From the UHGV virus genome UHGV-0052423: a DNA stretch of 37,021 nucleotides; one strand, given 5' to 3'. The stretch comes from a virus. Within the stretch, counting starts at the first letter, position 1; each line of letters begins with the position of its first letter. The notes below the pieces were generated by a model. That model did not search any database, had not been told where the DNA came from, and was given only the letters and a program-made list of their open reading frames with translations. Below, piece by piece: positions 1 to 37,021 of this stretch. The translations under genes were made by a program, and so were the position numbers.

Positions 1-252
1 ATGGAGGACTGGGTGGAGTACCTGAGAGGCCAGTGCATGGAAAATGAGTTGCTGGCATTCAACGTCCGAAAGAAAGGAAAGTCACTGAAAGGGTGTATAG
101 CAGCACTCCTGATGTGGTCGTTCAAGAATCAGCAGACCGTGGACAAGGATATCATCAAGGCAGCAGGTGTATCTGCAGGAAAGGTCACGCTTGGAATTCC
201 GGGCATGGCCAGAGCAAAGCAGATCATCACGGACTACTACATGGGAAAGTAG
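1..252 (+). CDS. hypothetical protein, 5' end outside the window (ends ...ITDYYMGK)
   Basis: Frame open from position 1; no recognisable motif. Confidence 0.3.
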   Translation: MEDWVEYLRGQCMENELLAFNVRKKGKSLKGCIAALLMWSFKNQQTVDKDIIKAAGVSAGKVTLGIPGMARAKQIITDYYMGK

Positions 253-261
253 GCGGGACGG

Positions 262-2385
262 ATGAAAAAGAAAGCTATCGAGAAAATCCCGTATTTCGGG
301 TTAAAGAAAACCAGCAGAAAGAAAGATGTCAAATATATTGGCGTCACGGAGGTCAAGATTATTGGACATGAAAAGCATCTTTTTCTGGAAGTATACAGGA
401 ACAAAAAGGAATCAAAAGAAATGCCACTGGTGAGGATCGTGCTCACAAAGAAAGATTTTGGCACATACTGGCCGGAAAAGGAAGAATGGACACGGCAGAA
501 AATAAAGCCTGACAGTTGTTATGGAAGAGTGATATGGGGAGAAGGGCACCCAACATGGGAACAGGAGAAAAAAGAAAATATTCTTCAGAGCACAGAGGAT
601 CTGGAAAGGATAAAGAAGTTCTGCAAAGCTAACGTATACAATGAGGAACATTGGTGGGAATACATATACAAACATGAGGACGATATTGTAATAACGTCCA
701 GACGGAACAGAGAACACAAGGCGTATATGCGCCGGCAGGAGGCACTGGCAGATAGAATGGCACATACCAAAGAACTGCCAGAAAAAGAGATTCTGGACAG
801 AGCTGACAGATTATATTTTCACAATCAGCATTATCTGTATTACAAAAAGCATGGTTGCTGGGCACATATAGCCTGCAGCAAGTGTGGAGGGGTTACAGAT
901 GCGAGATGGAAAAGTGGAATTTCCTACGAAAGCCAGTTCCAGAGATGGACGGAAGAACCGAGAGAGGGGCACTATGGCACCTGTCCAATGTGCGGAGCAC
1001 GTGGAGAGTACAAGTGCCAGGGAAAAGTGAAAGGTACTCGTGACAAATACATCTATCTGTTCCTGGGACAGAAATACAAAGAAAACGGAATGGTCATGCG
1101 TTATGTGGAAGTTGGGAAAAAGTGGACACTGGGATTCATTTGTGGGGATAAAGGCCCGGAGATGTACAACGCAAGTGAAGAACTCTCTGGAGTGGAGATT
1201 GCAAGAGCATATTTTGAGCCAGGGAAAAAAGTCCAGATAGATTATCACAAACATGATCCGTACACGGGGAAAGATTTCTGGGATGATTGCAATCTGTATG
1301 GAATGGCAAATATCCCCATCGATGCCGGTCTGATCATGTCAGAGACATACGAAGAAATGAAAGGGACAATATTCCAGTACAGTGCATTACAGGAATATGC
1401 AAAGAACGTCAGGGAGGTAAATCCGATTGACTACCTGAAGCGTTACAGTCAGACGCCACAGATCGAGGTCCTGGTAAAAATGGGACTGACTGATGTGGTA
1501 GAAAAACTGGTCAAATGCTACTACGGCATTGTTGATGATGAGAATGCAAGACGGCCGGATCAGTTCCTGGGGATCAGAAAGGAAAGAGTAAGGCAGCTCA
1601 TCAGAAAGAAAGGAGACACACACCTACTGGGAGTCATGCAGATGGAGAAACGCCAGGGACAGAACTGGACGGATGAACAGGTGGAGCATCTGGCAGAAAC
1701 AGATCTGAGCGGAACACAGGTGGAAATGGCAACCAGGTACATGACCTTGCAAAAATTACTCAATCGCATAGAGAAGTACTCCGGTTGCGAGTATGGGACA
1801 GAGTGCAGCAGTGCCTCAGCCAGGATCAGACACACGGCCACAACCTATGCAGACTATCTGAGCATGAGGATAAACCTGGGATATGACCTCAACAACACAG
1901 TATATCAACAGCCACAGGATTTAGAGGCGGAACATAACAAAATGGTCATGGAAACCAACAAAGAAGAGATGGACAAACATCTCAAAGAGGTGGCAGAACG
2001 TTATCCGGAGATCCGGCACGTTTACAGGAAACTCAGAAATAAATATCTCTACGAAGATGACAGATATATCATCAGACCAGCCAGATCAGCGGAGGAAATT
2101 GTCATGGAGGGGCGCTTGCTCCATCATTGCGTGGGAGGAAACACATATCTGGACAAGCACAACACTGGAAAGACGTACATACTGATGCTGAGATTCAAAG
2201 AAGAGCCGGACGTTCCGTACATCACGGTTGAGATAGATGCAAAAAATCCAAGGATATTGCAGTGGTACGGGGACAAGGACAAAAAACCGGATGAAAAGAA
2301 TATGCAGTCATGGCTGAACACCTGGCTGATGAAACTGAAAACAGGAACGCTGACGGAAACAATCCAGACGGCGGCCATAGCGTAA
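262..2385 (+). CDS. large early protein with central Cys-rich zinc-ribbon and a C-terminal HHCVGG...ILMLRF region; possibly PcfJ-like
   Basis: 707-aa uninterrupted ORF. CxxC...CPMC cysteine clusters at about aa 200-250. C-terminal 'EGRLLHHCVGGNTYLDKHNTGKTYILMLR' recalls the PcfJ-like family. The family assignment is from memory, not searched. Confidence 0.5.
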   Translation: MKKKAIEKIPYFGLKKTSRKKDVKYIGVTEVKIIGHEKHLFLEVYRNKKESKEMPLVRIVLTKKDFGTYWPEKEEWTRQKIKPDSCYGRVIWGEGHPTWEQEKKENILQSTEDLERIKKFCKANVYNEEHWWEYIYKHEDDIVITSRRNREHKAYMRRQEALADRMAHTKELPEKEILDRADRLYFHNQHYLYYKKHGCWAHIACSKCGGVTDARWKSGISYESQFQRWTEEPREGHYGTCPMCGARGEYKCQGKVKGTRDKYIYLFLGQKYKENGMVMRYVEVGKKWTLGFICGDKGPEMYNASEELSGVEIARAYFEPGKKVQIDYHKHDPYTGKDFWDDCNLYGMANIPIDAGLIMSETYEEMKGTIFQYSALQEYAKNVREVNPIDYLKRYSQTPQIEVLVKMGLTDVVEKLVKCYYGIVDDENARRPDQFLGIRKERVRQLIRKKGDTHLLGVMQMEKRQGQNWTDEQVEHLAETDLSGTQVEMATRYMTLQKLLNRIEKYSGCEYGTECSSASARIRHTATTYADYLSMRINLGYDLNNTVYQQPQDLEAEHNKMVMETNKEEMDKHLKEVAERYPEIRHVYRKLRNKYLYEDDRYIIRPARSAEEIVMEGRLLHHCVGGNTYLDKHNTGKTYILMLRFKEEPDVPYITVEIDAKNPRILQWYGDKDKKPDEKNMQSWLNTWLMKLKTGTLTETIQTAAIA

Positions 2386-2395
2386 GGAGGTAAAC

Positions 2396-3748
2396 ATGGA
2401 ATATGTGCAGATGACCCTGGATGACTGGGTGCAGATGAAACAGAAATTGAAACAGGAACTCCTGGGAGTGAAACAGAGTTTTGTACGGATCGGATACGCT
2501 CTGAGACAGATTGACGATCAGAAGCTCTACGAACAGGACGGATACAAAAGCATAGCGGAATTTGCTCAGGCAGAGTATGGCCTGGGACCGTCTATCACAA
2601 GCAGGTTTATGAGCATCAACCGGGAGTATTCCATTGATGGATATTCCGAACAGCTCCGGCCGGAATATGCAGAACTGGGCAGGAGCCAGCTGGAGGAAAT
2701 GCTGAAACTGCCAGATACTGACAGACAGATGATTCAACCGGAAACGTCCAGAGAGGATATCAGAGAGCTGAAAAGATTTAACAAAACCGAACCGGCAGCA
2801 GGCGTGGCTGATGATATCAGTCAGCTGGTCGAAAAGTTCTATCAGGACAATGAACTCATACTCAATGCAGTATACGGAGAGGAGTTCGATGAGCAGACAA
2901 TTAACCGATTTACTGAAATAGTAAATCCGGCCGGAAACCGTTCATACAAAAAAGGACTGTATTTCATGATGATGTATGAGAACCGCGTCACATTTAAGAA
3001 ATTCGGAGATACGCCAAAGGATATGACCTGGTGGGAGTTCTATCAGCTGACAAGGGAGATTTTCGATGATACGGCAGCAGGACCTAAGACCTGGCAGAAC
3101 CATTTTGGAGGAGCGGACGATGAAGAAACCACAGTACAGGATACGGCCGATGAGCCAGGAAGAGAAGAAACTGCAACAGAAGCTCCTGAGCCAGAGGATG
3201 ACGGTGGAGCAGTTGGAGAAACTGGCACTGATGATGTCCAGGAGATCGAGAAAGGAGACATGGAAGATTATGGAACAGCTGACGAAGCAGGAGCAGGACA
3301 AGAGGAAGATGACACCGATGGAGAAGAAAGCGGCCAAGCAGATTGTGAAGAACCTGCAGAGAGGACCGATGAACAGACAGGAGCGCAGAGCCAGAGAGAG
3401 GAAATTGCGCCCGCGCAAAAATCCACGGAAACACTAGAAAAAGAGGAGGTTGAGGACGATGAAACCGGAGAAAATGAAAGCCCAGACACAGAAAATCAAA
3501 CAGCAGAATCTGAGCCGGAAACGGCCGAGAGAGAGCAGACAGAAGAAACAGAAGTCATAGAGGCGGTATATGGTACCAGAAAAGAGTACATGGACAGGCT
3601 GCTAGAGCAGGGAATGGCGGAATATATGGCTGATGAATACAAGAGCCACCGGTTGCTAGTGACAGATCTGGAAAATACATGGAATTTGTGCAAATGGCTC
3701 AGTGAAAAGGTTGACCGGTTCGGAAAACCGATGGAGGACGCAAGATGA
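2396..3748 (+). CDS. protein with structured N-terminal domain (~240 aa, HTH-like 'KSIAEFAQAEYGLGPSITSRFMSI') and a ~190-aa extremely acidic (D/E/T-rich) low-complexity tail
   Basis: Strong RBS (aaggaggtaaacATG). Residues 240-410 are mostly D/E; the complementary strand gives only low-complexity shadow ORFs. Confidence 0.6.
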   Translation: MEYVQMTLDDWVQMKQKLKQELLGVKQSFVRIGYALRQIDDQKLYEQDGYKSIAEFAQAEYGLGPSITSRFMSINREYSIDGYSEQLRPEYAELGRSQLEEMLKLPDTDRQMIQPETSREDIRELKRFNKTEPAAGVADDISQLVEKFYQDNELILNAVYGEEFDEQTINRFTEIVNPAGNRSYKKGLYFMMMYENRVTFKKFGDTPKDMTWWEFYQLTREIFDDTAAGPKTWQNHFGGADDEETTVQDTADEPGREETATEAPEPEDDGGAVGETGTDDVQEIEKGDMEDYGTADEAGAGQEEDDTDGEESGQADCEEPAERTDEQTGAQSQREEIAPAQKSTETLEKEEVEDDETGENESPDTENQTAESEPETAEREQTEETEVIEAVYGTRKEYMDRLLEQGMAEYMADEYKSHRLLVTDLENTWNLCKWLSEKVDRFGKPMEDAR

Positions 3749-4128
3749 TAAAGATGGCAAGAGTTTACGGAGATATGTATGTGCCAAGAGAGTATTGCAC
3801 GTTTACAAATCCGGTAACGAGTGGAGGAACTGAGGAAGTTGACTATGTAGATATGCCATGCGAGAACGGATGTGAAAAAGAGTGTGAGAATTGTACATTG
3901 CAGAAAATCATGAATGAGTATGCGAGGCTAACAAGGCAGGATATAGACGAGAAGAAACGACATTGTGAAGAATGTGAAAACTATAAAGAGATCAGAAAAG
4001 GGCCGAGAGGAGGGAAGAAAGGAATATGCAGGATACTCAGACCATCGGAAGTGAGAAACGGACGAGCGAGAGCCTGCAAAAGATTCCGAGAACAAAATGA
4101 ACAAACGACAGGCAAAGAAACAGTATAA
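3745..4128 (+). CDS. small Cys-rich protein (CENGCEKECENC...HCEECENYKE), putative zinc-binding
   Basis: ATGA overlap with the upstream stop; multiple CxxC/CxC pairs. Confidence 0.45.
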   Translation: MIKMARVYGDMYVPREYCTFTNPVTSGGTEEVDYVDMPCENGCEKECENCTLQKIMNEYARLTRQDIDEKKRHCEECENYKEIRKGPRGGKKGICRILRPSEVRNGRARACKRFREQNEQTTGKETV

Positions 4129-4206
4129 AAAGATCCACGGTCACAATCCACCAAAAACAGCGGTAACGAAGTATACACCGGAAGAAATGGTTAGAAACAG
4201 AGGTAG

Positions 4207-4494
4207 ATGAAAATGGAGATGAAATTAGTAAATAATAAAATAATCCATAGCTTTCGAGAGGTGGACTTATCAGCGATAGCGATACCATCGATTGCAATTT
4301 ATAAGCATCCGCGGGATATACCGGATAAATATGTTGCGAGAGTCTATGCTTGCAGCAGTCCGACGAACATTATCATGCTGGCAGATTCCGCAGAAGAGCT
4401 GAGAAAAGACATTGAAGGAGTATGCGAACCGTGCATATGGTTTGATCGAATGCAAGGAGATCCGAAAAACTTAGTTGGGGTGTATATCTTATGA
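4207..4494 (+). CDS. hypothetical early protein
   Basis: ORF in an operon of overlapping starts/stops. Confidence 0.4.
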   Translation: MKMEMKLVNNKIIHSFREVDLSAIAIPSIAIYKHPRDIPDKYVARVYACSSPTNIIMLADSAEELRKDIEGVCEPCIWFDRMQGDPKNLVGVYIL

Positions 4495-4856
4495 GCATCG
4501 ATTATTCAGACATGGCATTTCCGAAATTAGCCTGCAAGAAAAAAAGGAAATCACATAAAAAGAGCATCCTCAAGAGTAGAAAGGGAGTCTGCTATCTCTG
4601 TTTGATACTCTATGACGACCCTTCCAAGAAGTACACAGAGGAACATCATATCATGTTCGGATCCGGACAGCGCGAACTATCTGAGGCAGATGGACTCAAG
4701 GTAGATCTGTGTCTGAACCATCACAAAGAAGGACCGGAAGCGGTCCACAATAACCGAGAAATGCGGGAACTACTCTGCAGAATAGCACAGACAGAATATG
4801 AGCAGACACACACAAGAGAAGAATGGACAGCAAGGTATAAGAAAAATTATTTATAG
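4491..4856 (+). CDS. HNH-type nuclease-like small protein (CxxC...EEHHI...CxxH)
   Basis: Motif C-Y-L-C ... E-E-H-H-I ... L-C-L-N-H-H matches an HNH/His-Me finger by eye. Confidence 0.45.
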   Translation: MSIDYSDMAFPKLACKKKRKSHKKSILKSRKGVCYLCLILYDDPSKKYTEEHHIMFGSGQRELSEADGLKVDLCLNHHKEGPEAVHNNREMRELLCRIAQTEYEQTHTREEWTARYKKNYL

Positions 4857-5105
4857 TTACCTCCGCTGAATGGCGTGGAGATAAAGTATGTCACAAACTG
4901 TAACATGAAGGCAAAGGATTTCCTCCCTGGATGCGGCAGGGAGGAGAAAGGAGCAGATAAGTGCCAAAAAGACAGAGATCAACAGCTTGGAAAAGCGAGC
5001 TGGCTGAAATAAATGCAAAAGCAAGACAAGAAGGAATGAGTTATGGACGGTATGTGGGATTAATGTACTGCGAAGAGAGAGATGAAATGGAAAGAAGGAG
5101 AAGAT

Positions 5106-5636
5106 ATGACAGAAAGAGACGCGAGAGATTTGGTTGACTGGCTGGATCAGGCAGAAGAGGAAACAAAAGCAACAATTGCAGAGCATGAAAGAATCGATCC
5201 TTTTTATGACGGAGTACTTTCAACGATCCAGACGGTTCGAGAATATATCAAGAAAATGCGTAAGGTGGATGAAGCGGAAGGAGAGAAACAGATGAAAGAG
5301 ATTATAGCAGATAGCAAGTTTGAGTATATCGAAGAAATTAAGCCGTTTTTCTGGTGGACAGGAAGTTTAAGCATAGAGCAGGCAATCACACACTTGACAA
5401 AGCGGTACGATGAAGAGGAAGCACACAATCTGTTGGATGAAAAGTTAGAATTTGTATCTGACTACATGAGAAATAATCACGAAGCTGTCGAGCAGTACGG
5501 AATCTACCTCATTCCGGAATTTATGCTTGGATATGATGACATAGAGATTGTGGTTGTAGCGGCATCCGAAAACGAGAGGGCTACTGTGGTATTCTCGGAT
5601 ATTCCGGTAGTTAAGCGAGGTTGCGGAAGAATATGA
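5106..5636 (+). CDS. acidic hypothetical protein
   Basis: RBS aaggagaag before ATG 5106; the track ORF starts at 5082. Confidence 0.45.
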   Translation: MTERDARDLVDWLDQAEEETKATIAEHERIDPFYDGVLSTIQTVREYIKKMRKVDEAEGEKQMKEIIADSKFEYIEEIKPFFWWTGSLSIEQAITHLTKRYDEEEAHNLLDEKLEFVSDYMRNNHEAVEQYGIYLIPEFMLGYDDIEIVVVAASENERATVVFSDIPVVKRGCGRI

Positions 5637-6076
5637 ATAGAGAAATACTTTTCAGAGCGAAACATATCCATACAATGGATAGTAATGAGCATCTCAATGA
5701 AACATGGGTGTATGGCTATCTTAGTGATAAAGATTATATTTACGATAAAAGCCTTGAGGGTGAATTTCTGGTTGATGAAGATACCATTTGCCAGTATACA
5801 GGATTAACCGACAAGAGTGAAAAGAAAATATGGGAAGGAGATATAATTAAATACCATTTTGGGGAAGTTTATGCGCCGGTAAAATTCGGAGAATATCAGA
5901 GTTGTTTTGATAGCACATCAACGTGCCATGTCGGATTTTATGTGGACTGGGACAAAAACCATGATTTTAGAAAAGACTTGGGATATTGGATCAAGTTGGT
6001 TGATGCAGAAGTTGTAGGCAACATATTTGATAATCCTGAGTTGTTAGAAGAGGAGAATGTGCATGGAGCAGATTAA
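5634..6076 (+). CDS. YopX-family protein
   Basis: N-terminal 'REILFRAK...WVYGYL' and 'QYTGLTDKSEKKIWEGDII' match the YopX signature (F-RAW...G...QYTGLKDKNGKEIYEGDI). Confidence 0.7.
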
Positions 6077-6470
6077 GCGAGGTTGGAAAATGACAAGGCG
6101 AGAGCAAGAGGATCAAGCACAGCTTGAGTGGCTGCGGAAATGGAAAGAACGACGGAAGGAAAAAAGAGACGTGAGAAAAAAGCCACTGTTTTATAAGATT
6201 CTAAGGAAACTCGGAATCATAAAGGATTACGAGGAAGACATAAGAACAAGAATGGAGATGTGCAAAAGAGCAATAAAGGCAAATGTATGTCCTGAGGATT
6301 GTGACATTTGCGCATGGGACGTGAAAGGAGGGATTGATTACAATGGTTATATTACGACCGGTAGGAACAACAGGAAACCGTCTGAAGTATCTAAGAAAAA
6401 TCAGAGGACTGACAAGAAAAGAGGCAGCAGTCAAGCTAGACATGAAGGAGGAAAGACTGCAAGATCTTGA
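6063..6470 (+). CDS. basic hypothetical protein (Cys pair CPEDCDIC)
   Basis: RBS gaggag before ATG 6063. The 3' ~40 codons overlap the next gene out of frame and look non-protein-like. Confidence 0.4.
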   Translation: MEQIKRGWKMTRREQEDQAQLEWLRKWKERRKEKRDVRKKPLFYKILRKLGIIKDYEEDIRTRMEMCKRAIKANVCPEDCDICAWDVKGGIDYNGYITTGRNNRKPSEVSKKNQRTDKKRGSSQARHEGGKTARS

Positions 6471-6573
6471 AACAGGAAGAAAAGGGCTGACGCTAGGAGA
6501 AGCAATCAAATATGCAGATACATATAATGTGTCTTTAGAGTACATAGCAGGGAGAAAGAAAGTTGAATATTGA
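6343..6573 (+). CDS. XRE-family helix-turn-helix transcriptional regulator
   Basis: 'LKYLRKIRGLTRKEAAVKLDMKEERLQDLETGRKGLTLGEAIKYADTYNVSLEYIAG' is a classic HTH_XRE. Strong RBS aaggaggg 10 nt before ATG 6343. Confidence 0.6.
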   Translation: MVILRPVGTTGNRLKYLRKIRGLTRKEAAVKLDMKEERLQDLETGRKGLTLGEAIKYADTYNVSLEYIAGRKKVEY

Positions 6574-6760
6574 AGATGCAATTAGAATCATTAAGGGGTT
6601 GGATACATCCAATAGCGAAGAAAACATCGAAGCAAAGAAAATGGCAGTTAAAGCATTAGAGAAGCAGAGACAAAAGAAGATTGAAACATGGAACGGACAA
6701 GCATCGTGCCCACGCTGCAAATTTTGCGGGCAGGCTCTTGATTGGAGTGATGAACAGTGA
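6563..6760 (+). CDS. hypothetical small protein (CPRCKFCGQ)
   Basis: ORF with ATGA overlaps in the operon. Confidence 0.35.
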   Translation: MNIEDAIRIIKGLDTSNSEENIEAKKMAVKALEKQRQKKIETWNGQASCPRCKFCGQALDWSDEQ

Positions 6761-7026
6761 AACAAAGTACAGACACACGCTGGAGTCCAGCAGAGATCCA
6801 GCAGAACCAAAAGGAACATTATGCTGCTATGGCAGAGCATCCGCCTGACCGGAAGGAAAGCGAGAAGTTTCATCGGCCAGCATACCAGGCAGGAAAGCTG
6901 ATTGAAGCACAGGGGCAGCAGTTGTGGCATGGAGATGTAGCAGAATACTTGGCGAGAAAGTACAAGATAGGAGATGATGCCAATGGAGAAGAGACTGGAA
7001 GAGAACAATGTGAAGAACGAGAATGA
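6757..7026 (+). CDS. hypothetical small protein
   Basis: ORF in operon context. Confidence 0.35.
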   Translation: MKQSTDTRWSPAEIQQNQKEHYAAMAEHPPDRKESEKFHRPAYQAGKLIEAQGQQLWHGDVAEYLARKYKIGDDANGEETGREQCEERE

Positions 7027-7423
7027 CCGGAAGAAGACATATCTCAGAGCGTACCGAAAACACGGAAAGAGGATCAAACGGATTGAATCAGAGATTGAAG
7101 AAATCAGAAACATGAAGATGTATCCTTCTTCAATCAATAACGGGATGCCACATGGATCCAATCAAAGTGATTTAAGTTCTTATGCGGTGGCTCTTCAGGA
7201 AAGAGAGGACGAGCTGTATCAAGAGGGAGTAAAGCAGGTACAGACATACAAAGATATAGAATACAGAATCAATAAGCTGGAGAATCAAGACGAAAGAGAT
7301 GTTATGTTCTACAAGTATATCAAAGGATTTACATGGTGGCAGATAGCACAGCTTATGGAGTACAGTGAGAGTTGGATCTACGAATTACACGGAAGAGCAC
7401 TGAAAAATATTCAAATCAATTAA
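6974..7423 (+). CDS. ArpU/RinA-like late transcriptional activator (sigma-70 region-4-like HTH)
   Basis: C-terminal 'DVMFYKYIKGFTWWQIAQLMEYSESWIYELHGRALKNI' resembles sigma region 4. Position immediately upstream of HNH-TerS-TerL is typical of ArpU-family activators in Firmicutes phages. Confidence 0.5.
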   Translation: MMPMEKRLEENNVKNENDRKKTYLRAYRKHGKRIKRIESEIEEIRNMKMYPSSINNGMPHGSNQSDLSSYAVALQEREDELYQEGVKQVQTYKDIEYRINKLENQDERDVMFYKYIKGFTWWQIAQLMEYSESWIYELHGRALKNIQIN

Positions 7424-7503
7424 AGAGTGGAGTCCACAGGAGTTCTAACTGTGCTAATCTGATATTGTCGAAAGACGGAAAGATACATACAAATTTCTTG
7501 AAA

Positions 7504-7540
7504 GAGACACTTGCAATCCTCTCGGCAGGTGTCTTTTTGT
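7504..7540 (+). terminator. stem-loop (agacac...gtgtct) followed by TTTTT
   Basis: Inverted repeat 7504-7509/7529-7534 plus T-run, between the activator and the HNH gene. Confidence 0.4.
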
Positions 7541-7556
7541 ATGAAGGGATGTAACT

Positions 7557-7889
7557 ATGACGGACAAGGAAGCAAAGAAATTTTACAATTCGACAATGTG
7601 GAAACATAAGCGGATGCAGATCCTAGAGAGAGACCACTATGAGTGCCAGGACTGTCGCAAACGATTGAGAGATGCAGTGGCAGCAGGCGACATCCTGCGA
7701 GGAGAAGAGAAAAAGATAAGGAGAGCCGAAGAAGTACATCACATTGTTGAGTTGAAGGAACATCCGGAACTCGGACTGGAAGAGGATAACCTAATCAGTC
7801 TTTGTGTGCCGTGTCATAACCTTAGACACGGCAGAGCACCAAGAAGATTCAAAAGAAAGAAGAAGCTTGTGAGCAAGGAGCTGTGGTAG
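7557..7889 (+). CDS. HNH endonuclease (terminase-associated)
   Basis: 'HYECQDCRK...EVHHIVELKEH...LISLCVPCHNLRHG' is a canonical HNH. It sits directly before the terminase genes. Confidence 0.8.
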   Translation: MTDKEAKKFYNSTMWKHKRMQILERDHYECQDCRKRLRDAVAAGDILRGEEKKIRRAEEVHHIVELKEHPELGLEEDNLISLCVPCHNLRHGRAPRRFKRKKKLVSKELW

Positions 7890-8091
7890 CCCCCGGTCAA
7901 TTCTCAGCGATTTTTCAAGAGTGAAGAACGGGGATGTAGCCAAGACTCTGAAGAAATTTTGAAATCTCGCGTGAAAAGGGCAGGGGGGTTAAATTTCAGG
8001 ACTCACTATAAGAAAGAAAATTTTCAGACAACTTCAAAAAGACTTAAAAAGAGCAGAAAAAGAAGTGAAAAATTGATAAAAATGGCATGAT

Positions 8092-8448
8092 TTGAGCAAA
8101 AAGGTGGTGAAAAGATTGGCACAGAGAAAGAAAAAGCTGACGGAAAAGCGGATCAGAGAGTCTCTAGTGAAGCAACTAGAACGGCGCGGAATGAACGCAG
8201 AATTTTACGAAGATTTGATTAACGATTACGTACATTATTGGAACCTGAAGAAAGACTTACTTGCCGATATCAAAGATAAAGGACTTAGGTATGAGACTAT
8301 CAATGGAAATGGAGTCAGCGTGGAAAAGGCAAACGAATCTGTAGTCAATCTGCAAAAGACTACAGCAACCATGCTGAAGATTCTTACTGAACTGAAGCTA
8401 AAAGAACCAGTACAGGAACAGGAAAATCCGACAGATGGTTACCTGTAA
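8092..8448 (+). CDS. terS: terminase small subunit (P27-like)
   Basis: 118 aa. 'LKKDLLADIKDKGLRYETINGNGVSVEKANESVVNLQKTTATMLKILTELKL' resembles P27-family TerS. Start is TTG 8092 or TTG 8116 (RBS aaggtgg). Confidence 0.6.
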   Translation: MSKKVVKRLAQRKKKLTEKRIRESLVKQLERRGMNAEFYEDLINDYVHYWNLKKDLLADIKDKGLRYETINGNGVSVEKANESVVNLQKTTATMLKILTELKLKEPVQEQENPTDGYL

Positions 8449-10108
8449 AGAAATTGATGATTATCTCAAATATGCCAAAGAGCATCCAAAGTGGATAAAC
8501 AAGAAAAGAAAATTACTCATAGAAAACATCGTTAAGCCAACATTAAAGCGAAACGATGTTTTTTTTGATGAAAAAACGTACAGGAACTGCTTACAGTATT
8601 GCAAGTCCAATTTCTATGAGCTTTTCCCGTTCCAGAAGTTCATCTATGCATTCGCATTCATGTACAAGGATGACATCCCAGTATTTTCCAAGTTCTTCAT
8701 CAAGGAAGGACGTGGAAATGGTAAGGATGGATTCATCGTGCCGCTGGTAAATTTCTTTCAGACTCCGCTCTACGGAGTGAAAAATTACCATGTTGAAATT
8801 GTGGCGAACTCAGAGAGCCAGGTTAAGGACACATTCAAGGTAGCTTATGACATGCTACATGATAATCCAAAATTCAAGGGAAAGTTTTCGGTCACAAAGG
8901 AACTTATCACGAACCTGGCAACAGGATCGGAGATGAAATACAACACTTCGAACGCAAAGACCAAGGATGGTAAGCGAACAGGATGTCTTGTCCTGAACGA
9001 AATCCATGCCTACGAGAACTATGACCAGATCAATGTATTTGAATCCTCTTTTGGTAAGGTCAAGCATTCGAGAGAGTTCATCATCACAACAGATGGATAT
9101 GTCAGAGACGGTCCACTGGATGAAATTTCGGCAATGTGCGCTGAGATTTTGGAGACGGGAGAGAATCTGCTAGGGTACTTCCCGTTCATCTGCGAGATTG
9201 ATGACATGAAAGAAATCGATGATCCAGAGGCATGGCATAAGGCGAACCCATCAATGGAATACATGCCAATTCTTGCGAATCAGATCATGCATGATTACCT
9301 GGAAATGAAGAAGATCCCTTCCAAGCGTGCGGAGTTCATTACAAAACGAATGGACAGATCAGCGCGGAAGGAAGAGGAGACGGTCACAACATGGCAGAAT
9401 GTCCTGCGGGCTTGCTATGAGGGTGAGACAATGGAAGAACTGGAGCGAAAGATTCCACGGATAACATTGGACACACGGGGACAGGCAGCAGTTATTGGAA
9501 TTGATTATGCAGACGTAAGGGACTTCGCATCAGCCGGAATATTGACCAAGACGGATGAGGGAGAGTACATCTGGCGGCAGCATACATGGATCTGTGCGGA
9601 TTCTCCATTTATTGATTCCATCAAGTTCCCGCTGAGAAATGCAGGACAGACCGAGTTTGAAGACTTTGAGATTGTTCCAGGTCCGGTGATTGATGTGAAT
9701 CTGATTGCTGACTGGTGTATGGAACAGATGAACTATTACAATGTTAAGAAAATTGCAATGGATACTTATAGATACAAACTTTTTGAAATGGCTTTTAGTG
9801 AGCGTGAAATATCAATTGAAGATAAGAAGAATCCATATGGAATTGTGCGCTTAATCCGAAAGATAACGTCAGCAACTGGAATAATTGCTCCGTTTATTCA
9901 AGCTGCATTTAGTTTGGGGCAGATTAACTACGGACCGTCGGCGATCATGCGTTGGTATACCAATAATACAAGCGTGAGTGAGGATAAGTTCGGAAACAAG
10001 ATGTTCGGAAAAATTGAGCCGAAGTTAAGAAAGAATGATGGATTTATGGCTTTTGATGTTGCAATGTTCTGCAAGGATGAGCTGGAAGTTCAGATGGTCT
10101 ATATTTGA
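8435..10108 (+). CDS. terL: terminase large subunit
   Basis: 557 aa; an ATPase region and a nuclease region ('CLVLNEIHAYENYD', 'IGIDYADVRDFAS'). Confidence 0.85.
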   Translation: MVTCKEIDDYLKYAKEHPKWINKKRKLLIENIVKPTLKRNDVFFDEKTYRNCLQYCKSNFYELFPFQKFIYAFAFMYKDDIPVFSKFFIKEGRGNGKDGFIVPLVNFFQTPLYGVKNYHVEIVANSESQVKDTFKVAYDMLHDNPKFKGKFSVTKELITNLATGSEMKYNTSNAKTKDGKRTGCLVLNEIHAYENYDQINVFESSFGKVKHSREFIITTDGYVRDGPLDEISAMCAEILETGENLLGYFPFICEIDDMKEIDDPEAWHKANPSMEYMPILANQIMHDYLEMKKIPSKRAEFITKRMDRSARKEEETVTTWQNVLRACYEGETMEELERKIPRITLDTRGQAAVIGIDYADVRDFASAGILTKTDEGEYIWRQHTWICADSPFIDSIKFPLRNAGQTEFEDFEIVPGPVIDVNLIADWCMEQMNYYNVKKIAMDTYRYKLFEMAFSEREISIEDKKNPYGIVRLIRKITSATGIIAPFIQAAFSLGQINYGPSAIMRWYTNNTSVSEDKFGNKMFGKIEPKLRKNDGFMAFDVAMFCKDELEVQMVYI

Positions 10109-10120
10109 CAGGAGAAAGAT

Positions 10121-11275
10121 ATGTTTAATTTTCTATTTCAAGACAGAAATAAAGAAATACAATCATTAGCGGAAGTGATTTCGTTAGATATGGCAAAGGT
10201 GAATCTATCGAAATTGGCTATTGAAAAGGCTATGTTAATGATAGCAAAAGCAATCGCAAAATCTGACATATTAATTCAGACGGACAACAAAGAAAAAAGA
10301 AAAGAGGAATACAGGCTAAACATCCAACCAAATGACCACGAGTGTGGAACGGTGTTCTGGACAGAGGTGGTAAAGGAATTGCTTACAACGACAGAAGTTG
10401 TGATTATTCCATTAGGTGGGAAATATTACAGAGCGTCATCATGGCAGACAACAGATAGTGTGTTAACGGAACGCACATATAGGGATATAACGCTTACATG
10501 TGCGGGATACGACTATTCGATATATAAAAGTTTCAGATCATCTGAAGTAATACATCTGAGATACGATAATGCACGAATTAGACTGTATTTGCAGAATGTA
10601 GTCGGACAGTATGACAAGACACTTGAAGCAGTAAATACGATGATGCGCTTGTCAAGCCAGCCGCGATTCAAATTAAAAACAGGCGACAATCAAGTATTTG
10701 CGGAAGAATTGGATGATGGAACAAAAAGAAGAACAACTAGAAGTAAGTATCTGGAGAAAATAAAAAGGTTGTTGGAATCGGATGAGCTGCTAGTATTTCC
10801 GGAATCGACAGGAGTAACGCTAGAAAGTATGCAAATTACAACAAATGTAAAGGCAGAGGAACTGGCGAAGATGGCTCTACAGATCAACAATGAGGTGGCT
10901 AATGCATTTGATATTCCGGAGGCGGTGTTCAACGGAAACATCACGGAAAAATCAGATGCAACCAATGAGTTTATAACGTATGCAGTAAGCCCTATAGCGG
11001 AAGTGATTAATGATACATTGACAGCTTACAAAATCGGAATAAATGATTATTGCAAGGAAAAAGAAAAAGTCATGGTATGGCTGGCACGTTTCAAGCACGT
11101 GGATGTGGTAGACAGTGCTGTAAATCTGGATAAGCTCCGTGGAATCGGATTTAATTACGATGAAATCCGGGAAATGGTAGGTTATCCGTTACTTAATACA
11201 GAATTCAGTCAGGCAAGAGCATTGACGAAAAACTATGGAGAGGAGGACAACAGTAATGCGGCACAGGAAACCTGA
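10121..11275 (+). CDS. portal protein (HK97 family)
   Basis: 384 aa following TerL; 'NAFDIPEAVFNG' portal-like motif. Confidence 0.8.
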   Translation: MFNFLFQDRNKEIQSLAEVISLDMAKVNLSKLAIEKAMLMIAKAIAKSDILIQTDNKEKRKEEYRLNIQPNDHECGTVFWTEVVKELLTTTEVVIIPLGGKYYRASSWQTTDSVLTERTYRDITLTCAGYDYSIYKSFRSSEVIHLRYDNARIRLYLQNVVGQYDKTLEAVNTMMRLSSQPRFKLKTGDNQVFAEELDDGTKRRTTRSKYLEKIKRLLESDELLVFPESTGVTLESMQITTNVKAEELAKMALQINNEVANAFDIPEAVFNGNITEKSDATNEFITYAVSPIAEVINDTLTAYKIGINDYCKEKEKVMVWLARFKHVDVVDSAVNLDKLRGIGFNYDEIREMVGYPLLNTEFSQARALTKNYGEEDNSNAAQET

Positions 11276-11344
11276 TTAGACGGAGGTGATCCAAGTATCT
11301 CGGAGCTGTCCGTTAAACAGTAATAACAGGGAAAGGAAGAGAAC

Positions 11345-12103
11345 ATGGAACAGAAAAAAGTTGTGTATAGATTTCAGCAGACGGATAACGTGCATGAGAT
11401 TTTCATTTTTGATGAGATTAGAAAAATCGGTCCGTTCAACTGGGATACATGGCAGTATGATGACTCTGAGACATCAGCTAAGCACTTCAAGGAACTTCTG
11501 GATGCAATTCCGGAAACAGACGAGATCAAGATCTATTTCAACAGCAATGGTGGAAGCGTAGACCAGGGAACAGCTATCTACAACATGCTTCAGCAGCATG
11601 GATCCTATAAGACGGGAATTGTAATGGGCGGATGTCATTCGATTGCCTTTACGATTCTGCAGGCGTGTGATAAGCGTATCATGGGACAGGGAACAACGGC
11701 CATTATCCATGATATGTGGGAGACAGTCACAGGAAATGCGGCGGATCTGAGAGCAGAAGCAGACAATCTGGATGTAGCAATGGACAGTTGTGTAGCTCTG
11801 TTCATGCAGAGAGCTACAGTTTCAGAAGAGGAGCTCCGGGAGATGATGCATAAGACTACAACCTTATCTCCACAGAAAGCTCTGGAGTATGGTCTGATTG
11901 ATGAGATTGGCGTTGCACAGAAAGAAGATGATCCGGATGTGAAACTGCAGGAGGTGCTCAAAGAAAACAAGGCGCTTCAGATGGAATTGAGGAGCAGAAA
12001 TGAGCATCAGAAGCAGTTAGCTGAATTCTATCAGCTGACTCATAAGAAAAAAGAGAAGACGGAAGAAAAGGATAGCACCGGTTGGGGTGCATTTTTTGGT
12101 TAG
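11345..12103 (+). CDS. ClpP-like prohead (head maturation) protease
   Basis: 'IKIYFNSNGGSVDQGTAIYNMLQQH' matches the ClpP/prohead protease signature; sits between portal and capsid. Confidence 0.8.
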   Translation: MEQKKVVYRFQQTDNVHEIFIFDEIRKIGPFNWDTWQYDDSETSAKHFKELLDAIPETDEIKIYFNSNGGSVDQGTAIYNMLQQHGSYKTGIVMGGCHSIAFTILQACDKRIMGQGTTAIIHDMWETVTGNAADLRAEADNLDVAMDSCVALFMQRATVSEEELREMMHKTTTLSPQKALEYGLIDEIGVAQKEDDPDVKLQEVLKENKALQMELRSRNEHQKQLAEFYQLTHKKKEKTEEKDSTGWGAFFG

Positions 12104-12117
12104 GAGGAAATAACAGA

Positions 12118-13269
12118 ATGAAGATTGAAGGATTAAGCCAGGAAGTAAAAGACAAAGTAAAACAGTTGCTGGATAATGCTCCGGCAGATCAGAAAGCAGA
12201 TGCTATCATGCAGTCAATCGAGATGATCGAAGAAGCAGCACACGCAGATCTGATCAATCAGGTTGTAGCAGAAGCAGAAAGAGCAGGTCATGATGCAGAT
12301 TACAAGAAACAGCTCGGACTCCGCAACCTGTCCCAGGAAGAGAAGAAATTCTATGAGGGATTCAAGGACGTTAAGCAGTCAATTACTGCAAATCAGATTG
12401 ATATCATCCCAACGGAGATTATTGACCGCACACTGGATGATGTGAAGAAAGCATCCAATATCCTGAAGCTGGTGAACATGGCTCCTGCAAATGTGAAAAA
12501 GTGGATCGTAGCATCTCATTCAGGAACAGCAGAGTGGGGAGAACTCACAGCAGCAATTGCAGGAGAGTTATCAATGGAGTTTTCTGCATTGAACATTGAA
12601 CTGTGCAAACTCACTGCATATCTTGTGATTCCAAAAGCAATCCGCGAGCTGTCAATGGAGTTTGTTGATCGCTACTTTAGAGCGATTCTTGCAGAAGCAA
12701 TGCAGGATGGTCTCGTTAAGGGATATATTGATGGAGATGGGAAAAACGCTCCGATTGGCATTTTCCGTAAACTTGAAGAATCCGAAGTTGATGGAACAAA
12801 GAAAGCAAAGGAAGTAAAGAAAAATATTACAAAGTTCAGCCCGAAGGGTCTTGCAGAAGTAAGAAAGATTCTTACCAATGATGGAAAACGTGTGGTAGAT
12901 AAGCTGTATCTGGTGTGCAATCCATCCGATGAAGCAGAGTACGTTGATCCTTGCATGTTCGGAGAGGCTCTGACAGGTGGATATATCAACAAATCCTTTA
13001 TTGATATTGAGAAGATTGTAGATGCTAATGTACCGAAAGGAAAGGCAGCATTTACCATTGCTGGATATTACACAATGGGAACAACCGGCGTTCGCGTCAA
13101 AGAGTATGATCAGACAAAGGCCATGGATGATGCAGATCTGATTATTGCAGTATGCAACGCCAACGGTCGTGCGGTAGATGATAACGTGGCAGTTGTCTTC
13201 GATGTGACAAAACTGGAAGAGTATGTGCTTCCTGTAACACAGGTAACAGTTCCGCAGACGAAGGAGTAA
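12118..13269 (+). CDS. major capsid protein (HK97 fold)
   Basis: RBS ttaggaggaaataacagaATG; ~383 aa; position after the protease; typical HK97 MCP composition. Confidence 0.8.
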   Translation: MKIEGLSQEVKDKVKQLLDNAPADQKADAIMQSIEMIEEAAHADLINQVVAEAERAGHDADYKKQLGLRNLSQEEKKFYEGFKDVKQSITANQIDIIPTEIIDRTLDDVKKASNILKLVNMAPANVKKWIVASHSGTAEWGELTAAIAGELSMEFSALNIELCKLTAYLVIPKAIRELSMEFVDRYFRAILAEAMQDGLVKGYIDGDGKNAPIGIFRKLEESEVDGTKKAKEVKKNITKFSPKGLAEVRKILTNDGKRVVDKLYLVCNPSDEAEYVDPCMFGEALTGGYINKSFIDIEKIVDANVPKGKAAFTIAGYYTMGTTGVRVKEYDQTKAMDDADLIIAVCNANGRAVDDNVAVVFDVTKLEEYVLPVTQVTVPQTKE

Positions 13270-13272
13270 GCT

Positions 13273-13578
13273 ATGAAGACCGGGAAGATGACAGGGGAAG
13301 AATTGGAAAAGCTCGTAAATGAGATGCGGGAAGAATTTCAGATCCCGCCATATTACCGGGACAGTCAGTTGAAGAATCTTGCAAAAGAAGGTGAGCAGAC
13401 AGTCGGGAGCCTGAATCCCGGCTGTAGCGTCACGGAGGATTTAACTTACAGGATGCTTTTGAAGAATTACATGTATTATGCTTTTCATCATCGTGTAAGT
13501 GAATTCATGGATAATTATGCAAGCGTTATTTTGACCTGGCAGATGGAAACGGAGGTTGAAGACAATGACATTACCTGA
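13273..13578 (+). CDS. head-tail connector (gp6-like)
   Basis: ~100 aa directly after the MCP; RBS gaaggagtaagctATG. Confidence 0.5.
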   Translation: MKTGKMTGEELEKLVNEMREEFQIPPYYRDSQLKNLAKEGEQTVGSLNPGCSVTEDLTYRMLLKNYMYYAFHHRVSEFMDNYASVILTWQMETEVEDNDIT

Positions 13579-13909
13579 GTATACAGACGGTGTATTGGAG
13601 TTGTATCGGATTGAAGAAGATACTTCAAAGGACTATCCAGAAGAAAGGCTCCGCGCAACTAACGAGAGAATATGGTACAGGGAACTTTCCGTATACGATA
13701 CAACAAGGGCAAAACTGGCAGCAGCCAGCGTTGAGGTGACGATGAAACTTGCGATTCCGCAGTACAAGAAGATCAACAGTAAGTGCGTGTGCATGATAGA
13801 CGGTAAACAGCACGAGATTTACAACGTTGCACACGTAACCACGAAAGATGGATTCAAAGAATCTGAGCTGACATTGAAAACGCTAGCATACGACAGAGAG
13901 GTGATCTGA
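13556..13909 (+). CDS. head closure / head-tail adaptor protein
   Basis: Size and position. Confidence 0.45.
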   Translation: MKTMTLPEYTDGVLELYRIEEDTSKDYPEERLRATNERIWYRELSVYDTTRAKLAAASVEVTMKLAIPQYKKINSKCVCMIDGKQHEIYNVAHVTTKDGFKESELTLKTLAYDREVI

Positions 13910-14241
13910 TGACACAGGGAGAATTAAGCAGGATTTTACACGAGTTAGACTGCCCGGTAAACGAGGGAGTTAGCAGTCTCAAAAATACAATGAAATTTCC
14001 AAGGATTGATTATTGGGAAATCGTCTGGGAAGATATTGTGGCATCAGGAGAAGAATATGCAGAGAAGATAACCTGGCAGATCAGTTTTTATGCAAGGAAG
14101 CCACGGGACAGAAAGCTTCTGGAACTTCGGGATGCGTTGAGAAAGTTAGGATTTCATCCAATGATATCCCATGAATACAACACAGAAGATAATATCTGGC
14201 ATTCTTATTTCGCAATTGAAACGGATGGTAGTGCCATATGA
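13909..14241 (+). CDS. neck/tail-completion hypothetical protein
   Basis: Position only. Confidence 0.35.
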   Translation: MTQGELSRILHELDCPVNEGVSSLKNTMKFPRIDYWEIVWEDIVASGEEYAEKITWQISFYARKPRDRKLLELRDALRKLGFHPMISHEYNTEDNIWHSYFAIETDGSAI

Positions 14242-14624
14242 GCAGAACATACAATGGAGCGGAGATCGAGTTTGATGATTCTGGGATGGAAGACTTTGAG
14301 ATGATGCTGAAACAGTATGCGAAGCAGGTAGATCCGGAAAGCGCATTGGATGCGATAGAAGCAGGGACAAAAGAATTTGTGAATGATCTGTTGAAATTAC
14401 CGAAGCCGAGAAGTGCTGTGAGAAAGCCAGGATATACCCATCTAATTGATACATTTGCAATGGAAAGAACACAGGGAGAAATCAAAGTTGGATGGGGCAA
14501 ATATTATGGACCAATGGTGGAGCATGGAACAAAGAAAATGACAGCAAGGGCACACTTGAAGCCGCTGTTTGAACAGAATAAAGAAAAATACTACAGGAAA
14601 ATGACAGAGCAGATTTTCAGTTAG
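14238..14624 (+). CDS. HK97 gp10-like tail component
   Basis: 128 aa immediately before the major tail gene. Confidence 0.45.
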   Translation: MSRTYNGAEIEFDDSGMEDFEMMLKQYAKQVDPESALDAIEAGTKEFVNDLLKLPKPRSAVRKPGYTHLIDTFAMERTQGEIKVGWGKYYGPMVEHGTKKMTARAHLKPLFEQNKEKYYRKMTEQIFS

Positions 14625-14633
14625 GAGGCAGAC

Positions 14634-15251
14634 ATGGGAATTAAAACAAAAAAACCGCCAATGAAGCAGACTGTAGGAGCACAGTATCTGTGTTTCGCCA
14701 ATGCAGATGAGTCAGGCGGATATGATGGTACATATGAGGCAGATGTTGAGAAAACAGAAGTCGTAAAGAATGTTAAAGTAACAGAAAATTCAGAGACAAG
14801 AGACGTCTATGCATCAGGTAAGGTCTATGATTCAGACACACCAACGTCAAGCATTGACATTGAGGTAGAGGTAATTGCATTCCCGGATGATACAATCTCA
14901 AGAATGAGAGGGGATACCGTAGGCACAAGCGGTCTGATCTTATCAGGAGGTAACAGCGAACGTCCTGTATTCGGATATGGAAAGGTTGTCCTGTTAAAGG
15001 ATGGAAAATGCAGATATGAATGGTATCCAAAATGCAAGCTGACAGAAAACTCAGATGATATTGCAACATCAGAAGAAAAGGCAAGCGAGCAGACAGATAC
15101 ATTGAAGATCAGGGCGTATCCATTTGACGCAGCAGGAAACATTGTATGCAAGGTAACAGAATCCACAGCACCGGCGGGACTGACAGAAGAGAAGTTCTTT
15201 GCAAAGCCGATTCTGACAGAGGCAGATCTTACGGCAGCAGTAGGAGAGTGA
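14634..15251 (+). CDS. major tail protein
   Basis: 205 aa; strong RBS ttaggaggcagacATG; position before the chaperone/tape-measure genes. Confidence 0.65.
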   Translation: MGIKTKKPPMKQTVGAQYLCFANADESGGYDGTYEADVEKTEVVKNVKVTENSETRDVYASGKVYDSDTPTSSIDIEVEVIAFPDDTISRMRGDTVGTSGLILSGGNSERPVFGYGKVVLLKDGKCRYEWYPKCKLTENSDDIATSEEKASEQTDTLKIRAYPFDAAGNIVCKVTESTAPAGLTEEKFFAKPILTEADLTAAVGE

Positions 15252-15255
15252 TCAT

Positions 15256-15588
15256 ATGAAGTCCAAGTTAATTGAATTAACAGACGGATCGAAACTGGAA
15301 GTGAAAGTCAATTTTTACACGCTGTATCTGGTGAAAATGAATGGGATTGACAAGAAACTGGATGGAAGAGATGACCTGACAGAAGAAGAGAATATGGAAC
15401 TGGCTGGAAAGATGATTTACGTGATCCTTCGGTCGAATGGATTAAAAGTAGATGAAGAAGAGGCGATGATGCTGACGCCAATGGATACAAAAAGCATCCA
15501 GGATATTTTCAATGAGTTTGAAAAAAGACTCAAAGAATATAAAAAAAAAGAACAGGCGAAGAAGTCGGTTGCTCCAAAGAAAAAGTAG
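15256..15588 (+). CDS. tail assembly chaperone (gpG-like)
   Basis: 110 aa between major tail and tape measure; acidic. Confidence 0.6.
   Translation: MKSKLIELTDGSKLEVKVNFYTLYLVKMNGIDKKLDGRDDLTEEENMELAGKMIYVILRSNGLKVDEEEAMMLTPMDTKSIQDIFNEFEKRLKEYKKKEQAKKSVAPKKK
15541..15550 (+). promoter_or_regulatory. programmed -1 ribosomal frameshift slippery heptamer (A AAA AAG in poly-A)
   Basis: aaaaaaaaag in frame as AAA AAA AAA G. Confidence 0.5.
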
Positions 15589-15737
15589 ATATCAACTGGG
15601 CAGAATATATGGTCTGTGCGAGGAAAATGGGAATGAGCGAAGAAGAATTCTGGAACTCAGATCCTGTTTTTTTTAACGAATGTTTAGAGATATTTTCAGA
15701 GATGGAAAGACAGAAGGGAGGTGCGCTGCATGGATAA
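15541..15737 (+). CDS. -1 frame extension of the tail assembly chaperone (gpGT-like fusion), entered at slippery site A AAA AAA AAG
   Basis: The -1 frame opens immediately after a TAA at 15540-15542 and runs to TAA at 15735-15737 ('KKRTGEEVGCSKEKVDINWAEYMVCARKMGMSEEEFWNSDPVFFNECLEIFSEMERQKGGALHG'). An A9 run at 15541-15549 sits in the chaperone gene. Confidence 0.5.
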
Positions 15738-17877
15738 TGGATTAAAGACGGTAGGTCTTAGTTTTAAGGCAGATGGAACTGTTGATTTCAGAAAATCACT
15801 GACAGATGTGAATAATGCTGTAAATGAGAACAGATCAGCATTTAAGCTTGCTAAATCAGAGTGGGACAAGAGCACATCATCAGCGGAGAAGCTGAGAGCT
15901 ACACAGGAATATTTACAGAATCAGACAGAAACATACACAGCAAAAGTTGAAAGACTGACGGAAATTCTGAAAGCACAGGAGAGTGCAGAGGTCAGAGATG
16001 AAGCGGCAATATCAAAGACCAGGCAGCAGTTGGATAATGCAAAAGCCTCTTTGAATAATTATAAAAGCGGTCTTGAAGATGTCAATAAGAAGCTGGAAAG
16101 TGGAGCAGCTACACTGGAAGATTACTCGAAAAAAGTGAAAAATTTCAGTGATACAACAGGAAAGGTCGGAAGTTCTCTCAACAAGAATGTTACGGCGCCG
16201 ATCGCGGCGGCATCTGCCGGTATTATGGCAGCCTGGGAACAGGTAGATGAGGGAATGGACATCATTGTGGAGAAAACAGGAGCCACGGGAGATGCTCTAG
16301 AAGAGATGCAGACTTCGGCGAGAAACATTGCAAAAAGTATTCCGACAGATTTTGTAACGGCTGGATCAGCAGTTGGAGAAGTAAACACACGATTCCACCT
16401 AACGGGACAGGAACTGGAAGATCTATCTTCTAAGTTTGTAAAGTTTGCGGAATTAAATGATACGGATGTTTCTTCGTCAATTGATAACACGCAGAAGGTA
16501 ATGGAAGCATTTAATCTGACGGCAGAAGATGCTGGAGCCCTGCTCGATACAATGAATAAGGTTGGACAGGATACGGGAATCTCTATGGATACATTGGCAT
16601 CCACAATGGTTTCAAATGCAGCCTCTTTGAAAGAGCTTGGAATGTCAGCGGCAGATGCAGCGGCATTCCTGGGACAGTGCGAAACATCAGGAGTAGATAC
16701 CAGCGCGGTAATGGCAGGATTGAAAAAAGCTCTCGTGAATGCTTCAGGAGAAGGAAAAACAATGAAAGAGGCTCTTTCAGAACTGCAGAATACTATGCTG
16801 AATGCAGAAAGTTCAACAGATGCCTATAATGCAGCCGTTGATTTATTTGGATCGAAAGCAGGACCAGCACTGGCAGAATTCTGTAAGGATGGAAAACTGA
16901 ATTTTGAGGAACTGGGAGCCTCTCTGAATGATAATCTTGGAAACATAGACGATACATTCAATGCAACACTGGATCCGGCGGATCAGTTCAAGGTCACACT
17001 GAATGAACTGAAAGATGCTGGATATGATGTGGGAAATGCATTGGGACCTGTACTTGCGGAGTGCCTTCAGACGGTAACACCAATCTTGAAAGATCTTATA
17101 GGATCCTGGAATTCCCTGTCACCTGAAACACAGGAGATGATTATTAAATGCGCATTGCTTGTGGCGGCATTAGGTCCGGTGTTCAGCATAATAAGTAAAG
17201 TATCGGGCGGCATATCCTCGATGATAGATATCGGGGCGAAGATTGCACCGGTTATTTCAGGGGCAAGCGAGACGTTTACGGCGTTTAATGCCGTACTTGC
17301 AGCAAATCAGGTTCTTCTGGTTGTGGCAGCAGTCATAGCCCTGATCGCTATTTTTGTTGTGCTGTACAATAAGTGCGAATGGTTCCGTGATGGTGTCAAC
17401 TCTGTATTTTGTGGAATACGGGATTTTATAAAAGGCGTGATCGATAAAATAAAAGATTTCATGAATTTTGAATGGAAACTTCCAAAGATCAAGCTCCCGC
17501 ACTTTAAAGCGAGTGGTGAGTGGTCACTGATACCGCCAAAAGTTCCGAAGTTCTCGGTAGACTGGTACGCAAACGGAGGTATCCTGAACAGTCCGACGAT
17601 TTTCGGAATGAATGGCAATACAGCCCTGGGAGGCGGTGAAGCAGGGAAAGAGGCGGTACTTCCAATCGATCTGCTGAAGACTTATATCCGGGACGAAATG
17701 CAGGCGAACAACTATGCACTGGCACAGCTGATTGCAGAAGCACTATCAGAGATGTCCCTGGTAATTGAAAATCAGATTCAGCTGGGAGACAAGAAACTGG
17801 CAGATGTTCTGGTTGATGCAATCATTAAGAAAATGTCACAGAATATTAAGTGGAAGAAAGGAGCTGCCGGCGTATGA
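15730..17877 (+). CDS. tail tape measure protein
   Basis: ~715 aa; coiled-coil N-terminus; 'GMDIIVEKTGATGDALEEMQ' TP901-type TMP core; C-terminal hydrophobic segments. Confidence 0.85.
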   Translation: MDNGLKTVGLSFKADGTVDFRKSLTDVNNAVNENRSAFKLAKSEWDKSTSSAEKLRATQEYLQNQTETYTAKVERLTEILKAQESAEVRDEAAISKTRQQLDNAKASLNNYKSGLEDVNKKLESGAATLEDYSKKVKNFSDTTGKVGSSLNKNVTAPIAAASAGIMAAWEQVDEGMDIIVEKTGATGDALEEMQTSARNIAKSIPTDFVTAGSAVGEVNTRFHLTGQELEDLSSKFVKFAELNDTDVSSSIDNTQKVMEAFNLTAEDAGALLDTMNKVGQDTGISMDTLASTMVSNAASLKELGMSAADAAAFLGQCETSGVDTSAVMAGLKKALVNASGEGKTMKEALSELQNTMLNAESSTDAYNAAVDLFGSKAGPALAEFCKDGKLNFEELGASLNDNLGNIDDTFNATLDPADQFKVTLNELKDAGYDVGNALGPVLAECLQTVTPILKDLIGSWNSLSPETQEMIIKCALLVAALGPVFSIISKVSGGISSMIDIGAKIAPVISGASETFTAFNAVLAANQVLLVVAAVIALIAIFVVLYNKCEWFRDGVNSVFCGIRDFIKGVIDKIKDFMNFEWKLPKIKLPHFKASGEWSLIPPKVPKFSVDWYANGGILNSPTIFGMNGNTALGGGEAGKEAVLPIDLLKTYIRDEMQANNYALAQLIAEALSEMSLVIENQIQLGDKKLADVLVDAIIKKMSQNIKWKKGAAGV

Positions 17878-18575
17878 TGATGGAGGTTGAGTATAATGGA
17901 ATCCCAGGATCAAACTTTGGGGTCTATGCCAAGAATCTGCCAACCATTCCACCGGCAGTGAAAAAAGCTTCTTCTGTGGAGATTGCCGGGAGGGATGGAA
18001 CTTTATATCTGTTGGATGGAGGATATGAATCTACTGAGATCAAGGTGGATTTCAACTGGATCGGAAAGGAAGAACAGTGGATTGACCGGTGGGGACAGAT
18101 ACAGAAGTGGCTATCTGAAAGGAACAGCCACCTGAGTTTCGGGTCTGATCCATCCTGCTTCTATAAGATTATGAAAGTAGAGCTGGATCAAGCAGAACAT
18201 ACCACTGCAAGAATTGGAAATTTCAGTGCAAGTTTCCTTACAGAGAATGGTCTGCGTTATCTGGTGGAAGGTCAGAATGAACACTCGATAGAGGATGTCG
18301 GGTGGAATCCTTATGAGATTTCCTGTCCGGTCTATAAGATATATGGAGAAGGAAAGTGTGATCTTGTAGTCAATGGAAATCACATGACTGCAAACGTAGG
18401 ACAGAATCTTGTGATCGATACAGAGCGGGAACTTGCCTACAGAGAAGATGGAACATTAAGCAATACGGCTATATCTGGCGATTATGAAGAACTCTTCTTA
18501 CAGGAAGGGGAAAACAGCGTGACAATTACAGAGGGATTTGAATTAAAGATTATCCCGAACTGGAGGCGCTTATGA
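17874..18575 (+). CDS. distal tail protein (Dit-like)
   Basis: ~233 aa directly after the TMP. Confidence 0.55.
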   Translation: MMMEVEYNGIPGSNFGVYAKNLPTIPPAVKKASSVEIAGRDGTLYLLDGGYESTEIKVDFNWIGKEEQWIDRWGQIQKWLSERNSHLSFGSDPSCFYKIMKVELDQAEHTTARIGNFSASFLTENGLRYLVEGQNEHSIEDVGWNPYEISCPVYKIYGEGKCDLVVNGNHMTANVGQNLVIDTERELAYREDGTLSNTAISGDYEELFLQEGENSVTITEGFELKIIPNWRRL

Positions 18576-20419
18576 TTCAGATTTATAATCCGGAAAATAC
18601 GGAATATGAACAGAACGGAAATATGACATTATTTCCGGAAGAAGCTACAATTCATGTGATCTTGAATGGAGAGTGGACGGCAACGATAGAGTATCCAATC
18701 GATCCGGAAGGACGTTGGAGGTATATCGTAGACAATGCGGTAATTAAGATGCCATCATTTAATGGGGAACAGCTTTTCCGTGTGATTAATAAAGAGAAAA
18801 AAGATTCAGGTGTAAGTGCAGATCTTATGCCTGTTTTTTTCGATGCAAAAGAGGATTGCTTCCTGTTGGACATCAGACCAACGGATAAGAATGGCCAGGA
18901 TGCTCTGGATCTGATGACAGCACCAAACCACAAATATCAGGCAAAATCAGATATTAAAACGTTATCGACTGCCTATTATCAGATGAAGAATCTGATAGAA
19001 GCGATTAATGGAAGTGATGAGAATTCTTTTGTTAATCGCTGGGGTGGAGAGATTCTATATGATAATTACAATGTTACGATTGATGAGAGAGTCGGCGGTG
19101 ATTATGGCGTAGAAGTGCTGTATGGAAAAAATATCGTGAAAGATGGATTTTCCGAAACGGTGGACATGAAGGATGTGGTCACGAGGATTGTTCCAAAATC
19201 GTACAATGGCTACATGATCGAAGGGGAGAACCCCTGGGTGGACTCTCCGTTGATCAGAAAATATCCGACAGTACGCTACGGCGTGATGACGTTTGAGGAT
19301 GTTAAGATGCGTGTGGATGCAGGAGAAGATGACGAAGAAAATGGAACGATTATCTGTGATACACAGGAACAGCTGGAAGAAGCCCTGAAAAAGAAATGCA
19401 GGGAACAGTTTGAGTTAGATGTGGACAAGCCAAAGGTGACAATCGAGGCAGATATGGAGCTTTTACAGAATACGGAATTGTATGAAGATGTGAAAGAACT
19501 GGAAAAGGTTTCACTTGGAGATACAGTTCACTGTAAACATTCAAAATTAGGAATCTTGTCGGATGCAAGAGTGATTGAACTGGAGTGGGATGCTGTGAGA
19601 AACAAGCTGACCTCCGTGACGCTGGGAGAATTCCAGTATAATTTCCTCGATGATGTGTCTTCTGTTATGAGTCGTGTTGACCAGGCAATCCGTTCCGATG
19701 GAACGCTGATCGGGCAGCAGGTTCAGGGAATCATCAATGGGGTAAAAGCACAGCTGAAAGCGCAGTCTACGATTGCGAAGAAACAGCCAGTCCGGGCGAT
19801 ATTGTTTGAAGATCTGGATTCAGAATCTCCGACCTATGGAGCAATGTGCCTGGGAACGCTCGGATTCGAGATTGCATCAGAACGTACAGCAGATGGAAGG
19901 GACTGGAAGTGGACTACCTTCGGAACTGGTCAGGGCTTTTATGCAGATTTTATTGTAGCTGGAACGATGCTGGCAGACAGAATCAAGGGAGGAACGCTGA
20001 TTCTTGGAGGAAAAGACAATGGAGATGGAACCGCAAAAGTACTCGATGCGAATGGCAATGTGGTTCTGGCTCTGACAAATCAGGGCATTGTTGTAGATCA
20101 TGCATCTAACGGCGGTGTGTTGATTAGTAACGGATCTATTTTTATAAGGAACACCAAGGGCGAGACAGTAGGAATTATGCACTATCAGGATAATGGTATG
20201 AGTATACAGTCTTACGGTGGACAATATGCAAGTATCCTGATTACGAATGAAGGGAAGATCTCAATCAATGCAGTAGGAGAAGTATCACTTTCCTGCGGAT
20301 CACTTAAGGTCGGCGGGAAGTCAACAAAGACAGGAAGAGCGGTATATTCAGACGGAACGTATCTGGATATCCAAAATGGACATGTTGTAGGTGGAAATAC
20401 GAAAGAAGGTAGTTTCTGA
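18572..20419 (+). CDS. tail-associated lysin / tail tip protein (Tal-like, prophage tail endopeptidase family)
   Basis: 615 aa following Dit. Confidence 0.55.
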   Translation: MIQIYNPENTEYEQNGNMTLFPEEATIHVILNGEWTATIEYPIDPEGRWRYIVDNAVIKMPSFNGEQLFRVINKEKKDSGVSADLMPVFFDAKEDCFLLDIRPTDKNGQDALDLMTAPNHKYQAKSDIKTLSTAYYQMKNLIEAINGSDENSFVNRWGGEILYDNYNVTIDERVGGDYGVEVLYGKNIVKDGFSETVDMKDVVTRIVPKSYNGYMIEGENPWVDSPLIRKYPTVRYGVMTFEDVKMRVDAGEDDEENGTIICDTQEQLEEALKKKCREQFELDVDKPKVTIEADMELLQNTELYEDVKELEKVSLGDTVHCKHSKLGILSDARVIELEWDAVRNKLTSVTLGEFQYNFLDDVSSVMSRVDQAIRSDGTLIGQQVQGIINGVKAQLKAQSTIAKKQPVRAILFEDLDSESPTYGAMCLGTLGFEIASERTADGRDWKWTTFGTGQGFYADFIVAGTMLADRIKGGTLILGGKDNGDGTAKVLDANGNVVLALTNQGIVVDHASNGGVLISNGSIFIRNTKGETVGIMHYQDNGMSIQSYGGQYASILITNEGKISINAVGEVSLSCGSLKVGGKSTKTGRAVYSDGTYLDIQNGHVVGGNTKEGSF

Positions 20420-21417
20420 TGAGCTGGACAATAAGCAACAATTATCTTTCGGAATCTCAGATGCAGGGCAACGCCCTTGAAGTGTATAAGTATTTCGCTG
20501 GAAAAGGCTGGACACTGAATGCAATCGGGGGCATCCTTGGAAATATGGAAAAGGAGTCCAACATTAACCCCGGACTCTGGCAGAGTCTGAATGAAGGAAA
20601 CTATAGCGGCGGCTTTGGACTGGTTCAATGGACACCGGCAACGAATTATACCGATTGGGCGAAATCCAATGGATATGCAATCACAGATCCGGTTGGACAG
20701 TTGCATTGGATTGATACTCTTTCAGCATCTTCCGGCCAATGGATAGCAACGAGTTCCTACAGTATGACATGGGCGCAGTTCAAGAGTAGCACAGAGACAC
20801 CAGAATATCTGGCCAGCGCTTTCCTTAAGAACTTTGAACGCGCGGGCGTTGAGGTAGAATCTGCAAGACGCAGTGCAGCAAGAAAATGGTATGAATATCT
20901 GAAAAAATACGCTACAGGAAGTCGGATTATAGAAAAGGCTGTTGAGTGGGCGGTGGCAATCGCAAAGGATGACAGTCACGGATACGATCAGGCACACAGG
21001 GATGGACCGGATTATGATTGTTCGTCTCTTCTTTGCTGGGCGTATTACAATGCGGGACTTAACACAAGACCAGGATATACACCGGCTACAGGAACGATGT
21101 ACAGTGTATTTCTTTCAGCAGGATTTGAAGATGTTACATCGCAGGTGAATCTGTCCACTGGATCTGGTCTGATAAGAGGAGATGTCCTGTTGAAACCAGG
21201 AAGCCATACAGAAATGTTCATAGGGAATGGACAGCTGGTAGGAGCTTCACAAAATGAATTAGGTGGAATCACAGGAGGACAGACCGGAGACCAGACGGGG
21301 GCTGAAATTCATGTACATGGTTACTATAACTTCCCGTGGCAGTATGTTCTCCGCTATCCGGGCGGGAACATTGCACCGGTGCAAGGCCTGTATATAGTCA
21401 AATGGATACCAGGATAG
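20419..21417 (+). CDS. bifunctional tail-associated peptidoglycan hydrolase (N-terminal phage tail-tip lysozyme-like domain + C-terminal NlpC/P60-CHAP-type Cys/His peptidase)
   Basis: N-term 'GWTLNAIGGILGNMEKESNINPGLWQS...GFGLVQWTP' is lysozyme-like; C-term 'DYDCSSLLCWAYYNAG...GSHTEMFIGNG' is a Cys-His peptidase. Confidence 0.65.
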   Translation: MSWTISNNYLSESQMQGNALEVYKYFAGKGWTLNAIGGILGNMEKESNINPGLWQSLNEGNYSGGFGLVQWTPATNYTDWAKSNGYAITDPVGQLHWIDTLSASSGQWIATSSYSMTWAQFKSSTETPEYLASAFLKNFERAGVEVESARRSAARKWYEYLKKYATGSRIIEKAVEWAVAIAKDDSHGYDQAHRDGPDYDCSSLLCWAYYNAGLNTRPGYTPATGTMYSVFLSAGFEDVTSQVNLSTGSGLIRGDVLLKPGSHTEMFIGNGQLVGASQNELGGITGGQTGDQTGAEIHVHGYYNFPWQYVLRYPGGNIAPVQGLYIVKWIPG

Positions 21418-21438
21418 AACAGAGGTGAAAGAAAGAGA

Positions 21439-22206
21439 ATGAATTATATTGAACGTAATGTATATGTGCTGGAAGACAGGATCAAGAGCCCAATTCATTA
21501 TGTAAGAGGTACGAATGCACTTCCCATCTATTTTCATTTCATGGATTATGAAATACCGGAAGATGCATCTGCAAAGGTTTTTATTCTGAAACCATCGAAG
21601 AAAGCAACATATAATGCGTGTCCGATCATTGAGAACACGGTACGTGTTATTGTAAAAGATCAGATGCTGGCAGAAACAGGAAGAAGTCTGCTTCAGTTAG
21701 AAATTACTAAAGGAGAGGACACTTTGGTAACTTTTGAGCAGCCGATAGAGGTCAAAAGAAATTTCGTGGAAGGTGATGTTCCGGAAAGCGAAAACGAGGC
21801 AGGATGGATTGATAAGTTTATCAAAGGAATGGAAGAAGCTACACAGCGGGCACAGGATGCAGCAAAGGGCGCAGAGCAGATAAAACAGACATTAGAGGAA
21901 AAGCTTCAGAATGGTGACTTCACAGGCCCAACGGGTGCGACAGGACCACAGGGAGAACAGGGGATTCCGGGCATACCAGGAAAAGACGGAGAGCAGGGGC
22001 CAAAAGGAGATACCGGTCCGGTTGGTCCAGTGGGACCACCAGGCAGAGATGCTAATGCTGCGATAACATCACTGGATCCGGGGATTTTTGCCATGTCGGT
22101 GGAAAGCGGTCACCTGTTACTTACCTATAATGGATCTGATCCAGCTCCGCCGTTGAAGATTGTAGAGGGCAGGTTGGTATATATACTGGATGAGGTGACA
22201 ACATGA
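21439..22206 (+). CDS. collagen-like (Gly-X-Y) tail fibre protein
   Basis: '[40 protein letters not shown]'; C-terminal GHL motif. Confidence 0.65.
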
Positions 22207-22841
22207 TTAGAGCGATGTTTGAAGAAAATGTGCGTAAGACAGAAGCACGTGGACTGGTACAGTGGGATTATGGACAGATACTGCAGATAGAGGGATTGAA
22301 AGGAATCGATCATGCAGAGGTTCATTTTGCTGTAAAAGAATGCAGTGCAAAAGCAGAGATCTGTATTGCAACTATAGAAGAAAACAGGATCCTTGCAGAT
22401 ATCCCGGACAAACTGCTGGAAGTTGGAAAAGACTTGATTGCATATGTGTATATTGCAGATGCGATGAGCGGGAAAACTGTCAGAATTATTGAACTTCCAG
22501 TTAAAAAGAGAGAACAGCCAGGAGATTATAGCACACCATCAGGCAAGAACCTTCTGCGTCAGGTACTGGAATCACTTGAAAAAAAGGCAGACAATATGAC
22601 TGTCATCGACGGAGAATTACAGTTACTGTCAGGTGATACACCTGTCGGAAACAGAGTCCGGATGGAGACGGCAGCAGGAAAAGAAATTGAAATTAGGAAT
22701 GATGGCACGTCGATCCAGTGGAGGTATACAGATCAGAATGAATGGAAAGAGCTGATTCCGCTGGCAGACCTGAAAGGGGAAGACGGGAAACCGCCGGAAT
22801 TTGAAATCAGGGAAGGTCATCTGATTGTAAAATATGAATAA
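22203..22841 (+). CDS. tail fibre-associated protein (shares the C-terminal 'F.I..GHLIV.Y' motif)
   Basis: C-terminus '[16 protein letters not shown]' parallels the ends of neighbouring fibre genes. Confidence 0.45.
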
Positions 22842-22921
22842 CTTACTGGATAGAGAGCACTTGTTACGACAGGTGCTTTTTATTATAAAAATTTTTCAAC
22901 AAAGAAAGGAAGGAAAGAAAC

Positions 22922-23827
22922 ATGGCAAGAGAGGTAGATTTAGGATCAATTATCGGACCACAGGGACCAAAAGGAGAAACAGGAGCAACAGGCCAACAGG
23001 GACCAACCGGACCGCAGGGTGAAACAGGCCCAACAGGTAAATCAGCCTATCAGGTATGGCTTGCGCAGTCAGGAAACGCAGGAAAGACAGAAGCACAGTA
23101 TATCCAGTCCATGAAAGGAGCTAAAGGAGACAAAGGAGATACAGGAGCGACAGGCCCACAGGGACCAACTGGAGCGACAGGAGCCACTGGAGCCACAGGT
23201 GCTACAGGTCCGCAGGGGGTGAAAGGCGATAAGGGAGACAAAGGAGATGCATTTGCGATTGCAAAGACATTCGCTTCCGTATCTGCAATGAATTCTGGCT
23301 TTTCAACGGACGGAGTGAAAGAAGGACAGTTCGTTATGATCGATACTGGAAATGTAAACGATGCAGATAACGCAAAGCTGTACGTGAAAGGAAAATCAGC
23401 CTATACATATATCACTGATTTGTCTGGTGCGACCGGTATGACAGGACCACAGGGACCGAAAGGCGATAAGGGAGCAACTGGAGATAAGGGAGCAACCGGA
23501 GCGACTGGAACAAGAGGAAGCCGCTGGAATGCAGGAACTGCAATCACCGGAACAAGTACAACGGCGACAATCTTTTCAGGAACAGGAATCACAGATGCAC
23601 TGGTGAATGATATGTATCTGAATACATCCACAGGCAATACGTATCGTTGTACTGTTGCAGGAGCAGCGGCAGCAGCTAAGTGGGTATACGTAGGAAGTTT
23701 AAAAGGAACAACCGGTGCACAGGGCGCAACTGGAGCGACAGGAGCCACCGGAGCAGCAGGCAAAGATGGAGAAACCCCAACATTTAAAATCCAGAACGGT
23801 CATTTAATTGCAGTATATGCAAACTAG
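22922..23827 (+). CDS. collagen-like tail fibre protein
   Basis: Multiple Gly-X-Y runs; ~70-aa module duplicated in the next gene; C-terminus '[17 protein letters not shown]'. Confidence 0.7.
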
Positions 23828-23838
23828 GAGGAGATACA

Positions 23839-24882
23839 ATGGCAACAAGACAGATTGATTTAGGACAGGTCGTAGGACCTACAGGAGCCACAGGAACAAG
23901 AGGAAGCCGTTGGACACAGGGAACGGCAATCACCGGAACAAGTACAACGGCGACAATCTTTTCCGGATCAGGAATCACAGACGCCATTGTAAATGATAAC
24001 TATCTGAACACATCAACAGGAAATACATACCGGTGTACAGTTGGCGGTGCTGCATCTGTAGCAAAATGGGTGTATACCGGAAACCTGAAAGGCCCACAGG
24101 GCGCAAAAGGCGCAACCGGACCGCAGGGACCAACCGGTGCGACTGGAGCGACCGGAGCAACCGGACCGAAAGGAGACACGGGACCAACTGGTCCCGCCGG
24201 TCCGCAAGGTCCGACAGGGACTGTAGATGCAAATACTCAGGTAGCATTTACAACGGCAAGTACAAGAGAAAATATCATAAGCAATGAGAAATTCGGGACG
24301 ATACTTGGAAAAATCGCAAAGTACTTTAAAGATCTCGGTACGTCTGCATTCCGATCAGTAGCCAATAACCTGACAACAGCATCAGCCGGAAGTACTGTTC
24401 TGGATGGATACCAGGGAAAGGTACTGGATGGAAAGAAACTGAATAATGCGAATGTGATCAATAATCTTCTTACAACAGAAGCAGGATATGCACTGGATGC
24501 AAGACAGGGAAAGGCACTTGAAGATGAGATTACTGAGTTAAATGGCAAATCATATGAGCTGATCAAAGTCAGCGATAACAGATATGTGAAGAAATACGCA
24601 GATGGACGCTTTGAAGCATATGGCCATGTAGCAATCAAGGATCTCGTATTTGCAAATCAGATTGGAACAAGCAGTGTCTATTACGCTCAATATCAGAATC
24701 TGAATATTGGGATTACTGCTAAAACCATTTCATCCGTACAACACACAGCGAATAACTCTGGTGTTGTATGGACTGGCAATGCATCTGTGTCGGGGATCGC
24801 CATGAAAGGGACTATCTTGCAATATGGTCCGACCTCCAGATCAACAGATTTTAATTATGATGTGAAGGGTACTTGGAAATAA
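23839..24882 (+). CDS. collagen-like tail fibre protein with exchangeable C-terminal receptor-binding tip (constant region 23839-24550 + cassette V1 24551-24882)
   Basis: Gly-X-Y repeats. A recombination-site copy (ttaaatggcaaat, 24538-24550, encoding LNGK) sits in frame at the constant/variable junction. The C-terminal tip carries '[14 protein letters not shown]', like side-tail-fibre tips. Confidence 0.7.
24538..24550 (+). repeat. shufflon crossover site 1 (core ttaaatggcaaat, forward)
   Basis: Exact 13-nt core shared with three other copies. Confidence 0.6.
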
Positions 24883-25254
24883 TTACTTCTTGGTATACCT
24901 CAGAGTAATACTTCCGGAATATGTGGACCAGTTTGCTCCGGTCGATACAATAACCGTTGCGCCGTTACTTGTAATCCTTACACCTATGGAATTTTCCACA
25001 GCTCTAGGATCCACATACGGAATTGGATAGCTTGCACCGGAATTGAATGCAAAACTATTTTCCATATCAACCCAGACATAATCAGCACCAGTAATACCTG
25101 TGCTTATAGATTTCATTGTATTATTCGGTAATGCTCCGGCAGATATCATTTTCTGATAGATGGGCTTTGAATTAAGGTACTGTCCTGTGAATGTTTCAGA
25201 AATTCCAAATCCTAAAGTAGTGGCATCCACCTTCTTCTCTAATTTGCCATTTAA
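24883..25254 (-). CDS. promoterless alternative tail-fibre C-terminal cassette V2 (reads LNGKLEKKVDATTLGFG...RYTKK* through site 2)
   Basis: Minus-strand frame open through the repeat. It abuts the fibre gene stop tail-to-tail with a 0-nt gap. No independent ATG. Confidence 0.55.
   Translation of the reverse strand, partial: LNGKLEKKVDATTLGFGISETFTGQYLNSKPIYQKMISAGALPNNTMKSISTGITGADYVWVDMENSFAFNSGASYPIPYVDPRAVENSIGVRITSNGATVIVSTGANWSTYSGSITLRYTKK
25242..25254 (-). repeat. shufflon crossover site 2 (core, reverse orientation)
   Basis: atttgccatttaa on the + strand. Confidence 0.6.
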
Positions 25255-25298
25255 CGCAGTTCCTTTTGTTATACTGAAAGCAAAAAGGAGCAGGAAGA

Positions 25299-26288
25299 AT
25301 GGAAAAGAAAATTATGGAGATCTTAAGGAGAATGCAGGGAGTTCTACAGGAAAAACAGCAGAAAGAGCTACAAAATGTTCTTATGATTGTTTTGGCAGGC
25401 TGTAAAATTGTGGAGGAAACATCGGTAAAGGCTGTCAGTAATGAATGGATGACAGATCTGCAAGACTTTCTGATGAGTAAGTCACTGGGCGGTAAGTCAC
25501 CTGAGACAGTAAAGCGGTATCAATACGAACTGCAACGGCTGTTATCTTATATTGATAAAGAAGTAGCACAGATTACTGCCGGAGATATCTCACAGTATAT
25601 GAGAGCCTATAAAGCAATTAGAAAAGTGTCAAACCAGACATTGAAAAATGTGAGGGCGGTATACAGCAGCTTCTTCGGTTGGCTACGGGATCGGAACAGA
25701 ATCCGATTAAATCCAATGATTATGGTGGAAGAGATTAAAGTTGAGACAATAATTAAGAAGCCTTTTTCGGATGAAGAACGAGAAAAATTGTTGAGAGAAT
25801 GCGATACGATTAGAGACAAGGCTATGGTGGAATTCTTGTATTCTACAGCGGTCAGGGTATCGGAATTATCAAGAATCAATCGTGAAGACGTTCAGTTTGC
25901 CAGCAGAGATCTGGTTGTATATGGAAAAGGCGGGAAAGAAAGGAGAGTGTACATCAATGAAAAGACGAACCTATACTTGAAAGAATATTTACAAGGACGG
26001 ACAGATACAGATCCGGCGCTGTTCGTATCGTTAAAGGGTGGTCATGAACGTCTGTCAAAGTCGGGGATCGAGGATATTATAAGAAGAATTGGAAAAAGAG
26101 CCAATGTGGAGAAGGCTCATCCTCATAGATTTCGGCGGACAGCATTGACCAATGCGTTGAATCGTGGAATGCCACTTCAAGAAGCAATGATTTTAGCGGG
26201 ACATTCCAAGCCGGAAACAACAATGAGGTATTGCACGGTGGATCAGGAAGCTGTTCAGTATCATCATAAAAAATATTTAAGCGCATAG
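25299..26288 (+). CDS. tyrosine site-specific recombinase (XerD/Rci-like; candidate shufflon invertase)
   Basis: RBS aaaaaggagcaggaagaATG. Catalytic signature ...VRVSEL (Arg), KGGKER (Lys), HPHRFRRT (H-x-x-R), LAGHSKPETTMRYC (His...Tyr). Confidence 0.85.
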   Translation: MEKKIMEILRRMQGVLQEKQQKELQNVLMIVLAGCKIVEETSVKAVSNEWMTDLQDFLMSKSLGGKSPETVKRYQYELQRLLSYIDKEVAQITAGDISQYMRAYKAIRKVSNQTLKNVRAVYSSFFGWLRDRNRIRLNPMIMVEEIKVETIIKKPFSDEEREKLLRECDTIRDKAMVEFLYSTAVRVSELSRINREDVQFASRDLVVYGKGGKERRVYINEKTNLYLKEYLQGRTDTDPALFVSLKGGHERLSKSGIEDIIRRIGKRANVEKAHPHRFRRTALTNALNRGMPLQEAMILAGHSKPETTMRYCTVDQEAVQYHHKKYLSA

Positions 26289-26372
26289 CAGTAAGAAAAA
26301 TAGAGATTGAAAAACGCTTGGCAATAGTCAGGTGTTATTTTTGTACAATTTTTTATTGAGAAGAAAAGAGGT

Positions 26373-26396
26373 GGAGTTCTTAATTAAATGGCAAAT
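26373..26396 (+). repeat. shufflon crossover site 3 (24-nt ggagttcttaattaaatggcaaat; core 26384-26396, forward)
   Basis: Perfect 24-nt inverted repeat with 27037-27060. Confidence 0.65.
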
Positions 26397-26701
26397 CAAT
26401 TATAGACATAAGTAAAAATCACTGTAAATTTGCAAATGGTTTGATTGTTCAATGGGGGACAGGATCGCTTCCAAGTTCATCGGAAGGTGGGGGAGGGTAT
26501 GCAACGATAACATTTCCTATACCATTTTCAGATACATCTTACACTGCTATTGCTTGCGCAAAATATCCTGGAACTGCAAACCCAGCGTTTATGGTATCTA
26601 CTGGTAACGCGAGTGCCTCAAAAATGTATGTATATGGACGAACCGGAAATTTAACAGCAATAACAAAAGCTGAATGTGGATGGATTGCTATAGGTTATTA
26701 A
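26384..26701 (+). CDS. alternative tail-fibre C-terminal cassette V3 (LNGKSIIDISKNHCKFANGLIVQWGTGS...IGY*)
   Basis: Frame opens at the site with a TAA immediately upstream. It contains the 'GLIVQWG' motif, which I recall from side-tail-fibre tips. Confidence 0.55.
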   Translation, partial: LNGKSIIDISKNHCKFANGLIVQWGTGSLPSSSEGGGGYATITFPIPFSDTSYTAIACAKYPGTANPAFMVSTGNASASKMYVYGRTGNLTAITKAECGWIAIGY

Positions 26702-26704
26702 TTT

Positions 26705-27049
26705 CTACAAATCATAGGACACATCTAACCATATATAGGTATCTTTCTGAAATGAAGAGTTAATCTGATAAGTTATAGCACCATTCGTTTCTATGATTAC
26801 ACATCCGATGCCTATAAGTGTCCAATTATCTTTCGTTACAATTGCAGGAAATGCTTCGCCGTTAGGCGGTGCTATTTCAGCCGGAATTGATCCACCGTTA
26901 TATTGAGTATTGGCATTTCCCATGCCAGTTGTATATAACCCAGCCATAATAGAAACTCGATTATTCTTTTTCGCGATACGCTGGTCTCTTATAGCAAGCG
27001 ATCCTCCTTGTGATATGCTATACTTCTTTTCTTCTAATTTGCCATTTAA
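26705..27049 (-). CDS. alternative tail-fibre C-terminal cassette V4 (LNGKLEEKKYSISQGG...VSYDL*)
   Basis: Minus-strand frame open from site 4; a TAA precedes it; tail-to-tail with V3, 3-nt gap. Confidence 0.55.
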   Translation of the reverse strand, partial: LNGKLEEKKYSISQGGSLAIRDQRIAKKNNRVSIMAGLYTTGMGNANTQYNGGSIPAEIAPPNGEAFPAIVTKDNWTLIGIGCVIIETNGAITYQINSSFQKDTYIWLDVSYDL

Positions 27050-27060
27050 TTAAGAACTCC
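27037..27060 (-). repeat. shufflon crossover site 4 (core 27037-27049, reverse orientation)
   Basis: Reverse complement equals site 3 over 24 nt. Confidence 0.65.
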
Positions 27061-27075
27061 ACAGAAGGGAGAAAT

Positions 27076-27759
27076 ATGAACATTCTTTTTTTAGATCAGA
27101 AAGATCCGGTTATCGGAAATGTAACAGTGCAGGATCCACATCATGTATTGATTGAGAATACAGAAAAGAATCTGTCCGGTTTTCATCTTGTGACAGATGA
27201 AGGAAATGTATATGGAAAATACGATAACTTTACAACTCTTTACAGAGAACAGGGGGAAGGATATATCTTGTCCGATGATGGCAGTGTATATGTAGAGCCA
27301 GAACCTGAACCAGAGCCAGAACCGTATGTGCCAACACTGGAAGAAGTGCAGGAAGAAAAGGTCAGTGAAATGAACACTGCACAGCAGAGCGTGATTGCTG
27401 AGGGTGTAAACGTAACACTTACGGATGGAAGTGTAGAGCATTTCACATTAACTGAACATGATCAGACAAGCCTTGTAGGATTACAGGGACAGGTGGCAGC
27501 AGGAGAAGAAAATATTCCGTGGCATACATCAGATGAGGAAGAACACTGTAAGTTTTACAGTAATGCAGATATGGCACGAATCACGACCACGGCAATGTCT
27601 CACGTTACATGGCATGTAACTTACTTCAGAGATTTGAGAATTTACATTAGATCACTGGAAGACAAAGAAGAAGTTGAAAAAGTCACTTATGGAATGGATA
27701 TTCCTGTAGAATATCAGTCTGAGCCGTTAAAAGCGATGATCGCGGCTCAGTCTGTATGA
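27076..27759 (+). CDS. hypothetical protein with (EP)5 linker; possible tail-fibre assembly/chaperone-like protein
   Basis: RBS cagaagggagaaatATG; 'EPEPEPEPEP' linker; lies immediately downstream of the fibre cassettes. Confidence 0.45.
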   Translation: MNILFLDQKDPVIGNVTVQDPHHVLIENTEKNLSGFHLVTDEGNVYGKYDNFTTLYREQGEGYILSDDGSVYVEPEPEPEPEPYVPTLEEVQEEKVSEMNTAQQSVIAEGVNVTLTDGSVEHFTLTEHDQTSLVGLQGQVAAGEENIPWHTSDEEEHCKFYSNADMARITTTAMSHVTWHVTYFRDLRIYIRSLEDKEEVEKVTYGMDIPVEYQSEPLKAMIAAQSV

Positions 27760-28166
27760 GATGGCTAAGACCGCTGATTCTGTTTGGAATTGGCGGTTTT
27801 CTGTATGTGCTGATTGAACTTTTCACAAGAGGACGAAGTCACTGGTCCATGTTTCTGGTTGGAGGGATGGCGTTTTATCTGATCGGATGTATTAATGAGT
27901 ATACACGAAGAGATCTTGCAATGCGCTGGCAGATGGCAGCAGGAGCTATCATCATAACGTTATTGGAACTGATTGCCGGGATTATTGTGAATATCATATT
28001 AGGATGGAATGTGTGGGATTATAGTAATTTGCCTGGAAACTTATTAGGGCAGATTTGTCCACAGTTTACAGTATTATGGTTTCTCCTTTCAGCGGTAGCG
28101 GTGTACCTGGATGATTGGATCAGATGGTTATTGTGGGGAGAAGAGAGACCAAAATATAAATTTTAA
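27756..28166 (+). CDS. 4-TM membrane protein (DUF1113 / putative ABC-transporter-type-IV-like family)
   Basis: Hydrophobic segments; ATGA overlap with the preceding gene; start of the lysis region. Confidence 0.45.
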   Translation: MRWLRPLILFGIGGFLYVLIELFTRGRSHWSMFLVGGMAFYLIGCINEYTRRDLAMRWQMAAGAIIITLLELIAGIIVNIILGWNVWDYSNLPGNLLGQICPQFTVLWFLLSAVAVYLDDWIRWLLWGEERPKYKF

Positions 28167-28179
28167 AGAAAGAAGTATG

Positions 28180-28440
28180 GCTATGGAAACAATTATTTCA
28201 GCCTGCATCTCAGCAGGCGTAACGCTAGTGATTTGTCTACTGAACAATCACGGACAGCAGGAAAAGACAAGAGCTCTTATGGAATACAAGTTGGATGAGC
28301 TGACAAAAAGAGTAGATAAGCACAACAATGTAGTTGAGCGAACATACAGTATTGAAAAGAGACTTTCTGTTCAGGAGGAACAGATCAGAGTAGCAAACCA
28401 TAGAATTAGTGATTTGGAGGGAATTGAACATGAACATTGA
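28180..28440 (+). CDS. lysis-associated small membrane protein (N-terminal TM + coiled coil; XhlA-like by position)
   Basis: 'METIISACISAGVTLVICLL' TM then a heptad-rich region; precedes the holin. Confidence 0.4.
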   Translation, partial: AMETIISACISAGVTLVICLLNNHGQQEKTRALMEYKLDELTKRVDKHNNVVERTYSIEKRLSVQEEQIRVANHRISDLEGIEHEH

Positions 28441-28753
28441 AACATTAATGCAGTACATGAGTTACATTTTGGCAGGAATCGGAGTGCTGGCTTTCTTGGT
28501 CAGCGTGATCGTGCAGACAATCAAGGAGATGCCGGCACTGAAGAAGGTACAGACGAATGTTGTGGCACTGATTACATCTCTGATCCTGACACCAGTAGCA
28601 GTAATCGTCTTGTGTACTTATTATCAGATAGTAATTGAGTGGTATTACATTTTTGCATCATTCATTGCTGCATTCATCGTCTATTTAGTGAGTACTGGTG
28701 GCTGGGAGAGAGTGACAGAGATGTGGAACAGAAACGCATATAAGAAAAAGTAG
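28430..28753 (+). CDS. holin
   Basis: 107 aa; RBS ggaggg before ATG 28430; 3 hydrophobic helices and a charged C-terminus (KKK); directly upstream of the endolysin. Confidence 0.55.
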   Translation: MNIETLMQYMSYILAGIGVLAFLVSVIVQTIKEMPALKKVQTNVVALITSLILTPVAVIVLCTYYQIVIEWYYIFASFIAAFIVYLVSTGGWERVTEMWNRNAYKKK

Positions 28754-28783
28754 AATTGCACCAGTGCAAGAAAGGAGAATATT

Positions 28784-28960
28784 ATGACAGAACAGACGGT
28801 AAAAGAAATTATTAAGAGTTTCGCCTACGGACTTTCAGCAAAGGAAATCTCTGATAACGAAGGGACTTCACTGGAAACTATGGAGAAATTTGCAGAGGAA
28901 CACGCAGCGGAGATTGAGCAGAAGAAAGCAGAACTGAAAGAAGGTGGATGGTATGAGTAA
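28784..28960 (+). CDS. small acidic 58-aa ORF (MTEQTVKEIIKSFAYGLSAKEISDNEG...GGWYE), not in the supplied track
   Basis: Good RBS aaaggagaatattATG; in-frame to TAA 28958-28960. Confidence 0.3.
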   Translation: MTEQTVKEIIKSFAYGLSAKEISDNEGTSLETMEKFAEEHAAEIEQKKAELKEGGWYE

Positions 28961-30023
28961 TCTGATTATTGACGTATCTTATCATAATGGAGTTATCAAC
29001 TGGGAAAGAGTCAAGGCGTCAGGTTGTGCCGGAGCTATTCTTAGATGTGGTTACGGAGACGATATCGCATCACAGGATGATAAACAGTGGATCCGCAACC
29101 TTGCAGAGTGCGAAAGACTTGGAATCCCGGTAGGAGTCTATCTGTACAGCTACGCAACTTGTGACAGACAGGCACAGAGCGAGCTTGCTCACATTTTAAG
29201 ACTGATTAAAGGTCATACCTTCCAGTTACCTATCTTCATTGATGTTGAGGAACCAGGCACACAGGGATACGCACCTAAATGCTGTGAGATTGTCTGCGAA
29301 GGACTTAAAGCAGCTGGATATACTCCGGGAATCTACGCGTCACTGAGTTGGTTCAACAACTATCTCGGCAATGTACGTGGAAAATATGTTGAGTGGATGG
29401 CAAGATACAAGAATCTTCCGGAGGATACTTACAATGGTCAGTATGCGATTTGGCAGTATTCTTCTGATGGACAGGTAGATGGAGTTAGTGGAAGAGTTGA
29501 TGTCAACCATTGCTATATTGAGTTTGGAGGAAGCGTTCAGCCTGTCACACCTTCTGTCAAGCCAGCACCAGCTGAAAAGAAAGATTTAGGACAGGTCGAT
29601 ATCACATATCAGGCTTTCACAGATAAGTGGTGGCCGGCAGTAACAAACAAAGCGGACTGGGCTGGCAAAAGTGATGATGTTCCAATCAAGTGGCTTGCCA
29701 TCAAGGTAAGCAAGGGAAGTATCCGGGCGCGTGTCTATACACAGGCTAACGGATGGCTTCCATATCTGACATTCGGCAACAGCTATGATCTAAACGACAA
29801 GAAGAATGGAATCCTCGGAGACGGTTCAGAGATTCTCGCAGTTGAACTGTACTACATTACACCGGAAGGATATGAGTACCAGATGGTTCACTATAGAGTT
29901 TCTGTCCGGAATAACAAGAACTTCTACGCAGATCAGGTCGATACACTGAAAGCAAGTGGCATGGACGGATTTGCCGGAGATAAGAAGAGATTCATTGACA
30001 AGTTCCAGGCTTGGGTTGAATAA
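28953..30023 (+). CDS. endolysin: GH25 muramidase catalytic domain + C-terminal cell-wall-binding domain
   Basis: 'IIDVSYHNGVINWERVKASGCAGAILRCGYG...GVYLYSYA' is a GH25 signature; RBS aaggtgg before ATG 28953. Confidence 0.8.
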   Translation: MSNLIIDVSYHNGVINWERVKASGCAGAILRCGYGDDIASQDDKQWIRNLAECERLGIPVGVYLYSYATCDRQAQSELAHILRLIKGHTFQLPIFIDVEEPGTQGYAPKCCEIVCEGLKAAGYTPGIYASLSWFNNYLGNVRGKYVEWMARYKNLPEDTYNGQYAIWQYSSDGQVDGVSGRVDVNHCYIEFGGSVQPVTPSVKPAPAEKKDLGQVDITYQAFTDKWWPAVTNKADWAGKSDDVPIKWLAIKVSKGSIRARVYTQANGWLPYLTFGNSYDLNDKKNGILGDGSEILAVELYYITPEGYEYQMVHYRVSVRNNKNFYADQVDTLKASGMDGFAGDKKRFIDKFQAWVE

Positions 30024-30107
30024 TTGAAAAATGAACCATACCGTGCTATACTTAACTTGTTCAGGGAAAAGCATAACTGGCCGAAGCGATCATTATGGTT
30101 TCGGATA

Positions 30108-30145
30108 GATCCCCCGGAGTAAATGACTCCGGGGGATTGAATATT
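30108..30145. terminator. rho-independent terminator between convergent endolysin and integrase genes
   Basis: 11-bp perfect stem atcccccggag/ctccgggggat, loop taaatga, then a T-rich tract. Confidence 0.6.
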
Positions 30146-30274
30146 GTATCATCTATTTTATATAGTATTTTGATAGAAGAAAAAACGAGTTTCTTCATAT
30201 TATTATGTAATTCATTTCCAAAAGAATTGGGATAAAGAATAATCCCGTTTCTTTTGGAAATAACGAAAAACCCT

Positions 30275-31825
30275 TTATTTGCGCGGAATTCTGGGCTTTA
30301 TGGTCAATTCAAAGTTAGGCTCATTCAGATGACCGCGCTTATTTTTCGTTAATTTCTTGTATTCTATAGATTCTATGAGTAATTTCAACAATCTGTTGCG
30401 TTCCGGAATAGATAAATCCCAATAACAGGAAAGCAGATCTTCACAAGCTGGCAGGAACTGTTCTATATTGGCTTCTCTTTGGCGTTCCTTGTCAAGTTCG
30501 AGTTTCAGCTGGGCAACGTTTGATTCAGCTTCAGAAATTCGGTTTTGTAAACTGTCAGATCGCTCAAGAAAGACTTCTGTCGAGTAGACACCTTGTTCAA
30601 GCAGATCATACATGGTTCCCTTTTGCCGTAGAAGTTGATCGAGTGTCTGTTGAGCTGATTCCAAAAGAACTTCTTTTTCCGGAATAAGACTCTTGCTTGG
30701 CATCTGACCACTCAGACGATATCCTTCAACCCAGTCAGAAAGCGCGTTATAAACTTCTCGTTCAACAAGATCCAAAGGGCTGCCAATGGTAGGACAATCA
30801 TATGTACTGCACAACATCAGATCATAAGGAACACGACTTGCAGTTCCGGAAGGCGGCCGGCGAATCATTTTCTTTTTGCACTCACTACAGACAATGATTC
30901 CGGCAAGCGGATTTTTGATAATGTTAGAACCGGCAGGCTTTGGGGATCCACAGCCAAGATAACTCTGAGCTTCTGCAAATACATCGTGATCGATTAAGCG
31001 CGGATGCCGACCGGAAACAATGGTATAGTCACTGGTTCTCGGACGTGTGGTTGTGAGAACACCATTTTCAACCGTTCTGACCACTTTTCGTTCGCCGATC
31101 TTAACGCATTGATCGTATACAACATTAGAGAGGATTCCACGGACTGTGCTCTCACTCCAAAGTTTGGAATTACGCGGCTTTGTACCGTAACTGTTTAAAG
31201 TACGAGTGATCGACCGGATACCGACACGTTCCGGACCGGTAAACATAGAAAAGATAAGCCGCACAACAGGAGCCTCGTTTTCATCAAAAGCAAGAGTCCA
31301 TCCCTTCTCTTTTTCAAGTTTCGTTCTCCGGAAACCGTATGGTGCGGAGTTATATGGCCACTTTCCCTCAGAGATAGCGGCATAACGCCCATTCTGCATC
31401 CTGCGCTTGATTGTCTTATATTCACGCCGACTCATGAATAATCCAAACTCAAAATACTCTTCATCGAATTCATTGGCCGGATCATAGGTTTTGGAAGGAG
31501 TGATGATTAGTGTGTTGGAATACTGGAAAGCTCTCTGTACAACTCCCTGATCGATCGTATCGCCACGAGCAAGACGTTCCACTTCCATAACAAGCACACC
31601 GTCCCAAAGGTTTTGCTCTACCTCGTGAAGTAACTGTTGCATAACAGGACGTGCAGCTATAGTTTCTCCAGACACAACTTCTCGATAAATATTGCTAATA
31701 ATAAGGTTGTTTTTCTTAGCAAGAGAGAGAAGTGCACGTTCGTGTCTGGCAAGAGTTTCCCCTTCACCATGCTGCTCGGCTTCAAGATCCTTTCTCGATT
31801 TCCTTAAATAAATACAATATGACAT
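30275..31825 (-). CDS. int: large serine recombinase (phage integrase)
   Basis: N-terminal resolvase domain ('IYLRKSRKD...VLVMEVERLARG'), recombinase domain, zinc ribbon (CSECKKK), C-terminal coiled coil. RBS ggaggtg before ATG at 31825. Confidence 0.85.
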   Translation of the reverse strand: MSYCIYLRKSRKDLEAEQHGEGETLARHERALLSLAKKNNLIISNIYREVVSGETIAARPVMQQLLHEVEQNLWDGVLVMEVERLARGDTIDQGVVQRAFQYSNTLIITPSKTYDPANEFDEEYFEFGLFMSRREYKTIKRRMQNGRYAAISEGKWPYNSAPYGFRRTKLEKEKGWTLAFDENEAPVVRLIFSMFTGPERVGIRSITRTLNSYGTKPRNSKLWSESTVRGILSNVVYDQCVKIGERKVVRTVENGVLTTTRPRTSDYTIVSGRHPRLIDHDVFAEAQSYLGCGSPKPAGSNIIKNPLAGIIVCSECKKKMIRRPPSGTASRVPYDLMLCSTYDCPTIGSPLDLVEREVYNALSDWVEGYRLSGQMPSKSLIPEKEVLLESAQQTLDQLLRQKGTMYDLLEQGVYSTEVFLERSDSLQNRISEAESNVAQLKLELDKERQREANIEQFLPACEDLLSCYWDLSIPERNRLLKLLIESIEYKKLTKNKRGHLNEPNFELTIKPRIPRK

Positions 31826-31879
31826 GATATCACCTCCGTATATATTATGTAAAAAAGTACAAAAATAACAGTCATACAT

Positions 31880-32020
31880 AGAACGTAAGTTCTGATTGTG
31901 CGACTGCGCCGAAGATGATACAATATTCTTTGGTAAGACAGTATCTCTTCGGAGTTACTAAAGCACATTGGCGTGTGCTTCCCCAGTTGACCGTTCCTGT
32001 TGGCGCAGGAGCGGTTTTTA
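31880..32020. other. candidate attachment-site (attP/att junction) region upstream of int
   Basis: Non-coding. Imperfect palindrome gcaca-N6-tgtgc (31963-31978). + strand hairpin ccgttcctg/caggagcgg + TTTTTATTT (31991-32023). Confidence 0.25.
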
Positions 32021-32021
32021 T

Positions 32022-32639
32022 TTAAGATATAAAGCCATCATCTTTCATCTGGAATATCTTTTTGTGTAGTGTTATCGTTGTCTTGAAACTTCTGGCCATC
32101 AAGAAGAACAGAGCTCCGAATATAATAAAGAAAGCACCGATTCCGACAGACGTTGAGAGTCCGGCAAGTCCGAAAGCCAGTAAGACAACTGACATGATCA
32201 TGGCGATTACACGGCACAATGAGAATGTAGAAATTTTTGTGCGTTTTCCATTTGCTTTTATGATTGAATCTCTGTCCTGATCAAGTACACATCCAGTTTG
32301 AACAAGCGAAATGTATTTTTTCTTCTCACTTGATGTCAGCACTTTCTCAAGCTTAGATGGAATCCGTACCTCAGGGATTTCTGCGGCAGATCCACTGAAA
32401 GAACTGTTGGAAGATGAACGCGATCCATTTCCACCGATCCCACGATATACATCACCGACTCCAAAGGTTGTCTTGTTATAGACTTTATTGTATGCTGCCT
32501 TCTTCGGATCCTTTATCCATCCGACACCTTTCTGTCCGTATCTAGGAGACACGGATTTCTTAACAGCTCTTTTTACTTTTCCAGTTGTCTGAGCCTTAAC
32601 ACTTTTCTTCAAGCTCGGCGTTCTCATTCCTACTTTCAT
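32022..32639 (-). CDS. membrane protein with very basic N-terminal region and two C-terminal TM helices
   Basis: RBS aaggtga before ATG 32639; overlaps the 3' end of the channel gene by 44 nt (likely translational coupling). Confidence 0.45.
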   Translation of the reverse strand: MKVGMRTPSLKKSVKAQTTGKVKRAVKKSVSPRYGQKGVGWIKDPKKAAYNKVYNKTTFGVGDVYRGIGGNGSRSSSNSSFSGSAAEIPEVRIPSKLEKVLTSSEKKKYISLVQTGCVLDQDRDSIIKANGKRTKISTFSLCRVIAMIMSVVLLAFGLAGLSTSVGIGAFFIIFGALFFLMARSFKTTITLHKKIFQMKDDGFIS

Positions 32640-33402
32640 CGTTATCACCTTTTCCTTCATGTAGGCACTGCAGAGTTTTGCAGATTGCCTGAATATCATC
32701 GTCTGACAGTTCATCAAAGTTGTTCAGCTGGCTCTGTATCGAGCTGATCAGAATATCTTTTGCGGTAGATTTTTCTTTGTCAGTTGTCTTTTGAAAGAAA
32801 ACTGCTGTGATTGTGCTAGTCAGAGAACCGATTAGACCGATTCCAACAAGCATCAGAACAGTTGCTATGATTCTTCCCGGAATTGTTGATGGTGAGATAT
32901 CTCCATATCCAACAGTTGTCGCTGTAACAAAACTCCACCAAAAGCCATCTGAAAAGCTCATTCCTTCCGCATAATGGATGGATATTCCACCGATTGCAAT
33001 ACAGATCAGCGTTGCTCCGACCATATACTTAAATCCATTCAAGTCAAAGAAGAACTTTATATGCTTGTAGAGCCTTGCAAATCGTGCGGACGCTTTTGCT
33101 AGCTTCAAGAGTTTTAGCATCTTGAATACTTTGAATACCCTGAAAACTTTGAACAAAGAGTTGAACGGAATAATTGCAATCAGATCCAGTATGTTATTCC
33201 GAAAAAACTCTTTTTTATTTTTAGCAATCAGCAATCGTAACGCATAGTCTACAATAAATATTGTGTTGATCGCAAAGTCAATGTCGCGCTGAATTGCAGA
33301 ACATCCAGTTGTCATGTCATAGATTGCAAAGTAGACAGCTACGATTGCAAGTACGCTGAAAAGGAGATCATACAGAACAGAAAGTCGTTCTTTGTGTTTC
33401 AT
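32596..33402 (-). CDS. voltage-gated-type potassium channel homologue
   Basis: Selectivity filter 'TATTVGYGD'; S4-like segment with R/K at every third position ('FKVFRVFKVFKMLKLLKLAKASARFARL'); S5/S6 helices; RBS aggaga 9 nt before ATG 33402. Confidence 0.75.
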   Translation of the reverse strand: MKHKERLSVLYDLLFSVLAIVAVYFAIYDMTTGCSAIQRDIDFAINTIFIVDYALRLLIAKNKKEFFRNNILDLIAIIPFNSLFKVFRVFKVFKMLKLLKLAKASARFARLYKHIKFFFDLNGFKYMVGATLICIAIGGISIHYAEGMSFSDGFWWSFVTATTVGYGDISPSTIPGRIIATVLMLVGIGLIGSLTSTITAVFFQKTTDKEKSTAKDILISSIQSQLNNFDELSDDDIQAICKTLQCLHEGKGDNDESRNENAELEEKC

Positions 33403-33559
33403 AAAACAAATTCTCCTGATTTCATTTAATATAATAAGCACCCCATCTCTATGCAAGAACAAATGTTCGATAAAACCATTGATTTCTAAATACAAATGTC
33501 GTATGATGAAATCAAGGAATTTCGAAGAGTGTTCTTGCTGGGAACGGAGGGACTACATA

Positions 33560-33682
33560 ATGAGCAATGTATCTAAACAACTTATCATAGGAATGGTGAA
33601 GAAAATTGACGATTCAGATGAAAAATTTCTTCGCCAGCTCTACACCATCTTAAAAAGACATTTAGAAAGAAGGAAGCATTAG
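33560..33682 (+). CDS. small 40-aa ORF (MSNVSKQLIIGMVKKIDDSDEKFLRQLYTILKRHLERRKH)
   Basis: RBS ggaacggaggg before the ATG; convergent with cI. Confidence 0.2.
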   Translation: MSNVSKQLIIGMVKKIDDSDEKFLRQLYTILKRHLERRKH

Positions 33683-34065
33683 CTTCCTTTTTTTATGTTC
33701 TCTCGCAACTTGGCACTGAAATCACGGATTACTTCCTTTGATTTAGGAGACAATTCATGATATGTGTGCATGATTTCCTTAATCAACTTATATAAATCAT
33801 TATCACTGTCTTCCAGCAATTCAGATACATAAGCAGCTTCTTCATCTTCTTCAGGAAGCTCCAAGAACATATCGCCAGCTCCAGATCGGAGCCATTCTTC
33901 ATTTACATTAAATGTTTTACAGATCAATGAAATTACAGCATCAATAGGCTCGTTTCTTCCTATTTCATAATTGGCTACAGCACCTCTTTTTATATTGAGA
34001 GCGTCAGCAAACTCCTGCTGTGTTAATTTTAGATTTTTCCGGAGTTCTTTTATACGTTCGTTCAT
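33679..34065 (-). CDS. cI-like XRE-family repressor
   Basis: 'LKLTQQEFADALNIKRGAVANYEIGRNEPIDAVISLICKTFNVNEEWL' is an HTH_XRE; divergent from the early operon; RBS gggaggtg. Confidence 0.75.
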   Translation of the reverse strand: MNERIKELRKNLKLTQQEFADALNIKRGAVANYEIGRNEPIDAVISLICKTFNVNEEWLRSGAGDMFLELPEEDEEAAYVSELLEDSDNDLYKLIKEIMHTYHELSPKSKEVIRDFSAKLRENIKKGS

Positions 34066-34127
34066 GTTGCACCTCCCTTCGCTATGACTTTATCATATCA
34101 CAACAAAGCATATATATCAAGATAAAA

Positions 34128-34142
34128 ATGCAACAATGTTGC
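34128..34142. promoter_or_regulatory. palindromic operator candidate tgcaaca-a-tgttgca
   Basis: Perfect 7-1-7 palindrome. Related half-sites (TTGCAAC/TTGCAAG) recur at 34160 and 34181, overlapping the early promoter. Confidence 0.4.
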
Positions 34143-34152
34143 AAAAACAGTA

Positions 34153-34181
34153 TTGACATTTGCAAGCATGTGACATATAAT
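34153..34181 (+). promoter_or_regulatory. early rightward promoter: TTGACA-17 bp-TATAAT
   Basis: Exact consensus -35 (34153-34158), 17-nt spacer, exact -10 (34176-34181), ~35 nt upstream of the first early gene. Confidence 0.55.
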
Positions 34182-34216
34182 TGCAACATAAGCACAAAAC
34201 AAGTGAGGTGAATAAC

Positions 34217-34369
34217 ATGAGTGAAGAACAGAAAAGATTAATTGAAGAAACTGTAGAGAACCTAAAGCATTTAGACAAAGAAAGCCTCCTGGTAGTAAAG
34301 GGAAGCGTAGAAGTGCTCAAGGCAAGAGATGCAATGGAGAAAGATGGTTCAGAGAAGAAAGTGGGGTGA
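34217..34369 (+). CDS. small early protein (50 aa, cro-position)
   Basis: RBS gtgaggtg before ATG 34217. Confidence 0.4.
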   Translation: MSEEQKRLIEETVENLKHLDKESLLVVKGSVEVLKARDAMEKDGSEKKVG

Positions 34370-34376
34370 GAAGAGA

Positions 34377-34547
34377 ATGCTTGTAAAGGTCAAGGGAAAA
34401 GAGCAGAGCATTAAAGATCTGGAAGAAGTTATTAACTTATTAGAAGAAGCAAAAAGAATTCTGTATCGAATTCCTACACAGATAGAAATTGAAGTGAAAG
34501 AACACGATACAGAATTAAGTTCTATTGATTCTCAAGATACTCAATAA
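34377..34547 (+). CDS. small early protein (56 aa)
   Basis: RBS ggggtgag before the ATG. Confidence 0.35.
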   Translation: MLVKVKGKEQSIKDLEEVINLLEEAKRILYRIPTQIEIEVKEHDTELSSIDSQDTQ

Positions 34548-34707
34548 TACTCGATAACACATAGGAGGTTTGTTGTGCTATTGAGTCGAGAAGATACTTT
34601 GTGTCGGTGTCTACATCAGAACCACTAATCTTATCCTGAATAGAAGCCATACACTCAGTGTAAACTTCTTTGACTTGAGAAATATCTGTAATTTGCTTCA
34701 AATTCAT
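34522..34707 (-). CDS. possible small antisense-strand protein (61 aa)
   Basis: ORF with a weak RBS (aaggagc, short spacing). Confidence 0.2.
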   Translation of the reverse strand: MNLKQITDISQVKEVYTECMASIQDKISGSDVDTDTKYLLDSIAQQTSYVLSSIIEYLENQ

Positions 34708-34824
34708 AGCTCCTTTCTTTCATACTCGGCATGGCAGTGCCTGTAAGAAAAGTATAGGAGAAGAAATAGAAAATAGCAACAAGTACAAACCGTAACACAT
34801 AAACTTTTCTAGGAGGTGATGCAG

Positions 34825-34983
34825 GTGATCGTAGAGATCAAAAAGACAGAAAGCGGATGCACATATAAATTCGATGATTCAGCTTATCTGGGGAAAAGCG
34901 AAAAAGAGCATGAAAAAGTGATCAATGATGTATCAACTATCATAAACGAGCATCTGAGATCAAGAAAGGATAAAACCGCTTAG
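34825..34983 (+). CDS. small ORF (52 aa, GTG start) not in the track
   Basis: RBS aggagg 8 nt upstream of the GTG. Confidence 0.25.
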   Translation: MIVEIKKTESGCTYKFDDSAYLGKSEKEHEKVINDVSTIINEHLRSRKDKTA

Positions 34984-35106
34984 GCGGTGGAAAGGGACAA
35001 GCATGGAGGATTGTTGTTACTGTCAACACAGAAACAGTTGTATGGAACGCAGCCGCTGTTATCCGTGCACATCATACAAAAAAGGAAGAAGGGAGAAAGA
35101 CCACAT

Positions 35107-35424
35107 ATGGATTATCAGATGGACGAAAACACAGGAACTGGGATGCTGCTCTGGGACATGGGAAGAGGCGAACGAGTACGCCAGGAAGAAGAACAAAGGA
35201 GAATACATCATATTAGAATGAGCCTTTGGAGGATAAGGTTTATCACAGGCGTTGGAATGCTTGTTGGACTCTTCTATGCTTCCGGAGCAGCAATTACATA
35301 TTCCATATCGGTCAAAGCACCGGAGTCAACGCTGGAGCGCGTCCTGATCGGACTGGCTGTATCAGCAAGCTTCTACGCGCTGAATTCGATCGCAAGGACG
35401 CTGGAAAAACAGATAAAAAAATAA
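35107..35424 (+). CDS. small membrane protein (2 predicted TM helices)
   Basis: RBS gaagggag; hydrophobic segments 'FITGVGMLVGLFYASGAAI', 'VLIGLAVSASFYALNSIA'. The overlapping alternative-frame Cys-rich ORF 35003-35221 cannot be excluded. Confidence 0.3.
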   Translation: MDYQMDENTGTGMLLWDMGRGERVRQEEEQRRIHHIRMSLWRIRFITGVGMLVGLFYASGAAITYSISVKAPESTLERVLIGLAVSASFYALNSIARTLEKQIKK

Positions 35425-35471
35425 CACTTCCGGAGGTAACGGAAGTGTTGAATGCAAGACTTTTGTCTCGC

Positions 35472-35569
35472 AGATATTAAAGACATTATTATCTTAACAT
35501 CTGTGGGGCAGAAAGTCAAGAAAAATGGGGGTTCTGCCCCATTTTAATACTCGATTAAGATATTAAAGA
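35472..35569. repeat. direct repeats agatattaaaga (35472-35483, 35558-35569) flanking a 9-bp-stem hairpin ggggcagaa/ttctgcccc (35505-35540)
   Basis: Read directly; located immediately upstream of the Rep gene. Confidence 0.45.
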
Positions 35570-35581
35570 TAGAGGTATACG

Positions 35582-36343
35582 ATGGCAACGAAGAGAGTAA
35601 CACACACCTTCCGGAAAGGAGACATCCTGGAGGTGAAGGAATACCATGATGGCAGGTATGGAGCAAGGGGACTGCCAAGAGAAAAGAAGAGAAAGCCTAC
35701 ACCGGAGCAGATGGCAGTAGTGAATGCTATGAATAAGGCAGAGACAGCCAGACACAGATTGTTGGAGTACTTTGGAAAGGGGGACTACTTCCTGACGTTG
35801 ACGTACAGAGTCGAGGCAAGACCTCCGGACATGGCGAAAGCAAAGAAGGATTTCACGAATCTGATAAGCAAGCTAAGGACAAGATACAAGAAAGAACAGA
35901 TCGAATTGCGCTGGATCCGGAACATTGAGAAAGGGACCAAGGGAGCATGGCACGTTCACATGGTAATCACAGGATGCCGGGATACGATCCGCTGGGTAGA
36001 GGAATGTTGGCCACACGGTGGAATCTATGCAGAACAACTGGAGAAAAGCAAATACTACGAAGAGGATTTCTCACAGCTCGCATCCTACATCACCAAAAAC
36101 GAGAAGGTGGGAGAAAAGAGGGAGGATGGAAAGAGGGACAAGCCAAGACTCAGCGAATCCAGTTACAGCACTTCGCGGAACATGCCGCTGAAACCACCAA
36201 AGAAGAAAAAACTGGCAAGATGGCCAAAAGAGATCAAACAAAAGAACGGCTATTACATTGCCAAGAGCTATGAAGGAATCAATCCGGCCACTGGGTTCAA
36301 GTACCGGAGATACACATTGATCCGGTTGAACAGGAGGATTTGA
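35582..36343 (+). CDS. HUH-superfamily rolling-circle replication initiator (Rep)
   Basis: Motif I 'FLTLTY', motif II 'WHVHMVI' (HUH), motif III 'YITKNEK' (YxxK) in canonical order; RBS agaggt. Confidence 0.65.
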   Translation: MATKRVTHTFRKGDILEVKEYHDGRYGARGLPREKKRKPTPEQMAVVNAMNKAETARHRLLEYFGKGDYFLTLTYRVEARPPDMAKAKKDFTNLISKLRTRYKKEQIELRWIRNIEKGTKGAWHVHMVITGCRDTIRWVEECWPHGGIYAEQLEKSKYYEEDFSQLASYITKNEKVGEKREDGKRDKPRLSESSYSTSRNMPLKPPKKKKLARWPKEIKQKNGYYIAKSYEGINPATGFKYRRYTLIRLNRRI

Positions 36344-36347
36344 AGAC

Positions 36348-36785
36348 ATGAAGACAGTGAAAGTCTACATAGAGACAACCGTCACAGGACCATTTGTCCG
36401 GGATGGGAAATATGGTGCAGCTTTGGTGTTTACTAAGCAAAACGGAGAAGTGAAGGACTTGTTTGTACAGGGTGAAGAAACAGAGACAACACATAACCGC
36501 AGCGTACTATTAGCCATGATCCGGGCATTCCAGAGATTCACAGAGCCATGCCATATTATATTCTATACAAGAAATACATTTATCCGTGACATGGTTCAGG
36601 CAGACAATCCGGAAAAGTGGAGACGGGCAGAGTGGAGAAAGTCGGACGGAAAAGACATACAGAACAAGGAACTGTGGCAGTTGTTTCTGGAAGAGAGCAA
36701 AGAACACGAGATAGAGATCGTATACGAAGACAACAGTGAGTATAAAAGGACGCTTGAAGCGTACTTGCAAGGAGAAGAGGTATAA
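36348..36785 (+). CDS. RNase H-like fold protein (several catalytic residues substituted)
   Basis: By-eye alignment to RNase HI: 'IETTVTG' vs 'FTDGS', 'THNRSVLLAMIRAF' vs 'TNNRMELMAAIVAL', 'WRRAEWRKSDGKDIQNKELWQLF' vs '[23 protein letters not shown]'. Confidence 0.45.
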   Translation: MKTVKVYIETTVTGPFVRDGKYGAALVFTKQNGEVKDLFVQGEETETTHNRSVLLAMIRAFQRFTEPCHIIFYTRNTFIRDMVQADNPEKWRRAEWRKSDGKDIQNKELWQLFLEESKEHEIEIVYEDNSEYKRTLEAYLQGEEV

Positions 36786-36786
36786 A

Positions 36787-37021
36787 GATGTTTGAGAAGT
36801 TTGGAGAATTTGATTCTTACGGAGAAATCAATGAACTCGCAGAGAATTTGCTTAACGAGGGAGATACAGAATCACTGAAAGTCATGGCAAAGGAGAACGG
36901 AATCCAAAGCGATTTTGTGGATATGTATCTGCAGGGAGAGATTCCGGTGTTGTGCGATCAGCTGACAGCAGCACTGGGAAAGATTGACGTTGAGGCGGCA
37001 GAGCTGAAACCGAAAGAGATT
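36787..37021 (+). CDS. hypothetical protein, 3' end outside the window
   Basis: Open frame to the window end. Confidence 0.35.

Follow-up and report, generated by a model that had tools for sequence, protein, structure and literature searches.

Organisation of the tail fibre locus

The window (the whole stretch of 37,021 nucleotides analysed here, from the virus genome UHGV-0052423) contains a tail fibre gene (23839-24882) which is collagen-like, as the first-pass annotation had described it, with matches to Pfam Collagen and Phage_fiber_rpt. The 5′ part of this open reading frame (23839..24537, + strand) encodes a constant N-terminal region of 233 amino acids, Rc, which ends in EDEITE immediately ahead of the first of four short repeats, the putative recombination sites. 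The remainder (24551..24882 including the stop, + strand), read in frame from the core of the repeat, is tip cassette V1 (114 amino acids with the LNGK encoded by the core), the one expressed in the configuration of the window. Three further cassettes are silent in this configuration: V2 (24883..25241, − strand, 123 amino acids), V3 (26397..26701, + strand, 105 amino acids) and V4 (26705..27036, − strand, 114 amino acids), the lengths again including LNGK. As first described, V1 and V2 lie tail to tail with a gap of 0 nt and V3 and V4 with a gap of 3 nt. Between the two pairs, from site 2 to site 3, is the recombinase segment (25255..26383, + strand).

The next gene (27076..27759, + strand, 227 amino acids) matches Pfam DUF4376 (1e-6) and phrog_1348, which PHROGs annotates as tail fibre. 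The gene is not part of the invertible DNA and is 100% identical across loci with differing cassette arrangements; its product could be a shared protein that assembles the fibre or is associated with it. Rc is likewise constant, being 99.7-100% identical between prophages that bear different tips.

Recombination sites

The core of the repeat, TTAAATGGCAAAT (13 bp), has exactly four exact copies in the window, in the alternating orientation first reported: site 1 (24538..24550, +) inside the fibre gene, site 2 (25242..25254, −), site 3 (26384..26396, +) and site 4 (27037..27049, −). The number expected by chance is ~0, and none of 100 dinucleotide-preserving shuffles contained an exact match. 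Sites 3 and 4 are the inner ends of the arms of an inverted repeat, which is perfect, as had been claimed, but 26 bp long (26371-26396 and 27037-27062) and not 24 bp; the inverted repeat at sites 1 and 2 spans 19 nt with a 95% match. All four cores encode L-N-G-K in the same codon phase, and each starts an intact cassette. A stop codon immediately precedes two of the three silent cassettes (V3 and V4), while an alanine codon precedes V2; both the shared phase and the two stops had been noted from the sequence at the outset.

The conserved sequence extends beyond the core. A CTGAG at 24533-24537 abuts site 1 upstream, and among 39 distinct left flanks from this and related loci the C at position −5 and the T at position −4 are invariant or nearly so, also where the flank is non-coding, so the conserved site is taken to be ~17-18 bp, CTnAnTTAAATGGCAAA. 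At site 1 of other loci the left flank is constant and the right flank variable, and at each site position across the loci the cassette side varies while the left flank is unchanged, which is the prediction of a crossover inside the core. The core is kept in related phages, where it co-varies at all four sites of a genome: it reads TTAAATGGTAAAA in locus L014 and TTAAATGGCAAAA in L011 and L013.

Tip cassettes

The cassettes are promoterless single tips of 83-143 amino acids, and about two dozen families of them were found in about 40 loci. Approximately 134 of approximately 142 copies, silent ones included, are intact from LNGK to the stop codon. V3 matches the tail-fibre tip family Gp53-like_C (1e-13), in agreement with the resemblance to fibre tips first suggested by its GLIVQWG motif, and two other families, F6 and F11, match it as well. 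Searches of Pfam and PHROG gave no significant match for V1, V2 and V4. The predicted structure of V2 resembles those of fibre tips and lectins; a Foldseek search of the PDB with this model gave nothing at E <= 0.001, and a search for V2 homologues returned mostly calls of the silent V2 cassette itself, with few distant relatives.

The recombinase and the phage that carries it

The recombinase gene, rec (25299-26288, + strand), encodes 329 amino acids with matches to Pfam Phage_integrase (3e-35) and to a SAM-like N-domain (SAM_4), and XerA and XerD are among its matches in the PDB; it had earlier been described as a XerD/Rci-like tyrosine recombinase. The catalytic set is complete (R186, K213, H276, R279, H302 and Y311). 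Rec is an armless Xer-like tyrosine recombinase, with the SAM-like core-binding and catalytic domains only. Its NCBIfam scores are all below the equivalog cut-offs (XerA, 214.3 against 220; XerC, 155.8 against 335; XerD, 132.4 against 330), and the NCBIfam invertase models gave no match at a meaningful score.

A possible extended −10 element (TGtTATACT, 25267-25275) was recognised by eye in the rec segment; the proposal of a rec promoter rests on this reading because a promoter scan gave hits no commoner than those in shuffled sequence. A terminator-like hairpin (26313-26336) lies 3′ of the rec coding sequence. It would separate the late promoter from the fibre-associated and lysis genes downstream, and was counted against reading the locus as a shufflon.

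The one serine recombinase in the window (30275-31879, − strand, 534 amino acids; Resolvase, Recombinase and Zn ribbon domains) is of the large integrase type and is found after the lysis genes, far from the fibre locus. This is the phage integrase, and rec has another role; the possibility, raised at the outset, that rec is itself an ordinary integrase does not agree with this separate gene. Furthermore, rec is inside the tail fibre locus at every locus, whereas an integrase would be expected at a prophage end and as the sole recombinase.

The phage is a temperate siphovirus of human-gut Firmicutes, probably of Lachnospiraceae. The exact Rec protein was found in 2720 blocks of public assemblies, on contigs of bacterial origin reaching 0.2-1 Mb, and the prophage lineage is among the more prevalent in the gut. 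In the search for the host of the exact phage, the sole match to a named genome was a 71% relative in a metagenome-assembled genome of Candidatus Mediterraneibacter excrementavium, and a megablast search of GenBank phages with positions 20000-30000 of the window gave no match.

Alternative arrangements in related loci

About 40 public loci with the same or a related recombinase were compared (L numbers), and all differences described are between samples. The layout Rc, site, pair, site, rec, site, pair, site is found in approximately 30 four-site loci, drawn from the 36 (counting the window) in which Rc and rec are both present. Loci lacking rec and one pair were not seen in this set, which was collected via rec.

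Among backbones only 1-2 bases apart over 3328 bp, cassette pairs are flipped, exchanged between the two pair positions (slots) or replaced, and the breakpoints are always within the core. The window differs from L027 by a flip of slot 2; L022 and L025, like L004 and L023, differ by flips in both slots; and L021 and L028 carry cassette pairs in slots exchanged relative to L002. With rec forward, six of the eight possible arrangements of the V1-V4 set were seen. The predicted inversion of fibre tips is therefore reflected in near-identical prophages from different samples. Two arrangements in one assembly (L040 and L046) were considered as a within-sample case and rejected, as they belong to different phages that are 70% identical.

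All four tips of the window (V1, V2, V3 and V4), and in addition a fifth, F6, were found as in-frame fusions to the same Rc, in line with the earlier proposal that inversions reach all four. Elsewhere V1 occupies either slot, in either orientation; V3 follows Rc in three loci (L029, L042 and L044) and other shafts in four (L007, L008, L033 and L043); V4 follows Rc in L006 and a related shaft in L036. The set of four, however, is not closed, since the same backbone also carries the pairs F5/F6 and F5/F9.

The first-pass annotation had supposed that any two oppositely oriented sites would invert. The rec segment, though flanked by inverted sites, is seen inverted in only one of the 36 loci (L044, a short-read contig at 5.9x, which represents either this inversion or a chimeric path through two states). 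Use or retention is thus unequal among the four site pairs, a bias that the simple model of any pair of inverted sites does not predict.

Interpretation of the locus

Judged from comparative sequence data, the locus is very probably an active shufflon-type multiple-inversion system that swaps the C-termini of the fibre. Rec would recombine four copies of the asymmetric ~17-bp site, and the two invertible segments flanking rec would each contain a tail-to-tail pair of tips. The core would double as the coding sequence for L-N-G-K at the junction of the collagen-like shaft and the C-terminal tip, and inversion between opposite sites would place another promoterless cassette in frame behind the shaft, so that a lysogen population could release virions with different fibre tips. 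Rec is the presumed catalyst of the rearrangements, switching would occur inside a single lysogen population, and the tips would determine host range, in line with the "programmable host range" predicted earlier.

A wider proposal, which is plausible although we hold it tentatively, is that the sites form a tip-exchange platform shared among Lachnospiraceae phages, coupled to an undescribed control over the use of site pairs or the persistence of arrangements. Phages with different shafts, and with recombinases ~75% identical at the DNA level, would keep the same ~17-bp site and trade pairs of tip cassettes with breakpoints exactly there, so that receptor-binding modules would form a horizontal pool resembling that of integrons. 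The control over site pairs or arrangements is suggested by how seldom the rec segment is found inverted.

It is improbable that the main task of rec is an integron-like capture of cassettes and their exchange from phage to phage, with inversion within a genome as a by-product and not the selected function. Exchange of this kind would explain why the F5/F9 pair (770 bp) is 100.0% identical in L004 and L007, whose rec segments are 75.5% identical, with the identity ending exactly at both cores. It would also explain why V3/V4 retain ~95% identity between phages in which the adjoining flanks match at 57-77%, why the window and L021, with 1 difference in the 3328 bp of their backbones, hold V3/V4 and F5/F6 respectively, and why L007 and L043 have the same cassettes on an unrelated, non-collagen shaft. 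Capture is, however, compatible with a function in inversion, and both slots are flipped between backbones differing by 1 base, so intramolecular inversion must be frequent. Tail-to-tail pairs and alternating sites are needed by an inversion switch and not by a capture platform; in addition, exchange could proceed by ordinary homologous recombination, with its breakpoints constrained by the conserved core.

Host homologous or microhomology recombination at the short repeats, with the Xer-like gene employed elsewhere (for example in resolving phage genome dimers), is very unlikely. Rec does score best against Xer models, and its link to the sites is drawn from their association; yet the site repeats are 13-26 bp long, which makes them very short substrates for RecA-type recombination. 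Moreover, rec is always embedded between the sites over a range of 71-100% protein identity, the core co-varies with it, and the invariance of positions −5 and −4 in non-coding flanks is as would be expected for a protein-binding site. That the locus is static, its cassettes fossils of fibre genes and the alternative arrangements artefacts of assembly at repeats, is scarcely credible: contigs L001, L032 and L038 do end exactly at cores, and L001 and L044 are possibly chimeric paths, but the usual assembly k-mers are longer than the site repeats, differing arrangements with internally consistent four-site layouts occur in contigs of 224-793 kb (L024, L027 and L030 among them, with record names that suggest long-read assemblers), and nearly all the silent cassettes are intact.

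If the locus is an inversion switch of fibre tips, virome typing or host prediction from one assembly would show one of several tips. The ~17-bp site, the 329-amino acid enzyme and the approximately two dozen interchangeable tips make up a toolset with which host range could be studied or engineered in phages of hard-to-culture Lachnospiraceae. Two mechanistic questions can be tested, namely the site-bounded exchange of cassettes between phages and the bias against inversion of the rec segment.

Comparison with known systems

Fibre switching in Mu (Gin, G segment), P1 (Cin), e14 (Pin) and p15B (Min) is carried out by serine invertases with a Fis-dependent enhancer. As proposed here, inversion in these systems, which are summarised in PMC6109161, exchanges the C-terminal portion of the tail fibre, there with a change of host range, and Min is likewise a multiple-inversion version; the window rec, by contrast, is of the tyrosine family. 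Each invertible half of Mu and P1 carries a fibre-assembly gene of its own (U/U′), whereas the window has single-tip cassettes and its sole chaperone-like gene, that with DUF4376, is constant and located beyond the invertible DNA.

The suggestion that a four-cassette, tyrosine-recombinase shufflon in a Firmicutes siphophage tail fibre may be undescribed overstated its novelty, as tyrosine-recombinase fibre shufflons have been published for prophages of Bifidobacterium (PMC6109161) and Eggerthella (PMC8778435). In the Rin shufflon of Bifidobacterium breve and B. longum prophages (Mavrich et al. 2018), a phage-encoded tyrosine invertase acts on a receptor-binding protein, with inversions inferred, as here, from prophage differences and seen there also in induced virions (PMC6109161); similar systems were reported in 2022 from Eggerthella lenta prophages (PMC8778435). 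Rin and Rec are alike by class, both being phage-encoded armless XerD-like tyrosine recombinases distinct from the phage integrase, and both systems have a constant N-terminal gene part followed by promoterless C-terminal cassettes and a crossover site that is short and asymmetric (11 bp for Rin). The sites themselves differ (rix is TTCCCTAACCC; PMC6109161). Furthermore, rin is at the far end of the cassette array, whereas the window rec is between two tail-to-tail pairs with inverted sites bounding its segment; the Rin hosts are Actinobacteria and not Firmicutes; and the collagen-like shaft is unlike that of the Rin system. A tblastn search with Rec at E <= 1e-20 returned no Bifidobacterium phage among its matches.

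For BV01-like phages of Phocaeicola vulgatus, a 2026 preprint (PMC13596623) describes a fibre shufflon next to a recombinase whose class is not stated. This shufflon too has multiple cassettes, which overlap the distal part of a fibre gene, with a recombinase alongside, configurations that vary between samples and a directional motif (10 bp, with extensions), although this motif, TGGGAGAACT, differs from the window core. The host belongs to the Bacteroidota, three cassettes give six isoforms via different stop positions, and all configurations have read-level evidence, whereas the window system is known from assemblies of different samples.

Two bacterial systems are also comparable. The R64/IncI plasmid shufflon (Rci, sfx, pilV) is cited in PMC9881135. 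It shares with the window a tyrosine recombinase, several asymmetric sites in both orientations with one-sided conservation, and a constant N-terminus with swappable C-termini of a surface adhesin, but its target is the tip adhesin of a conjugative pilus, encoded on a plasmid. Rci has been reported to catalyse inversion only, the sfx sites are 19 bp and rci is at the end of the array, not between pairs as is rec. In the hsdS "epigenetic invertons" of Type I restriction-modification systems, such as S. pneumoniae PsrA/CreX (PMC7672463), a tyrosine invertase gene is often within the inverton, between alternative half-genes, also in Firmicutes and also with in-frame inverted repeats within coding sequence; there the target is a restriction specificity subunit and here a virion protein.

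Within cultured Firmicutes phages, Terrisporobacter TPELB_ph1 and C. perfringens phiCp-D have a 29-35% related Xer-like gene adjoining tail genes, and are not claimed as shufflons because the search for inverted repeats on either side of it gave nothing convincing. Of the distant relatives in IMG/VR (L015-L017, 35-41% identity), L015 and L017 were scanned and had no clear site set, and the paper on Roseburia phage Shimadzu concerns a DGR and cro inversion, not a fibre shufflon. No report of a tyrosine-type fibre shufflon in Firmicutes phages was found in the searchable literature. The present locus would thus add gut Firmicutes to the groups with fibre shufflons, alongside Actinobacteria (tyrosine-type) and Bacteroidota (recombinase unclassified). 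It is distinct in its Firmicutes host, in the two tail-to-tail pairs around rec, in a pool of tips that is common to several phages and bounded by the sites, and in a rec segment that is almost never inverted.

Organisation of the switchable fibre locus

Four exact copies of a 13-bp core, TTAAATGGCAAAT, are present in the window in alternating orientations, at 24538 (+), 25242 (-), 26384 (+) and 27037 (-) (sites 1-4), while exact matches occurred in 0 of 100 shuffled sequences. A perfect inverted repeat of 26 bp covers sites 3 and 4 (26371-26396 and 27037-27062), and sites 1 and 2 share a 19-nt repeat with 95% identity. Translation from each of the four cores gives L-N-G-K followed, in frame, by an open cassette. 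Cassette V1 (24551-24882, +) is the present end of the collagen-like tail fibre gene (23839-24882), the constant N-terminal part of which is called Rc; V2 occupies 24883-25241 (-), V3 26397-26701 (+) and V4 26705-27036 (-). V1/V2 and V3/V4 are tail-to-tail pairs whose members are separated by 0 and 3 nt, respectively, and a stop codon is found immediately 5′ of the core for both V3 and V4. The first-pass annotation had described the sites, frames and pair geometry in the same way; only its length for the repeat at sites 3 and 4 needs correction.

The gene between the two pairs (rec, 25299-26288) encodes a protein of 329 aa consisting of a SAM-like core-binding domain and a catalytic domain, and nothing else. 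Its top NCBIfam score is to XerA (214 bits against a cut-off of 220), with scores to XerC and XerD far under their cut-offs, and among solved structures it is closest to archaeal XerA and E. coli XerD. Based on alignment to XerD, the catalytic positions are filled by R186, K213, H276, R279, H302 and Y311. Directly 3′ of rec is a terminator-like hairpin (26313-26336, +) followed by ATTTTTGT, on the strand of the downstream fibre-associated and lysis genes.

Natural arrangements of the cassettes

Public loci with the same or a related recombinase (L numbers) were fetched by the recombinase protein from IMG/VR (17), metagenomes (26) and reference genomes (1), and a further 10 came from long bacterial contigs encoding the identical recombinase. 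Arrangements were read by mapping the cores and then translating from each of them. The four-site layout is common to about 30 loci. The left flanks are constant at sites 1-4 (...ACTGAG, ...ACTGCG, ...GTGGAGTTCTTAA and ...GTGGAGTTCTTAA, respectively) and the cassette side of the core varies, which is the signature of a crossover inside the core.

Among phages with the identical recombinase, the pairs before and after rec (slots 1 and 2) were found as V1V2/V3V4 (the window), V1V2/V4V3 (L025, L027), V2V1/V3V4 (L022), V2V1/V4.. (L005), V4V3/V1V2 (L006) and V3V4/V2V1 (L029), that is, six of the eight arrangements possible for this set with rec forward. The F5/F6 and F5/F9 pairs, from further cassette families, show an analogous series, and V1, V2, V3, V4 and F6 all occur as in-frame fusions to the same Rc. 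The pace of rearrangement can be gauged from the backbone, 3328 bp of non-cassette DNA comprising Rc, the recombinase segment and 1.5 kb downstream, which is nearly identical between differently arranged loci: two differences separate the window from L027 (slot 2 flipped), one separates L022 from L025 and one L004 from L023 (both slots flipped in each case), and two separate L021/L028 from L002 (pairs in exchanged slots). These comparisons support the inversion switch originally proposed from the window sequence. Assembly artefact is not credible as a general explanation, since the repeats are shorter than assembly k-mers and the record names of three contigs (L024, L027 and L030) suggest long-read assemblers.

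In L001, a contig that terminates exactly at a core, the V1/V2 pair is present in both slots (7086-7802); either unequal exchange between the direct sites 1 and 3 has produced a real duplication or the assembly followed a chimeric path through a mixed population. L032 and L038 likewise terminate exactly at a core, and these three contig ends weakly suggest that assembly graphs branch at the cores, which would fit mixed populations. Adapter sequence (CTGTCTCTTATACACATCTCCGAGCCCACGAGAC; GCTCTTCCGATCT) was found at the end of L031, the start of L033 and the end of L034, and these contig ends are therefore technical.

Proposed mechanism and orientation of the recombinase segment

The sites alternate, the frame is preserved, a catalytically complete tyrosine recombinase lies between the sites and the natural arrangements are related by inversion. 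The recombinase would catalyse the inversions and would act in the prophage, where a promoter of its own (TGtTATACT, 25267-25275, recognised by eye) may drive it. Lysogen populations would be mixed as a consequence, and the tip would set the receptor and hence the host range.

When the possible inversions between oppositely oriented sites were enumerated, 16 arrangements could be reached; rec stays in the middle in all of them and is inverted in eight. Since sites 2 and 3 are mutually inverted, the 1129-bp recombinase segment that they bound is expected to flip, and a change of slot by inversions alone requires intermediate states in which rec is inverted. Of the 36 loci containing both rec and Rc, however, 35 have rec in the forward orientation with respect to Rc. 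The exception, L044 (Rc::V3-V4′-rec(-)), is a 5.9x short-read contig; its sample may have contained two arrangements, and the assembly could instead have joined them through the 640-bp V3V4 pair into a chimera. The bias could reflect effects of the left flanks on site-pair usage, which are conceivable because sites 1 and 2 share ACTGnG and sites 3 and 4 share 13 bp. It is also possible that the inverted state is selected against, or that pairs change slots either by being excised and re-inserted or through exchange between direct sites on different molecules.

Definition of the recombination site

Variant cores are found in related phages (TTAAATGGCAAAA, TTAAATGGTAAAA, TTAAATAGCAAWT, TTAATTGGCAAWA and TTAATTAGCAAAT), with the same variant in all four copies of one genome; the core is retained, its variants changing together at all four sites. 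Position 9, for example, is T in 4/4 copies of L014 and C in L011 and L013, yet these three loci have cassettes in common. Base 13 moves with the cassette (F5 has A there), which places the exchange within the first 12 bases. Upstream of the core, C is found at -5 in 39/39 distinct left flanks and T at -4 in 38/39. This conservation extends to non-coding left flanks, and the functional site therefore spans about 17-18 bp, CTnAnTTAAATGGCAAA. As in the sfx sites of R64, conservation is confined to one side, and no dyad, binding arms or spacer were identified within the site.

Cassette families and exchange between phages

At 80% identity the cassettes, 83-143 aa in length, cluster into 25 families. 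Of about 142 copies, silent ones included, about 134 are intact from LNGK to the stop codon, and those that are not are confined to L010, L024, L026, L029 and L032. In four of these loci the interrupted or shortened cassettes occupy one slot (L024, 3178-3956; L026, 3194-3956; L029, from 5086; L032, from 1142); the defective copies include fragments of V2 (45 and 63 aa), stubs (13 and 27 aa) and a 9-aa F5. Frameshift errors are possible in L024, given its long-read type of record name; otherwise these would be decaying copies. V3, F6 and F11 match Gp53-like_C, a tail-fibre tip family, while F14 has a weak match to H-type lectin and F5 to the BclA C-terminal (C1q-like) domain; V1, V2 and V4 gave no family matches.

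The F5/F9 pair (770 bp) is 100.0% identical in L004 and L007, the identity starting and stopping exactly at the two cores; the flanks are unalignable and the recombinase segments are only 75.5% identical. The V3/V4 pair of the window is about 95% identical to that of L007, L008 and L009, with adjacent flanks at 57-77%, and L021 differs from the window by one base in the 3328-bp backbone but carries F5/F6 in place of V3/V4. Given this site-bounded identity, the divergent flanks and the near-identical backbones with different pairs, cassette pairs move between phages with boundaries at the sites, an exchange that the recombinase itself may carry out.

L007 and L043 carry the same cassettes and core on an unrelated 268-aa non-collagen shaft, and the expressed fibre of L007 (4803-5609), like that of L043, has a non-collagen N-terminus. 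In both loci the left flank of site 4 (L007, 7434-7964 (-), site at 7853) encodes ...YNETE-LNGK, which resembles the end of a fibre shaft despite the absence of a shaft gene there, and is probably a relic left when a flank of the site-1 type took part in an earlier exchange.

A presumed separate integrase

A large serine recombinase of 534 aa with Resolvase, Recombinase and Zn-ribbon domains is encoded at 30275-31879 (-), adjoining the lysis genes, and is presumably the true integrase. Rec is therefore not required for integration, which removes the possibility, named in the first-pass annotation as one that would refute the switch, that it is an ordinary integrase. The post-lysin gene is a different 127-aa ORF in L022 and L025-L028, and encodes 142 aa with a Mn-catalase match in L029. 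Because these genes differ in the prophage loci, the window may be an excised or circular form, or a copy with different bounds.

Xer-like genes with 29-35% relatedness, annotated 'integrase', lie between the last tail gene and the holin in cultured phages of Firmicutes, namely in Terrisporobacter phage TPELB_ph1 (L019, 17645-18640), which also encodes a second, larger integrase, and in Clostridium phage phiCp-D (L020, 21639-22616). No convincing inverted repeats were found around the Xer-like gene of either phage.

The phage and its host

The window is a temperate siphovirus that encodes terminase, portal, protease and capsid proteins, together with a major tail protein, tape measure, Dit and Prophage_tail protein but no sheath. 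Three collagen-like proteins and a GH25 lysin are also encoded. The fibre gene has Collagen and Phage_fiber_rpt matches, and the gene 3′ of the locus (27076-27759) has a DUF4376 domain and a match to a PHROG annotated as tail fibre. The nearest cultured relatives of the large terminase are all Firmicutes phages (top, Erysipelothrix SE-1, 46%), supporting the assignment to a Firmicutes siphophage. The only named-genome match is a 71% recombinase relative in a Candidatus Mediterraneibacter excrementavium MAG, at a locus where a 31-nt inverted repeat, different from that of the window, surrounds a cassette pair; the host family of this exact phage is likely to be Lachnospiraceae. The identical recombinase protein is recorded in 2720 blocks of assemblies, the contigs reaching 0.2-1 Mb; the phage is a very common integrated prophage.

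The three collagen-like genes are successive (21439-22206, 22922-23827 and 23839-24537), and the C-terminal ~70 aa of the 301-aa collagen-like protein recur near the N-terminus of the switchable fibre. Among otherwise near-identical prophages, the upstream gene is called at widely varying lengths, from 114 to 316 aa, which suggests expansion and contraction of collagen repeats, or assembly collapse. Genes in the early region that are unconnected with the switch encode a 707-aa PcfJ-like protein (262-2385) and a replication protein of the REP_ORF2/G2P type (35582-36343).

Comparison with known systems

The Mu, P1 and p15B systems use an enzyme class other than that found here, and the present system is without a cassette-specific assembly gene. 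An embedded recombinase gene is shared with the hsdS invertons of Firmicutes, in which the invertase gene is often within the inverton (PMC7672463). The nearest published counterpart is the Rin shufflon, found in Bifidobacterium prophages and presented in 2018 as the first tyrosine-family invertase encoded by a phage. It combines an Rc gene with Rv cassettes, 11-bp rix sites and an armless XerD-like enzyme that is not the integrase (PMC6109161), and Eggerthella lenta prophages were subsequently reported to carry it as well (PMC8778435). For BV01-like Phocaeicola phages, a 2026 preprint describes an active fibre shufflon with multiple cassettes (PMC13596623). The present system works in the same way as the Rin and BV01-like shufflons, the publication of which reduces the novelty first claimed for the locus; it differs from Rin in site sequence and in where the recombinase gene lies. 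The full-text literature searched, a body that leaves out most papers in subscription journals, yielded no report of a comparable system from Firmicutes phages. Relative to the published fibre shufflons, the host phylum is new and the layout is different, and the features worth pursuing are the exchange of cassettes from phage to phage and the bias in how the recombinase segment is oriented.
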